Source: Candidatus Poribacteria bacterium | GTDB lineage: Bacteria > Poribacteria > WGA-4E > WGA-3G | DNA length: 64,000 nt | Direction of reading: 5' to 3' | NCBI GenBank assembly: GCA_965214095.1 | Contig: OZ243938.1 | Span: 2,400,001-2,464,000 of the forward strand | Part shown: one piece after another, positions 1 to 64,000 of the stretch | Layout of the letters: each line of letters starts with the position of its first letter | Position numbering within the stretch: the stretch's first letter is position 1 | Position numbers and translations under genes: made by a program | Notes under the pieces: model-generated | What the model was told of the DNA's origin: nothing | Seen by the model: only the letters and a program-made list of their open reading frames with translations | Database searches by the model: none

Positions 1-1
1 A

Positions 2-1015
2 GGGATTGGTGAGTGCACATATCACACCCGACTAAACCATGTTGTCATAGAACTTATCAAAGATTGGGGTGAACGTTTTCTCAAAGGAGCGGATCCCTTT
101 CGTATAGAAAAAATCTGGTCAACACTCTACGAAGGACCTTGTGTTAGACATTCCGGTCCGCTTGTTACACCAGCAATGAGTGCAATAGAGATGGCGTGTT
201 GGGATATTGTCGGGAAAGCAGTTAACCAACCGATTTACAACCTATTAGGCGGCATGTTCCATGAAAAATTACGAGCATATTCCTATCTCTTGGAATGGCG
301 GAACGGCGATTCACCTGAAAAAACTGGTGAACTTGTCCTCTCTTACATAGAAAAAGGATTCACCGCTGTCAAATTTGACCCTGTACATCCACACACAGCA
401 GACAGATTAGAAACCCTCAACTATGCTGAGAGTGTCATACGTGGAATTCGTGATGCTGTAGGAGATAAGTGTGATATACTCATCGGCACACACGGACAAT
501 TCAATACCAATAGTGCAATCCGTTTCGCTAAACGCGTTGAACCGTATGACCCGTTATGGTTTGAGGAGCCAATCCCGCCTGAAAATATAAAAGAGATGGC
601 ACGTGTTGCTCAATTTACCAGCATACCCATTGCAACAGGTGAGAGATTGCTAACAAAATTTGAGTTTGCGGACCTATTGGAACAACAAGCCGCATCTATC
701 TTACAAATGGACTTGACCATTACCGGCGGCATTCTTGAAGCAAAGAAGATTGCCTCTATGGGTGAAGCACACTATGCACAAATTGCTCCACATCTCTATG
801 GCGGTCCAATCGGCGGTGCAGCCAATATACAATTAGATGTATGCAGTCCAAATTTCCTTATTCAGGAAGGTATCCACATGTGGGACGGTTTCCACGCCGA
901 TATACTCAAAGAACCTATCCAATGGGAAAACGGATATATAATTCCATCTACAAAACCCGGTCTCGGTATAGAACTGAACGAAGAAGTATTGCAAAAACAC
1001 AGCATAGAACTCTGA
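2..1015 (+). CDS. Mandelate racemase/muconate lactonizing (enolase superfamily) enzyme, galactonate dehydratase-like; 5' truncated by window edge
   Basis: Frame is open from position 2 (GIGECT...); motifs WDIVGK, KFDP, WFEEP, ATGE, PH, QE, PGLGIE. Confidence 0.88.
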   Translation, partial: GIGECTYHTRLNHVVIELIKDWGERFLKGADPFRIEKIWSTLYEGPCVRHSGPLVTPAMSAIEMACWDIVGKAVNQPIYNLLGGMFHEKLRAYSYLLEWRNGDSPEKTGELVLSYIEKGFTAVKFDPVHPHTADRLETLNYAESVIRGIRDAVGDKCDILIGTHGQFNTNSAIRFAKRVEPYDPLWFEEPIPPENIKEMARVAQFTSIPIATGERLLTKFEFADLLEQQAASILQMDLTITGGILEAKKIASMGEAHYAQIAPHLYGGPIGGAANIQLDVCSPNFLIQEGIHMWDGFHADILKEPIQWENGYIIPSTKPGLGIELNEEVLQKHSIEL

Positions 1016-1028
1016 GGAAAAGGTAGGC

Positions 1029-3350
1029 ATGTCAACAGCAGACACACCAACGGGTACGCTTGATGCGCTGCCCGAATCTATTGAGCAAACATTAAAGACA
1101 CTGGATATTCATTTTGAAGTGATAAGATTTGCCGTACGCGGTGATGTTAGTCATACAGGCACTTTTGGTGAAGAATGGTTTGTGTTGACAGATGCTGCTA
1201 TATTCACAGTAACTGGTGAAGGTGAGGTGCTTCACTATATACCTTATGAAAGTGTACTTGGTATTCGGGCAGAGTCCGTTGTTGATGCTGGACTCGTCGT
1301 GTTGGAAACACAAGAAGGCACGATAGACCTAATCCGTTACTCAAACAGTTGTGCCGCGAAGTTCGGATTTGTCGCGCGTTTTATTGGAGATGAGATTGAA
1401 TACCGTGACGGTAAACGCGATGAAGCACCAGTTTGGGACTATAAGGTTGAGGAACATTCATGCAAAACTTGTGGATTGCTACTTGCTGATGAGTTCTCCC
1501 CATGTCCTAAGTGTACTAAGAAACATAGGGTGATGCTTCGCATATTAGCATATCTGCGTCCGTACCGTAGCAAAGCAATGCTCTTTATTCTGTTCGTCAT
1601 CGTTGGAACAGTCCTTTTCTTAATTCCACCATATTTCTCGCGTATCCTAATTGATGATATTTTACTACTTAACGATGCCGCCGCACCGACGACAGATGAA
1701 AATATAACATGGTTGGGGAACATATTCAGATCGCTTCAACCTGTGGCATTGGCGTTGTCAGTCGCTATAGGTGGATTATTAACTACGCATCTCATCCGTG
1801 TTTTATTTACTGTGCTACAATCAAGATTGAGTGCTTGGTTGACGTTTCGGATCGCAGCAAATATACGTGCACATGTCTATGAACAGCTGCACAATCTATC
1901 TATCCGTTTTTTCGACAAAAGAACAACTGGCACTGTTATCTCTCATATCACCGAAGATAGTGAGCGATTACAAGACTTTCTGTTGGAAGGCTTATCATTC
2001 CTAAGTGTACAGTTGTTTCTGTTTTTCGGTATAGGTAGCATGCTGTTTCTGATGAATTGGAAATTGGCGTGTTTCATTCTAATCCCGATTCCAATCATAG
2101 TCCTAGGAGCTGGTTGGTTTTGGCGTAAAGTACGTAGCCTTTGGCATCGCGCTTGGCGCAGACGGTCAAAACTTTTTGATGTTGTCAACGATTCTGTTTC
2201 TGGTATACGAGTCGTTCGTGCATTCGGTCAACAGACAAGTGAAGTTAGTCGTTTCGGTGGGGCAAACATTGACGCACGTGACCATGAAACAGAGGCTGAA
2301 CTCATCTGGGCAACCTATTATCCACCACTGATGTTTGCTGTCCAATTCGGTTCGCTTATTATTTGGTATGTCGGGGGACTTGATGTACTCGCTGGAACAA
2401 TGACACTTGGAACACTTATGGCTTTTCACGCCTATCTCACTATGTTCTATGAACCGCTGAGATATGTCAGCCCTCTCATTAACTGGGCTTCTCGTTCTAT
2501 GACTGCAGCGGAAAGGTTATTTGAAGTCATAGACTCACAACCCGAACAGTTAGACGATGGAAATCTCAAAGCAATGCCTAATATTCTTGGTGAAGTCCAA
2601 TTCCACAACATGACTTTTGGATACGATTCCCATAAACCTGTACTCAAAGACATCAATCTGCATGTCAAACCCGGTGAGATGATAGGTCTCGTTGGGCATT
2701 CTGGGGCAGGGAAGTCTACTCTCATTAATCTCATTTGCCGGTTCTATACGCCAGATGGAGGTAAATTAGAAATCGATGGTGAAGACATAAAGCAGATTAA
2801 CCTCCGAGATTTACGTAGGCAGATTGGTGTGGTACTACAGGAACCGTATCTCTTCAGCGGGACCATAGGAGAGAATATCGCTTACGCAAATCCTGATGCA
2901 AGTATGGAGGATATAATCACCGCGGCAAAGGCTGCAAACGCACACGAATTCATCGTCAAGTTCCCTGATGGATATGATACGGAAGTCGGTGAACGTGGTG
3001 GTAGTCTATCCGGTGGAGAACGGCAACGGATCTCAATCGCAAGGGCAATTTTGCATAATCCACGTATTTTGATCCTTGATGAAGCTACCTCTTCGGTAGA
3101 TGTGGAAACTGAGAAGAAGATACAGCAAGCGATAGACAGGTTAGTTCAAAACCGAACTACATTTGCAATCGCACACCGCCTCTCCACACTCCGAAATGCA
3201 GATAGACTATTTGTGATTGAAAAAGGGAAAGGTGTTGAATGCGGATCCCACGCGGAACTTATGGAGAAAAAGGGTATCTATTACAAACTTGTAGAAACAC
3301 AGCGCGAAGCCGCGAATGTTCGTGCTGAAGCACAGATCGTGGAGAGGTAA
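1029..3350 (+). CDS. ABC exporter, fused permease/ATPase, with N-terminal PH-like extension and CxxC..CxxC zinc ribbon (cyanophycin-associated ABC-like family)
   Basis: Walker A GHSGAGKS, LSGGERQR, ILDEATS; TM block; CKTC/CPKC; followed by a DUF1854-like gene. Confidence 0.9.
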   Translation: MSTADTPTGTLDALPESIEQTLKTLDIHFEVIRFAVRGDVSHTGTFGEEWFVLTDAAIFTVTGEGEVLHYIPYESVLGIRAESVVDAGLVVLETQEGTIDLIRYSNSCAAKFGFVARFIGDEIEYRDGKRDEAPVWDYKVEEHSCKTCGLLLADEFSPCPKCTKKHRVMLRILAYLRPYRSKAMLFILFVIVGTVLFLIPPYFSRILIDDILLLNDAAAPTTDENITWLGNIFRSLQPVALALSVAIGGLLTTHLIRVLFTVLQSRLSAWLTFRIAANIRAHVYEQLHNLSIRFFDKRTTGTVISHITEDSERLQDFLLEGLSFLSVQLFLFFGIGSMLFLMNWKLACFILIPIPIIVLGAGWFWRKVRSLWHRAWRRRSKLFDVVNDSVSGIRVVRAFGQQTSEVSRFGGANIDARDHETEAELIWATYYPPLMFAVQFGSLIIWYVGGLDVLAGTMTLGTLMAFHAYLTMFYEPLRYVSPLINWASRSMTAAERLFEVIDSQPEQLDDGNLKAMPNILGEVQFHNMTFGYDSHKPVLKDINLHVKPGEMIGLVGHSGAGKSTLINLICRFYTPDGGKLEIDGEDIKQINLRDLRRQIGVVLQEPYLFSGTIGENIAYANPDASMEDIITAAKAANAHEFIVKFPDGYDTEVGERGGSLSGGERQRISIARAILHNPRILILDEATSSVDVETEKKIQQAIDRLVQNRTTFAIAHRLSTLRNADRLFVIEKGKGVECGSHAELMEKKGIYYKLVETQREAANVRAEAQIVER

Positions 3351-3352
3351 AG

Positions 3353-3913
3353 ATGCAGGACAAAAATGTAGAAGAACAGAACAAAGATAAAACCAATTCA
3401 ACAAAAGAACCTGAACAAGATGACTTTACACAACGTTTTCTGGAGGCAAAAGAACTTACGTTCTCGCGTTCACCGGTAGGCACTGCAAGACTTGAAATCC
3501 ATAATCAAGTATGCCATCTACGGGTTATTGTGCGGAGACTCATGCCACTCAGCAATCCAGACCAATATATATCACTCGCAGCAGATGAGGATACTGAAAT
3601 CGGCATCCTTGTAAACCCATCTGAACTCACATCTGAAAGTCAAAATATACTAAACGAAGAATTAAACAAACGCTATTTCACACCAACTATAAAGAAAATA
3701 TATCGTGTCAAAGAACAATTCGGCATACATGAATGGGAGGTCGAAACGGAACGCGGTCGTGTGACATTCCAAGTACGCGGATTGAATCAAAATATAAAAC
3801 AGGCACTCCCAGCACGGCTTTTTGTGACAGATGTGCGAGGGAATCGATACGATATACCAGATTATCGGGAGTTAGATGCGAAGAGTTTCCATCAAATTCA
3901 ACGCCATCTATAA
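3353..3913 (+). CDS. DUF1854-like protein
   Basis: RLMPLSNPDQYISL, RYFTPTI, WEVETERG, DVRGNRY motifs; usual partner of this ABC family. Confidence 0.8.
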   Translation: MQDKNVEEQNKDKTNSTKEPEQDDFTQRFLEAKELTFSRSPVGTARLEIHNQVCHLRVIVRRLMPLSNPDQYISLAADEDTEIGILVNPSELTSESQNILNEELNKRYFTPTIKKIYRVKEQFGIHEWEVETERGRVTFQVRGLNQNIKQALPARLFVTDVRGNRYDIPDYRELDAKSFHQIQRHL

Positions 3914-3920
3914 ATACACA

Positions 3921-5255
3921 ATGAAACAGAAACGGATCTATTCAGTCATCGCATCAGTGATTGTCCACATTATCCTTGTAGTCATCATCGGACTGCTTTT
4001 TACGGAACATTATTGGATGTTTGATGAAGACGCAATAGACGTAAACATTATCCCTGCCACATCGCAGAGAAACGTTGTATACCGAACACACAGAAGCATG
4101 TCCCTGCCAACTACACAGCAGACTGTCCGACCGCAGAATGTTGAGTTTACTACACGAGGCAACATCTCCCAGACAGTAACCTCAATTAATCGTCCGACAA
4201 CACATAATAAAGTTGACACAGATGTCCTGTATCCCAGTGATGTGTCTGTTCCTAATATGCGAGTAGATACAGACCTACCCGATGTAACGACTGCTCAAAA
4301 TTCCGCAGTTGCCGCCCCGTCTGTTCCTCCAACTGCAATGAAAACGAAAACGAATACAAATATGGTTATAAGTCCAAAGCCAATCAATCCTTCAGGTAGT
4401 GGTTTCGCTGAACTTCTTGATAGTCCTTTACCCGATGCCAACATAAATAATAAACTAAGCACTACCCTTCGAAATCCTGTTCTGCTGCCGCAAGGACAAT
4501 TGGGTGGCATCCTATCAGGAACAAAAGAAAATATACGCGGTCATATACGGATAATTCGTCTCAAACATTCGCTGTCGGATTGGTGGCAAGACCCGACTGC
4601 ACTCCCTGCTCTCATGAATTGGATGGATAAACACACTACAATCCGCGTAGATATGAGCGTTGCCGGTGGTGCATTACCTATTACAGACCCCCTCATTTTT
4701 GACGCACCGCTCATTGTAATGACAGGACATGACAGAGATATTACAGCCGGACGAGGACTTGCAAGAGATGGACCCCTGCAAGAACGGTTCACACCTGAAG
4801 AACATGCTGCCCTCAGAAAATATATCATTAATGAAGGGGGAATGCTCTTCTTTGATGACTGCGGGTTTCACGGGCTCTTTGCACATATCGTGGCTGAGGA
4901 GTTGCAACTGATTTTCCCTGAATATCCACTTGAAATCATACCCTATGAACATGAGATATATAGGATACACTACCACCTCACAAAACCACCGATAGGGGGA
5001 GATGTGTTCTGGGGAAATGAAAATAACGCACAACCCACGCAGTTCCGTTATCAGAAAGGGATTACGATAGACAATCGTTTAGCGGTTGTCTATAACAGGA
5101 AGGATTATATGTGTGCTATGGAAACTGCAGAAATTGAGAGTCGAACTATGTTACGGCTCCGACGTTCTCCTGATGTATATCGGTTTATGACAAACATGTT
5201 AGTATATGCGTTGAAATATGGTGGGAATACAGATCGATCGGACTATAAGGAGTAG
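3921..5255 (+). CDS. Membrane-anchored DUF4159-like domain protein
   Basis: N-terminal TM (SVIVHIIL), low-complexity linker, C-terminal DWWQDP..MTGH..GGMLFFDDC domain; ATG 3921 preferred over 3876. Confidence 0.75.
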   Translation: MKQKRIYSVIASVIVHIILVVIIGLLFTEHYWMFDEDAIDVNIIPATSQRNVVYRTHRSMSLPTTQQTVRPQNVEFTTRGNISQTVTSINRPTTHNKVDTDVLYPSDVSVPNMRVDTDLPDVTTAQNSAVAAPSVPPTAMKTKTNTNMVISPKPINPSGSGFAELLDSPLPDANINNKLSTTLRNPVLLPQGQLGGILSGTKENIRGHIRIIRLKHSLSDWWQDPTALPALMNWMDKHTTIRVDMSVAGGALPITDPLIFDAPLIVMTGHDRDITAGRGLARDGPLQERFTPEEHAALRKYIINEGGMLFFDDCGFHGLFAHIVAEELQLIFPEYPLEIIPYEHEIYRIHYHLTKPPIGGDVFWGNENNAQPTQFRYQKGITIDNRLAVVYNRKDYMCAMETAEIESRTMLRLRRSPDVYRFMTNMLVYALKYGGNTDRSDYKE

Positions 5256-5279
5256 TCTTTTATCCTAATCCTAAATGTT

Positions 5280-5735
5280 CTAAGGTAAAACAGCAAGGGG
5301 AATGAATAGAACAAATATTAACTCTATCGCGTAGAACAGAATTAGAGTAACAGAAAAGATAGCAGAAGCATAATTACCTTTCGGTCTAACCTTATATATA
5401 CTGACATACATATTAAAGTCCGTGTCGTCTTGTTGTCGAACCGCATCATAATGGTGTCGAAACAACCGTTCCCCTTGAAGAAAATACGCATCCAGCAACC
5501 AAAAACCCAAGATGATGACACAGAGTACCGCACCCACTGCCAAGACGACAGGCATAGCGTCAGTTGCAGCTATATCATGATAAATAGTAAAAAAAACAAA
5601 AGTGACAAGTAGGACTTGAGAAGCTATGACAAGCAGCAGACTCCCACCTTTTGTCAACAAACTGTAAAATCCGTAGCGGATGATATATCGTTGTATCATC
5701 TCTAAATGTTTAACAACTTTTTCTGTGTTATTCAT
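5280..5735 (-). CDS. Small 3-TM membrane protein (KHLEMIQ..KG..FWxLDAYFL..ERLFR family)
   Basis: ORF track; three hydrophobic segments; ATG 5735 after GAGGGA. Confidence 0.7.
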   Translation of the reverse strand: MNNTEKVVKHLEMIQRYIIRYGFYSLLTKGGSLLLVIASQVLLVTFVFFTIYHDIAATDAMPVVLAVGAVLCVIILGFWLLDAYFLQGERLFRHHYDAVRQQDDTDFNMYVSIYKVRPKGNYASAIFSVTLILFYAIELIFVLFIPLAVLP

Positions 5736-5743
5736 AGGATCCC

Positions 5744-6553
5744 TCACCCATTCAGGTTACTTTGGTTTAGCAGGGTAACAATGTCATCTGGTAATTTGAC
5801 TTGATGCTTTTGCTCAAAGTCCTCAATGTCTTCATAATCCTTCCCAAAGTTCTCTATAACGATGTCTTCTTTCAGTTCTATCGCATCTGTTATATCTGTT
5901 TTTGCTTTCTCCCACTCTTTAAGGATTAACCACGTCATGCCACGATTATAGGATGCCACTGCTAATTCAGGATTGCGTTCTATTGCTACGGTATAATCTT
6001 TGATTGCCTGTTCATATTCACCTTTCTTCCTGTATATATTGCCACGGTTGTTGTAGGGATGAATAAGGTCAGGTCTCAATTCTAATGCCTTATTATATTC
6101 TTTCATGGCGCGATCAAACTCCTGTCTTTCATAATAAATTATGCCACGGTTATAATAAGCATAAGCAAAGTCAGGATCAAGGATTATAGCCGTTTTATAG
6201 TCTTCAATAGCTTGTTCTATTTCACCTTTGAGTTTATAAGCTATACCCCGATTGTTGTACGCAACAGGTAATTTTGGATCAAGTTTTATTGCAGTATTAC
6301 AATCTTCAATGGCACGATCATACTCACCTTTAATACGATATACCCCGCCACGGTTACTATAGGCTTCTGCATAGTTTTCTTTGAGTCGTATTGCTTTATT
6401 AAAATCTTGAATGGCTAAGTCAACCTCCCCAATATTTCCATAAGCAATTCCTCTGTGATTATATGCTTGGGGATAAGTTGGTAACTCCTTGATTGTATTG
6501 TTATAGTGCTGTATTGCCTTTTCGTAGAATTTCTGTACTGGTTGCATTTGCAT
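5744..6553 (-). CDS. Tetratricopeptide repeat protein
   Basis: About six 34-aa AYxNRG repeats; GGAG RBS. Confidence 0.9.
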   Translation of the reverse strand: MQMQPVQKFYEKAIQHYNNTIKELPTYPQAYNHRGIAYGNIGEVDLAIQDFNKAIRLKENYAEAYSNRGGVYRIKGEYDRAIEDCNTAIKLDPKLPVAYNNRGIAYKLKGEIEQAIEDYKTAIILDPDFAYAYYNRGIIYYERQEFDRAMKEYNKALELRPDLIHPYNNRGNIYRKKGEYEQAIKDYTVAIERNPELAVASYNRGMTWLILKEWEKAKTDITDAIELKEDIVIENFGKDYEDIEDFEQKHQVKLPDDIVTLLNQSNLNG

Positions 6554-6576
6554 GTTGTCTCCAATTGATCTTCAAG

Positions 6577-7266
6577 TCACGAACTTTCAATCTGTATTAG
6601 GTCTTCTTCCCTTTCAGTTAATACTTCATAATCTGTTATATATGCTTTCTTATGGATGCCTTGATTTCTAATAAATCCATGAAGGTCATTATAGACTGTT
6701 TGTGTTGAGATTCCGTGCTGATTCTGTAAATAATCAAGCATTGGTTCCTTAAGTGTTTGTGGTATATCAATTTCAGTGAATTGGTCAACATCAATGAATC
6801 CCTTCTGTGGTTCAACAAATATGCTCTTCTGTGCTATGATGCGGTTTTGCGGATTACGCGGAGATTTGATAGATACCAATGTTCCTACTGTTCTCTTCAA
6901 GAGGATTATTCTACCATCTTCGCTTGGAAATCCATCACATGCAAAAAAGAGTGCTATATGACTATCTGTTGTAAAATCGATTAGATTGGTATGTCCACCG
7001 AAATGTTGAAGTTCTGTCATTATTTCAAATTCATCTGTTTCGTGGGTATAATCTTTCGCAACTTCAATCATCTGTTCTTGAATCGCGACAATATTAAAAT
7101 CATCTTTTCCGATTTCCTCTCGGCATTCACGCCATAGATTTGAGGATACTTTCTCATAGTGTTCGGGTTCGCCGCGATAGATGAAATCACCACCAATTGA
7201 TTCTGTTGCTATCTCTCGTATTTTATCAAAGACTGTGTTTATTAACTGGTGTTCCTCTAAATTCAT
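6577..7266 (-). CDS. FRG domain protein
   Basis: FIYRGE, LQHFGGHTNLIDFT, IALFFAC, RIIAQKSIF. Confidence 0.85.
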   Translation of the reverse strand: MNLEEHQLINTVFDKIREIATESIGGDFIYRGEPEHYEKVSSNLWRECREEIGKDDFNIVAIQEQMIEVAKDYTHETDEFEIMTELQHFGGHTNLIDFTTDSHIALFFACDGFPSEDGRIILLKRTVGTLVSIKSPRNPQNRIIAQKSIFVEPQKGFIDVDQFTEIDIPQTLKEPMLDYLQNQHGISTQTVYNDLHGFIRNQGIHKKAYITDYEVLTEREEDLIQIESS

Positions 7267-7380
7267 ACTTCTTCAAATTCGCAATTCTTCAAGGTTTAGT
7301 GTAAGAAAAGTATACCAAATTTTCAATTCTATTTTCAAGAAGAAGTTCTGTTAGGGTGTGTAATCTTTATTATACCAATT

Positions 7381-8380
7381 GAACTCATAGCGAGTAACAT
7401 CTAAGCATCGTTGAAAGTTGCTCGAAAATTTATCATTGAATATGCTAAATTACGAAAACCTAAACGTGTTTCTTTGAGTTTATCATAACTTAGAACGAGT
7501 CTTCGGTAAGTATCTTGCCACCCGAAAGTTCGCTCTACTTTATACCGGTCTTTGTATATATCTTTTCTAAACCACCGGAACTTGCGAGCGATAGCGATAG
7601 GTTCTTTAGTGTTTCGTTTGTTAGGGTAGATCACTGGGATCAGTCCTTGTTCTTTAATAATCTTATGATTCACCTTGGAATCAAAACCAGAATCCAGCGT
7701 TAGCGCGGAACCATCAAGTGCCATGCCAATCCGATTGCTGAAGGAGATGAGTTCGGTCAATGCCTCGGGCAAAATCGTTGTATCATGTTGGTTCACTGGT
7801 TTGAGGGTTATTGGACCAATGATAAAACCTTTATTGTCGGTGATAGCCACCTCTTTTTCACCTTTTTGATGTTTATGACCTGAATACCCTATGGTGTCAC
7901 CCCTTTTTTTACAACAGTGTTTGAACCATCACCATGTAAACAAGAGGTGTCAAGTTGATCACTATCATGAAGATGTATGACAGATGCTTCAAAAAGTTTC
8001 TCATAAGAACCATCTTTTGACCAACGATTATGCCATTTATAGACGTTAGACCAATGGAGTTCATTACGCCGTGTGCGGAGTTGATCCCATTGAATACCGG
8101 TATGTAAAACATAGAGGATATAGTTGAATATCTTATAGAAAGACAGTTTCGGTTTGGGACCTTTTATGCGTTTCTTTAGATGAGGTTTGATATAACGATT
8201 AAAATCCTTACGTGAAACCTGCTTCGGAATACCATTGTATCTGAGGGGCTCTTGAACCTTGTCTGCCATAACAACACCTTTCAATAAGTTATAGATATAT
8301 GAAGTGAAAGAATAGGACATAAATAAACTCTTGTGTTTCCCTATTATATAGCATTATTATGTTTTACTCAATATGAGTTC
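7381..8380 (-). mobile_element. IS5-family insertion sequence (1000 bp)
   Basis: 17-bp terminal IRs GAACTCATAGCGAGTAA (7381-7397) and TTACTCAATATGAGTTC (8364-8380), 15/17 match; two transposase ORFs inside. Confidence 0.85.
7401..8269 (-). CDS. IS5-family transposase, orfA (8269-7889) plus orfB joined by a probable -1 frameshift
   Basis: A7G4 slippery run at 7900-7910; the -1 frame reads GDTIGYSGHKHQKGEK into orfB; DDE residues in HGDGS, LDSGFD and RYKVERTFGW; TGIQW motif. Confidence 0.85.
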
Positions 8381-8488
8381 TTTCTAAAAAATAACATACC
8401 CTTAAAAATAGATGGTTCGTAGTCGCGCAATTCATTGCGTCTCTTACATTCTAATTCAAAAGGGAAATTCATTAATAGAATTGGTATT
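8381..8488. repeat. MITE family B copy (left tip stranded at 7371-7380 by IS5) carrying REP-like GTAGTCGCGCAATTCATTGCG
   Basis: Ends TATACCAATT...TAGAATTGGTATT; core shared with 16530 and 59747. Confidence 0.75.
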
Positions 8489-8503
8489 AGATGTTGAAAC
8501 ACA

Positions 8504-8537
8504 AAAGCGGTCATGGCTTTATTTCCATGACCGCTTT
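8504..8537 (-). terminator. Intrinsic terminator after korB
   Basis: AAAGCGGTCATGG-loop-CCATGACCGCTTT hairpin 23 nt past the stop. Confidence 0.75.
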
Positions 8538-8559
8538 CGTAATTAAACTATGGTGTGTC

Positions 8560-9597
8560 TTACTCAACAACCCATGTATCGCCAGCATTGAGGAGCGCGT
8601 CAAGGTCACCTTCGCCTCTTTGCTGTTTTGCTGAGGCAATCTGGGCAGTCATCATATCCTCATAGCAAGGTTGCTGAACACTTCGGAAGATACCGATAGG
8701 ATGTGGCATTTCAGGCATATCACTCATACGGGCAAGGAAATTCGCTAAAGTCGTATTTTCAGCAAATTGATCATGCACAATCAAATCTTCTGTGCCATTT
8801 GTCACGGCAGTGATTTCTGGCTGAAAGTTCTTCAAACGAATGCCCATCTCATTCTCTTTACCAAAGAGAAGCGGTTCACCGTGTTCAAGCTTGACCGTAT
8901 TGTCTGCTTTCGTGGATTTATCCGTATAGAGTTCAAAAGCATCTTTATTGAAGATAAGACAGTCTTGATAGATTTCTATGAAAGATGTACCCTTATGTTC
9001 GAATGCGGCTTTAATCATAGATTGTAGATGCCTGGAATCTGTGTCAAGTGACCGCGCAACAAAGGTCGCACTCGAAGCTAAAGCAAGACTAATCGGGTTA
9101 AATGGTGTTTCCAGAGAACCGAAGGGAGTAGATTTCGTTTTCTTTCCCTGTTCCGATGTTGGTGAATATTGCCCTTTCGTGAGACCGTAAATACGGTTGT
9201 TAAACAGCAGAACATTGATGTCAAAGTTACGCCGTAGGAGGTGAATGAAATGGTTTCCACCGATGGAAAGTGCATCTCCATCGCCAGTGACAACCCACAC
9301 TGATAGGTCAGGATTTGCCATCTTCACACCCGATGCAATGGTCGGTGCTCTGCCGTGAATCGTGTGAAAACCGTAAGTGTTCATGTAGTATGGAAAACGA
9401 CTTGAACAGCCGATTCCAGAGATAAAGACGATGTCCTCTCGAGGGATTCCCAACTCAGGCATAATACGTCTTGTTTGCGCGAGAATTGAGTAATCACCAC
9501 AACCAGGACACCAGCGGACATCCTGATCGGACATAAAATCTTTCTGGGTTAGGGTCGGGGCACCACCGGGAATGCCTGAAGCTTTTTTGTTTCTCAT
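8560..9597 (-). CDS. korB: 2-oxoacid:ferredoxin oxidoreductase beta subunit
   Basis: WCPGCGD, SGIGCSSR, TPP-binding GDGD...NN, GLTKGQ. Confidence 0.93.
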   Translation of the reverse strand: MRNKKASGIPGGAPTLTQKDFMSDQDVRWCPGCGDYSILAQTRRIMPELGIPREDIVFISGIGCSSRFPYYMNTYGFHTIHGRAPTIASGVKMANPDLSVWVVTGDGDALSIGGNHFIHLLRRNFDINVLLFNNRIYGLTKGQYSPTSEQGKKTKSTPFGSLETPFNPISLALASSATFVARSLDTDSRHLQSMIKAAFEHKGTSFIEIYQDCLIFNKDAFELYTDKSTKADNTVKLEHGEPLLFGKENEMGIRLKNFQPEITAVTNGTEDLIVHDQFAENTTLANFLARMSDMPEMPHPIGIFRSVQQPCYEDMMTAQIASAKQQRGEGDLDALLNAGDTWVVE

Positions 9598-9685
9598 GGC
9601 TATGCCTGCCTTTTTGTGCATTATTAGAGATTATATAACGTACTACGTCCGTTTAGTTTCATGCATATTTCAACGAGTCTGTCTG

Positions 9686-11515
9686 TTATAAGAGAGTATC
9701 AATTTTGGATTCCACTTCATATACATGGAATGGTTGTCCTTGAATCTTGTTGAGTCCAATTGCGTCAATAAGATATTCGCTGCGTATTAATTGCCTAAGA
9801 TGACCCGTGTTTAATTCAGGGATTAACACGGTTTTGAATCTCTTGAGTATATCCTCTAAGTCATTGGGAAATGGGTTAAGATGACGCAAATGCACATGAC
9901 CTATTGCCTTCCCTTCATCAAGTTTATTTTCAACGACAGTGCGGATTGCACCAAATGTTCCACCCCATCCGAGCACAAGTAGATCCCCTTCTTCTGCTCC
10001 GAAGATTTCTGTTGCTGGTAAATCATTTGCAATGCGTTTAACTTTATCTGCACGTATCGTTACCATTCTTTCATGATTTTCAGCATCATAACTTACATTG
10101 CCGGTGATATCTGACTTTTCCAAACCACCGATACGATGCTCAAGTCCGGGTGTTCCAGGTTTTGCCCAAGGTCTTGCGAGCGACTCAGTATCTCTCAGGT
10201 AAGGTTCAAATCCATCTATATCAGTTCTAAAATTGGCTTCAATATTTGGAAGTTCAGAAACATCCGGTATCAGCCAAGGTTCCGCGCCGAGGGCAATATA
10301 TAGGTCAGAAAGAAAGATAACCGGTGTACGGTATTTCACTGCTATGCGGCATGCCTCATATACTGTCTCAAAGCAGTCATACGGACGACATGCAGCGAGT
10401 ATTGGCACAGGTGATTCACCATTTCTGCCGTAAAACATCTGTAATAGGTCTGCCTGTTCGGTTTTTGTTGGCATCCCAGTAGAGGGACCGGCTCTTTGTA
10501 TATTACAGACAACAAGTGGTAATTCAGCAATCATCGCAAGGTTGATGGCTTCAGATTTTAATGCTAGACCGGGACCACTACTCCCCGTTACACCAAGGGA
10601 ACCGCTAAATGAAGCACCTATAGCTACACCCACCGCAGCAATTTCATCTTCCATCTGCATTGTCACAATACCATAGTTTCTGTATTGTGCTAAACCGTGT
10701 AGAATATCACTTGCAGGTGTAATTGGATAACTACCATAGACTAACTGCAAACCGGACCTGTTTGATGCGGCAACAAGTCCAAGCACAGTCGACATATTGC
10801 CTTCAATATTTCTATATTTTCCCGGTTCAAATTGTGCCGCTTTTACCTCATAAGACGTGGCAAATTGTTCTGTCGCTTCACAGTAGATATTTCCCGCACG
10901 AAGGGCTGTTATATTTGGTTCAATGAAGTGTGTATTTCTTGTAGCAAACTTGGTCTTGATCCATCTCATCGTATAATCCATCGGACGGTTGTATAACCAT
11001 AAGATCATACCGAGAGCAAAGAAGTTTTTACATTTATCCTGATCACTATGTTCAAGTTCAGTGTGTTCCAGTGCTTTCCGAGTTAGACGGGTCATTTCTA
11101 CAGAAAAAACTTGATATTTCGTAAGAGAGTCATCTTCTAATGGGTTGTTTTCATATCCGGCAAGCCGCAAGTTCTTTCGAGCAAAATTATCACCATTTAC
11201 GATCAGTATGCCGTTGTCTTTAAGTTTGTGTAGGTTGACTTTTAACGCTGCGGGATTCATCGCTACAAGCACATCACAAGTATCACCGGGTGTATGGATA
11301 GTCTCACTTGAGAAGTGTAGTTGGAATCCTGAAACCCCTGCGAGTGAACCTGCGGGGGCTTTAATTTCAGCGGGGTAATCGGGCAATGTGGCAACATCGT
11401 TCCCGACTATAGCGGAAGTTTCTGTCATCTGTGTTCCAATTGTTTGGGAACCATCACCGGAGTCCCCAGCAAACAGAACTGTAGCCGCTTGAATATGCTC
11501 TACTTGCTTACGCAT
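9686..11515 (-). CDS. korA: 2-oxoacid:acceptor oxidoreductase alpha subunit (gamma-alpha fusion)
   Basis: AGDSGDG, YPITPAS, EDEIAA, SGPG, QRAGPSTGMPT. Confidence 0.93.
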   Translation of the reverse strand: MRKQVEHIQAATVLFAGDSGDGSQTIGTQMTETSAIVGNDVATLPDYPAEIKAPAGSLAGVSGFQLHFSSETIHTPGDTCDVLVAMNPAALKVNLHKLKDNGILIVNGDNFARKNLRLAGYENNPLEDDSLTKYQVFSVEMTRLTRKALEHTELEHSDQDKCKNFFALGMILWLYNRPMDYTMRWIKTKFATRNTHFIEPNITALRAGNIYCEATEQFATSYEVKAAQFEPGKYRNIEGNMSTVLGLVAASNRSGLQLVYGSYPITPASDILHGLAQYRNYGIVTMQMEDEIAAVGVAIGASFSGSLGVTGSSGPGLALKSEAINLAMIAELPLVVCNIQRAGPSTGMPTKTEQADLLQMFYGRNGESPVPILAACRPYDCFETVYEACRIAVKYRTPVIFLSDLYIALGAEPWLIPDVSELPNIEANFRTDIDGFEPYLRDTESLARPWAKPGTPGLEHRIGGLEKSDITGNVSYDAENHERMVTIRADKVKRIANDLPATEIFGAEEGDLLVLGWGGTFGAIRTVVENKLDEGKAIGHVHLRHLNPFPNDLEDILKRFKTVLIPELNTGHLRQLIRSEYLIDAIGLNKIQGQPFHVYEVESKIDTLL

Positions 11516-11592
11516 CAGTGTTCAGCCTTATTATATGCTATTTGGTAGGGGTGGCACCACAATGTCCACCGATAAAATATATCGTCCATGTG

Positions 11593-12132
11593 TTATGCTC
11601 CTTCTCGTGCTTTTAACGCATCTCGTATCGGATTCGGAGGCAGTGTTAATACCTCATGGGGGAAATAATCAACGAGATAAGAGATAACATCTCGTATAGA
11701 AACCATGCCTATTGGATGTTGGTTTTCGTCGACGATTGGCAAATGCCGAAATCTGCCTCGTGCCATATACAACACGGCTGTATCTAACATGTCGTCAGGT
11801 TTCGCTGTTTGTGGGTCCACTTTCATAAACTGTGTAACTGGTATTTGTGTTAGATCTCCGATATCTTTGTTAAAAATCTTGCGTAATACATCACGTTCTC
11901 CAAAAATACCACGTAGAATTCCATCTTCAACAACTGATGCTGCGCCGATATGATTCTTAATTAACAAATCAATCGCATCTTGTGTACTTGCCACTATGTC
12001 TATTGTCACACAATCCCGCATCAGTTGACGAAGTGGCACATAAATTTCACTTGCTTCCAGAACTCTTTTAGATGTCTCGGAGTCCTGGTCCATCTGTGCT
12101 AATTCTTCATCAATCGCACTGTCATATAACAT
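11593..12132 (-). CDS. CBS domain protein
   Basis: GIFGERD, FRHLPIVD, GMVSIRD. Confidence 0.88.
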   Translation of the reverse strand: MLYDSAIDEELAQMDQDSETSKRVLEASEIYVPLRQLMRDCVTIDIVASTQDAIDLLIKNHIGAASVVEDGILRGIFGERDVLRKIFNKDIGDLTQIPVTQFMKVDPQTAKPDDMLDTAVLYMARGRFRHLPIVDENQHPIGMVSIRDVISYLVDYFPHEVLTLPPNPIRDALKAREGA

Positions 12133-12134
12133 GG

Positions 12135-12572
12135 TTATGTGCCTCCTCCCTGACTTTCAATAAATATAGCCACGTGGTCTAATATATCACGAGTTGAAAT
12201 CAACCCTACAGGAAACTCTTGCTGTTGATCATCCCAAATACAGAGCGGAACATGTCTAAAATGTCCGAGATGCATTAAGTTCAGAGCGAAAGCAATTGGG
12301 TCACTGGCACGTAACGATTCGGGGTTTGCTGACATTATATCTTCAACGAGAACATCTTTTGGGTCTAACCGCTTTCCGCATACATGGACGAGTAGGTCGC
12401 GATCAGTGATAATCCCTGCTAACCTTTGTTCAGCATCAACGACAAGGATACAGCCAAAACCTTCTGCCTGCATGATGTCTATGACATCCGAGGCAGGAGA
12501 ACCAACTTGGACGGTGGCAGGTTGCTTGTAATCAAGCGTACTAATCGGTAAAGACAGTGTTCTCGCGTCCAT
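12135..12572 (-). CDS. CBS domain protein
   Basis: GIITDRD, FRHVP, GLISTRD. Confidence 0.88.
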   Translation of the reverse strand: MDARTLSLPISTLDYKQPATVQVGSPASDVIDIMQAEGFGCILVVDAEQRLAGIITDRDLLVHVCGKRLDPKDVLVEDIMSANPESLRASDPIAFALNLMHLGHFRHVPLCIWDDQQQEFPVGLISTRDILDHVAIFIESQGGGT

Positions 12573-12773
12573 CGTTTTCGTTCCTTGATATATACGTTGA
12601 AATATAGCGTTTGGTTTCTTTCTGTATCTTATTAAAGGATACCATATTTGGTATATATTTGCAAGTATAATTTGATATAATACGAGGTTATTTTCTTTTA
12701 GGATTTTTGTTCAATATTATTCATAATCTACTAATCCTGAAAATCCTGGTTCAGACAATCAAATATGTTTCAT

Positions 12774-12802
12774 TTGACAACACAAACTCAGTTTGCTAAA
12801 CT
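12774..12802 (+). promoter_or_regulatory. Sigma70-type promoter for the dehydratase-CRTAC1-LamG genes
   Basis: TTGACA-17 bp-TAAACT with TGn extension. Confidence 0.6.
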
Positions 12803-12850
12803 CTGGAATCAGAAATACTTTCAACATTTACCGAATAGGAGATTCCCATA

Positions 12851-14044
12851 GTGAAAATCACAAACGTCAAAACCATACTCACAGCACCCGATGGTATACG
12901 ATTAGTCGTCGTCAAAATAGAGACCAGCGAACCCGGCCTATACGGAGTAGGTTGTGCAACATTCACACAACGACCACTCGCAGTTGCAACCGCTGTAGAC
13001 GAATACCTAAAGCCATTCCTGATAGGAAAAGACCCAACCAACATTGAGGACATTTTCCAGACAAGTTTTGTCAGTTCATATTGGCGAAATGGTCCCGTTC
13101 TCAACAACGCACTTAGCGGCGTAGACATCGCACTCTGGGACATTATGGGAAAAAGAGCGAACATGCCTGTCTACCAACTGCTTGGAGGGAAATGCCGAGA
13201 TGCAGCAACACTCTATGCACACGCAGGCGGCGGAAACTTTGAACAAGTAGAAAACAACGTCAGACAATATATGGAACAAGGCTATCGTTATGTCCGAGCA
13301 CAAGTCGCAATTCCCGGATACACCACTTACGGCGCAGGTGGTGGAAAACGGAGTTCTCCTGCTTTTGAACCCACACCTTATGTCAACACAGTCATCAAAC
13401 TCTTCGATCATCTACGAACAAACTTAGGAGATGAAGTTGAACTGCTACACGATGTACACGAACGTATTCCACCGATTCAAGCAATCAATCTCGCAAAAGG
13501 ATTAGAACCATTTAATCTGTTTTTCCTTGAAGACCCATTCGCACCAGAAGATGTTGACTATTTCCAACTCATGCGTCAACAGACAAGCATCCCAATCGCA
13601 ATGGGAGAACTGTTCAACAATCCAAACGAATACATCAACCTAATCAAAGACCGACTCATAGATTTCATCCGTGTGCATATTTCACAAATCGGTGGCATCA
13701 GTCCTGCGCGGAAACTCGCTGCATTCTGTGAATTTTTTGGCATCCGAACAGCATGGCACGGACCGGGAGATGTTTCACCTGTCGGACACGCAGCAAATGT
13801 CGCATTAGATTTGGCATGCTACAACTTCGGAATTCAGGAACGGCATGTATTCGGAGAAAACACAAAAGAGGTGTTCCCAGGGTGTCCAGAAATTCGGGAC
13901 GGATGCTTTTGGGCACAAGAAGCACCAGGACTCGGCATCGATGTGAACGAAGAGCTCGCAGAACAATTCCCATTCCCAGAACATCCACTCAACGGAGGAT
14001 GGGCACCAGTCAGACGCATGGATGGCACAGTCATACGTCCATAG
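12851..14044 (+). CDS. Enolase-superfamily acid-sugar dehydratase (RspA/ManD-like)
   Basis: YWRNGPV, LHDVH, FFLEDP, GE, WHGPGD, QE. Confidence 0.88.
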   Translation: MKITNVKTILTAPDGIRLVVVKIETSEPGLYGVGCATFTQRPLAVATAVDEYLKPFLIGKDPTNIEDIFQTSFVSSYWRNGPVLNNALSGVDIALWDIMGKRANMPVYQLLGGKCRDAATLYAHAGGGNFEQVENNVRQYMEQGYRYVRAQVAIPGYTTYGAGGGKRSSPAFEPTPYVNTVIKLFDHLRTNLGDEVELLHDVHERIPPIQAINLAKGLEPFNLFFLEDPFAPEDVDYFQLMRQQTSIPIAMGELFNNPNEYINLIKDRLIDFIRVHISQIGGISPARKLAAFCEFFGIRTAWHGPGDVSPVGHAANVALDLACYNFGIQERHVFGENTKEVFPGCPEIRDGCFWAQEAPGLGIDVNEELAEQFPFPEHPLNGGWAPVRRMDGTVIRP

Positions 14045-14056
14045 GTTTCACAGAAA

Positions 14057-15706
14057 ATGAAAAGCATCGGTTTTGTCATCATAATACTGTGTGTAAGTCT
14101 TGCACATGCAGATATACAGTTCACACGCGTAACTGAAAAAGCAGAAATCCACTTCCAGCATTTTAACGGTGCTACAGGAGAGAAACATCTTGTTGAAACA
14201 ATGGGAGTCGGTGCCGCTTTCTTTGATTACAATAACGACGACTATTTGGACCTATATTTGGTAAACGGCGCACCTCTCACAGGAAACAAACCTGATGTAC
14301 TACCTACCAACCATCTCTATAAAAATAACGGGGACGGCACTTTTACCGATGCAACAATTAAAACAGGCACAGACGACACAGGATACGGAATCGGGTGTTG
14401 TGTAGCCGACTACGACAACGATGGTAACAAAGACCTTTTCATCACCAACTTCGGTCAGAATATCCTATACCACAACAACGGGGACGGCACTTTTGCTGAT
14501 GTATCAAAGCAATCAGGAATTGCAGACGAATCGCTCTTTTCCTCAGGTTGTGCCTTTGCAGACTACAACAACGATGGATGGCTTGATCTGATTGTGATAA
14601 ACTATGTGATACTCAATTTAGAGGACGCACCAGATTGCTCACAAAACGGAATTCAAGCTTACTGCCGTCCAGAAGATTTTGAACCCGCACCAGACCATCT
14701 CTACCGAAACAACGGGGACGGCACTTTCACAAATGTTACCCAAGATGCTGGAATAAACCTTCACGGCAGAGGACTCGGAGTCGTTTGGACAGATATTGAC
14801 AACGACGGGTGGCTTGACTTATACATCGCAAATGACCGACACGCCAACTTTTTATATCACAACAACGGGGATGCCACTTTCACTGAAATAGGTGAATTGC
14901 ACGGCATCGCAAGAAACGAACACGGTGATACTGAAAGTAGTATGGGTATTGATACTGCGGATTATGACAACGATGGTGACCTTGACGTAATTCTCACGCA
15001 TTACCAAGCTGAAACGAATACACTTTATCAAAATGATGGCAAAGGCGTTTTCTGGGACATCACTGCACAAAGTCGTTTGGGTGAACCCACGCTATTGCCG
15101 CTTGCATGGGGAACAAACTTCGTAGATTTTGACAATGACGGATGGCTTGACCTCTTCTTTGCAAACGGACACTTAGACGACAACATCGGAAAATTAGAAG
15201 AGGTCGGAGTCTACAAACAACCAAATCAACTTTTCTACAATCAAGGAAACGGATTATTCTCCGACATTTCTAGCAAATGTGGTAATGGTCTGCAAATTGA
15301 GAAATCCAGTAGAGGTTCAGTCTTTGGAGACTACGACAATGATGGTGATCTAGACATGCTAATCATGAACATCGCAGACACACCCGACCTGCTTCGCAAC
15401 GATACACCGCTAAAAAGCAATTGGCTTAGCATCAAACTCGTTGGTAAGAAATCAAATCGTGATGCAATTGGTGCAAAGGTGACGCTTCAGTTCGGTAATA
15501 AAACAAGACTTATTGAAGTGAAAAGCGGAGGGAGTTATCTATCTCAAAATCAGTTCCGACTACAAGTAGGATTAGGCACAGCAGAAAAGGTTAATCGGTT
15601 AGTTATCAAGTGGCAAAATGGTGTTCAAGAAATAATTGAAAATGTTAAGAGTAATCAATGGTTGACAATAGAGGAAGGCAATGGTATTATCTCGGTTAAA
15701 CAGTAA
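14057..15706 (+). CDS. CRTAC1-family protein (FG-GAP repeats plus ASPIC/UnbV)
   Basis: Signal peptide, repeated DYxNDGxxD and NNGDGTF, C-terminal GGSYLSQ..GLG. Confidence 0.92.
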   Translation: MKSIGFVIIILCVSLAHADIQFTRVTEKAEIHFQHFNGATGEKHLVETMGVGAAFFDYNNDDYLDLYLVNGAPLTGNKPDVLPTNHLYKNNGDGTFTDATIKTGTDDTGYGIGCCVADYDNDGNKDLFITNFGQNILYHNNGDGTFADVSKQSGIADESLFSSGCAFADYNNDGWLDLIVINYVILNLEDAPDCSQNGIQAYCRPEDFEPAPDHLYRNNGDGTFTNVTQDAGINLHGRGLGVVWTDIDNDGWLDLYIANDRHANFLYHNNGDATFTEIGELHGIARNEHGDTESSMGIDTADYDNDGDLDVILTHYQAETNTLYQNDGKGVFWDITAQSRLGEPTLLPLAWGTNFVDFDNDGWLDLFFANGHLDDNIGKLEEVGVYKQPNQLFYNQGNGLFSDISSKCGNGLQIEKSSRGSVFGDYDNDGDLDMLIMNIADTPDLLRNDTPLKSNWLSIKLVGKKSNRDAIGAKVTLQFGNKTRLIEVKSGGSYLSQNQFRLQVGLGTAEKVNRLVIKWQNGVQEIIENVKSNQWLTIEEGNGIISVKQ

Positions 15707-15719
15707 GAGGAGGAATCAA

Positions 15720-16514
15720 ATGAATATAAGAATCTATTTGATAAGTATTGCAGCGATTCTCATACTCATCGCAAGTCAGTCCGCAATTGCAAAGATTGAC
15801 CCTGATACCGTCGCAGGAATGTGGCTGTTTGAAGAAGGGGGCGGCGATGTGGCAGTAGATAGTTCCGATGCAGGAAACGATGGCACTATCGTCGGTCCAA
15901 AGAAATGGCAAGATGGTAAATTCGGGAAAGCATTGGAATTTGATGGGAACGCTGTATATGTTGAGGTGCAAGCAAATGACAGCATCATTCTTGAAGAACT
16001 CACAATTGTAGCATGGGCAAATCTAAAACCATCGCAAGGTACCCGTTGGCAATCTATCATCATGCGTGGACAGAATCCCCGTAACTACCTATTGGTGGTA
16101 GATAGAGACACGCAAACACTGCAGCTGAGCATAACAAAGGCAGCAGATGGTGGCTTTACCGGCCCGATAGGTGGTCCAGTGATTACAGATGGCGATTGGC
16201 ATCATCTCGCAGGGGTTCTTGGTGAAAATGAAGGTTCAGTCATTTATACCGATGGCGAAGAAGTCGGTAAACAAGGGTACGCTCAACCCAGTCAGGATGC
16301 CAATCCATCGCGAATGCGGATTGGAGATGGATCTAACGGAGGACACCAGTGTGAAGGTTTGCTTGACGAAGTTGCGCTATTTGACGTGCCACTTTCTCAG
16401 GATGACATCAAAGCCATTATGAATGATGGACTTGAAAGAACAACTGGATTCCTCGCCGTTGAACCTGAAAGTAAGTTGACAACAATCTGGGGAAAACTGA
16501 AAGCGGGTATATAG
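15720..16514 (+). CDS. Secreted LamG-like jellyroll protein with Poribacteria-type C-terminal motif
   Basis: WLFEEG, GKFGKALEFDG, WHHLA, GLLDEVALF, AVEPESKLTTIWGKLK. Confidence 0.88.
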   Translation: MNIRIYLISIAAILILIASQSAIAKIDPDTVAGMWLFEEGGGDVAVDSSDAGNDGTIVGPKKWQDGKFGKALEFDGNAVYVEVQANDSIILEELTIVAWANLKPSQGTRWQSIIMRGQNPRNYLLVVDRDTQTLQLSITKAADGGFTGPIGGPVITDGDWHHLAGVLGENEGSVIYTDGEEVGKQGYAQPSQDANPSRMRIGDGSNGGHQCEGLLDEVALFDVPLSQDDIKAIMNDGLERTTGFLAVEPESKLTTIWGKLKAGI

Positions 16515-16599
16515 CCTATTTCCGTGTTTGTAGTCGCGCAATTCATTGCGCCTCTTACATTTTTCTCATGACGGAACCTTATATTTTAGAATTGGTATA
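16510..16599. repeat. Degenerate MITE family B copy with REP-like hairpin, between convergent genes
   Basis: GTAGTCGCGCAATTCATTGCGCCTCTTACAT at 16530; end TAGAATTGGTATA. Confidence 0.7.
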
Positions 16600-16601
16600 A
16601 C

Positions 16602-18041
16602 CTATTTCCGTTGTTGTCGAATCTCCTTCAATCCTTCTTGATAGATCGGATTATCGGGAGCAATTTCAATCGCTTTCAAGGCAGCCGCCTCCGCTTCATT
16701 ATACTGTCCGTCTTTATAGCACAACCAAGACAGTGTGTTGTAATAAGGTGCTGCTTTAGGGGATAATTCTGTCGCTTTACGCGCCAACGCAATCGCTTTT
16801 TCCATATTCCGATTGTGTTGTCCGTATAGATATGCAAGTCCGTGATGTGCAGATGCCATCTCCGGTTTGAGTTCAATTGCACGGCGATAATGTTTTTCAG
16901 CATCTTTAAACTTACCGCCTGTTGTATAGAGTGTCCCTAACATCAGATGCGATTCAGGATGGTCAGCATTTAGAGCGAGGGCATGTTTAAACTGTTTCAT
17001 AGCATTTTGTGCATCCCGATTCTGCATATAGGCAATACCAAGATAATGGTAGGTTTCGGTTGTTTTCAAACCAAGTTGCACAGCACGTTTATAGTGTGTG
17101 ATCGCTTCTGACACATCTCCCTGTTCCAATGCGATCCTACCAAAACCAGCAGATATATGTGCCGTATCAATATCTGATGTGCCATATATTTGGATACGTT
17201 CAAATTCGCGTGCTGCTTCGTCATATCTTTCGTATTTGAGGTAGGTATTCGCAAGTTTGACTATTGCTGCCACTTTGTTATCGGTATCCGCAACAAAAAC
17301 TGCCTCAAGATGTTTTTGAATATCGGTGTCTATTTTCTTGAGAGAACGGAAACGTACCATTGATGCTTCGGCATTAGGCACATCTCCGATTTGACGATAG
17401 CATCTGGCAAGTTGATAGTGGACGTTGGACATCGTGGGGGATAATGCAAGGCTTTTTTGAAAGACAGTGATCGCCACTTGCCAATTCCGGTTACGACTAT
17501 GTAGCACACCGAGTTGATAGTGAGCATCAGCAAAATTGGGGTTTCTATTGATTGCTCGTTGTTGTGAGGTAATGGCTTTCGCTATTTCGCCGCGTCCTGC
17601 ATAGATTTTGCCAAGGGTATGCAGTGCTTTGGAAACACCTACAGTGTCTTGATCCACAACATTAGCGTAAAACTGAATTGCATCATCAAACTTTCCCTGT
17701 TGATATGTAATATAGCCTAATCCAATATTTGATTGTGCTTTGACAATGTGGGTTTGTTTGCCAAATGCGTCGCGTCTTGCTAAACGCAGTGCTTCCTGAT
17801 AAACATGCGTAGCTTCGGTATAACGACCCAGTTGGGAATAAGCGAAACCTAAACGGACCAGTGTCTTGCCTGTTGCAGGTGCGTTGTTGAGATAGTGAAT
17901 GGCTTGTTCATAATTACCGTATTGGAGTGCTTCTTCTGCCAACTCAAAAGCATTTTGAGAATGACCAAACTGAACACTCGCCAAATAGAGACATAGTGCC
18001 AAAACCATCCAAAGATGTTCTCTTTTCATGAGATAAACCAC
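16602..18041 (-). CDS. Secreted tetratricopeptide repeat protein
   Basis: Signal-like N-terminus, more than 10 TPR units; start may be ATG 18029. Confidence 0.85.
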   Translation of the reverse strand: MVYLMKREHLWMVLALCLYLASVQFGHSQNAFELAEEALQYGNYEQAIHYLNNAPATGKTLVRLGFAYSQLGRYTEATHVYQEALRLARRDAFGKQTHIVKAQSNIGLGYITYQQGKFDDAIQFYANVVDQDTVGVSKALHTLGKIYAGRGEIAKAITSQQRAINRNPNFADAHYQLGVLHSRNRNWQVAITVFQKSLALSPTMSNVHYQLARCYRQIGDVPNAEASMVRFRSLKKIDTDIQKHLEAVFVADTDNKVAAIVKLANTYLKYERYDEAAREFERIQIYGTSDIDTAHISAGFGRIALEQGDVSEAITHYKRAVQLGLKTTETYHYLGIAYMQNRDAQNAMKQFKHALALNADHPESHLMLGTLYTTGGKFKDAEKHYRRAIELKPEMASAHHGLAYLYGQHNRNMEKAIALARKATELSPKAAPYYNTLSWLCYKDGQYNEAEAAALKAIEIAPDNPIYQEGLKEIRQQRK

Positions 18042-18069
18042 TCATAATCCACATATCCGCTAATTACCT

Positions 18070-19053
18070 CTAATCAAAACCTAAACGTTTTACTTCGGTT
18101 TGAAGGGAGATTCCTGTTTTTTCTTTCACATGTTTTTGGATATACGCGACTAAGTCTAAGACATCATTCGCAGTGGCGTTGTCAAGGTTGAGGATAAAGT
18201 TGCCGTGTATAGTTGACACCTCTGCTCCACCGATACGGTGTCCTTTCAAACCACTGATGTCTATGAGTCGTCCAGCAGAATCGTCAGGGGGATTTTTGAA
18301 CATACATCCCGCATTCTCTTCAACGAAGGGTTGCGTTTCTATTTTCTGTTTGAATAGGGTGTTCATCTTTGATGTGATTTCGTCAACATCACCGGGTTGT
18401 AGCTTGAGGGTCGCTGCGATAACACAGAAATATGCTTCTAAGCCGCTGTGTCTATATTCAAATTGTGCTTCGTCATGGGTTAGCGTTATCAGTTCACCTG
18501 TATCCTGCATGACTGTAACATCTGTGACGACATCCCCGAAACTGCTGCCCCATGCACCTGCGTTCATTATGAGCGCACCACCGACTGAACCCGGAATACC
18601 GAGCGCGAATTCAACACCACTTAATCCGTTCTTTGACATCAATTTGGAGAGACCTGGTAGTGATTGTCCCGCACCTACGGTGACTATTTCGCCATCTACA
18701 TCCAAATTTGCTAATTCACCGATTAACCGAATACATAATCCTTTGAAACCTTTATCGCTTACCAGCAAATTTGATCCTTTTCCGATAACTGCAACAGGCA
18801 CTTTCCATTCTCGGTGAAATTGCGCTAATGTAACTAAGTCGTCTATTGTGTTTACTTCTATGTATGCTGTTGCTTCTCCACCGATGCCGAAGTGTGTATG
18901 TTTTGCGAGCGGTTCTTGAAAACGGAGTCGTGTGTGTTGTTGGAAATCTATTCTTGATAATTCATCTTTCCAGGTGATACTCACTACGGAGACTAAAGCC
19001 GTGTGCTTCTTTGGCACACAACTCCCTATGTGATTCTTGTTTCCGTCTCTCAT
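18070..19053 (-). CDS. murB: UDP-N-acetylenolpyruvoylglucosamine reductase; start uncertain (ATG 19053 or GTG 18984, both inside an IS right end)
   Basis: HTHFGIGG, GKGSNLLV, GIPGSVGG, MNAGA, NAGCMFKNP, HGNF, EV. Confidence 0.92.
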   Translation of the reverse strand: MRDGNKNHIGSCVPKKHTALVSVVSITWKDELSRIDFQQHTRLRFQEPLAKHTHFGIGGEATAYIEVNTIDDLVTLAQFHREWKVPVAVIGKGSNLLVSDKGFKGLCIRLIGELANLDVDGEIVTVGAGQSLPGLSKLMSKNGLSGVEFALGIPGSVGGALIMNAGAWGSSFGDVVTDVTVMQDTGELITLTHDEAQFEYRHSGLEAYFCVIAATLKLQPGDVDEITSKMNTLFKQKIETQPFVEENAGCMFKNPPDDSAGRLIDISGLKGHRIGGAEVSTIHGNFILNLDNATANDVLDLVAYIQKHVKEKTGISLQTEVKRLGFD

Positions 19054-19130
19054 GCCTTTTCCTGAACGGTGTTAGGTCTTATTTGGACTCCACAAGCGTA
19101 ACTTCCCGTCTATCCGACGGCAGTTGGTTT
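18974..19130 (-). ncRNA. Putative TnpB omega/reRNA scaffold region
   Basis: Lies between the tnpB 3' end and the TCAC right end; inferred from the known IS200/IS605 architecture, boundaries approximate. Confidence 0.45.
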
Positions 19131-19834
19131 TAGATTTATAGCTGCGTTAACATCTCTATCTATAGTTATATCACATTTAGGACAGTGATATGTTCTATCT
19201 GATAATGCTTTTGCCAACTTTTTATTCTTTAGCATATTAGCAACTTTTAAGGTTTCTATGCCGATAGCACTTGCATTATGGACAATAATAAGTAGTAGCT
19301 TTGTGGTGTGCGTCATTTCTAATACAGGCAATCTTGTAATGTAAACGTGCTACGCTTTCTTTGGCTTTATACCAGTTTTTTGATTTATACACTTTTCTAC
19401 TCAAGGCACGATTTTGACGCTTCAACTTTTTTTCATCACGTCTCAATGGTCTTGGGTTTTCATATTTAGTGCCATCACTCAAAGTAGCAAGTGTGTTGAT
19501 ACCTACATCTATACCTATAACAGGGTGCGTTGAGTTGTCAACTGCTTCGGTGTCCTCTGTTTCTACAGTAATAGATATAAACCAACGATGTGCCGTTTTT
19601 GAAATTGTCACACTAATAATCTTTCCAATAAAACGCAACTCTTGAAACATCTGGACCCATCCAATCTTGGGTAATCGGACACGTTTGCCAAGATTGAAAA
19701 TTGTCTTTACATAAACCAACCTTAAAATCAGATAAGGCATGATTATATGCCAATCGGGCATAACCGCTTTGCTGTGAAAACCAATGCCTTTGTCTAAATG
19801 TAGGATCTAATGTTATTTTATGTGTCTTATACAT
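19110..19834 (-). pseudogene. tnpB: tnpB pseudogene in three frames with internal deletions
   Basis: MYKTHKITLDPT..GYARLAYN, then RLPKIG..GIDVGINTLATLSDG, then IGIETLKV..LSD|RTYHCPKC..DRDVNAAINL. Confidence 0.88.
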
Positions 19835-20014
19835 GGCATCACTGCTTCTGTGCAGATTCTGTTTCCCCCTACTAAAGGTGTGGTAGATGTTAGTAGCATC
19901 TACCACTGAAACAGTCTAAATAGTATACCACAAAAAAATAGATTAATATACAAACTTTCTTGACCCAAGTCTAAAGACTTGGTATTGTTAATGAAGTCCC
20001 TTCATATATTTCTC

Positions 20015-20830
20015 CTAATCGTGTGTCTGAAAACGATATACTTCTTGTGCGTTTTCGGATAGGTTTGTCCATATCTCTTCTGGAACACGTGCGTTGAATA
20101 TATTTGGTGCATCAGGTGCATGGTGAAATCTGCGAAAATAGACCAACGCGAACATGTGTCGGCGTGTTTGCGTGCGGTTCGGCATTGCACGATGCCAACA
20201 CCGCATATCCCGAACTACTATAGAACCTGCGGGCATGACTAACTGAAATGAAGGGAGTTGGGCAGCCCGTTCCTCTTCACATACGTTGTAGGGTGTATTT
20301 CGAACTGCTTCGTCATCAATGATGAGATGTGAGCCGGGCCACACTTCCGTTGCACCGTTTTCCACCGTAAAGTCAACCAGTGGAATGTTAACAACTATTG
20401 ATGTGACTGGCAGTGCAAACGGTAACTCAGGAAAGAGTTGACCGGAATCTCTATGGATCCATTGTATATCAGAACCCGGTGCAGTTGAGTTGCATCCGTA
20501 GGGCAAATATGCAAATATCTTTTCTCCCATGACCGCCTTCATTATCGGCAAGGCAAAAGAGTTGTCAATTATCCGGGCATCCATGAATGGCATCTTTAGC
20601 ATCGGGTGTATGCCGTTGTGGACTTCATCTCCGTTATCAAGAACTGACTGCATTGCTGTGTTGATCGTTTCTATCCAATCGCGAGGAAGAACACTTTCAA
20701 TGACAACTAATCCTGTTTCGCGTAGAAGGCGTGCGGCAGCATCTATGCTCTCTGATGTAGGTTTGTTTTCAGCACGTTCCTGTGCTGATATTTCTAACTT
20801 AGGTATGTTGATTGTTGTTCCTGAACTCAC
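20015..20830 (-). CDS. Phytanoyl-CoA dioxygenase (PhyH) family 2OG-Fe(II) oxygenase
   Basis: QWIHRD, ENGATEVWPGSH, WHRAMPN. Confidence 0.9.
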   Translation of the reverse strand: MSSGTTINIPKLEISAQERAENKPTSESIDAAARLLRETGLVVIESVLPRDWIETINTAMQSVLDNGDEVHNGIHPMLKMPFMDARIIDNSFALPIMKAVMGEKIFAYLPYGCNSTAPGSDIQWIHRDSGQLFPELPFALPVTSIVVNIPLVDFTVENGATEVWPGSHLIIDDEAVRNTPYNVCEEERAAQLPSFQLVMPAGSIVVRDMRCWHRAMPNRTQTRRHMFALVYFRRFHHAPDAPNIFNARVPEEIWTNLSENAQEVYRFQTHD

Positions 20831-20838
20831 GGTCAGAC

Positions 20839-21591
20839 CTATCCTTCTGTTTGATTTGGTGGTAGTTTCAATGCTTCTCTCACTTCTTGACGAACTATGT
20901 TACAAGTTTTTACTACATGTTCAGCATTTCCCGAAGTAGCAGATTTACCGGGATAACGAAATTCCACAGCATAAGGAGCAATAGTAGAAAAATCTGTTTG
21001 CCAAATATTCCAATCTGGAATAGTAGGAAGAATCAGACCTAATAATGCTAACAAATCATGTGATCTTGGTAACGGAATGTTTGTCTCTTGTAACCATGCC
21101 TTTAAATACTTCTCTATACACTGTTGTGCGTGGAAACAGATATGATCATAATCTGGTGATGATGCCTGTTGATGCAATCCTATGGCATTATAATCTCTTT
21201 CGGCTTTCTGCACCCACTCAAGTGTTAATGGATTCATACCCTCCTCTTTCTTTTTGAAAGGTTTGCTGACAAAGCTAATATTTCCATAAAGCACTTTACC
21301 TCTTTCTGTGATCTCACGAAGAAACCAATCGTTGTGTGAGATTCTATAAGCGATCTCATCTGGTGTCCGCACGAGCAAATCCATGCTAAAGCGACGTGGG
21401 ATACGTTGCCATATCTCTGCAGCTTGCTTGGTTGTCTCCGATTCTGAGATATCCATCACAACCAACAAATCAACATCTGAGTCTTCTTTTGGCGTGCCGT
21501 AGGCGTGGGAACCAAATAGAATAACTTGAAGCGGTGAGAATTCACGAACAATATCGTCACAGGTTGCTTGAATGTCATCTTGCGTAATCAT
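20839..21591 (-). CDS. Fused MNT nucleotidyltransferase-HEPN protein
   Basis: LFGSHAYG..DSDVDLLV, then FHAQQCIEKYLKA, RSHDL, FRYPG in one ORF; ATG 21591 preferred. Confidence 0.85.
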   Translation of the reverse strand: MITQDDIQATCDDIVREFSPLQVILFGSHAYGTPKEDSDVDLLVVMDISESETTKQAAEIWQRIPRRFSMDLLVRTPDEIAYRISHNDWFLREITERGKVLYGNISFVSKPFKKKEEGMNPLTLEWVQKAERDYNAIGLHQQASSPDYDHICFHAQQCIEKYLKAWLQETNIPLPRSHDLLALLGLILPTIPDWNIWQTDFSTIAPYAVEFRYPGKSATSGNAEHVVKTCNIVRQEVREALKLPPNQTEG

Positions 21592-21738
21592 GACCTTTCT
21601 CCTTATTGGCAAGTATAGCATGGAAGCATAACAGATGTCAATATGGGTGTGAAATGGTTTGACATTCATATTGTATAGTTTACAAATCTATATGCTGCTA
21701 TAATACAATCAGTTCAATCCGATGGAGGAATAATTCCC

Positions 21739-24336
21739 ATGAAACATATATTCCCGATTCTTGTACTTCTCATCGTATTTGCCAGTTGTTCCCCACCAGA
21801 ACCCGTGGAGTTCCCCGACCCAAATTTAGCTGCTGCTGTACGCGAAGAATTAAGTTTATCCCCTGATGAACCTATTATGAATAATCAACTAAAAGAACTT
21901 ACAATTCTGATAGTTTCAGGGAAAAAGATAAAAGACCTAAAAGGTTTAGAAAAAGCAAAAGGATTGACACATTTGTATCTGAGTGGACATCAAATTTTGG
22001 ATCTCACACCACTTGAAAAATTAAACAAATTGGATTCCATAGATCTTTCATCCAATCCAATTACTGATTTCACTACTATCTCAAAATTCAAGAAACTTGA
22101 GAAATTAAGACTTAGTAATAACAACATAAGGGATATTTCATTTCTGAGCAACCTAAAAAAGTTAAATTTATTAGATCTTAACATGAATCGTATCACTGAT
22201 ATCACACCGCTTGCTAATCTGATTAATATGAAGACGTTATTTCTTGAGAACAATGAAATTACCGATACTGCACCACTGTATGATTTGACCCAACTCATGA
22301 CGTTACGTCTAAGGTATAATAAAATTTCGAACCTATCTGGACTTGAAAACAAGATAAATCTGAAGAACTTACTTTTATCCAACAATGAAATAACTGACAT
22401 TTTACCCCTTACGAACCAGACGGAACTCTCCGAATTACATCTGGACTATAACAAAATCAAAGATATTTCTCCTCTCACTAATTTATCAAAATTAAGGGAA
22501 TTGCACCTGACAAGCAATGAAATCAACAATATAACACCACTTGCTGATAAATCTAACATAACAAACTTAAGCCTGGCCCAAAATGAGATTAGTGATCTCG
22601 CTCCCATTAGCACCTTAACAAAGCTAAACTATCTACACTTAAATGACAATTACATCAAAGACGTAACCCCTCTTAAAAGATTGACTAATCTGACACGATT
22701 GCAATTAAGAGATAACGAAATCACAGATATAACACCGTTAAATGACTTACCCCAGTTGAGGGACTTAGAAGTAGGAGGTAATCCAGTTTATGATATGACA
22801 CTTGTTGAATCTATCAAACAGACTCAGAGACAAAAGTTCAGTGATAAACAGACAAGTTCGTCTTCGAAAGAAAAACCGATCCAAGAACCATCTCCTACTC
22901 CACAAACCACGATATTTCCCGATCCGAACTTAGCCGCTGCAGTCCGTAAAGCACTCGGTTTAAATCCAACAGACCCTATTACGCAAGAGAAACTCAACTC
23001 GTTAGGAGTTCTAGATTACGTAAGAGGTGTAACCGATCTAACAGGATTGGAAAAGGTAAACAATTTAGTGAAGTTAAGTATCGTTACGCATCAGATTAAA
23101 GATATTTCACCAATTAAAGAATTGACCAAACTCGAATTTCTATATTTGTCTAACGGAGAAATTAGCGATCTAACCCCACTCGCAGGTCTAACACAGTTGA
23201 AATTCTTATTTCTGGCAGGAAACCAAATTAGCGATCTAACCCCACTTGCGGGTCTAATAAATCTGAGAATATTATCACTCGGTGCTAATCAGATACGGGA
23301 CATCAGTCCACTTGTTGGGTTGAAGAATTTAGCAAGTTTGCGTTTCAGGGAAGTTCACGTTTTTGATGAAAGCATACATAACGATATCAGCGACATTACA
23401 CCGCTAAAAGAGTTGCCCCAACTTAATACCTTAGCACTTAGTCGTGGAACTCTTACAGACATAACCCCACTCGCAAGTATAAAGAGTTTAATGGAGTTAT
23501 TTATTGCAGAGAACCATATTAGTGATTTAACCCCTCTCTCAGAATTGAAATACCTAAGGAACTTAACCATTGAACAGAATAAAATTAGTGACCTTACACC
23601 TCTTTCAAAGTTGAAATTGTTGGAATCCCTTAGTATCAAAGATAATCCAATTAGCGACATAACTCCTCTCGGTGATTTAAAACACCTGACGAGTTTGTCA
23701 CTGTTTAATAATCAGATTGGCGACATCGCACCCCTTGCAGAATTGATACATCTGAATTCATTATATATTAGCGAGGCACAAGTTAGGGATATCACTTCAC
23801 TATCAGAGTTGAAGCATCTTACGGATTTATCAATTCGTGAGTGTCCGATTGAGGATCTAACAGCACTTGGACAATTATCACGACTAAGAAGTCTATCATT
23901 GTCAAATGGAGGGTTAGTAGATGAGCTAACACCTCTTGGCAGATTGACCAAACTAGAACGTTTATCTTTATCAAGCAATCAGATTAAGAGTATTACGCAA
24001 CTTGGCACAGTACTACCTAAAATGAGGCATCTAACCAATTTAGAGTTAAACGATAATCAAATACAAGATGTATCTCTACTGACAAAGATTACACAACTCA
24101 CAAGATTATCACTTGGTAAGAATCAAATCCGAGACATAACTCCCCTCGCTGGAATGACAAAACTAACATTGTTATATATGGCAAACAACCAAATCCGGGA
24201 TATCAGTACTGTTGAGAACTTTAAACAGTTAGATGTTCTACATATTAAAGGAAATCCAATTCAGAATCTTTCGCCGATTCGTAGGCTTCGCAAAGAATTG
24301 CCGGATTTGTACGTAGACATCAAAGTTGATCCGTAA
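21739..24336 (+). CDS. Internalin-like LRR lipoprotein with two capped LRR modules
   Basis: Lipobox FASC; FPDPNLAAAVR cap occurs twice; 22-aa LxxLxLxxNxIxDIxPL repeats. Confidence 0.92.
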   Translation: MKHIFPILVLLIVFASCSPPEPVEFPDPNLAAAVREELSLSPDEPIMNNQLKELTILIVSGKKIKDLKGLEKAKGLTHLYLSGHQILDLTPLEKLNKLDSIDLSSNPITDFTTISKFKKLEKLRLSNNNIRDISFLSNLKKLNLLDLNMNRITDITPLANLINMKTLFLENNEITDTAPLYDLTQLMTLRLRYNKISNLSGLENKINLKNLLLSNNEITDILPLTNQTELSELHLDYNKIKDISPLTNLSKLRELHLTSNEINNITPLADKSNITNLSLAQNEISDLAPISTLTKLNYLHLNDNYIKDVTPLKRLTNLTRLQLRDNEITDITPLNDLPQLRDLEVGGNPVYDMTLVESIKQTQRQKFSDKQTSSSSKEKPIQEPSPTPQTTIFPDPNLAAAVRKALGLNPTDPITQEKLNSLGVLDYVRGVTDLTGLEKVNNLVKLSIVTHQIKDISPIKELTKLEFLYLSNGEISDLTPLAGLTQLKFLFLAGNQISDLTPLAGLINLRILSLGANQIRDISPLVGLKNLASLRFREVHVFDESIHNDISDITPLKELPQLNTLALSRGTLTDITPLASIKSLMELFIAENHISDLTPLSELKYLRNLTIEQNKISDLTPLSKLKLLESLSIKDNPISDITPLGDLKHLTSLSLFNNQIGDIAPLAELIHLNSLYISEAQVRDITSLSELKHLTDLSIRECPIEDLTALGQLSRLRSLSLSNGGLVDELTPLGRLTKLERLSLSSNQIKSITQLGTVLPKMRHLTNLELNDNQIQDVSLLTKITQLTRLSLGKNQIRDITPLAGMTKLTLLYMANNQIRDISTVENFKQLDVLHIKGNPIQNLSPIRRLRKELPDLYVDIKVDP

Positions 24337-24363
24337 ACATCTCATTGAAAGGAATAGAGGACT

Positions 24364-26769
24364 ATGAAACATATATTCCCGATTCTTGTACTTCTCATCG
24401 TATTCGTCAGTTGTTCCCCACCAGAACCCGTGGAGTTCCCCGACCCGAATTTAGCCGCTGCCGTGCGGGAAGTGCTCAATTTGGATGAACGGACACCCTT
24501 CAAAGAAAAGGATCTGATGAAAATCGAAAGACTTAATGCAAGCAGCAGTCAAATAAGCGATTTAACTGGCATAGAAAAAATGAGAGGATTAACAGAGTTA
24601 TTGCTTAAAAACAATCAGATTGTGGATGTTACACCGCTACAAGGGTTAGAGAAACTGACATTTTTGCATCTCACTGGTAACAAGATTAGTAATATTATAC
24701 CGATTGCCGGATTGACAAATCTAACGCGCCTCACGCTTGGAAACAACCGAATTAATGACATCCAATCCTTAACAAATTTAGCGCAGCTGACAGACTTAAT
24801 CCTCTATTCTAATGATATAAACGACATCACACCGCTCAATGGATTAAGAAAGCTTGAGTCGTTAATGCTTGGCTTTAACCCAATCAAAGATCTTACTCCA
24901 CTTGCAGGTTTGACACAGCTTAAGGAATTAAGACTTGACTACATTCCGATCAAAGACCTTACACCCATTGAAGATTTGACGCAACTGACGAAATTATCAC
25001 TACTGAGTTGCGAAATCAGTGAAATCTCTGCTATCGCTGGATTAACACAACTCAAGGAATTAATGCTTTCATCTAATGAAATGAATGATATTGCTCCGCT
25101 AACAGCGTTAAAACAGTTAAATACCTTAAGCCTCTCCAATAATAAAATCAATGATTTGACTCTGTTGACAGGTCTAACACAATTGGTAGACTTATCCCTT
25201 GAAGCCAATTTAATCAGTGACCTAACACCTCTTGAGGGACTAACACAATTGAAGAGATTGGAATTAACGAGAAATAAAATTAGCGACTTTTCACCACTTG
25301 CAGGATTAACACAACTGACAAAATTATCGCTTGCACATAATAAAATCAGTAAGATAGAATTCATCGATGGTTTTGAACATCTTTCGCGATTAGATTTGGG
25401 ATATAATGAGATTCAAGATTTAACATCTATTGTTGCAATGCTTAAAAATTTGCCTGATCTTCAATCCTTTTCCCTTGCTCATAATAAAATAAACGACATT
25501 ACTCCTCTTGAAGAAATGACGCAGATTAGCAGATTAGACCTTAGATATAATGAGATAAGTGGTATTGACCCGCTTGCTAATTTGACACAACTTCATGATT
25601 TAGACTTATCAAACAATATGATAAGTGATGTTGTACCTCTAAGAGAATTAACACAACTCTATAGTTTAGCACTTTATGATAATCAAATTACAGACATCAC
25701 TTCATTTGGTGGATTTAAATTCCTTCAACTTCTTTTTCTACAAAACAACCAAATTAGTGATATTTCTCCGCTTGCTGAATTAAGTTCACTTAGAGCATTA
25801 TTAATCAGTAGAAATAAAATAACTGACATTAATCCGCTGGTAGAGAGAAAACGACTTTGGAGTTTATTTCTTGATGGAAATCTTATTACAGATATTTCAC
25901 CGCTCAAAGAACTCACAAATATTAAAAATCTCCAGTTACATAATAACGATATTGTTGACATCACACCACTTGCTGGATTAACAGAAATTACAGAATTAAA
26001 TCTAAGTTCCAATCAAATTACAGACATCACTGCCCTTGAAGGGTTAACACAAATTACCAATTTGGAAATTAATGACAATCAAATTGATGATATTATACCA
26101 CTTAAGGAATTAACACAAATTACAAACCTATCACTTAACAACAATCAAATCATCGACATTTCCCCACTGAATGGAAAAACAAAACTGATACGTCTTTCAC
26201 TATCAAAAAACAAAATTGTTGATCTTACTCCGTTAGGAGGATTGAATCAACTGGAAGGTTTATTTTTGGATAGCAATAAAATTAGTGATTTGACATTAGT
26301 TAAGAAGTTTACGAAACTTTCATATTTATCACTTGTGAACAACAATATTGACGACTTCACACCACTTACAGAATTAACGAACCTCACGGAAATAATAGTT
26401 GGCGGAAGCAATTTTAGAGACCTTACACAACTCACTTCAGTTTTGACTAAATTGCCGCGTTTTGTCTTCTTAACAGTCAAAGAAAGCGATATTACTGATA
26501 TAACGCCACTAGCACAGTTAACAGAATTAAAACAATTAAGACTTGTTCAGACCAAAATCAGTGATATTACCCCTATTTCGCAATTGTCTAAGTTATATGG
26601 CTTATGGTTGAATGACAATCAAATTTCTGACATCACTCCACTAAAAGGATTAACACAACTGCGGTTTTTAAATCTTAAAAACAACCCAATTCGTGATATT
26701 TCCCCGATTCAGCGACTACGTAAAAATAATCCGAATTTAGAGGTAAATATTGATGGTACAGACCCATAA
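24364..26769 (+). CDS. Internalin-like LRR lipoprotein
   Basis: Lipobox FVSC, cap, about 30 LRR units. Confidence 0.92.
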   Translation: MKHIFPILVLLIVFVSCSPPEPVEFPDPNLAAAVREVLNLDERTPFKEKDLMKIERLNASSSQISDLTGIEKMRGLTELLLKNNQIVDVTPLQGLEKLTFLHLTGNKISNIIPIAGLTNLTRLTLGNNRINDIQSLTNLAQLTDLILYSNDINDITPLNGLRKLESLMLGFNPIKDLTPLAGLTQLKELRLDYIPIKDLTPIEDLTQLTKLSLLSCEISEISAIAGLTQLKELMLSSNEMNDIAPLTALKQLNTLSLSNNKINDLTLLTGLTQLVDLSLEANLISDLTPLEGLTQLKRLELTRNKISDFSPLAGLTQLTKLSLAHNKISKIEFIDGFEHLSRLDLGYNEIQDLTSIVAMLKNLPDLQSFSLAHNKINDITPLEEMTQISRLDLRYNEISGIDPLANLTQLHDLDLSNNMISDVVPLRELTQLYSLALYDNQITDITSFGGFKFLQLLFLQNNQISDISPLAELSSLRALLISRNKITDINPLVERKRLWSLFLDGNLITDISPLKELTNIKNLQLHNNDIVDITPLAGLTEITELNLSSNQITDITALEGLTQITNLEINDNQIDDIIPLKELTQITNLSLNNNQIIDISPLNGKTKLIRLSLSKNKIVDLTPLGGLNQLEGLFLDSNKISDLTLVKKFTKLSYLSLVNNNIDDFTPLTELTNLTEIIVGGSNFRDLTQLTSVLTKLPRFVFLTVKESDITDITPLAQLTELKQLRLVQTKISDITPISQLSKLYGLWLNDNQISDITPLKGLTQLRFLNLKNNPIRDISPIQRLRKNNPNLEVNIDGTDP

Positions 26770-26779
26770 AGAAAAAATC

Positions 26780-28180
26780 ATGATGAAACATACTTGCCTA
26801 ATTTTTGCACTTCTTTCACTATTTCTCAGTTGCTCGCTTTTCAAGCAAGAAATTATACCCGATGAGAACTTAGCTGCTGCAATTCGATCAGAACTAAAAT
26901 TAGCACCAAACGATCCTATTTCAAAAGAAGATCTGCAAGAGTTAGAGATGCTATTAGCCGTGAAGAGAGGAATAAAGAATCTAAATGGTTTGGAAAAAGC
27001 TGTAAATTTAAGTATTTTGACGCTTGATATGAACGAAATTAGAAACATCACTCCCCTATCAAAACTAAAACAACTTACCTCATTATCTCTTGGTGACAAT
27101 AAAATCCGAAATATCAGACCACTTGCTAAATTGACTGGACTCGAGACGTTAAGCCTTACTAACAACGAAATTGATGACATTACACCCATAGCAAAGTTAA
27201 AGCAACTTACAGAGTTAGAACTTCAAAGGCATCATATCAATGACCCGAAACACCTCTTTGGTGTGCTTACGGAATTGCCTCAACTTACCGATCTCAATCT
27301 TGAACTAAACGAAATAAGCGACATTACGCCAATCTCAAAATTGACGCAGCTTACAAAATTATCACTTGATGGCAGTCAAATTACGGATATTACACCGATT
27401 ACTAAACTGACGCAACTGGCAGATTTAACGCTCTATAAATGCTTAATCACAGACATAAAGCCGATTGCCGAACTGACGCAACTTACAAACTTAACACTTG
27501 ATGGTAGCCAAATTGTAGACTTTGACCCATTAACTGAGATGACACAACTCACGCGGTTGTCACTTCAAAATTGTCACATATCGGATATCACACCTTTCAC
27601 TAAAATGACAGAACTCACAGCTTTCTCATTATATAAATGTCAAACTACAGACTTCACACCGATTACAGAAATGAACAATTTGAAATTCTTAGGACTCGGC
27701 GGTACACCAATCAAAGACATAACATTTCTTGCTAAATTAAAGCAGTTAGACTCCCTATCACTCCCAGACTGTCATATCAGTGACATCCATCCACTAAGTG
27801 AACTAAAACAACTCAGTATGTTGATTCTCAACAGTAATGAAATTAGGGATGTTTCACCGCTTGTTGTTTTAGATGAACTTCAATTTTTAGCCCTTAGAAA
27901 TAATCAAATAAGCAATATCTCAACACTTGCTGAATTGTCTGAACTTCAGTCTCTGATGCTTGATGATAATCAAATAAGCGATATTTCAACACTTAACACA
28001 TTGACAAACCTTGAGATTTTATCACTGGCGAAAAACGAAATTACAGACATCAGCAACCTTGAAAACTTGGAAAATCTCAAATGGTTAGTTATACAGGAGA
28101 ACCCAATTCAAGATAAGACAGCAATTCGCAGACTCCGGAAACAGATTCCACATTTGCAAATTTTAGAAACTAATCACTAA
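26780..28180 (+). CDS. Internalin-like LRR lipoprotein
   Basis: MMKH start, lipobox FLSC, IPDENLAAAIR cap, LRRs. Confidence 0.9.
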   Translation: MMKHTCLIFALLSLFLSCSLFKQEIIPDENLAAAIRSELKLAPNDPISKEDLQELEMLLAVKRGIKNLNGLEKAVNLSILTLDMNEIRNITPLSKLKQLTSLSLGDNKIRNIRPLAKLTGLETLSLTNNEIDDITPIAKLKQLTELELQRHHINDPKHLFGVLTELPQLTDLNLELNEISDITPISKLTQLTKLSLDGSQITDITPITKLTQLADLTLYKCLITDIKPIAELTQLTNLTLDGSQIVDFDPLTEMTQLTRLSLQNCHISDITPFTKMTELTAFSLYKCQTTDFTPITEMNNLKFLGLGGTPIKDITFLAKLKQLDSLSLPDCHISDIHPLSELKQLSMLILNSNEIRDVSPLVVLDELQFLALRNNQISNISTLAELSELQSLMLDDNQISDISTLNTLTNLEILSLAKNEITDISNLENLENLKWLVIQENPIQDKTAIRRLRKQIPHLQILETNH

Positions 28181-28206
28181 TCAAGGTGGTAACGAGGAAC
28201 TATAAT

Positions 28207-29484
28207 ATGAAACATTATTGTTTGATTCTTACACTTCTCATTGTAATTGTCAGTCTTTCTCCAAAACCTGTTGTGAAATCCGATTCGGACTCAGCCATAA
28301 TATCGGACCAAAACTTGGCTGAAGTTGTGAAAAAGGCTGTTGGTTTAAGTCCAAACGATCCCATTTCAAAAGAAAAATTAAAGAAAATCAAGAAATTAGA
28401 TGCAGTCAACATCGGTATAAAAACATTGTCCGGGATAGAAAACTTAACAGGTCTAACTTCTCTCCGCCTCGGCGGAAACCAAATTAGAGATATAGCACCA
28501 CTCGCTGAATTAAAACATATTGAGACATTAGAACTTGGTAGAAACCAAATTAGAGATATTACACCACTCATTGAATTGACACAACTTGAATGGTTATATC
28601 TCTACGATAATCAAATTAAAGACATTAAACCACTTTCGGAACTAAAAGAACTTAGGCATTTACTTATCTGGCGTAATGAATTCAACGATATCTCACCACT
28701 CGCTGGATTGACGAAACTTATGGAGTTGGGCATATCAGACACGCAAACTACTGACCTGATAGCACTTACAAAATTGACACAACTTACACGTTTAGTCTTC
28801 TCGAATAGTCAACTAAGGGATATAACTCCGCTCAAAGGGATGTCGCATCTGAGGTCCATTGATCTACGTAACAATCAGATTGAAGATATTACACCATTAG
28901 CGGAATTATCAGAACTTACAAATTTGTGGATTGATGGAAATCAAATCAACGACATTAAACCACTCGTAAATTTGACTAAATTAGACTGGCTCCTGTTAGG
29001 TAATAATAAAATTAAAGACATTGCACCACTGGCAGGATTAACAAAATTGACATTTTTGAGACTAAGCGGTAATCAAATTATTGATCTTAAACACCTATCC
29101 GGATTGACACAACTCACACAACTACAATTGGGTGGAGACCATATCAGTGACATTACCGATCTGGTTCAGTTACTTGCAGGATTACCACGTCTTGATACTT
29201 TATACCTTGCAAATAGTCAAATTAACGATCTTACACCGCTTGCTAAATTAAAAGGGTTGAAACGTCTATTCCTGCGTAATAACCACATTAAGGATATTAC
29301 ACCACTCACAGAATTAACACAGCTCACAAGATTATGGTTAGATAGTAATCAAATAAGTGATTTCAGTGGTATTGAAAACTTGAAAAATCTACAAGTTTTG
29401 AGTATTAGGGATAACCCACTTCAAGATATGACACCGGTCAATAAACTTAAAGAACAGTTTCCAAGTATGAAAGTATTTCGCTAA
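28207..29484 (+). CDS. Secreted or anchored internalin-like LRR protein
   Basis: MKH start, hydrophobic leader without lipobox Cys, ISDQNLAEVV cap, LRRs. Confidence 0.9.
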   Translation: MKHYCLILTLLIVIVSLSPKPVVKSDSDSAIISDQNLAEVVKKAVGLSPNDPISKEKLKKIKKLDAVNIGIKTLSGIENLTGLTSLRLGGNQIRDIAPLAELKHIETLELGRNQIRDITPLIELTQLEWLYLYDNQIKDIKPLSELKELRHLLIWRNEFNDISPLAGLTKLMELGISDTQTTDLIALTKLTQLTRLVFSNSQLRDITPLKGMSHLRSIDLRNNQIEDITPLAELSELTNLWIDGNQINDIKPLVNLTKLDWLLLGNNKIKDIAPLAGLTKLTFLRLSGNQIIDLKHLSGLTQLTQLQLGGDHISDITDLVQLLAGLPRLDTLYLANSQINDLTPLAKLKGLKRLFLRNNHIKDITPLTELTQLTRLWLDSNQISDFSGIENLKNLQVLSIRDNPLQDMTPVNKLKEQFPSMKVFR

Positions 29485-29528
29485 TCAAAACTATCTATGC
29501 GTTGAAGCATAAAGTGGAGGTATGACAC

Positions 29529-30719
29529 ATGACAAAGTTAGCAATAAATGGTGGTGAGCCAGTTGCCAAGCAAGGTTTAGGCAAAGGTTGGCCCATTCAT
29601 GATGAAACAGAAGAGAATGCGTTGTTAGAAGTTATACGAAGCGGTGCTTGGAACAGGCGTGAAAAGGTTGATGAAGTCGCTGAAAAATTTGCCGCATATC
29701 ACGATGCAAAATACGGCATTCCACTTGCGAATGGGACTGTAGCGTTACAGTGCGCGTTAAAGGCTGCTGGTATAACTGCTGGCGATGAAGTCATCGTTCC
29801 GGCACTCACATTCGTAGCGACAGGAACATCAGCTGTATGCGTCAATGCAGTGCCAGTTATCGTTGACATAGACCCACTCACCTACAACATCGCACCCGAT
29901 GCAATTGAGGCAGCGATTACCCCACGCACACGCGCAGTCATCCCAGTACATAATGGCGGTTACCCGGCAGATATGGACGCTATTATGGAGATTGCTGAAA
30001 AACATAATCTAAAGGTGATTGAGGATTGCGCGCATGCACACGGTTCACAATGGCGTGGCAAAGGTGTCGGTTCAATCGGACATCTCGGCACATTCAGTTT
30101 TCAGATAGGTAAAACGTTAACGTGCGGTGAAGGCGGGATGGTACTGACGAATGACGAAGATCTTGCAAACAGGGCAGGTCAAATCGCAAATCTAAACATG
30201 CGTATGACAAACTTGCAAGCTGCACTTCTGTTGTCGCAACTCGAACGGTTAGATGAACAGGTAGAGACGCGCGAACGAAATATGGCGTATCTTGTGAAGG
30301 GCATGGAGCAAATAGAGGGAATCCATCCGATACCGCGCGATGAACGCGTCACCAGATGGTGTTTCTACTATTGGGATTTTCGTTTCGTATCTGATGAATT
30401 CGGTGGCATTTCACGCGGACGATTTATGGAAGCACTCAGTGCGGAAGGTGTTCCCTGCGGTGTCGGTGCTCATGGACAACCCATATATAATGAAGGTCCT
30501 TTTGCTGATGCTGATTTGTTTGACCGACTTGGATTGCCACGAGAATACCTCGGCGACCGAGCGATTGATTACAGCAAAGTTCACTGTCCGGAAGCAGAAC
30601 GTGTATATCACGAAGAAGTATGCAGTTTTGGACATGCCATGTTTTTAGGCGACACAGACGATATGCAACTGATTTTAGATGCATTCCAAAAGATTAGAAA
30701 ACACGTAGATGAATTGTAA
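29529..30719 (+). CDS. DegT/DnrJ/EryC1/StrS-family PLP aminotransferase
   Basis: NGTVAL, TFVAT, IEDCAHAHG, FSFQIGKTLTCGEGG. Confidence 0.9.
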   Translation: MTKLAINGGEPVAKQGLGKGWPIHDETEENALLEVIRSGAWNRREKVDEVAEKFAAYHDAKYGIPLANGTVALQCALKAAGITAGDEVIVPALTFVATGTSAVCVNAVPVIVDIDPLTYNIAPDAIEAAITPRTRAVIPVHNGGYPADMDAIMEIAEKHNLKVIEDCAHAHGSQWRGKGVGSIGHLGTFSFQIGKTLTCGEGGMVLTNDEDLANRAGQIANLNMRMTNLQAALLLSQLERLDEQVETRERNMAYLVKGMEQIEGIHPIPRDERVTRWCFYYWDFRFVSDEFGGISRGRFMEALSAEGVPCGVGAHGQPIYNEGPFADADLFDRLGLPREYLGDRAIDYSKVHCPEAERVYHEEVCSFGHAMFLGDTDDMQLILDAFQKIRKHVDEL

Positions 30720-30736
30720 CCTATAATTTGGTATAT

Positions 30737-33118
30737 CTACTGCAACTTCAACGGAACATCTAACGTCTGCGGGAACGAACACTCTGTTTCATTACAAGGT
30801 TGGTAGTCAAGTTTTAGTATAATCGGAACGGTTTTCTTAAGAACGGTATTCGGTTTCTGCGTTAATTTCATGGGAATCGTAAACGTCCCTTCATACACAT
30901 TCACGGCTTCAGGACTGAACTCAAATACCACCGATTTACCTTCAGGATATTGCACTTGAGATATTTTAACTAGTGCATCTTCCGCCACAGTTATTGTTGT
31001 TGGGATAAGATTATCTTGACCTGCAGGATTTGCATTGATATGCCAACCTTTTGCTATTTTTACTTGCACCTCAACGTCAATATGGTTACCTTTAGCAGGT
31101 GTTTTTATCTTAGCCGTTGCGGTTACAAGGGATTGATTTGAATCGCCAAGTCCCAATTCTCCAAGTGGTGTTTGCGGTAGGACTGAAACGTCAGGGGTAG
31201 ATTCTTTTTCATTTGATATGTCATCTGAGTTCAAGTATCCATTGAGTGCATAGAGCATGTGCATGAAAGACGATGGAGATTCTTCCATTGACCTTGCGAA
31301 GCTGCGTAGCGTCTTTTCAATATAGTCGCTATAACTTGTACCAAGCATTAAGAGGTTATTAACTGCTACAGCATTGCCCGACGGAATAGCAGAATCATGC
31401 GGTTTTTTGGTGCGAACAATCAGTTGCTTTGCATCTGCCTTTGTGTAAAAGAAACCACCATTCTGGTTATCCCAAAAGAGTTCAATCATCTTGTCAGTAA
31501 GTGTTTTCGCAGTTTGAAACCAACGGTCTTCTCCAGTTGCCTTGGCCAAACCTATTAATCCTCGCACTAAAAATGCGTAATCATCCAAATAGGCATCGTA
31601 ATTTGCAACATCCACAGTATATGTATGCCATAATTCACCGTTGGGTTTTGTCATGTTATCCAAAATAAACTGTGATGCATTTGATGCAGCGGCAAGATAC
31701 TTTTCATCACCTAATACTTCATAGCCATAAGCAAGTGCGTCTATCATCAGACCGTTCCAACTCACAATAACCTTTGTATCAAGCAATGGATACTCACGTT
31801 CAGTTCGGGCTGTCAAGAGTGTATCCCGCGCAGATTGTAAGTATTCTAACGATACTTCCGATTCTTCCCTTTTGGGAACATATAGGACACTTTTCCCTTC
31901 AAAGTTAGCACCCTCATCCACACCGTAAATAGAGGAGAACTTTTTGAGATCTTTTTTCGGTATAACGTTCTCTATTTCGTCTTTAGTCCAAACATAGTAT
32001 TTTCCCTCTTCTGCGTCTGTTTCTGCGTCTAATGCCGCATAGAATCCACCTTCAGGTGATGTCATTTCGCGAGCAACAAAACTGAATATTTCCTCAGCCA
32101 CACGTTTATACTGGGTTTTTTCAGTCAACTGATATGCTTGCAGATATATTCTTGCCAATTGTGCATTGTCATAAAGCATCTTTTCAAAGTGTGGGACAAG
32201 CCACTTCTCATCAACAGAATATCTGTGAAATCCACCACCTATCTGGTCATACATGCCACCGTAAGCCATCATATCCAAAGTATGTGTTATCATCTTCAAT
32301 AGCAATTCATTATCTGTGGGAGGGGTTTCTAATCCAGATTGCCTTTCATATTCTCTCAACAAAAACTCCAAATTCGCAGGACTTGGAAACTTCGGTGCAG
32401 CGTCAAATCCACCGTTAAGGTGGTCATAAGTCTTCTTCAAGTGTTCCACAGCAGTTGTGATAGCAGAAGGTTTGAGTTCGTTTGCGTTGAGAACAGTAAA
32501 CGCTTTGCTTGTTACCGCTTCAATAATCCTTGTAATTTCGTTTGCAGTGTCAATCACCTCATCCTCTCGTGTTATCCAAGCATCCTGCACTGCTTCCAAT
32601 ATAGTAGGAAATCCAGGTCTATTCGGCATATCTGTAGGTGGAAAATACGTGCCAGCAAAGAAAGGTTTCAAATCAGGTGTCAGGAAAACAGAGTTGGGCC
32701 ATCCACCGCGTTGCATCAATATTTGTGTTGCTGTCATATAGATTTCGTCAAGGTCTGGTCGTTCTTCCCTATCAATTTTGATATTGATAAAGTCCTTGTT
32801 CATCTGTTTAGCGATGTCTGGATTGGAAAACACCTCTCGTTCCATCACATGGCACCAGTAGCATGTGGAATAACCAACAGAAAGGAAAATCAGTTTGTTT
32901 TCCTTCTTAGCAAGTTCCAACGCTTCATCACCCCATGGATACCATTCCACTGGGTTGTGTGCATGAAGAAGCAGATAGGGACTCGTTTCGTCAATTAGAC
33001 GATTTGTCCACTTCCATGTTCCATCCTGATTTTTGAGTGCACTGTCATCCGCACTCCCTATCAAGGTGATACTGAGTAGAATTAGGCATAGGATTATGTT
33101 CCGTATTATATTCTTCAT
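30737..33118 (-). CDS. YyaL/SPATA20-like thioredoxin-domain protein (DUF255) with C-terminal DsbD-N-like domain
   Basis: [38 protein letters not shown]; [16 protein letters not shown]. Confidence 0.9.
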
Positions 33119-33723
33119 TAGTCGTCCTTTTTCTCGTCAGGAAATGTGACACGCTCATAAATTTCCTGAAGCGGTAATTCACACTGAATAGAAGTAATCG
33201 GTAGAACATCATCAATTTCACGAAAGGAAGTATAACCCCACTCATCCTGTTTTCGGAGATACCGTTCCACATATACCCTATCTTGTGATACAAGGATGTA
33301 TTCTTTTAAAGATCCAAGTTGTTGGTAGTGTGAAAGTTTTTCTCCTCTATCATAAACTTCGGTACTTGGTGAGAGTACCTCTACGATAATGATTGGGTTC
33401 AAGAGTGTGTCAAAAACATCGTCCTCAAAACGAGGTTCATCACATACGACAACTACATCTGGATAGAAATAGGAGGAAGTACTGGGTGTGCCTACACGCA
33501 TTTTGCTCGTATAAGCTTCGCATGCACTGCCTTTTAATCGATTACGAAGTTCACCAGAGATGTTGAATAAAATGAGATTGTGTGCGCGGCTTGCCCCGGA
33601 CATAGCGACAATTTTCCCATTGACGTATTCGCTTCTTACAGTGTCATAGGTAGGGATCGCTTTACGTTCTAAAGTTATATATTCTTCTGGACTTAGGTAT
33701 GTTTGTACTGCACTTATTGCCAT
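33118..33723 (-). CDS. Uma2-family putative endonuclease
   Basis: [31 protein letters not shown]. Confidence 0.9.
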
Positions 33724-33801
33724 GTTTTTCTCCGTTTGTGTATTGATAATTTCATTATAACGCAGGCAAGTAGCAGAGTCAAGTTGATTAGGAAGTTTAC
33801 A

Positions 33802-34168
33802 GGTTTATTTCGTTTTAAGAAATTATCAACATTAGGATTTACTGACAATTAATACACAAAGCGGTAGGTTCGGTTTCCTAACCGATCCATAGGCGTCAAT
33901 TTAGTGTAAATTAGGCGTTTTCCCCAGGACGGTAGGTGCGGTTTCCTAACCGCACGGAACCTATGCGAGAACCTCTATAAAGGTATTTGGCACAAAGCCG
34001 GTTCGGTTAGGAAACCGAACCTACCGGTACTTGGAAGGATGCTAAATTGACGCTTATGGTTCGGTTTCCTAACCGATCCTACCGCTTTAGCATTTAGTAA
34101 GAGTTAAGAAAATCATAAAACTAAATAACCCTAGAAAATTTATCCTCAAATTGAAAGTTATGGGTATA
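33802..34168. repeat. Nested MITE/REP composite
   Basis: Four GGTTTCCTAACC hairpins; IR pairs 33802-33817/34116-34131, 33858-33866/34080-34088 and 33889-33904/34042-34057; exact 22-bp direct repeat 33867-33888/34058-34079. Confidence 0.85.
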
Positions 34169-34189
34169 GGATAACCTAACCTCCGATTA

Positions 34190-34750
34190 TTAGGTATCAC
34201 CATTTATACGAACTGTACCATCTAATTCGCTAATTGTAAATGTCTTTCTATAATCATTCACAACGATAGTGTATTCACCCGGTACGCAGAATCCAATAAA
34301 AATGGCTTGCTGCCAATCATATAGATCATCTGTGCAAAAGAAACTCCCATCAGGTATTGGTTCACTCTCTGTCACCTCTATTTTGATAGTATCACCAGAA
34401 ACCCATGTCCACGGAAAATCACCTCTCCAACTTATTAAACCATCCTTAATCTCAATTTCGTTTGAGTTTCTGAACAGACGTGTGTGTTCGTATCCACGAC
34501 ATCCTCCTAAACTACTACGGACTAAAACGGTGACAACATAATACTTGGGGTCAATATCTACAAGATCTTCCTCGGATAATTCTAATTCTTCATATAACAT
34601 ATTGAGTTTATATATTTCTTTGTCAATCTCTGCCGCGTGTATTTGAACGTTTTCAATAGGCATAGGTGAGATTACCACACCTCTGTCACGGTCACAACCA
34701 AAGATGATTACGACGCATGTGAAGAGACAGAAAAACGTCAATGGTTTCAT
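34190..34750 (-). CDS. Hypothetical lipoprotein
   Basis: GGAGG RBS, lipobox IFGC. Confidence 0.65.
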   Translation of the reverse strand: MKPLTFFCLFTCVVIIFGCDRDRGVVISPMPIENVQIHAAEIDKEIYKLNMLYEELELSEEDLVDIDPKYYVVTVLVRSSLGGCRGYEHTRLFRNSNEIEIKDGLISWRGDFPWTWVSGDTIKIEVTESEPIPDGSFFCTDDLYDWQQAIFIGFCVPGEYTIVVNDYRKTFTISELDGTVRINGDT

Positions 34751-34852
34751 ATTACCCTCCTTTGTGTAGGTGCTTTGTATATGTATTTTAGTTGAAGTAT
34801 GTCTATAGAATCTTCACATTTGAAATCGAGGACTTTTGATATTACAGTAAGG

Positions 34853-35971
34853 TTATTGCACAAGTGCTTTCTGTGCTATCGCGCGACCTCGGTCCGTCAA
34901 CATCAGCTGGACCGACTCTTGCGAAACATACCGATTGTTTAGCGCGTATTTTACGACGCGTGAGGCAAATGTCGGTTCCCACCGTAGGTGTTCGTGGAGG
35001 TGTGCAATCTCAGATTCCTTTTGTGCTTCGGGAAGTCCTTCGTGATTAAAGAGGTGAATGACCAGCATTGTTTGTGCAAACTCCCACTTTTGACGGATAT
35101 GTCTACGGGCAATTGCAATGAGACCGCGATTTGGGACAATCATAAAAATAAGGACAAAAGCAAGTAATGTAACCGACGCGATCGTCCCCGCAATTGAGAC
35201 ATTGGTAATGTAAGCGAGCCAATAACCAACCATTGCGTTAACACTCCCTATGACAACACTATAGATGAGCATCCGTGTGAGACTATCTGTCATCAGATAA
35301 GCAGTAACGGGTGGACCAGCAATTAGTGCGACAACTAAAATAGAACCGACTGCATCAAACGCTCCCACCGTTGTCATGGAAACTAAAGTCATCAATCCAT
35401 AATGGATCAGTGTTGGTGCGAAACCTAAGGTGGCCGCTAAACTTGCATCAAACGTTGCTAACTTCAATTCCTTATAGAATGTTAGAATAAAGGCAAGATT
35501 CAACACCAACATAACACCCATAACATATAGCGATACGGGACCCAGTTTATATCCGAAAATCTCTAAGTGATTGAGGGTTGCATAGCCAATTTCACCGAGA
35601 AGGACAGCATCTGTATCCAAATGCACATTACTTGCGAACCGCGCAATCAGAATCACACCAATGCTGAACAAAGCTGGAAAAGTTAACCCAATCGCGGCAT
35701 CCTCTTTCACAAGTTTTGTTTTCTGTAGTAATTCAACGAAGACAACGGTTAGCACACCGGTTGCAGCGGCAGCAAAAATTAGCAAAGGTGATGAAACATT
35801 ATGTGTGAGAAAAAAGACGAGGACGATACCCGGAAGAATTGCGTGGCTGATAGCATCGCTCATCAACGTCATGCGACGCAGCACAAGGAATACGCCGGGT
35901 AATGCACACGCAGAAGCAGTGACAATTGCAATCAGTGTGGTAAATATGATGTCATAATATTCTTCAATCAT
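34853..35971 (-). CDS. Mn/Zn/Fe ABC permease (TroD/MntD-like) with C-terminal DtxR-like extension
   Basis: DAISHAILPG, KELKLATFD, soluble C-terminal tail. Confidence 0.9.
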   Translation of the reverse strand: MIEEYYDIIFTTLIAIVTASACALPGVFLVLRRMTLMSDAISHAILPGIVLVFFLTHNVSSPLLIFAAAATGVLTVVFVELLQKTKLVKEDAAIGLTFPALFSIGVILIARFASNVHLDTDAVLLGEIGYATLNHLEIFGYKLGPVSLYVMGVMLVLNLAFILTFYKELKLATFDASLAATLGFAPTLIHYGLMTLVSMTTVGAFDAVGSILVVALIAGPPVTAYLMTDSLTRMLIYSVVIGSVNAMVGYWLAYITNVSIAGTIASVTLLAFVLIFMIVPNRGLIAIARRHIRQKWEFAQTMLVIHLFNHEGLPEAQKESEIAHLHEHLRWEPTFASRVVKYALNNRYVSQESVQLMLTDRGRAIAQKALVQ

Positions 35972-35973
35972 TG

Positions 35974-36912
35974 TTAATCCGTTTTCTGTTGTGGATGCTC
36001 AATCAATTTACCTGTCGGTAACTTCAGGTTACGTTTATTTCGACGTTGCCGTATACCATCCCAGATTAATCCGCGTTTCGGCGCGAAAGCGATTGAAATA
36101 CCAACGCAAAATGTCGCGCAGAGGATAATCATCGGTCCCGTAGGTATATGTGTCGCAGCACTGCTGATAATGGTACCACTCACACCTGCCAATGCACCGA
36201 ATCCTGCTGCAAGAATCACCATCAAACTAAGCTTGTTTGTCCATTGTCTTGCAGCTACAGCAGGTGCCACTATCATTGCACTCATAAGAACAGCACCAAC
36301 TGCCTGTAGACCGAGAACGATCGAAATAACAAGCAAGCTTGTTAACAATATATCAAGTGTGCGGGTAGGAAACCCGATGGATGCGGCAAAACCTTCATCA
36401 AAAATAAGCAATTTCAACTCTTTCCATAGGATAAAAACGATAAGAAGTGCTACACCACCGAGGATTCCGATTGTCAGGACATCTCGTTTCAATAGAGTTG
36501 CTGCTTGTCCGAAGATGAACGTATCCAATCCCGCCTGATTAGCATTGCCTGAACGTTGGATAAATGTAAGCAAAACCAAACCGAAACCGAAAAATGTGGA
36601 TAAAACAAGGGCAAGTGCACTATCATATTTGATTCGTGTCAGTCGGACAATACTCAATATTATCAATGTGCCAATCCAACCAGCGATAGCAGCACCAAGT
36701 ATCAAGATTAACGAAGTCTTGCTTCCTGTCAAGATAAATGCAAGTGCAATTCCCGGTAGTGCAGCATGTGAGATCGCATCACCGAGAAGACTTTGCCGTC
36801 TTAAAACAGCATAAGTTCCGAGTGCACCGCTGACTGCACCAAGTAATGCAGCACCAATTGAAACTACTATAAGCGTATAATAATTTTGAAATAGATAGGA
36901 TATAAATTGCAT
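35974..36912 (-). CDS. Mn/Zn/Fe ABC permease (TroC/MntC-like)
   Basis: LGDAISHAALPG, PAVAARQW, PTGP. Confidence 0.9.
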   Translation of the reverse strand: MQFISYLFQNYYTLIVVSIGAALLGAVSGALGTYAVLRRQSLLGDAISHAALPGIALAFILTGSKTSLILILGAAIAGWIGTLIILSIVRLTRIKYDSALALVLSTFFGFGLVLLTFIQRSGNANQAGLDTFIFGQAATLLKRDVLTIGILGGVALLIVFILWKELKLLIFDEGFAASIGFPTRTLDILLTSLLVISIVLGLQAVGAVLMSAMIVAPAVAARQWTNKLSLMVILAAGFGALAGVSGTIISSAATHIPTGPMIILCATFCVGISIAFAPKRGLIWDGIRQRRNKRNLKLPTGKLIEHPQQKTD

Positions 36913-36954
36913 GATAGTTAGGATAGCAGACGTTATAGAGTGTGCTTACATCTT

Positions 36955-37707
36955 TTATCGATTCTTGATGAATGCTATCCGTCCGCCATAAGTCTCACGT
37001 AAGTTGTCTGATGTGAACGTATCTTCAACAGGTCCACTCGCGATTCGACGGATATTCAGTAATGTTACCCAATCGAAGTAATCAGTAACTGTTTGCAGGT
37101 CATGATGCACCACAACCACTGTTTTGCCACTTTCCCGAAGTTCCTGAAGCAAAGTCACGATTGCGCGTTCAGTCGTGGCGTCCACACCTTGAAAAGGTTC
37201 GTCCATCAAGTATATTGTTGCATCTTGAACGAGAGCACGAGCGAGGAAAACGCGCTGCTGCTGTCCACCAGAAAGTTGACTTATCTGTCGGGTTGTATAG
37301 TTCTGCATACCAACTTTTTCAAGGGCTTGCATAGCAAGTTCGCGATCATGTTTCCCAGGCCGCTTTATCCAACCGAGTGCTCCATATCTACCCATCATTA
37401 CAACATCAAGTACATTTGTCGGAAAATCCCAGTCAACACTTCCTCGTTGTGGCACATAACCAACAATTTTCCGTTGCACATCGTAAGGCTTATTATAAAT
37501 CAGAACATTGCCAGCAGCAGGACGCACTAAACCTAAAATTGCCTTAATTAACGTGGTTTTTCCTGCACCATTCGGTCCAACGATAGCTAATAGCACTCCC
37601 GGTGGCACATCAAGGTCTATGTCCCACAAGACAGGTGTCTCTTGATATGCGACAGTGAGGTCAGTTACTTCTATGGCTTTTGCATCCGGTGCTTTCAATT
37701 TATTCAT
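36955..37707 (-). CDS. Mn/Zn/Fe ABC ATP-binding protein (TroB/MntB-like)
   Basis: [25 protein letters not shown]. Confidence 0.92.
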
Positions 37708-38665
37708 CCTCTGAAGGAGTAACTTCTCCGATCAATGCCTTTACAATAGTATCAATATTGTGTTTTACCATACCGATATAAGTGCCTTCAGGTGTTCCCT
37801 CATTTCCCATTGCGTCAGAAAAGAGTTCACCACCAATTTGCACATCAAATCCTTTTGATTTCACTGCGGCTTTCACTGCCTCAAGACTACGTGATGGAAC
37901 AGATGATTCCACAAAAATTGCAGGAATCTGTCGTTCTGCGATAAAGGTGGCTAATTCCCGAACATCGGAGATGGCTGCCTCCGATACAGTGCTAATTCCT
38001 TGCAACCCGCGCACTTCAAACCCATACGCCTGTCCAAAGTAGTTGAAAGCGTCGTGTGCTGTAACGAGAACGCGTTGTTCAGGTGGTACACGTTCTGCTT
38101 GGGTCTTAACGTATTGATGCAGTTCAGTGAGTTTCGTAAGATAACGTTCCGCATTGTCTTGATATGTACCCTCATTATCTATATCTACTTCAATTAGAGT
38201 GTCCCGAACCTTTTCAACCACTTTCATCCATAGGGTTACATCAAACCATAAGTGCGGATCATATTGTCTGTCAAATTCTGGTGGTGATAGAAGATGTGTT
38301 TTATCTATTCCATCTGTTACAGCAACGGATTTGGTATCACCTGACATCTTGGCAAGAACATCTCCTAATTTAGCTTCAAGATGTAATCCATTATAAAAGA
38401 TGATTTGTGCGGAATTCAAACGTTGAATATCCTTAGCAGACGGTTTATAAAGGTGCGGGTCCACACCGGGGCCCATCATCCCGACTACCTCTACATCTTC
38501 ACCACCAACATTTTTGACGACATCGGTAATCATACCTATCGTAGCAACAACGCGAACTTTTCTGTCCGTCAATGTATCTGGAGCTTTTTTATCGCAACCG
38601 AGAATTACAAGTATACAAATTGTGAATATAATAATTGAGAATCTATACATGCTTTTAATTTCCAA
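37700..38665 (-). CDS. Mn/Zn/Fe ABC substrate-binding lipoprotein (TroA/MntA-like)
   Basis: LGC lipobox, DPHLY, DPHLW, HDAFNYF, FSD. Confidence 0.92.
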
Positions 38666-39794
38666 TGTAAAAGTGTCTTAAGATTTCACCTACAAGGTAA
38701 CCGGCACCAGCTACACCGAGACCGACTGCAAACATATCAATACCACTTCGAATTAGCCCCCGTCCCGTGAATAGACTCCGCGCGGCACCAACAGCAAAGT
38801 GGGAAAACATTGCCAACGTAAAAGAAATCCATATCGCTGCAAGACCTGTGGTAAACAGAAAAGGTGCAACAGGAATAAAGGCACCCACAGCAGTAGCAGA
38901 TCCCGTAATCCATCCTTCTTTAAATGGTGTCGTATGTGTTTTTCCAATCTTAAGTTCAGATTGAATCTTTTCTTCTAATGCCCTTTCTGGATCACTCATC
39001 ACTTCTTGTGCAAGGAGGCGTGCATGTTCTTTTGGGACTCCACGGGCAGAATATATGAGTGTAAGTTCATCTTCCTCTAAATCTGGCATATATCGGATTT
39101 CATCTTTTTCTACCTCAATTTCGTGTTCGTACACTTCTTGTTCACTCTTCGCCGCGAGGTAACCCGATGCCCCCATAGAGAGTGAATCTGCTACTGTCCC
39201 GATAATGCCTGATATCAAGACAGTGGATGGACCTTCTGTGGCGGCTATTACACCAGCAAGTAAACCGAAGTTCGCCGTTAAGCCATCGTTAAAACCGTAA
39301 ACTATGTTCCCAAGCGTTCCCCCGGATTCGGTCTTATGCCACGGTTCATCACTTGAACCAGTGAGAACTTGGAGACTTTCTGTATGCAAAGCGGATTCTT
39401 TTGCAAGCACAAGCGCAGTTTCTTTAGCATCTTCAAGAGTGCTATTCTTGTGTAGTGTCAGGTAATCTCTTACTTCACTCGCTTCTTCGTCAAGCATCCG
39501 TGCAAGTGGGAATGCACTCCCAAACTTCCGGGCATACCATGCCCAGAACCTTGCCTTGAATGTCGGACGTTGTTTTTTTGTCTCTACATCATAAGATGAT
39601 AACATCTCCTCCCAACGTTCCACATGACGACTTTCCACAACGGCAAGCTCAAGTAATATATCTTTCCGATCAGGGTCTGGTTCAAGATCTGCGAATTCAC
39701 TGTAGAGGAAACTCGCATCCACTTCATCTTGTAGATGGTGTTTCCAGGTTTTTATTGTACTGCTGTCCGGTTTAGCTTTATTTTCTTTTTCCAT
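38655..39794 (-). CDS. VIT1/CCC1-family metal transporter with N-terminal ferritin/rubrerythrin-like domain
   Basis: ExxH motifs (ESRH, ESALH); VYGFNDGL, SMGASGYL. Confidence 0.88.
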   Translation of the reverse strand: MEKENKAKPDSSTIKTWKHHLQDEVDASFLYSEFADLEPDPDRKDILLELAVVESRHVERWEEMLSSYDVETKKQRPTFKARFWAWYARKFGSAFPLARMLDEEASEVRDYLTLHKNSTLEDAKETALVLAKESALHTESLQVLTGSSDEPWHKTESGGTLGNIVYGFNDGLTANFGLLAGVIAATEGPSTVLISGIIGTVADSLSMGASGYLAAKSEQEVYEHEIEVEKDEIRYMPDLEEDELTLIYSARGVPKEHARLLAQEVMSDPERALEEKIQSELKIGKTHTTPFKEGWITGSATAVGAFIPVAPFLFTTGLAAIWISFTLAMFSHFAVGAARSLFTGRGLIRSGIDMFAVGLGVAGAGYLVGEILRHFYIGN

Positions 39795-39835
39795 TTGTTC
39801 CCCTCATCGGTAATATGCGCGCCTTCAAAGCGCGC

Positions 39836-40507
39836 TTATACATTATCTGTTTCTTCTACATTATTTACGAATATATGCTTTGCAACCTCACGTCCAATTA
39901 CCGCTTGCTGGCCTGCAATATCAATAGTGAAAGGACCTTCAAATGGCGCAACTTCAATTACTCGGAACGCTGTACCGGGATAAAGATTGAAACTGCCAAG
40001 ATGACGAAGCAACGCAGAATCATCATCACTCACTTCCGCAACTACGCAAGATTGACCATTATTTAAGTCGGTCATCGGGACAGAAGGTGTTTTCAGGACA
40101 ACGCCGTTTTTATCAGGTATAGGGGAACCGTGTGGGTCTTCGGTTGGATATCCGAGAAACGCATCCATCCGATCTTCTACATCTTCTGAAATCACGTGCT
40201 CTAATTTCTCAGCTTCTTCGTGAACACCATCCCACGGTACACCAAGTGCCTTAAAAAGATAAAGCTCCAACAACCTATGATGCCGAATTATTTCAAGCGC
40301 AATTGCTTTGCCAGCATCAGTAAGTGTTACACCTTGATAACGTTCGTGAATCACAAGTTTCATTGTCTTTAGTTTTTTGATCATACCCGTTACAGATGCA
40401 GGTTTAACATCAAGGTATTCTGCCAGAATACCTGTTGAAACTTTACCACCTTTTTCTTGTAACTTGTAGATTGACTTGAGGTAATCCTCAGCCGCCTGTG
40501 TAAGCAT
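39836..40507 (-). CDS. DtxR/MntR-family metal-dependent repressor with FeoA domain
   Basis: EDYLKSIY, RHHRLLE, EAEKLEH, DPHGSPIP. Confidence 0.93.
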   Translation of the reverse strand: MLTQAAEDYLKSIYKLQEKGGKVSTGILAEYLDVKPASVTGMIKKLKTMKLVIHERYQGVTLTDAGKAIALEIIRHHRLLELYLFKALGVPWDGVHEEAEKLEHVISEDVEDRMDAFLGYPTEDPHGSPIPDKNGVVLKTPSVPMTDLNNGQSCVVAEVSDDDSALLRHLGSFNLYPGTAFRVIEVAPFEGPFTIDIAGQQAVIGREVAKHIFVNNVEETDNV

Positions 40508-40627
40508 TTGTCTTTCCTATCCGCAAGAAACACATAAAACGTGTAATCCTATCGTGCGGTGAACGGTAGGTCTAACCTACCAATGTTTAGTTGATATATG
40601 CAACAAAAGTTAAATCTATCAAGAAAT

Positions 40628-40674
40628 TAATTTAGGCATGGCTAAATTATATAGAATTGTTGAATTAACGTCAA
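40628..40674 (-). promoter_or_regulatory. Sigma70 promoter with overlapping DtxR-type operator
   Basis: TTGACG(40674-40669)-17 bp-TATAAT(40651-40646); palindrome TAATTTAGGCATGGCTAAATTA at 40628-40649 resembles the DtxR box TTAGGTTAGCCTAA. Confidence 0.8.
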
Positions 40675-40723
40675 GAACTTTTTATTTCCATAGACAATCA
40701 TTGTCTTTAGCATCTGTTTAACC

Positions 40724-40752
40724 TTGACATTTAGAGGGTAAACAGATATAAT
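40724..40752 (+). promoter_or_regulatory. Consensus sigma70 promoter, probably giving a leaderless transcript
   Basis: TTGACA-17 bp-TATAAT; ATG 7 nt downstream at 40759. Confidence 0.7.
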
Positions 40753-40758
40753 TCCTTT

Positions 40759-41157
40759 ATGGCGCAAGAATGTGTCAATACTGTGTATGCGACAACTGTT
40801 GATCAGCAGGCACGAGGTGATTTACTCTGTGCTATCTCTCTTTTCGGCAGTATTGTCCATGACGTAGAACTATTCAAACGAATTATTTCGGAGGAACTCA
40901 TGCAAGAATCTAAATATTATCAACTTCTACGTGAAGAATTCATTGCTCAAGGTCTTGAACAAGGTCTTGAACAAGGCACAAGAGAAACTACAATTAAAAA
41001 CACCTTAGCATTGCTAAATGAAAAATTTGCTGCCAACGCTGTTAATGACCTTATCCCTGTCCTGCAACGTATTACCGATCTGCAGCAACTTGAACAGTTA
41101 CATCTCGCTGCTGCACAGGTGCAAAGTCTTAATGCCTTCAAACTAATGCTAGACTAA
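40759..41157 (+). CDS. Stand-alone C-terminal portion of an Rpn (YhgA-like) family protein
   Basis: MQESKYYQ..QGLEQGLEQG..LxxKF..ITDLQQLEQL..A signature; no PD-(D/E)XK domain. Confidence 0.7.
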   Translation: MAQECVNTVYATTVDQQARGDLLCAISLFGSIVHDVELFKRIISEELMQESKYYQLLREEFIAQGLEQGLEQGTRETTIKNTLALLNEKFAANAVNDLIPVLQRITDLQQLEQLHLAAAQVQSLNAFKLMLD

Positions 41158-41327
41158 TAACATAAATTACTCTCTGTTATCTTGCGCTTTTCTGGTATCG
41201 CTTCAAGTTTTATAGGTTCTGGATATATAAAATCCATGTCACCAAGAGTATTATAGGCGGCATGGAGCAGAACAACATCATACTTACACACATTCAAAAT
41301 ATAAAAAATACATAAGAAGGTTTTCAA

Positions 41328-42656
41328 ATGCAAAATAAAACAACTCACACCACTCTTTTACTCATTTTCATAGCAATGATTAGTTCTTGTGCTTCACCTA
41401 CCCTTCAAGCACAGCAACCCGCAGACTTTGACATATTAAGCTCTTTTGAAAATGCCATTACTACAATCGTTGAACAAAGTAAGCCAGCTATTGTCAGTAT
41501 TTCAGTTACAAAAAAAGAACTTAAAGATAATAAACCTGTCAAAACATCAGGTGGAGGTTCTGGTTTTTTTATCCGAAATGACGGTTATATTCTAACCAAT
41601 GAACATGTCGTGCGTGGCGCGGAAAAGATCACTGTCAGTTTGGCAAATGGCAGCAAACATGACGCGAGATTGGTTGGAGGCGATCAGAACACTGACATAG
41701 CCGTAATGAAAATAGACGGAGATAAAGAATTTCCTGTCCTCAAAATGGCGGATTCATCAAAAGTTAAAGTAGGACAATTTGCTATCGCAATCGGTGATCC
41801 AATCGGATATAAGTATACAGTGACTGCTGGAATCGTCGGTGGAATGAATCGTTGTTTTCACGAGAAGAACAATCTCTATCAATATCACCGTAATTACATC
41901 CAAACTGATGCCTGGATTAATCCCGGCAGTAGTGGTGGTCCCTTGTTAAATATACAAGGGGAAGTCATCGGTATCACTGCCTTAAACCCGGGGGAAGGTT
42001 CAACCTTAGCAGTAAATTGTGGTCTTGCCCAAGAAATTAGTGAGCAACTCATTGCTTATGGCAGAATTATTCGTGGACACCTCAATGCTGATATGCAAAG
42101 TGTTGCACAAGGCATTAGAATAGCAAGTGTAAAACAGAACACATCTGCATCACAATGTGGTTTAAAACGAAATGATATTATCGTTGAATTTGATGGAGAA
42201 TCAGTGCCTGGTGTCTCCGATTTTGAATTGCAGATTATGGAATGCCAGATCGGACAACAATACCCTATTAAGGTCTTACGACAAGAACAGGAAATCATAC
42301 TTAATTTGACTATTGATGAGATGCCAATTGAATTAGTTGGACGTTCTGTTAATGCTGAGTCTGTTTCTTGGAAAACACTCGGGTTAGCCGTGCGAATGTT
42401 AGAGAACGATAACCATCAAAGATATGCATATTTAAATGAACATGATCGTGGTGTTTTGGTTGAAAAGATCAAGAGGAATTCACCCAGTGCCACTGCTAAA
42501 GTTCCACGTGGTGCTCTCGTAATTGCTATCAATGGACAAGAAATCATGGACGTTCAAACCCTTGAAACTTTCCTTGAAAATAATTCAGACCTATCCGAAT
42601 ATATTCTTGATATAAAAAGTATCCAAGGCACAGAAAAAGTAAGTTTGATTAAATAA
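41328..42656 (+). CDS. HtrA/DegP-like serine protease lipoprotein, two PDZ domains
   Basis: TNEHV, TDIAV, INPGSSGGPL. Confidence 0.92.
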   Translation: MQNKTTHTTLLLIFIAMISSCASPTLQAQQPADFDILSSFENAITTIVEQSKPAIVSISVTKKELKDNKPVKTSGGGSGFFIRNDGYILTNEHVVRGAEKITVSLANGSKHDARLVGGDQNTDIAVMKIDGDKEFPVLKMADSSKVKVGQFAIAIGDPIGYKYTVTAGIVGGMNRCFHEKNNLYQYHRNYIQTDAWINPGSSGGPLLNIQGEVIGITALNPGEGSTLAVNCGLAQEISEQLIAYGRIIRGHLNADMQSVAQGIRIASVKQNTSASQCGLKRNDIIVEFDGESVPGVSDFELQIMECQIGQQYPIKVLRQEQEIILNLTIDEMPIELVGRSVNAESVSWKTLGLAVRMLENDNHQRYAYLNEHDRGVLVEKIKRNSPSATAKVPRGALVIAINGQEIMDVQTLETFLENNSDLSEYILDIKSIQGTEKVSLIK

Positions 42657-42663
42657 GTTAAGA

Positions 42664-42709
42664 GAATTGGTAGGTAAGGTGAAAAAAGGAACACCTTTCC
42701 TACCAATTC
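42664..42709. repeat. Intergenic hairpin with GTAG/CTAC arms
   Basis: GAATTGGTAGGTAAGGTG ... CACCTTTCCTACCAATTC. Confidence 0.65.
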
Positions 42710-42778
42710 CGCAATTATATACGTTGAAACGAAATACCTACACCCCAACTATCTGAAATCACTTAGAGAGGATTATCT

Positions 42779-44110
42779 ATGCGAAAACAGAGTTATCTGA
42801 TATGTATCCTTTTCATTCTTGTTACATTGCTCTCATCGTGTGCATTCCAAGCCAAACAGCCGAGTAATATAGAACTACTAAGCACAATTGAGAATGCATT
42901 TATTGATATCGCTTCCCAAAGCAAACCTGCTGTCGTTGGTATTTTTGTTAGACATTCAAATAGAGAATTAAGACGATGGGGATCAGGATTCTTTTTTCGT
43001 GAAGACGGTTATATTATGACAAATGACCACATCGTTCACGGTGGACAACGATTTGAAGTCAAGTTGTTAGACGGTAGCATAGTAGATGCGAAATTAGTTG
43101 GAACAGATGTCAACACAGATGTTGCAGTCCTAAAGGTTGAAGGAGACAAGGAATACCCTATTCTTCCATTAGCTAATTCTGAGAAAGTTCGGGTTGGACA
43201 ATTTGCTGTCGCAATTGGAAATCCTTTTCAACTTGACTATACAGTAACAACGGGTATTGTCAGCGGTAAAAGTCGTAATGTTCTGGGTGGGATGCGTGTC
43301 ATCAGATACCAAAACTTCATCCAAACAGACGCATGGATTAATACAGGTAGCAGCGGAGGTCCTCTCTTAAATATCTATGGAGAAGTAATCGGTATCAACG
43401 CTCTAATCCGAAAGGCAGAAAATACACCTGCAGCAGCAAGAGCAGGCGCGGGGTTTGCTATTCCCAGCAACCTCGCAAGTGTCATTGGGGACCAACTCAT
43501 CGCAAATGGAAAGATCATTCGCGGTTATCTCGGAATTAGTATGCGGGAGGTGGCACAAGGTGTTAGTGTGGAAAGAGTACTATTGGGAACACCCGCTGAC
43601 AAAGCCGGTTTACAATGGCGTGACATCATCTATGAATACAACGGAAAAAAGGTCAAAAACACTCTTCAATTTCAAATGCTCATAGCGGATTCTACTGTCG
43701 GTAAAAAGTCTGTCATCAAAGTAATACGACGTGGACAGAAGAAAACACTCAGTACAACAATTGTTGAAATGCCACCAGAATTGGCAGGATTGCCGTTTGA
43801 AGATAATTCTGTTTCTTGGAATACGCTCGGATTAGCAGTGAGACAGTTAGAAAAAGGGGATGCACAAAGATATACATATCTCACAAATGAAGATCGAGGT
43901 GTAATTGTTGAAAGAGTTAAGACAGATGCTCCTGGGTTCAATGCCAAGATCCCACGTGGAGCACTTATCACTGCAGTCAATGGGGAACAAGTATCTGATG
44001 TCCAAACGCTTGAAGCACTCCTACAAAGGCATAAAGAACTTGAAGAACTGATGCTTGAAATAAAAAGCAGCCACGGTAAAGAAAAACTAACTATACATTT
44101 AAAAAAATAA
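42779..44110 (+). CDS. HtrA/DegP-like serine protease lipoprotein, two PDZ domains (paralog)
   Basis: TNDHI, TDVAV, INTGSSGGPL. Confidence 0.92.
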   Translation: MRKQSYLICILFILVTLLSSCAFQAKQPSNIELLSTIENAFIDIASQSKPAVVGIFVRHSNRELRRWGSGFFFREDGYIMTNDHIVHGGQRFEVKLLDGSIVDAKLVGTDVNTDVAVLKVEGDKEYPILPLANSEKVRVGQFAVAIGNPFQLDYTVTTGIVSGKSRNVLGGMRVIRYQNFIQTDAWINTGSSGGPLLNIYGEVIGINALIRKAENTPAAARAGAGFAIPSNLASVIGDQLIANGKIIRGYLGISMREVAQGVSVERVLLGTPADKAGLQWRDIIYEYNGKKVKNTLQFQMLIADSTVGKKSVIKVIRRGQKKTLSTTIVEMPPELAGLPFEDNSVSWNTLGLAVRQLEKGDAQRYTYLTNEDRGVIVERVKTDAPGFNAKIPRGALITAVNGEQVSDVQTLEALLQRHKELEELMLEIKSSHGKEKLTIHLKK

Positions 44111-44124
44111 GGTTCTAAACATTC

Positions 44125-44240
44125 AATACCATTTCTAATGGAAAACACCGCATTTTTGTAGCATAAACTGCCAGTTTGTGCCATCCTTCAAGGCATTCTT
44201 AACAAATGCTAATGGGATAAACATTTATAGAAATGGTATT
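44125..44240. repeat. MITE family A (116 bp), copy 1
   Basis: Perfect 13-bp TIR AATACCATTTCTA/TAGAAATGGTATT; internal GTAGCATAAACTGCCAGTTTGTGC; near-identical copy at 63633. Confidence 0.88.
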
Positions 44241-44275
44241 ACTACCATTTTTTGATAACGGTGTAAATAGGACAC

Positions 44276-46258
44276 ATGCCACAAAAACCGAAAACTCTCA
44301 CGTTGAAAGATATTTTTAGTCCGGGTGGTATCATTTCAGAACATCTATCGGGCTATGAGTACCGTGAAGAACAACTCCTTATGGCAAATGCTGTTGCCCG
44401 CGCATTTTCTGACGCTGAGCATCTGATTGTGGAAGCTGGAACAGGAGTTGGAAAAAGTTTTGCCTATCTTATTCCCGCTGTTTCACTTTCAGTCAAAACT
44501 AATCAGACCGTTGTTATTTCCACCAACACTATCAGTTTGCAGGAACAGTTGGTAACAAAGGATATACCGTTCCTGCATGATGTGTTACCGCGTGATTTCG
44601 AAGCAGTACTCGCTAAAGGACGGCGTAATTATCTTTCTCGTCGTAGGTTGAATAATTTGCTAACCTCTCAACGCGGACTGTTTGACACAATGGAAGAAGT
44701 AGATCAGGTCAAGCAGATAACTGAGTGGGTGGAAACAACAGAGGATGGTAGTCAAGCAGATCTACCGATACAACCAACATCTCTTGTATGGGACAAGGTA
44801 GTATCTGACCGAGATAATTGCCTCGGACGCAAATGTCCTACCTACGATGTCTGTTTCTATTTCAATGCACGCAACGAGATGTATAATGCAGACCTACTCA
44901 TCGTCAATCACCATCTTCTGTTCAGCGATTTGGCACTTCGCCAACTTGACCCTGCTGTCGGTATCCTCCCCGATTATGACTATCTTATTATTGATGAAGC
45001 ACATCATTTGGAATCCACCGCGACCAATCATACAAGCCTCAGAATAAACAATTCACAAGTCAAATGGCTTCTGGACTCCCTTCATATCGATGGAAAAGAA
45101 AGTGGTGCTGCAACCCAATTTGACTCGTCAGACCTGATGAAAGGTGTTGATGAAGCACGTGAACAGGCAAACCTATTTTTCAGTGCTGTTGGAGACTACT
45201 TTGCAAACGCAGATGGTTATACCACAACTAAGCGAATTGATGAGGATAATGTTGTTGAGGTGTTCAAAACTGGGAATATATTAGATGCTCCGATGTTGAA
45301 AATTGAAAAAACACTTAAACAACTACGTGATAACGCTGAAACTGATGATGATGAGGTGGAGCTATCTTCATACTACAACCAGTGCAGACGACTTAGAGAA
45401 GTATTAGACTTGATAGTACACCAACCTGATCCTGAATACATTTACTGGGCAGAATCTTCGTCAAGGGGACGAACACCGCGTGTCCTTCTGAATGCCACCC
45501 CTGTGAATATTAGTCAGATGTTAAAGGATTCTCTCTTTGATATAAAAGAGAGTGTTGTTATGACAAGCGCGACACTTTCCACATCCAATAACTTTGATTA
45601 TTTCAAAACACGAATAGGTATAGATGATTGTCGAGAACTGTTGGTGCAATCACCATTTAACTTCAAGGAACAGGTAAAAATACATATTCCACAGTCTATG
45701 CCAGATCCGAGAAGTGATGAATTTGTTACTGCAGCCATCCGTGAAATCAAACACTATCTCAAATTGACGCACGGTAAAGCTTTTGTTCTATTTACCAGTT
45801 ATAAAATGATGGATGAAGTCTATGAGGAAGTTGAACCTTTCCTCACAGAAATGGGTATTGATGTATACAAACAGGGAGGGGAACTCTCACGGACAGATAT
45901 GCTACAAGCGTTCCGTGAGGATACAGATTCAGTTTTGTTCGGTACTTCCAGTTTCTGGGAAGGTGTTGATGTGCGTGGCGAAGCATTGAGTAATGTCGTT
46001 ATCACGAAATTACCTTTTGAAGTGCCTACGCATCCGATAATGGAAGCACGGGTTAAACAGATTAAAGAACAGGGTGGAAATGAATTCTATGAATTCAGTT
46101 TACCTGAAGCTATATTGCGCCTCAAACAGGGGTTCGGAAGACTTATCCGCACACAAACTGACCAAGGTATAGTTGTAATTTTGGATTCACGTATTATAAC
46201 ACGTAGTTATGGCAAACTTTTTTTAGCATCACTCCCACCATGCGATATTATTGCCTAA
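44276..46258 (+). CDS. DinG/YoaA-family ATP-dependent DNA helicase
   Basis: EAGTGVGKS, KGRRNY, DEAH, SATL, FWEGVD, QGFGRLIR. Confidence 0.93.
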   Translation: MPQKPKTLTLKDIFSPGGIISEHLSGYEYREEQLLMANAVARAFSDAEHLIVEAGTGVGKSFAYLIPAVSLSVKTNQTVVISTNTISLQEQLVTKDIPFLHDVLPRDFEAVLAKGRRNYLSRRRLNNLLTSQRGLFDTMEEVDQVKQITEWVETTEDGSQADLPIQPTSLVWDKVVSDRDNCLGRKCPTYDVCFYFNARNEMYNADLLIVNHHLLFSDLALRQLDPAVGILPDYDYLIIDEAHHLESTATNHTSLRINNSQVKWLLDSLHIDGKESGAATQFDSSDLMKGVDEAREQANLFFSAVGDYFANADGYTTTKRIDEDNVVEVFKTGNILDAPMLKIEKTLKQLRDNAETDDDEVELSSYYNQCRRLREVLDLIVHQPDPEYIYWAESSSRGRTPRVLLNATPVNISQMLKDSLFDIKESVVMTSATLSTSNNFDYFKTRIGIDDCRELLVQSPFNFKEQVKIHIPQSMPDPRSDEFVTAAIREIKHYLKLTHGKAFVLFTSYKMMDEVYEEVEPFLTEMGIDVYKQGGELSRTDMLQAFREDTDSVLFGTSSFWEGVDVRGEALSNVVITKLPFEVPTHPIMEARVKQIKEQGGNEFYEFSLPEAILRLKQGFGRLIRTQTDQGIVVILDSRIITRSYGKLFLASLPPCDIIA

Positions 46259-46313
46259 ATTGAAGTTTTGCCCCACTATACCTACAACTCTCAATTTGAG
46301 TTTTCTATCATAT

Positions 46314-46416
46314 TATAGTGAATTATAAATATAAGTTGACACTTTCGACACACGGTAGGCGAGGTTTCCTAACCTCGCCGATGCAGAGCGTTCAAGTAAT
46401 TTCAAAATCTACTATA
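46314..46416. repeat. MITE family C (103 bp), copy 1
   Basis: Ends TATAGTGAATT/AATCTACTATA; internal GTAGGCGAGGTTTCCTAACCTCGCC; one mismatch to the copy at 50246. Confidence 0.88.
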
Positions 46417-46551
46417 TAAGTATAATGGACAGACCAACACCACCATTCTTATTGTCGGACGGGGCTCTGTGTCTGTCGGTTGTCATGGATATATCTGACG
46501 GGAACAGACACCCACCTACAATCTGTGGATAAGTTTGTCCTCATTAACAAA

Positions 46552-46587
46552 AAAGAAGTTCAATGTGAAAATACATTGAACTTCTTT
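46552..46587. terminator. Probable bidirectional terminator between convergent genes
   Basis: 15-bp perfect stem AAAGAAGTTCAATGT/ACATTGAACTTCTTT. Confidence 0.75.
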
Positions 46588-46613
46588 CAAAGATTGTTTT
46601 CTGAACTGCGATT

Positions 46614-47744
46614 TTAATAACGTTGTGGGGACGGCTGAGCAACCCGGATACTTCTGCTATGTGTGAATGGAAACTTGAACTCTAATGTCTGATAACGTTG
46701 TGTACCACCTCGAGGAGGAGATTTTTCAATTGGTAGAGTTACTAATAATTCAGTGGCATTGAGCTTTACCTGCCTGAACGGGATGAATCCTTCCACACTC
46801 TCTCCAGGGTTAACACCAACACGGTGAAAACCGACCTGTTTTTCCACTATTGGCATGCGTTTTTCAATTAGAATTTGCCGAGCTTTCTCCAAACCGTGTT
46901 TTACATAGAGACCAGAAGTACGCGACATATAGGCAAAACGTTCCTCTAAATCTTCAAGATTAAGACCAGGATAATAGTTTTCACCTTGATCAGTAACCTC
47001 ACATTTCTTTACATCAAAAAGAATATATTCTTCCCGATTATTCGTAATTTTTACGTAAAACACATCAGTTTTGTCCCCTTGACGGAGTGCTTCTGTTTCG
47101 TAAAAGGGTGAGTACGCGTTACCCCGATTATATTTTCTATCCAGATCGGTTCTGCGCCAATAACAGATAGAGACGGTGATGCCGTCCAGTGTTTTAGTGA
47201 GGAACGGTTGTCTTGCCTGTATATCAAATTCCTCTGGTAAGTCTGAGACGAATACAACATCAACTACTTTTCTATTTTCGTTCTCAGTGGGTAATTCTAT
47301 TTGAGGTTCAACCTCAACCCATTCTTTCAAAAATTGATTCCAATCATCAGGAGAAAATGCATAGTCTGGAGAAGCGAAAATATAGGTTAATGCTTTTGCA
47401 TTAGCATCTGGGACCGGAACTAACCGAAAACCGACTGTTTGTAGTCCATGCTTGTCAATAATCGGTTGTGCCAAATTTGCAGAAGGAATTGCAGGAACAA
47501 CCACATCTGAATTCGGGTTCTTTTCTCTTTCCATTTGCACGTCAACGATATTTTGCACTGGTTGGATGGGAGACATACTTTGTAAGGACTGACCGCCGCA
47601 ACCTAATATCATAAAGCCTAACAGAAGGAGTGTCCCTATATTTAATAATAAAAATGTTCGTGGCAGCCTCCCAAATCGTTTATTTCCGCATGACTCCCTC
47701 CCAAAATTCTGGCAAGATTTTGTTTGCTTAAAAAACCATTTCAT
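46614..47744 (-). CDS. Hypothetical protein, probable lipoprotein
   Basis: GGAGG before ATG 47744; hydrophobic stretch ending LGC. Confidence 0.7.
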   Translation of the reverse strand: MKWFFKQTKSCQNFGRESCGNKRFGRLPRTFLLLNIGTLLLLGFMILGCGGQSLQSMSPIQPVQNIVDVQMEREKNPNSDVVVPAIPSANLAQPIIDKHGLQTVGFRLVPVPDANAKALTYIFASPDYAFSPDDWNQFLKEWVEVEPQIELPTENENRKVVDVVFVSDLPEEFDIQARQPFLTKTLDGITVSICYWRRTDLDRKYNRGNAYSPFYETEALRQGDKTDVFYVKITNNREEYILFDVKKCEVTDQGENYYPGLNLEDLEERFAYMSRTSGLYVKHGLEKARQILIEKRMPIVEKQVGFHRVGVNPGESVEGFIPFRQVKLNATELLVTLPIEKSPPRGGTQRYQTLEFKFPFTHSRSIRVAQPSPQRY

Positions 47745-47963
47745 GGATATAATTGCCTCCTTGTCTACCATTTGAGAATGGCAGCATTTTTTATGTTTGT
47801 CATTAGACCTAAGTGTTAAGTTACCACAACTGTACATTTTCGTCAACAACATAAATGTGTTTAATTTCGGCACAAATACAGAATTATTCTTCTTTTATAA
47901 ATCAAGTTCATATACTTGTTATCACACTCACGTTAAAATAACTGCGGTTTTTACTAAAAAAAG

Positions 47964-47993
47964 TTGACATCAATAACCGTTTGTGTCTATAAT
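47964..47993 (+). promoter_or_regulatory. Sigma70-type promoter
   Basis: TTGACA-18 bp-TATAAT upstream of ATG 48052. Confidence 0.6.
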
Positions 47994-48051
47994 ACAGAAT
48001 TATAATTTTATCAATCTAAGGGATATTTCCCATACAATCATCAGAAAGAAT

Positions 48052-49227
48052 ATGAAACATTTAGTAATTATATTTTTTGTTATGCTAATTTGTGTAATCA
48101 ATCCGTTATTTGGACAAGACACGGAACCCCAAACGGATCCACCTGCTCCATCACAAGATGAGGTGACATTGGTAGAAGAAGAGGAGGAGGAAGTGGAGAA
48201 TCAGCCGACGGAACCTGTTTCACCCTCCACACAGGAACAACCTTCTATCATCCAAGAACCACCTATCACTACACAAGAAGATCAGGAAAGGGACACTGAA
48301 GACGGATCTTCACCTACCACTCCTGAAGAACCCACCGTTGAAAACTACACGACTGAACCTCCAGTTGTCCCAAAGGAGACAGAAGTCGAAAAACCTGTTG
48401 AAGATCCTGTCCCGACACCACCCCAGTGGCAAGGAAGACGCAGAATGTTCAAAATCGTTAATGATTTCTTGTTAAAACCGGATGAAACTTTGACAACACT
48501 TGTGCTTATCGCGGGGGATGCCACCATACAAGGAACTGTAACAGGCAACGTTTTGGTAATCGGTGGAAACGTTGAACTTACAGAGGGAGCACAAGTGAAA
48601 GGTTTGCTCAAAGTGATCGGTGGTACAGTTGATGGAAACCTTGAATCTGTCCAAAATGTAAGGATCAACAATCAATGGCAAATGGTACCCGCTGTTGCAA
48701 ACTTGTTGATGCATCCACACACCATCTGGGATATTAAAAAGGAAAGAAATTTTCGGTTGACCATTCAAAAATTCGTAATTCTATTGATTACGTATCTACT
48801 GATTGCTGTGATATTTTCAAGACCGATAAATGCTGTCAGTTCAATGTTGTCAGAGAAACCGATCGGAAGCATTCTATTTAGTATCCTCATGTTTATTGTT
48901 ATTCCTGCAGTCGCAGTTGTTCTTATACTCTCTATAGTAGGATATCCGTTTCTGTTGTTATGTATATGTCTTTTGGTACCGGTAGCCTTATGTGGTAAAA
49001 CAGCGATCTTCCTTACACTTGGAAGTACTCTTCTCGCCGGTAAATTAAGACCGCTTGCTGTGGTGTTCGGATTTATTCCATACTTTATGGCAACAGAAAT
49101 CCCACATGTGGATTGGATTGCGTTCCTTACTTTTAATGGTGTCGGCATTGGAATCTGTATATTATCAGCATTAAATGAAATGTACCAGAATCAAACCAAT
49201 ATTAATTGGGCAGAAAGAGTGCGATAA
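48052..49227 (+). CDS. Membrane protein with acidic Pro/Thr linker and bactofilin-like (polymer-forming) beta-repeat
   Basis: Signal peptide, E/P/T-rich region, GDATIQGTVTGNVLVIGGNV repeats, C-terminal TMs. Confidence 0.7.
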   Translation: MKHLVIIFFVMLICVINPLFGQDTEPQTDPPAPSQDEVTLVEEEEEEVENQPTEPVSPSTQEQPSIIQEPPITTQEDQERDTEDGSSPTTPEEPTVENYTTEPPVVPKETEVEKPVEDPVPTPPQWQGRRRMFKIVNDFLLKPDETLTTLVLIAGDATIQGTVTGNVLVIGGNVELTEGAQVKGLLKVIGGTVDGNLESVQNVRINNQWQMVPAVANLLMHPHTIWDIKKERNFRLTIQKFVILLITYLLIAVIFSRPINAVSSMLSEKPIGSILFSILMFIVIPAVAVVLILSIVGYPFLLLCICLLVPVALCGKTAIFLTLGSTLLAGKLRPLAVVFGFIPYFMATEIPHVDWIAFLTFNGVGIGICILSALNEMYQNQTNINWAERVR

Positions 49228-49229
49228 TA

Positions 49230-50231
49230 ATGGTTCTTGACTCTCCCATCTTTCTAATCTTGTTCCTCTTATTGCCGTTGTTCGCACTATTCATTTGGTG
49301 GCATCACAAACGCGGAGCATCTCCTACAATTCGTTTCACTGAACTTGAAGGTATCCGTCAAATGCCACGAACACTCTCTGTAAAACTATTACCGCTAATG
49401 AAGGTGATAAGGTTCATCGTTATAGCATTACTTATCTTTGCTCTTGCGCGTCCACAACTTCTCCAAAGCCAAGAACGACGTTTTGTTGAAGGCATTAATA
49501 TTTTCTTAGCACTTGATGTGTCTGACAGCATGCGAGCAGAAGATTTCAATGATACAAACCGGCTGCAAACAGCGAAATCGGTGATACGCGATTTTCTTAG
49601 GTTTCGGGACAGTGATCGCATAGGTCTGGTCGTATTTTCTGGGGAAAGTTATACGCTGTGTCCACTTACACTGGATTATTCAAACTTAACGGAATCACTT
49701 GATGGTGTAGAAGTTGAGATGGGAGACCAACTACGAGAAGGAACAGCAATCGGCGATGCAATTGCAATGACTACGCATCGCTTGAGAACATCTGATACGA
49801 AGACCAATATAGTCATTCTCCTGACAGATGGTGAAAACAATGAAGGAACGATTGACCCAGAAACAGCAGCAGCATTGGCAGAATCCTTAGATATACGGGT
49901 TTATACGATTGGTATGGGCAAAGAGGGTGGAACACGCATTCCCTTTGAAGATACTACATTTGGGAAACGTTATACCGATTTTATTACCTATCTGGATGAA
50001 GAAACGCTTCAAAATATTGCTGATACCACTGGTGGCAGATATTTCCGAGCGAAAGACCTGCAATCATTAAAACATGTGTATACGGAAATTGACAAACTTG
50101 AAAAGACAAAGTTCAAGGTTGTTCACTATACTGAACGTCAAGAAATAGCGGTCTACTTTCTTATTCCTGCAGCACTTCTTTTTGCTCTTGAAATGTTATT
50201 GAGCAATACAGTGCTACGTAAAATCCCATAA
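49230..50231 (+). CDS. BatA-like VWA domain protein
   Basis: ALARPQ, MIDAS DVSDS, GTAIGDA, LTDGENN, TGGRYFRA. Confidence 0.9.
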   Translation: MVLDSPIFLILFLLLPLFALFIWWHHKRGASPTIRFTELEGIRQMPRTLSVKLLPLMKVIRFIVIALLIFALARPQLLQSQERRFVEGINIFLALDVSDSMRAEDFNDTNRLQTAKSVIRDFLRFRDSDRIGLVVFSGESYTLCPLTLDYSNLTESLDGVEVEMGDQLREGTAIGDAIAMTTHRLRTSDTKTNIVILLTDGENNEGTIDPETAAALAESLDIRVYTIGMGKEGGTRIPFEDTTFGKRYTDFITYLDEETLQNIADTTGGRYFRAKDLQSLKHVYTEIDKLEKTKFKVVHYTERQEIAVYFLIPAALLFALEMLLSNTVLRKIP

Positions 50232-50245
50232 TCAAAGATTGACAT

Positions 50246-50348
50246 TATAGTGAATTATAAATATAAGTTGACACTTTCGACACACGGTAGGCGAGGTTTC
50301 CTAACCTCGCCGATGCAGAGTGTTCAAGTAATTTCAAAATCTACTATA
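50246..50348. repeat. MITE family C (103 bp), copy 2
   Basis: 102/103 identical to 46314-46416. Confidence 0.88.
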
Positions 50349-50366
50349 AACATATAGGAGATCAAC

Positions 50367-51128
50367 ATGAAAAATATAGTTGCATGTAATTTAGGTAGTT
50401 ATCGGCAGTTTGGTGCGAATGCTTATGCACACTTAGCAGAAATAGGTTTGACCAATGTTGAGATTGGCGTACCATCTGCTGATGGCGTTGACGCGCTACA
50501 ATCAGAATTAAAATCACACGGACTTACAGCAACAAGTCTACTCGGTAGGTGCGATGTACAGTCTGAGACAGTCGTTGAGGATTTTCAAACGACATTAAAC
50601 ATCGCAAATCAGATGGATGTCAAAGTCATTTTTGTTAGCGTACACGCTGGTGAAACAGACAAAAACAAGGTATATGACCGTCTACGCGCAATCGGTGAGA
50701 ATGCAGAACCATTGGATGTAAAGGTCTGTTTAGAGACACATCCAGATATGGCACACAACGGGGATATTGCTCTTGAAACGATGAAGGGTGTTAATCATCC
50801 GAATATCCGAGTCAATTTTGACACTGGTAATGTCTACTACTATAACCATGATGTTGATGCTGTCACAGAAGTTAAGAAGGTCGTGGACTACGTCGGGGCT
50901 GTTCATCTCAAGGACACAAACGGTGGTTATCGGACTTGGCATTTTCCCACCCTCGGAGAAGGTGTTGTTGATTATAAAACCGTTTTCCAAACATTAAACG
51001 ATACCGGTTTCTACGGTCCTTTCACAATGGAATTGGAAGGAATTGAAGGTGAAAACCTTGATGAAGCAGGCGTTAAAGCACGCGTAGCAGATTCACTGCA
51101 GCACCTGAAAGACATTGGAGTCATCTAA
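50367..51128 (+). CDS. Sugar phosphate isomerase/epimerase (xylose isomerase-like TIM barrel)
   Basis: LETHP, NFDTGN, VHLKD, GEGVVD, ME. Confidence 0.88.
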   Translation: MKNIVACNLGSYRQFGANAYAHLAEIGLTNVEIGVPSADGVDALQSELKSHGLTATSLLGRCDVQSETVVEDFQTTLNIANQMDVKVIFVSVHAGETDKNKVYDRLRAIGENAEPLDVKVCLETHPDMAHNGDIALETMKGVNHPNIRVNFDTGNVYYYNHDVDAVTEVKKVVDYVGAVHLKDTNGGYRTWHFPTLGEGVVDYKTVFQTLNDTGFYGPFTMELEGIEGENLDEAGVKARVADSLQHLKDIGVI

Positions 51129-51487
51129 TGGATACCGATCTCTGCATTATTCGTATCGGTGATGGAGAAAGGGTCAGTGACACATTAGGAAATGTGCTTG
51201 ATACACCAGATATGGCAACCATCGGAGCATTTGCTGTATCTAAGGATCGTCCAACTGAACTTCATTATCACGATTTCGATGAATATTGGTATTTCACTGA
51301 AGGCACAACGACGGTGACTCTACGTACTGCTGATGGACAAAGCGAATCCTACCGCATTGGTCCAGGGGATTTAGTTATCACACCGAAAGGTGTTGAGCAT
51401 GGACACATTCCAGATGATGTTGTCAAAGGTGTGCAGTGGGTGAGTCTGATTCATCCGGATGCACGCCGTGGGCATCTACACAGGTGA
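51128..51487 (+). CDS. Cupin domain protein
   Basis: HYHDFDEYW..G; GD...P.GVEH. Confidence 0.85.
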   Translation: MDTDLCIIRIGDGERVSDTLGNVLDTPDMATIGAFAVSKDRPTELHYHDFDEYWYFTEGTTTVTLRTADGQSESYRIGPGDLVITPKGVEHGHIPDDVVKGVQWVSLIHPDARRGHLHR

Positions 51488-51489
51488 AA

Positions 51490-51642
51490 ATGCCAACACA
51501 AACGATTCCACTATCCAAACGGAGATTGGGACGCACTGGTTTAGATGTTGCTTGCCTCAGTATGGGTGGTGCGCGTATCGGTGGTGATCATGTCACTGAC
51601 GATGAAGCAATTAAAGCAGTCCGACGTGCAATCACATTAGGG
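51490..51642 (+). pseudogene. Aldo/keto reductase 5' fragment cut by IS607
   Basis: RRLGRTGLDVACLSMGG..RRAITLG stops just before the expected xNYxDT motif. Confidence 0.8.
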
Positions 51643-51709
51643 TTGAGCAACAGTATCTAAATACCTATATTTTTCTTGATATTTCTATGGATTTATAGTA
51701 TACTATTAT

Positions 51710-52297
51710 ATGGCTTATATATCAGCGCGTAAAGCAAGTGAACTGCTGGATTATACCCCCGACCATTTAAGGAAGTTGGCAAATGAAGGAAAGATTGAAT
51801 ATATCCGCACAGGAGGCGGACACAGACGCTATGATGTTGAAGGATACATCAAAAGCAAATCCCAATCAATTGCAACTGTTTGCTACTGCAGAGTATCCAG
51901 CACGAAGCAAAGAGATGATCTTGAACGACAAGTTGAATATATGCGAAGGATCTACCCCTCAGCAGAAGTTATCAGAGACATCGGGAGTGGTATCAACTTC
52001 AAAAGGAAAGGGCTTAGAACCTTATTGGAACGGCTTATGCAAGGTGATAAGCTCCAAGTTGTTATTGCCCATCGGGATAGGCTCGCCCGATTCGGTATCG
52101 AGCTTATACAATACCTCATTGAACAAAACGGTGGCGAACTCGTGGTTCTCGATCAAACAGAACACAGTCCGCAAGAAGAACTCACGCAGGATCTTCTCGC
52201 AATCCTGCACGTCTTCAGTAGCAGAATGCACGGGCTCAGAAGTTACCGTGACAAAATCAAAGAAGATAAGAGTTTATCCGACAACAGAACAACGTGA
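51710..52297 (+). CDS. tnpA: IS607 transposase (MerR-like HTH plus serine recombinase)
   Basis: RTGGGHRRY, YCRVSS, DIGSG, DRLARFG; TTGATA-17 bp-TATACT directly upstream. Confidence 0.93.
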   Translation: MAYISARKASELLDYTPDHLRKLANEGKIEYIRTGGGHRRYDVEGYIKSKSQSIATVCYCRVSSTKQRDDLERQVEYMRRIYPSAEVIRDIGSGINFKRKGLRTLLERLMQGDKLQVVIAHRDRLARFGIELIQYLIEQNGGELVVLDQTEHSPQEELTQDLLAILHVFSSRMHGLRSYRDKIKEDKSLSDNRTT

Positions 52298-53366
52298 AAC
52301 ACTGCGTCAGTGGTTTGGCACAGCACGTTTTACTTATAATAAAACGATTGCTTTGTTGAACGAAACAGACACAAAAGCGAATTGGAAAGCGATAAAAACA
52401 GGTATTCTTCACAATCTTCCTGAATGGAGTAAAGAAACACCGTATCAAGTGAAATCTGTTGCTATCCGAGATGCTTGTATAGCTGTCCGAGAAGCAAAGC
52501 GAAAATGTAAGAAAACAGGACAATATCAATCTGTTTTCTTCAAATCTAAACGTCGTCCATCAGATAGTATTTTCATTCCGAAGTCTTCCATAAAAAAACA
52601 AGGTGTTTACCACACCTTGCTGGGACACCTCAAAATGTCAGAGATGTTACCTGATAATATCTGTGACTCACGCCTCGTGAAAGAGAATGATAAATACTAT
52701 CTCTGTGTTTCCTATACTGTGACAACTCCGAAGCGAAAGCCAAACGGACGTGTTGTTGCTTTAGACCCTGGCGTGAGAACATTCCTCACATATTTTCATG
52801 AGCGTGGTTTCGGATGGCTTGGACACCATGCTATTAATCGGATTCAAAGACTCTGTTCATATCTCGATGACCTATTATCTCGTGCAGCTAAAGCAAATAG
52901 ACAATCACGCAAGAATATGAGACGCGCTGCAAACAGAATACGCACACGCATAAAAAATCTTGTAGATGAATTGCATCATAAAGTCGCACGATACCTTGTG
53001 GATACCTTTGATATTATCTTACTCCCAACGTTTGAGACTTCAGATATGGTAATGCGTGGAAAACGAAAACTACGAAAGAGGTCTGCCCGACAAATGTTGA
53101 CACTCTCTCACTACAGATTCAAACAGTTCCTAAAACATAAAGCGAAAGAAACTGGATTTATCGTCGTTGATGTCTGTGAAGCATACACATCAAAAACAGT
53201 TTCTTGGACTGGTGAGATGAGAAAATCACTCGGTGGACGCAAGATAATCAAAGATAGCACAGGACGCAAGATGAACAGAGACTTGAATGGCGCACGTGGG
53301 ATATTCCTGCGTGCTTTGGTAGATGAGCCCTGGTTACTCTCTATGAGTAACTTGCAAACCGTATAA
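51783..53366 (+). CDS. tnpB: TnpB RNA-guided nuclease, pro-Fanzor type; true start uncertain (conserved core from about 52248)
   Basis: KKIRVYPT, ALDPGVRTF, LLPTFE, CEAYTSKT, NRDLNGARGI. Confidence 0.9.
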   Translation: MKERLNISAQEADTDAMMLKDTSKANPNQLQLFATAEYPARSKEMILNDKLNICEGSTPQQKLSETSGVVSTSKGKGLEPYWNGLCKVISSKLLLPIGIGSPDSVSSLYNTSLNKTVANSWFSIKQNTVRKKNSRRIFSQSCTSSVAECTGSEVTVTKSKKIRVYPTTEQRETLRQWFGTARFTYNKTIALLNETDTKANWKAIKTGILHNLPEWSKETPYQVKSVAIRDACIAVREAKRKCKKTGQYQSVFFKSKRRPSDSIFIPKSSIKKQGVYHTLLGHLKMSEMLPDNICDSRLVKENDKYYLCVSYTVTTPKRKPNGRVVALDPGVRTFLTYFHERGFGWLGHHAINRIQRLCSYLDDLLSRAAKANRQSRKNMRRAANRIRTRIKNLVDELHHKVARYLVDTFDIILLPTFETSDMVMRGKRKLRKRSARQMLTLSHYRFKQFLKHKAKETGFIVVDVCEAYTSKTVSWTGEMRKSLGGRKIIKDSTGRKMNRDLNGARGIFLRALVDEPWLLSMSNLQTV

Positions 53367-53407
53367 GATGTGAAATACATAGTATTACACGGATATATAC
53401 AGGTTAA

Positions 53408-53788
53408 TATCATCGGTCGAGTAATTATCCCGAAGATGAACGCGATCGTGCAAAGGAACGCGGATTTGATGCCAGGGATTACCTCAGAAGTCTTGTTGAA
53501 CAATCCACGATTGATGATTTTCCTCTCACATTGGAAATTCGCAATCCAGACTTCGGTTCATACCCAAAACGAACGGTAGCCGATGTGTATCTTTACATCA
53601 ACGGAGAAAGAATTTCAGTTGCAGATAAACTCTTTGAAACTCGGCATGCAGTTCCGTTCTCGTTTGACTACGATTTTCAGTGGGGACAACCGGAACTTGA
53701 TTTTCAATCCTGGTATAGAATGCTTGGGATTGACGATCCTGTTACTCCTGATGTAGATGAAAGTATTCCCGATAATGAATTACCTTAG
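53408..53788 (+). pseudogene. 3' fragment of an unrelated gene, possibly thermonuclease (SNase)-like
   Basis: Open frame YHRSSNYPEDERDRAKERGFDARDYLRSLV..FGSYPKRTVADVY..HAVPF with no start; preceded by in-frame TAA at the IS junction. Confidence 0.5.
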
Positions 53789-53864
53789 CAGACTGTATGG
53801 TATGTGAGTCTGATTATTCTTTGAATTGATATAAAATACGCTATGGAACATAGGAGAAGATTGA

Positions 53865-54617
53865 ATGAAATTTCAGGGTAAGGTCGCATTAGTAACAGGA
53901 GGTAGCCGCGGTATTGGCAAAGCAACTGCATTGAAACTTGCGAGTGAAGGCGCGACTGTTGCTGTGCATTATTCCCAATCATCTGCTAAAGCGGAAGATG
54001 TCTGTGCTGAAATCAAAAACGAACATCATCAGAAAGCATTACCTTTCCAAGCCGACATATCGGACAGAGAAGCAGTGAACAAGATGGTTGCCTCTGTCAC
54101 TAAAGAACTTGGAACAATTGATATCTTGGTGAATAATGCTGGTGATGTTGGTGATATGGTATTTGACGAACTTACACCTGAACATTGGGATAGGATCATT
54201 GCAATAAACTTGACTGGTCCCTTCAACGTGCTGTGGGCAGTCAAACCGGGGATGATCAAACAGCAGTTTGGTCGTATTGTAAATGTATCGTCTATCGCCG
54301 CGTTGGCAGTACGTCCGAACCAGCTGCCTTATGCTGCTGCGAAAGCCGGTATTATATCTCTCACAAAATCGTGTTGTGGTCCACTGGCAGCACATAATAT
54401 CCGTATCAATTCAGTAGCACCAGGGGCAATAGGAACGGATATGCTAAGTGAAGTTTCACCTGAAATGGTGGAGCAACTCCGAGCCACAACGCCACTTGGT
54501 AGGCTTGGTGAACCGGAAGAGATGGCAAACGTGATAGCGTTTCTTCTGAGCGAGGAATCCAGTTATATGACAGGTGCGACTGTGATTGCAAGTGGCGGCA
54601 GGATTCTTATACCGTAA
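53865..54617 (+). CDS. SDR-family oxidoreductase (FabG-like)
   Basis: TGGSRGIG, NNAG, YAAAK, PG. Confidence 0.92.
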   Translation: MKFQGKVALVTGGSRGIGKATALKLASEGATVAVHYSQSSAKAEDVCAEIKNEHHQKALPFQADISDREAVNKMVASVTKELGTIDILVNNAGDVGDMVFDELTPEHWDRIIAINLTGPFNVLWAVKPGMIKQQFGRIVNVSSIAALAVRPNQLPYAAAKAGIISLTKSCCGPLAAHNIRINSVAPGAIGTDMLSEVSPEMVEQLRATTPLGRLGEPEEMANVIAFLLSEESSYMTGATVIASGGRILIP

Positions 54618-55887
54618 CCTCAAGTTCTGTTGTACCGATTTCCAGATCAAATGCAATGTATGTCTGTTTCCCTTCAACCAGAAATGTATCTGTTTGAAAA
54701 TCTCTACGCGAACGCACTTCGCGCAAGTCCCACCCGTTAACTTGAATACGACGTATAGGTACATCAATACTGATTGTAAAGTTGGCTGTTGGGAATTGCG
54801 TGGAGATATTGATCTGATGTTTATCCGATTGCACGATAATATCAGTGAATTCCCGTGCCATCCAATAATGTCCAATCTCTGAGTTTTTCATCCAACGTGT
54901 CTTTGTTCCATCCGGGTCGTAGTTATCCAGACGTTCTTTAACAGTTTTCAGGACATCAAATCCGAGTTTTTCTCCATTGAAATAGAAACCGGGCCAATGT
55001 CCAACGAGGACACATGGGAGTTCTTTTTCAAGGATAAGTGGCAAACGTCCGCCTTGTAAGTCCTCTGTGATGAACCGGTCAGCATTCCCTAAATCGTATC
55101 CTGTCCATCCACCAAACCAGTCCCCCGCACACGCAACAATACTTGCAATAGCAACTCCTTTTTCCTTTTCGACATGCCAGATAGGAACATCAGGCAGTTC
55201 ATCATGTTTGAGCCAAAGAAAATAGAAAGGACGTGGATCGTTGTTGACTTCTTGTGATGCGGTTAAGACCGCTTTTGAATATGCTGCCTCTTGACGTTTC
55301 CCGAATGCCCCAGGACTCGTTACCCCTTCACACGGAATACCGACGTTGTTTAATATTTCCATTGCAGTGATGATATAATCAGTTAATCTATTATCAACCG
55401 GTGGATTCACCCACTCAACCTGTTCCCATTCATCAGTAAGGGCAAATGTATTCAGATTGACGACAGCGGTGTGGGTTAACATCTCAGGTGTCAAATCAAA
55501 GTTCGGCCAGATTATTTCACGGTAAATCCGCATCCATGACTGATATTCATGTATCGGACTATTTTCTACAGCTTCGGAAGGAAATCCTTCGTCAACTCTG
55601 CCCATGCCAGCTGGATACGGAATGAGACTAAATTTTCCTTTAACACCGTTCTCCCAACACCATTCTGCCCACTCCCACGCAAAATCGGCTGGTATAGTAT
55701 TAGGCATGTTTTTGTGTTGTGCTGCATCCCCTTCCCAACGGTCTGGTGGCACATTCGGTTTATGTTTTGCTTTCCACCCATGCCTCTGCTGAATCCAATA
55801 GTAGGTAAGGTTAATCACTGGACACGAATCATCAACAATGAGGGACAGTGGGGTTCTGAGGAGTGGATTACAGATGCGAACTTTCAT
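54607..55887 (-). CDS. Hypothetical protein, possible carbohydrate esterase/deacetylase-like fold
   Basis: 426-aa ORF; IVDD, EMLTH, GHW motifs. Confidence 0.6.
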   Translation of the reverse strand: MKVRICNPLLRTPLSLIVDDSCPVINLTYYWIQQRHGWKAKHKPNVPPDRWEGDAAQHKNMPNTIPADFAWEWAEWCWENGVKGKFSLIPYPAGMGRVDEGFPSEAVENSPIHEYQSWMRIYREIIWPNFDLTPEMLTHTAVVNLNTFALTDEWEQVEWVNPPVDNRLTDYIITAMEILNNVGIPCEGVTSPGAFGKRQEAAYSKAVLTASQEVNNDPRPFYFLWLKHDELPDVPIWHVEKEKGVAIASIVACAGDWFGGWTGYDLGNADRFITEDLQGGRLPLILEKELPCVLVGHWPGFYFNGEKLGFDVLKTVKERLDNYDPDGTKTRWMKNSEIGHYWMAREFTDIIVQSDKHQINISTQFPTANFTISIDVPIRRIQVNGWDLREVRSRRDFQTDTFLVEGKQTYIAFDLEIGTTELEVTV

Positions 55888-55893
55888 TACTTT

Positions 55894-56688
55894 CTAATCC
55901 TTTGACACAGGTTTATTCTTAATTCTCTCAATAGTCCTTTTGATGAACGGAACATCATCTACCCATAAACCTTCAATACCATTTTGCATTGTCCATTCAA
56001 CATCTTGTGTTGTTAGGATGAAGCCTGCATCAACAACAAATCCGTTTGACCGAAGTTCATCAACTTGTCGTGAGATAGAGTGTGTAATGGAGTTGTAGAG
56101 TTTAAAATGATTGAATTTGCTCCATCCAAAGATGACACGTTTTATATCTATCTTCGCAGCTGCCTTGATAAAGTTAGTCATGGGATTGAGGAAAATCGCG
56201 CTTGTTTGGAGACGTGGTTCTAAACGTTTGGCATCAATGAGTATCTGTTTCCGTATGTAAAATGTAAGAATATTCACAAGGTGAATAACATCAAAATGGT
56301 GTATCCTTTCAATAACGATCGGTAGCAGTTCAGGTGTGTCAGATTTCGGTTCAATAAAGCACGGCATCTGGTTTTCCTGTACAAATCTGAGTGCGTCATC
56401 AAGGTGTGCCACAGGTTCATCCGAATCTAGTACCTTTAGATTCTGCACTTCTTTCCATTTCATTTTATTGATGGGAGTGGTACATCCTGTCGCTGCGCGA
56501 ATATCGTTTCGATTGAAATCCACATGGATGAGGGCAGGCTGTTTATCTTGTGTAAGGTAGACATCACATTCAAAGGCATCGGCACCATCTGTAAATGCTT
56601 GTTTAAAGGAGATGAGTGTGTTTTCGGGGGCGCGTCCCATACCACCACGATGTGCAAAGAGTTGTATCTTCATATATGGTTTGTTCAA
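55894..56688 (-). CDS. Glycerophosphodiester phosphodiesterase family protein
   Basis: AHRG..PENT, ECDV, IH, IEPK. Confidence 0.87.
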   Translation of the reverse strand: MNKPYMKIQLFAHRGGMGRAPENTLISFKQAFTDGADAFECDVYLTQDKQPALIHVDFNRNDIRAATGCTTPINKMKWKEVQNLKVLDSDEPVAHLDDALRFVQENQMPCFIEPKSDTPELLPIVIERIHHFDVIHLVNILTFYIRKQILIDAKRLEPRLQTSAIFLNPMTNFIKAAAKIDIKRVIFGWSKFNHFKLYNSITHSISRQVDELRSNGFVVDAGFILTTQDVEWTMQNGIEGLWVDDVPFIKRTIERIKNKPVSKD

Positions 56689-57119
56689 CTAATCTGTGCT
56701 GGATGGTCTCCCAAACTCAGTAATGCTCTACGTAGATTAACTTGTTGTAGTAGATTCATATTTAATGCCTCAACTGTGGCTCTGCCTGTACGCGTGCGTC
56801 CAATTATATGTAGAAAATCTCTACTCCACATAAAATGTCTTTGCCACTGTTTTTCACGAGGATTGAAAAGAAATACGCGTAAACCTGTCTGTGGGTCAAC
56901 TGCGTGTGTTTTTGCATGCTTGTGGTTGTTACAACGCGGACATGCCCACGCTAAATTGTCTAATGAATTGGTTCCACCGATTTTTTGAGGAATTATATGT
57001 TCACAATGGAAAGAAGAGGTGGCGAAACTATCAGGTATTCTGCAATATTCGCAGAATCCTTTCGCACGTTCTTGTATTTGTCGACGTATACGAGCAGAAA
57101 TACGATTAGTGGACATCAT
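56685..57119 (-). CDS. HNH endonuclease
   Basis: CEYC, EHIIP, NLAWAC..CNNHK, LFNPR. Confidence 0.9.
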   Translation of the reverse strand: MMSTNRISARIRRQIQERAKGFCEYCRIPDSFATSSFHCEHIIPQKIGGTNSLDNLAWACPRCNNHKHAKTHAVDPQTGLRVFLFNPREKQWQRHFMWSRDFLHIIGRTRTGRATVEALNMNLLQQVNLRRALLSLGDHPAQIS

Positions 57120-57139
57120 CCTTTGCTATATTCCTGCCT

Positions 57140-57613
57140 TTAGTTTTCTGATTGATTTAGTTGCGAAATAGATTCATAGTAGTCAGGTGGTTCATGATGG
57201 GAAATTAGTAGACCATATTCTGATAGAATTTTGATTGCAGGTTTTTCCCAACGGTGTACTAAGATAGCGAGTGCCTCAATACGTTTAACATTCATCTTTC
57301 CCAACTTTGTTATAAAATTCTCATATTCAACTGATTCGTCATCGTTCAAATCTGTATCCTCTCGCTTAAGTCGCAATTCCCAATATCGTCGGTGCTCTTT
57401 TTTAAGTAAACGGGTGTTTTTCCGTATGAAGTCTAATACCTCGTCATCTGAAGCATTAGGGTCTAAATCTTCATCTGGTGAATGGTCCTGATGTTCTTGC
57501 CATTCAGTGAACTTTTGCCTAAATTCATCCAATTCTACGGGTGATAACTGTTTTACGCTATTTAACAGATGTTCTACTCTCAGTTCGGTCGGTATATCAA
57601 CGGTTGCCATCAT
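57140..57613 (-). CDS. Hypothetical helical protein, putative partner of the HNH nuclease
   Basis: GGAGG RBS; co-oriented 20 nt upstream of the HNH gene. Confidence 0.7.
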   Translation of the reverse strand: MMATVDIPTELRVEHLLNSVKQLSPVELDEFRQKFTEWQEHQDHSPDEDLDPNASDDEVLDFIRKNTRLLKKEHRRYWELRLKREDTDLNDDESVEYENFITKLGKMNVKRIEALAILVHRWEKPAIKILSEYGLLISHHEPPDYYESISQLNQSEN

Positions 57614-57730
57614 CCTTCCTCCGATAATTTTGGTAATCAGATCTATGCAAATACAGTTTCCTTATCCAAAAGTATAACACATCTTTCTGTTTGTTGCTAT
57701 TTATTGTGGACGGATAGTATGTGGTATCAA

Positions 57731-58462
57731 TTATTCTTCTTTCTTCTTATGCCACATCCATTCAAAGTTGTCTTGCGGTTGAAATCCTAATATCCGTTTC
57801 GTTTTGGCATTTGAAAATTGCTGGTGTGGTAGATCGGCAAAGATGTTGAAGATCTCACACTTTGATGGTAATTCTTCAAGATCAATTTCTAACCCCAAAC
57901 GAAACGCCTCACCCGCATCCCGCCAACTAACTGAAAATGGGTTGAGATCGCTGCCTGCTCTCTCATAATTGATGTCTTGGAAACTAAGAAAAAGATAACA
58001 GAGGACATATATATCGTAATTTTCAGTAAAGACTTTGCAGATTTCTTGTCCAAGTCCCTTCGTTAATGGATATAATCCTGTACTTGTTTTAGGTGGAACA
58101 TCTGGATTTATCTCGTAATCCCAACTTGTATATGCATCTCCTTGGATAGTGAAGTGAGGCCCTGTATTTATAACACGTTGGATCCCGTGTTCAACAGCAG
58201 CACGCATTGTGTTGTATGCTCCACGTGTGCTAACATCAAATGCCAATTGCCGATCATGACGAAGCACGGAGCAATTGATGATTGTATCCATCCCTTCCGA
58301 TGCACGAAGGACTTGATCTAACGAACTAACATCAATATGTAGGGATTCATGTTTTGTGTCAATCTCGTTGATGTCTGTTACGCGCAAGCTGTAGTAGGGT
58401 TCTAATGCTTTGACTACGTGTGGTCCAAGATAGCCATTACCACCTAAAATGAGAACTTTCAT
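57731..58462 (-). CDS. NAD-dependent epimerase/dehydratase (uronate dehydrogenase-like)
   Basis: GGNGYLG, YPLTK. Confidence 0.85.
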   Translation of the reverse strand: MKVLILGGNGYLGPHVVKALEPYYSLRVTDINEIDTKHESLHIDVSSLDQVLRASEGMDTIINCSVLRHDRQLAFDVSTRGAYNTMRAAVEHGIQRVINTGPHFTIQGDAYTSWDYEINPDVPPKTSTGLYPLTKGLGQEICKVFTENYDIYVLCYLFLSFQDINYERAGSDLNPFSVSWRDAGEAFRLGLEIDLEELPSKCEIFNIFADLPHQQFSNAKTKRILGFQPQDNFEWMWHKKKEE

Positions 58463-58486
58463 GGAATCTCCTTATGTATATACTTG

Positions 58487-59194
58487 TTATTTTGTCGGTG
58501 GCACAAATTGTGGGTTGAATTTCAGGTGTCCCTTTGCCTTGCTGATGTCAAAACGGGAACTGGGGAACTCCGATTGAACGTGAAAGATACCCCATCCTGA
58601 TGGAGCATCAATTGCACCTTGGAAGGCAGTGACCGCATCGTTTATTTCAAGCCACATAGAGTTGAATTCTGATTTTGGAGCATCTTCTGTAGTGACGATT
58701 GCTCCCAGTCTCAGACATGTAACTTTGATTTTCCTTTCGAGCGCGAATTCTCGGCAAGTGAATTCACCGAGGTGTTTTGCAAGAACATCTCCCTCAGTGT
58801 GAGGACGTGGTCTCCAATTTTCTTTCACTGTCCAATCTTCTCCGTGTTGTTCAAACAAGCGGAGTGTGCTTGCATAGATGAAGTGTTTGACACCCTCTGC
58901 TGATGCAGCGATCAACAGGTTATAGGTGCAACGGGTTTGAAAATCAATCTCAAAGTTTTCTGGTTCGTTGGCTTGTGTCTTAAGTTCAGGTGGTGTATGT
59001 GCAATATGAACAATTGTATCTATGCCTTTCACTAAATCGTTAGTTGATTCATCATGTCCTAAGTCGCTTTGTATGAAGTCATAATTAGTATCAACATGTA
59101 GGAGTTCAGTTAGTCGGACTGTGTGTGAATCGGCGGCTGCGTCTGCTAATTTACGTGCTAATTCAGAACTTGCTGAAGTAATCAATATTTTCAT
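58487..59194 (-). CDS. NAD-dependent epimerase-like protein with degenerate motifs
   Basis: Same fold cues (YAST, CLRLG) but TSASSELA replaces GxxGxxG and DVLAK replaces YxxxK. Confidence 0.75.
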   Translation of the reverse strand: MKILITSASSELARKLADAAADSHTVRLTELLHVDTNYDFIQSDLGHDESTNDLVKGIDTIVHIAHTPPELKTQANEPENFEIDFQTRCTYNLLIAASAEGVKHFIYASTLRLFEQHGEDWTVKENWRPRPHTEGDVLAKHLGEFTCREFALERKIKVTCLRLGAIVTTEDAPKSEFNSMWLEINDAVTAFQGAIDAPSGWGIFHVQSEFPSSRFDISKAKGHLKFNPQFVPPTK

Positions 59195-59229
59195 TGGTTT
59201 GCTCTAAAATTTGGGATGTTAGGTTTGGT

Positions 59230-59640
59230 CTATAAAGCCTTTTGAATTTTCGTAGCGATATTGTTAATTTCTTCTATGTCCCCTTCACTCGGTTTCCAAG
59301 GTAGTCGTAATGGGTCACCTTCCCATCTTGGGATTAGATGTAGATGGAAATGGAAGACTGTTTGGAATCCTGCTGCTTCGTTTGATTGGAATAGGTTGAG
59401 TCCATCTGGATTCAACGCTTTCCGTATTGCTGCAGCAAGAGGGACAGCGGTTTCCATTATTTTACTGCCGACTTCTGCAGGCATGTCAAAAATATTTCGG
59501 TAATGTTGTTTCGGTATAATAAGTAGATGTCCAGGATTTGCTGGGGCGATGTCCATAAAAGCGAAGACATGTTCGTCTTCGTATACTTGGCAAGATGGGA
59601 TTTTCCCTTCAACGATTGCACAAAAGATACATTCCATCAA
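59230..59640 (-). CDS. HIT family protein
   Basis: CIFC, GHLLIIPK, HFHLH. Confidence 0.92.
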   Translation of the reverse strand: MMECIFCAIVEGKIPSCQVYEDEHVFAFMDIAPANPGHLLIIPKQHYRNIFDMPAEVGSKIMETAVPLAAAIRKALNPDGLNLFQSNEAAGFQTVFHFHLHLIPRWEGDPLRLPWKPSEGDIEEINNIATKIQKAL

Positions 59641-59699
59641 TCTATTTCCTCATAAGAATTTTGTGATATTTTAGCAGGTTGAACATATAAATTCAATAA

Positions 59700-59840
59700 T
59701 ATACCATTTCTGAAAAATAACTTCTCATTAAAGAAAGGAACCGTTCGTAGTCGCGCAATTCATTGCGCCTCTTACATTCTCTATTTTAAAGTTAGAATTC
59801 ATACTCTTATAATGAGATATTCTCTACTAGAAATGGTAAT
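59700..59840. repeat. MITE family B copy with REP-like hairpin
   Basis: TATACCATTTCTG...TAGAAATGGTAAT ends; GTAGTCGCGCAATTCATTGCGCC at 59747. Confidence 0.8.
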
Positions 59841-60319
59841 ATATATGACCTGTTAGGAATATTTGTTGAGTGTGGTTAGGAAATCGCTAAATCAAGAAAT
59901 CAACGGTATGAATACCTTTGACGAACACGCGCATGGTATTCGCCATGATTCCTCCTACGGGGTTCAAAGCAAATGAGAATTACCGCATTAACAAATTAAT
60001 CTTCATTAGGCACTCCCGGAGTGGCACTCTACATGATTTCCTTCAATCGGATCTTTGAACGTAATCTTTGGGGCAAAATGATGTCCATATACCTATTATC
60101 AAACTCACATTAATTCAGTTATCCTAATTTTTCCGCTCATTAATTACTAAACTTTAATGGGGTGAGTTGCGTCAAAATCGTTATACACCATACCATAATA
60201 TCTCACTTAAAATTGTTCAGAACTTTTTGAAATTGGTTATTGTCAAAACTTAGTAAAACTAAATACTTATAATCACAATCTTCAGCAGGAATAGTTTATG
60301 TTGTTTTAAGGAGACGCTA

Positions 60320-61654
60320 ATGCTTCGATGGAATATAAAGTTAACATTAATTTTGGTCATAATTCAATGTGTTGTATTGCTTCGTGTAGACGCACAAGAA
60401 CCACAGGAAATTGACCTTTCGCAACCACTAACCCTTGAACAGTGTATTCAGTTGGGATTGGAAAAGTCAACAAGTATGCGAAATTCCCGATTGAGCCTCG
60501 CTATTCAGGAACTCCGTCTGAAAAATGCTCGGGCAGATTATTTTCCAATTATCACCTCCTCTGGAAACTACAACTTTAATGATCGTCTTGACTTCGGGTT
60601 TGAACCTGAGAACTACGGTTTAGGGTTGACAGGACGGTATACACTCTGGGATAATGGACAACGTGAAGTGGGTCTTGCACAAGCGAAAGAAGGATTAAAA
60701 GCCACAACCAACAGGAATGAAGGGATAAAACAGAACGTAATTTTACAAATCACACAAGCATATTATAATGTACTTAAAGATACTGACCTTGTTAAAGTTA
60801 GCGAAGATGTGTTAGCACGTTCAATGGAGGACACCGAGCAAACAATTGCTCTGAAAGAAGCGGGTGTACTTATTCCTGCTGATGTCGCAACTGCAAGAGT
60901 TCGTCAAGCAAATAACGAATTGTCATTGGTAAACAATCAAAATGCACTGCAAATCTCACAAGCAACTTTGCCACGCCTCATGGGGTTAGACCCAGGATTG
61001 CTAATTACCGTAGCAGTTGACGAATCCTTTCAACTCTATCTGGATAGAGGAACTATTGAAAAAATACAAATTACTGTGGAAGAAGCCATACAAACAGCAT
61101 TTGATAATCGTCCTGAATTTAAGGAAACTGAAGCATCACTTAAACAGCAGGAATGGAGTTTAACACTATCAAAATTACAACGTTGGCCCCGATTGAGTGC
61201 AAATGCAAACTATAATGTAGACCTGGATGCTTATCTTCGCGAACGGGTAAATTTCTCAGATTTTCGGAGTTGGAGTGTCGGAGCCTCTATAAACTTTACA
61301 CTTTATGATGGTGGTGTATTAGGCAATGTTGTTAAGGAACGGAGTATGCAGTTAGAACAGGCACGTGAAAATGCAAGCGATTTGGAGCGGTCAGTTGCCC
61401 TTGATGTTCGACAAAGTTATCTAAATCTGAAACGCAGTGAAACCGTTGTAGAAATCTCTAACACACAGGTAATAAACGCACAACTGAGTTTAGATGTCAT
61501 TCAAGGAAGGTATAGAGTGGGGAAAGCCATTCTGCTTGAAGTGCTTGATGCACAAACAAGTTATGCACAGTCATTGACAAATCAGGTAAATGCGTTCTAC
61601 GATTACAAAATTGCATTCGCACGATTGCAGGATGCAATGGGAGTCTTACAGTAA
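60320..61654 (+). CDS. TolC-family outer membrane efflux protein
   Basis: Signal peptide, LTLEQCI, two OEP repeats, LEVLDAQ. Confidence 0.9.
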   Translation: MLRWNIKLTLILVIIQCVVLLRVDAQEPQEIDLSQPLTLEQCIQLGLEKSTSMRNSRLSLAIQELRLKNARADYFPIITSSGNYNFNDRLDFGFEPENYGLGLTGRYTLWDNGQREVGLAQAKEGLKATTNRNEGIKQNVILQITQAYYNVLKDTDLVKVSEDVLARSMEDTEQTIALKEAGVLIPADVATARVRQANNELSLVNNQNALQISQATLPRLMGLDPGLLITVAVDESFQLYLDRGTIEKIQITVEEAIQTAFDNRPEFKETEASLKQQEWSLTLSKLQRWPRLSANANYNVDLDAYLRERVNFSDFRSWSVGASINFTLYDGGVLGNVVKERSMQLEQARENASDLERSVALDVRQSYLNLKRSETVVEISNTQVINAQLSLDVIQGRYRVGKAILLEVLDAQTSYAQSLTNQVNAFYDYKIAFARLQDAMGVLQ

Positions 61655-61656
61655 TC

Positions 61657-63612
61657 ATGAAGATTGGCAGAAAGTGGTTCATATTCGGTTCCATCGGTAT
61701 AGTAGCAATAGTGATTGGAGTGATAGGTGCGACTCAAATTAAATTTGGAAATAATAATAATGATGAAGAGGACAAGCGAGAAGTTGTCCGCCGTGGTGAA
61801 TTCCTTGTAAAAGTTCAAGAGTCTGGCAGACTTCGTTCCCTTGTTGAGGTAGATGTCCGTTCAAACGTAGAAGGCGAAATCCTTGAGATTTTCGTTGAAG
61901 AATCCGAACTTGTTCAAGAGGGTGCCCCACTCCTTAAAATTGACGATGAACAGATTATAGAGGATATGAATCAGGCAAAAGCCTATCGGGATGCGCGAAA
62001 AGCTGAATTAGATCAATCTGAACTCCGTATACAGATAGCAGAAAAACGCGAAACAAGCGGTCTTCTTCAGGCAAAAAATGCTGTTGCCAAATCTAAGGCA
62101 TCTCTCGTTTCTTTTGCTGCAAACAAACAACAACGTATCACCGAGGCAGAGACTCTTGTTGCAACGACACAAAATCTGCTCAACCGAGATAAAATCTCTC
62201 TAAAGCAGGATGAGATTTCTCTAACACAGGCAAAACTAACGCTTGATCGCGCCAATGTAAATGTCCAATCTGCAAAGATTACACTTGAAACAACTCAAGC
62301 AGAACATAAACGGAATGAAGAATTATACAAACAGGAATTAATATCAAAGCAGGCATTAGAGCAATCACAAAAACAACTCGTCCTGAATACATCGCAATAT
62401 GAGACTGCCCAGAAAGAGGTTGAGTCTCAAAAGGAAACCATTAAATCTCGAGAAGAAAATATCAATGCGATGAAGGAGGCGATTCAGAGTAGAGAGTCAA
62501 CGATTGCCCTACATAAAAAGAATGTTCAAACAATTATAGAGACGCAAAATGCATTGGAAGAACAGCTAAAAGCAGATTTAGAAAATACACAAACTCGACT
62601 AAAACAAACTGAAGAGACGACTGAGGAAGAAAAGGATCTGACAAAACATTCCAAAGTCAGCGCACAAGCTAACCTCCTTCAAGCTGATAGTCGGTTGAAA
62701 TCTCAGCAGGAAAGGTACGCTTGGACAACGGTTAAAGCACCGATGTCTGGGACAATTACTCGCATATCTGTGGAAGAGGGTGAGATTATCACCTCTGGAC
62801 GTTCAGCATTCTCACGAGGTGAAGCTATCATGCGTATCGCCGACCTTACGAAGATGATAGTCATAACGCAAATTAATCAGGTGGAAATCGGTAAAATAGA
62901 TGAGGATCAGCGCGTAGAAATCCGTGTTGATAGTTATCGAAATAAGGTATTTAATGGTAGAGTGAGTGAAATATCTCCCAGTTCCACTCATCGTCCACAA
63001 GGTGGCGGCGGCGTAATTACCTTTGAGATAGAAATTGAAGTAGATATATCAGATGAAGAATACCAACTATTGCCGGGTATGTCTGCTGATGTGGATATCA
63101 TAGTCTTTGAAAAATCGGATATCCTTCAAATACCAATAGCAGCAGTTTTAAGCCCGGAGGTTTTTACAGTTAAAGCGACAGTAAATCCGGATATGCTTGG
63201 ACAGTTTCAACAAGGACAGCGGCTCAAAGTCCAAAATCTTATAGGTGATCAGTTTGCTGGACAAGTTAGTAAGACCTCACCATCCGAAACTCGCGGCAAT
63301 CTTGAAATCTTGTTTGACGAACCGCCAAAAGGTATGCGTCCAGGTCCTACAGAAATTGCGATTGTAATATCTGAAAATAATCGGTTGTCTAATATTGAAG
63401 CAGAAATCAGGAGTGAACGTCAGCATTTTGTCAAACTTGACACAGGGGAACCATCAAAGAAGAACGGTGAAAAAGGTGTAAAAACGCATATTAAAGTCGG
63501 TAGACGTAACAAGACACACTTTGAAATCGTACACGGACTTAAAGAGGGTGATCGCGTCTTTGTACCTTCCATGATGGAATTAACAAAAGGTGAGAAAAAT
63601 AAGGATAAATAA
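61657..63612 (+). CDS. Efflux periplasmic adaptor (MacA/HlyD-like) with very long coiled coil
   Basis: N-terminal TM, split lipoyl motif, KAPMSG, LPGMSA, GLKEGD. Confidence 0.88.
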   Translation: MKIGRKWFIFGSIGIVAIVIGVIGATQIKFGNNNNDEEDKREVVRRGEFLVKVQESGRLRSLVEVDVRSNVEGEILEIFVEESELVQEGAPLLKIDDEQIIEDMNQAKAYRDARKAELDQSELRIQIAEKRETSGLLQAKNAVAKSKASLVSFAANKQQRITEAETLVATTQNLLNRDKISLKQDEISLTQAKLTLDRANVNVQSAKITLETTQAEHKRNEELYKQELISKQALEQSQKQLVLNTSQYETAQKEVESQKETIKSREENINAMKEAIQSRESTIALHKKNVQTIIETQNALEEQLKADLENTQTRLKQTEETTEEEKDLTKHSKVSAQANLLQADSRLKSQQERYAWTTVKAPMSGTITRISVEEGEIITSGRSAFSRGEAIMRIADLTKMIVITQINQVEIGKIDEDQRVEIRVDSYRNKVFNGRVSEISPSSTHRPQGGGGVITFEIEIEVDISDEEYQLLPGMSADVDIIVFEKSDILQIPIAAVLSPEVFTVKATVNPDMLGQFQQGQRLKVQNLIGDQFAGQVSKTSPSETRGNLEILFDEPPKGMRPGPTEIAIVISENNRLSNIEAEIRSERQHFVKLDTGEPSKKNGEKGVKTHIKVGRRNKTHFEIVHGLKEGDRVFVPSMMELTKGEKNKDK

Positions 63613-63632
63613 ATCCAAGAAATTAGTTCAAT

Positions 63633-63748
63633 AATACCATTTCTAATTGAAAACACCGCATTTTTGTAGCACAAACTGCCAGTTTGTGCAGTCCTTCAAG
63701 ACATTCTTAACAAATGTTAATGGGATAAACATTTATAGAAATGGTACA
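63633..63748. repeat. MITE family A (116 bp), copy 2, inside the efflux operon
   Basis: Near-identical to 44125-44240. Confidence 0.88.
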
Positions 63749-63807
63749 ACAATACACTCCTGATGTAACACTTTCAACACATGGACAAAGGAGGAAAATA
63801 ACGCAAA

Positions 63808-64000
63808 ATGTTAATTGATGTCAAAGACATAACAAAAGTATATGAGATGGGTGATGTGCAGGTGCATGCATTACGAGGCGTTACCTTCACTGTAGAACCC
63901 GGTGAATTTATTGCCATTATGGGACCTTCAGGTTCTGGTAAATCTACTATGATGGATATCTTGGGATGCCTTGCCACTCCGACAGCAGGTGAATATTTCC
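63808..64000 (+). CDS. MacB/LolD-like ABC ATP-binding protein, 3' truncated
   Basis: [29 protein letters not shown]. Confidence 0.9.

Follow-up and report, generated by a model that had tools for sequence, protein, structure and literature searches.

The locus described here raises the question of how a gene can remain intact when a transposon sits in its second codon. The gene is murB, an essential cell-wall gene. In the window (64,000 nucleotides of a Candidatus Poribacteria bacterium, contig OZ243938.1), murB occupies positions 18070 to 18973 of the minus strand, beginning at the third base of codon 2 and ending with the stop codon, and a decayed, non-autonomous TnpB element of the IS200/IS605 family lies directly upstream (18974-20000, minus strand). 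The murB gene itself is intact: it matches the Pfam families FAD_binding_4 (1.6e-23) and MurB_C (2.3e-33) over its full length, shares 97% amino acid identity over 299 residues with its ortholog in the relative G021, and shows a dN/dS of 0.10 in that comparison. The source genome (G000, 94.5% complete) was searched for a second murB, as an initial annotation made from the sequence alone had proposed, and PF02873 matched only once. The answer that we consider likely is that an already broken element inserted in the start of murB and recombined with a copy of itself in another gene, called geneX below, and that murB is now translated from the right end of the element.

The position of the element was established with a twin copy in the same genome and with empty sites in orthologs, which together set its ends at 20000 and 18974 (1027 nt). 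Both sources bear out the initial description of a TnpB element within the 5' end of murB. The stretch common to the window copy and the twin runs from ATGAAGGGACTT... to ...GTATCAC; this right end stops at 18974, and C TGG AAA GAT GAA TTA of murB comes next. In relatives the start of murB is uninterrupted, as all 30 ortholog loci begin ATG-(AAC/AAT/GAC/GAT/GAA/GGT)-TGG-AAA, that is M-[N/D/E/G]-W-K, and the closest one (97%) begins ATG AAC TGG. Given these orthologs and the stretch shared with the twin, only ATGAA is host sequence and GGGACTTCATTAA... belongs to the element. The insertion point falls after the first five bases of murB, between ATGAA and C-TGG, within codon 2, and the rejoined flanks read M-N-W-K-D-E-L with neither a boundary shift nor an extra base. 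The sequence features listed in the initial annotation are all present as described; its boundary was misplaced, and the two rejoined N-termini that it offered (MKGLHYWKDEL and MKDFINWKDEL) give way to MNWKDEL. Orthologs beginning VSITWKDEL were also looked for, with a negative result; VSIT is element sequence. Occupied and empty sites agreed in 6/6 genes tested by orthologs, murB and geneX among them, and the six comparisons revealed no target duplication and no terminal inverted repeats. In addition, contigs of a relative in an RNA library show both the murB and the geneX empty sites.

The left end of the element, approximately 165 nt, carries a subterminal hairpin (CCAAGTCTTTAGACTTGG, 19965-19982) that is conserved through paired substitutions in L003 and L004, two loci whose copies encode an intact TnpB of 358 amino acids. 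Relative to these copies, the window element lacks about 205 and 144 nt of tnpB. What is left of the gene (19110-19834, minus strand, ATG at 19834) is split into three frame fragments (19613-19834, 19276-19761 and 19110-19331), which match HTH_OrfB_IS605 (PF12323), OrfB_IS605 (PF01385) and Cas12f1-like_TNB (PF07282). The right end (18974-19109) is non-coding, omega-RNA-like and conserved in all copies; it holds two hairpins (GTGTGC...GCACAC and ACGGC...GCCGT) and would now provide the leader of murB as well as the codons of its N-terminus. The TnpB domains, the site-specific insertion without duplication and the subterminal hairpins at both ends place the family among the TnpB-only (IS1341-like) members of IS200/IS605; in the window copy itself the domains are recognisable and the gene is broken. 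No TnpA was found within the element. We rejected an identity as TldR, a nuclease-dead TnpB-like repressor, since the GIDVG, IETL and DRD motifs are preserved in the intact copies, which are multicopy with transposon ends; for the window copy it is excluded, tnpB being simply broken.

IS200/IS605 and TnpB elements, the ancestors of Cas12, are intensively studied, and the TnpB of ISDra2 is an RNA-guided nuclease with the transposon-associated motif (TAM) TTGAT. Almost the entire length of the intact TnpB of L003 can be aligned with the solved ISDra2 TnpB (E = 3.8e-47). The alignment to the top match, which is an AI-designed nuclease and not ISDra2 itself, shows the D...E...D and CxxC...CxxC motifs retained. 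The likeness extends to the subterminal hairpins and to the mode of insertion, on the 3' side of a pentanucleotide and with no duplication, and also to the right end, which is conserved, non-coding and placed where an omega RNA would be expected. In contrast to ISDra2, the Poribacteria element is without tnpA, approximately 40% of its copies lie in codon 2 of genes, and its motif, as read from 48 insertion sites, would be (A/T)TGAA, pointing to a TAM of the TGAA type for its TnpB.

The twin copy (G000:C1:2730509-2731528) lies 311 kb away in inverted orientation and is 98% identical to the window copy; in the last ~300 nt the sole difference is a 4-nt indel. An RBS-like sequence stands in front of it. 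Since both copies carry the same large tnpB deletions, the decay of tnpB preceded the last transposition, and the presence of two such similar, identically deleted copies at separate sites indicates mobilisation in trans. This contradicts the initial proposal that the nuclease decayed after insertion. The window copy resembles PATE-like elements, which are non-autonomous derivatives of IS200/IS605, in encoding neither TnpB nor TnpA and having nevertheless moved in trans, and differs from them in retaining ~725 nt of tnpB debris rather than just two ends.

We then considered the sequence upstream of the element. AGGAG (20016-20012), six bases and ATGAA (together 20001-20016, minus strand) directly precede it, so that an RBS and an ATG stand at 20016-20003. 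The initial annotation took these for the native RBS and start of murB, stranded 1 kb upstream by a single insertion whose nuclease decayed later. This reading is extremely improbable. The left flank of the window aligns with the upstream regions of geneX in four relatives (G003, G012, G005 and G001), in which the RBS and ATGAA are those of geneX, and a contig from the RNA library of a relative matches the same flank, with its loose end at 20001; the body of geneX is located behind the twin, and the deletions in the twin count against it as well. The phyH-like dioxygenase gene further upstream (20015-20830, minus strand; Pfam PhyH 1.2e-21; stop TAG at 20017-20015) is likewise the ancestral upstream neighbour of geneX and not of murB: G012 and G003 have the order phyH then geneX, and for G005 and G001 the flank can be aligned. 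At all 14 of its ortholog loci geneX begins ATG-(AAA/GAA/GAC)-(CGN/AGA), the closest two reading ATG AAA CGA ACA. The last four or five bases of the 20001-20016 segment are also the transposon target motif. At the junction, the ATGAA of geneX runs into the left end and forms a mini-ORF, MKGLH* (ATG AAG GGA CTT CAT TAA, 19988-20005, minus strand), the left-end part of which is also present in the twin and in intact copies.

Since the upstream RBS and ATG are those of geneX and the geneX body stands behind the twin, the two inverted copies appear to have recombined, an inversion that we infer from the assembly and synteny. We propose that the non-autonomous element, already broken, inserted 3' of the (A)TGAA of murB without target duplication, and that a sister copy inserted likewise at geneX. 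Later recombination between the inverted copies, 311 kb apart, would have exchanged their left flanks and placed murB behind the promoter region, RBS and ATGAA of geneX, whose old ATG would now open the five-codon mini-ORF terminating in the left end. The reciprocal flank gave a short match. Of the left flank of the twin, only the last ~30 nt match murB upstream regions, at 26/30 nt (E = 2e-4, computed for one locus), and other matches rank higher in a genome-wide short BLAST. The upstream neighbours of murB differ among the closest relatives (G021, G005 and G001), and when the 250-nt flank was searched against DNA of the whole genus for the native upstream region of murB, only a dispersed repeat of ~100 nt was returned.

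Because no contig phases the left and right flanks, it is the long assembly that supports the flank exchange. Among the contigs from the sequencing runs, none spans the element or joins across it, and none links the copy-specific differences to both flanks. The exchange could thus have arisen during assembly, through misjoining at two 1-kb repeats that are 98% identical, the true orders being phyH-element-geneX and murB upstream-element-murB. It would fit this explanation that contigs break inside the repeat, with no left-end variant phased with a right flank, and that GC skew over the 311-kb interval gave no inversion signal, the whole chromosome being noisy. However, the contig measures 5.2 Mb in a 4-contig assembly, and such assemblies normally span 1-kb repeats. 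A comparable flank swap is moreover seen in another genome (G003), where the left flank of the copy at an SDR gene (L105) differs from the upstream region of the orthologs of that SDR. We therefore consider an artefact improbable and retain the recombination of two copies.

With its own ATG separated from it, murB would need a new start. The murB frame stays open upstream through the right end to GTG 18984 and ATG 19053 (ORF 18070-19053), as described initially and confirmed in the ORF list. The next in-frame ATG, GTG or TTG past the junction occurs ~80 codons into murB, and the intact frame can therefore begin only inside the right end. This supports the initial suggestion that the start of murB now lies within the element, where, judging from the reading frame, translation would begin. 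The product would be a MurB without M-N, translated from GTG 18984, GTG 19017 or ATG 19053. GTG 18984 (18982-18984, minus strand) is the first codon of the terminal GTG AGT ATC AC of the right end, which is in frame with murB, and would give M-S-I-T-W-K...; it is without a Shine-Dalgarno motif in front, whereas genes of this genus usually show AAGGA or GGAG 6-9 nt upstream. GTG 19017 (19015-19017) stands 4 nt after TAGGGAG. ATG 19053 (19051-19053), with 27 extra residues and AGGAAAAGGC in front, is a derived ACG-to-ATG change: the position is ACG in five other copies of G000 and ATG in the twin and in L078. Across the family, GTGAGTATCAC is the terminal sequence in 46/48 unique copies, and the GTG is kept in the remaining two. 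Additional upstream in-frame starts are no commoner in the copies at start codons than in other copies, so only the terminal GTG is general to the family. We also considered a coupling ORF ending at a TGA that overlaps the GTG and rejected it, its length being 0-3 codons in 40/48 copies. Predicted folding of the right-end RNA shows no stability beyond that of shuffled sequences (z = -1.1) and thus provides no structural argument on start-codon access.

Transcription of murB could come from read-through from upstream or from a promoter of the element itself. The extended -10 pointed out in the initial annotation (TGGTATACT, 19930-19922) is present and aligns with the -10 of a promoter-like site (TTGACA-N17-TAATAG) in intact copies; a simple consensus scan did not report it. 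Our promoter and terminator scan gave a number of matches no higher than in shuffles and no terminator-like site on the minus strand. The RNA runs examined contained relatives only, and run X23, labelled as possibly RNA from this organism, shared next to no sequence words with the window. In the right end, short contigs from RNA libraries of relatives cover 19046-19099, at most a hint of an omega RNA whose guide would run into the flank. Alternatively, murB might be silenced, the cell relying on rare excision by TnpA in trans, on splicing as in IStrons or on an unassembled murB copy. IS200/IS605 elements excise precisely, G000 holds five loci with a Y1 transposase (PF01797), and 94.5% completeness leaves a part of the genome unassembled. 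These points stand against several others. None of the five TnpA loci has ends of this family within 1.5 kb, and a scan of 18800-20200 with Rfam at E <= 1 found no intron, omega-RNA family or riboswitch, with one chance snoRNA match, in an element whose left end is as short as given above. The junction is the form assembled in the runs of two studies (X1 and X4; X5), although contigs would miss a rare empty allele, and rare excisants cannot supply an essential enzyme to the remaining population. We consider a silenced murB very improbable, and continue with translation from the right end.

If murB survived such an insertion, other genes may have done so. We surveyed this subfamily in sponge-symbiont genomes of Candidatus Poribacteria: among 151 loci examined, 71 had both ends and 48 represented unique sites, counts in which copies from related genomes are not fully independent. 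Each of the 48 sites follows NTGAA (ATGAA 34, TTGAA 10, GTGAA 3, CTGAA 1). About four in ten (20/48) are start-like, with the motif at what looks like the start codon of a gene, and at one site (L111) the insertion is clearly within a gene. ATGAA sites are start-like in 17/34 cases, where the genome baseline predicts 5.7% (P = 7e-13); measured against equal tolerance of start codons and non-coding sites (30% expected), the same 17/34 is only a modest enrichment (P = 0.011). Of the 20 ORFs downstream of these sites, 19 match Pfam, many from the start of the profile (L069 is truncated), and an insertion common to G020 and G003 precedes a gene with a dN/dS of 0.16. Right flanks are open from the junction in 26/48 sites of the main subfamily versus 3/12 in a sister TnpB subfamily, the latter too small a sample to serve as a control. 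Since an insertion at an NTGAA start codon always leaves GTG AGT ATC AC in frame, such insertions would be tolerated, whereas those within genes would be purged, and survival at start codons would be a property of the whole family.

The same distribution could instead reflect targeting, with a transposase preference for initiation regions that are melted and AT-rich, or for a longer motif that takes in the RBS, and the GTG being irrelevant. The excess of start-like sites over the tolerated-site expectation (50% vs 30%) and the preference for A at motif position -5 (34/48) agree with this possibility. However, no conserved sequence was found upstream of NTGAA in the flanks, and targeting alone leaves unexplained the survival of an essential single-copy gene and of many intact enzyme genes. 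We regard it as rather unlikely and keep tolerance as our explanation.

More tentatively, with somewhat less confidence than an even chance would warrant, we suggest that this Poribacteria TnpB family is a start-codon-replacing transposon, whose copies act as portable crossover points and whose remnants become domesticated leaders. The target would be a start codon plus AA and the right end would finish with an in-frame GTG (M-S-I-T), so that insertion would swap the first two residues without killing the gene and be nearly silent within genes without an intron. Like IStrons, this is a TnpB transposon within an intact protein-coding gene that it does not destroy. IStrons are IS605/IS607 elements with a group I intron in their 5' part, and the Rfam scan found no such intron here; unlike splicing, which restores the host protein, the proposed silence would come from the codon-2 position and the replacement start, and the N-terminus would be altered. 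Copies of IS elements are also known to mediate inversions and to drive expression of neighbouring genes from hybrid or outward promoters. Here too, two inverted copies are substrates for homologous recombination, and transcription of the downstream gene has to pass through the element or leave from it. The Poribacteria element differs in that it lies within the coding sequence, for which it would provide the start codon as well, so recombination would swap whole 5' regions (promoter, RBS and ATG) between genes, as proposed for murB and geneX and for the SDR of L105.

IS200/IS605 and TnpB elements outside the intron-bearing IStrons are not known to have a means of living inside genes, and a search of openly accessible literature found no report that placed TnpB/IS605 elements at start codons or gave them a TGAA TAM. 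Essential single-copy murB and about 20 other intact genes carry the element in codon 2, with the same in-frame GTG at its tip. If translation restarts at the right end, this would be a new and simple 'safe harbour' route for a transposon, and it would generate variant N-termini and let genes exchange promoters. It would also be a warning for annotation, as gene callers would assign transposon-derived N-termini or pseudogenes. Reduced copies occur as well. G000 holds a mini-element of ~430 nt and right-end remnants of ~125 nt. At L007 a right-end remnant of ~125 nt is all that is left in front of an intact ORF of >500 codons, and such remnants may persist as domesticated leaders.

On the minus strand of the window, the phyH-like gene ends at a TAG (20017-20015), with an AGGAG at 20016-20012 and, six bases further on, an ATGAA at 20005-20001. 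It is followed by an insert of 1027 nt (20000-18974), delimited by comparison with a second copy and with orthologs, which contains a hairpin (19982-19965), a tnpB split into three frame fragments (Pfam HTH_OrfB_IS605, OrfB_IS605 and Cas12f1-like_TNB) and a non-coding tail of 136 nt, ending ...GTG AGT ATC AC, upstream of murB. From C TGG AAA GAT GAA... onwards, murB is intact (Pfam MurB_C, 2.3e-33; FAD_binding_4, 1.6e-23). All the sequence features listed in the initial annotation were found in place.

The second copy (the twin) is 98% identical to the window copy (1011/1032 aligned positions) and lies on the other strand of the same genome, G000, at C1:2730504-2731528. The sequence common to both copies runs from ATGAAGGGACTT to GTATCAC. 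In relatives, murB starts with ATG, one codon (N, D, E or G) and TGG AAA in 30/30 fetched loci, and the closest murB (G021, 97% identity) reads ...AAAAGGAACAAA ATG AAC TGG AAA. These two comparisons indicate that only ATGAA is host-derived and that the insert is GGGACTT...GTATCAC. Its removal gives ATG AA|C TGG, that is M-N-W-K-D-E-L, with no duplication and no loss; the boundary and the two rejoined N-termini first proposed were therefore wrong. The twin shows the same layout, with an RBS-like AAAGGAAC, six bases, ATGAA, the element and then A CGA ACA CTA... of another gene (geneX, no Pfam family matched). The orthologs of geneX start with ATG-(AAA/GAA/GAC)-(CGN/AGA) in 14/14 loci, the two closest with ATG AAA CGA ACA. 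From these ortholog starts, each copy directly follows the fifth base of an ORF, and the window copy interrupts codon 2 of the single murB recovered from G000.

The RBS and ATG located 1 kb upstream of murB had been read as its stranded native start. We observed that the window left flank (the phyH 3' end, GATTAGGAGAAATAT and ATGAA) aligns base for base with the region upstream of geneX in G003, G012, G005 and G001, and the gene order in G012 and G003 is HEPN/nucleotidyltransferase, phyH, geneX and a cysteine-desulfurase-like gene. In an RNA library from another study, contigs of a relative show both sites uninterrupted: one joins ...AACACAAAAGGAACAAA-ATGAA to murB (loose end at 18973) and the other joins the ATGAA of the phyH flank to geneX sequence (loose end at 20001). 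These alignments and contigs assign the upstream RBS and ATG to geneX, the body of which sits 311 kb from the element in murB, behind the twin; they are not those of murB. Two genes near phyH were also noted: a single 276-aa ORF (20839-21669, minus strand) fusing a nucleotidyltransferase (NTP_transf_2/Polbeta) to a HEPN domain, which are usually the two genes of a toxin-antitoxin pair, and, beside the phyH/HEPN genes, a leucine-rich-repeat protein of 865 aa whose N-terminus resembles a signal peptide (21739-24336, plus strand).

The last ~30 nt of the twin left flank match the region upstream of murB in single-locus comparisons with G021 (87%, E ~2e-4) and G001 (84%, E ~7e-4), and this match is not the best one genome-wide. 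The match is suggestive but weak. The rest of the flank holds a dispersed repeat of ~100 nt (L002:1348-1450; G000:C1 ~2730351-2730453), with 26 matches in G000, tens per genome in 38/40 genomes of the genus and >800 in total. In the simplest history, which depends on the assembly, the element would have inserted twice and the inverted copies would then have undergone homologous recombination, inverting 311 kb. Over their last ~300 nt, a 4-nt indel is the sole difference between the two copies, and no contig searched in the sequencing runs links copy-specific variants to flanks on both sides. GC skew was uninformative on the inversion, and gene order is scrambled among relatives. In G003, an element in codon 2 of an SDR gene (L105/L217, G003:C1 ~640-643 kb) has a left flank unlike the region upstream of the SDR orthologs in five other genomes. 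This flank has its own, differing RBS and ATGAA and marks a second apparent exchange of flanks between copies.

A PF02873 search of G000 (94.5% complete) recovered a single murB, with 95% DNA identity to that of G021 and a dN/dS of 0.10. Since no in-frame ATG, GTG or TTG occurs in murB for ~80 codons after the junction, any functional MurB must start in the right end of the element. Three candidate starts are in frame there on the minus strand: GTG 18984, which gives M-S-I-T-W-K and has no SD; GTG 19017, 4 nt after TAGGGAG; and ATG 19053, after AGGAAAAGGC. The latter is a derived change, as the codon is ACG in five other G000 copies and ATG in the twin and in one further copy (L078). That the conserved GTG lacks an SD poses a real difficulty for a start in the right end; we speculate that two right-end hairpins might bring a conserved AGGAG(G/A)G, ~45 nt upstream, near this GTG. 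A second study provides a further assembly of the element-murB junction (run X5, 94-nt contig, 18910-19003, no differences). Between phyH and murB the minus strand showed no terminator-like sites, and a TG-extended -10-like motif in the left end aligns with a TTGACA-N17-TAATAG site of intact copies. Rescue of murB by the right end is well supported as an inference, and the pattern across the family adds weight to it.

TnpB relatives were present in 30/40 genus genomes searched, with at most 28 matches per genome. Both ends of the subfamily GGGAATT...GTGAGTATCAC were seen at 71 of the 151 loci examined, the remaining 80 being of another subfamily, cut by contig ends or partial; removal of sites with the same flanks left 48 unique sites. 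NTGAA precedes all 48 (ATGAA 34, TTGAA 10, GTGAA 3, CTGAA 1), and 46/48 copies end in GTGAGTATCAC, the GTG being kept in the other two. The phase of insertion does not vary, which always places the terminal GTG AGT ATC AC in frame. By ORF criteria rather than gene calls, a site was start-like when the NTG opened an ORF that was 100 codons or longer (60 or longer if still open at the end of the fetched locus) with an in-frame stop within 25 codons upstream. Twenty sites were start-like, three had a long ORF with the frame open 27-33 codons upstream, one was clearly inside a gene (L111, WD40), 23 had no long ORF and one was the CTGAA site. Start-like sites made up 17/34 ATGAA insertions, against 5.7% of the 20,336 ATGAA sites in G000 (P = 7e-13, copies in related genomes not being fully independent); under a null that tolerates start-like and non-coding ATGAA sites alike (30%), P was 0.011. 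ATGAA sites in the interior of coding sequences are 14 times as numerous as start-like ones (16,376 vs 1,166), yet a single interior insertion was observed. A sister TnpB subfamily (62-76% identity; L081-L088, L132, L134, L175, L176, L182; 12 unique copies) has different ends, with TTATC before the left end and a right end terminating in GAGTATGTCA, where an ATG lies 7 nt from its tip; as a control, with 3/12 right flanks open from the junction vs 26/48 in the main subfamily, it is too small.

A Pfam scan of all 20 ORFs downstream of start-like sites gave matches for 19, the exception being that of L125. Several matches begin at the profile start (adh_short 2-189 at residues 5-194, zf-HC2 3-35, N6_N4_Mtase 1-220, Glucosamine_iso 5-218), as does DUF433 (1-56) in L004, a 78-codon gene below the start-like length. 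L069 was rejected as a true start, its ORF having only the second half of FGE-sulfatase. Element-free orthologs of the SDR, M20 peptidase and amidohydrolase genes confirm the empty site, with ATG AA(A/T) and the same third codon; with murB, geneX and the L007 gene, 6/6 tested sites were confirmed. Two further cases relate to the persistence of insertions. One insertion is common to G020 and G003, with elements 98.8% identical and 15 synonymous and 9 non-synonymous differences in the downstream gene (dN/dS 0.16). In the L007 gene of G000 (>500 codons, intact), the element is reduced to a ~125-nt right-end remnant (L007:1502-1630; G000:C1 ~868364-868492), in frame directly upstream; the gene reads V-S-I-T-N-F-H..., and its orthologs start (A/T)TG AAC AAC.... 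Right-end-only remnants of ~125 nt also occur in L008, L010 and L011, with about the same 5' edge, just after the tnpB stop.

Intact relatives in G000 (L003 and L004, 73-87% DNA identity) encode a 358-aa TnpB. That of L003 aligns with the solved ISDra2 TnpB (E = 3.8e-47) and keeps the D, E, D and zinc-ribbon motifs, as seen in the alignment to its top match, an AI-designed nuclease. The window copy lacks ~205 and ~144 nt and has frameshifts, and the twin carries the same large deletions. The element was therefore defective before its last transposition and moved in trans, which reverses the order initially proposed, with decay of the nuclease after insertion. Five Y1 (IS200-type) transposase loci were detected in G000 (C1 81623-81976, 4230081-4230434, 2385609-2385962, 2170036-2170389 and 2666075-2666299), and no ends of this family were found within 1.5 kb of them. 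The element belongs to the TnpB-only group of IS200/IS605, with its defining features except a known TnpA partner. It has no intron, and an IStron identity was rejected. In the IStron paper, splicing is presented as the feature by which IStrons, unlike canonical IS605 elements, stay silent within genes; here silence is proposed to come from a start in the right end, which, if true, would be a second route beside splicing. A search of the open literature returned no report of such a mechanism.

The intact L003 copy (L003:2337-2360; G000:C1 ~482961) lies ~20 nt upstream of the RBS of a GAPDH gene (MATKVGINGFGRIGR...), and its right end terminates in TATCAA instead of TATCAC. In X20, an RNA library from another study, short contigs of related elements map to the right-end region (19046-19099) at contig depths of 60-240, and contigs from the tnpB body reach 6 and 20. 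Although contig depth is a poor gauge, this contrast would fit an abundant omega-RNA-like transcript.
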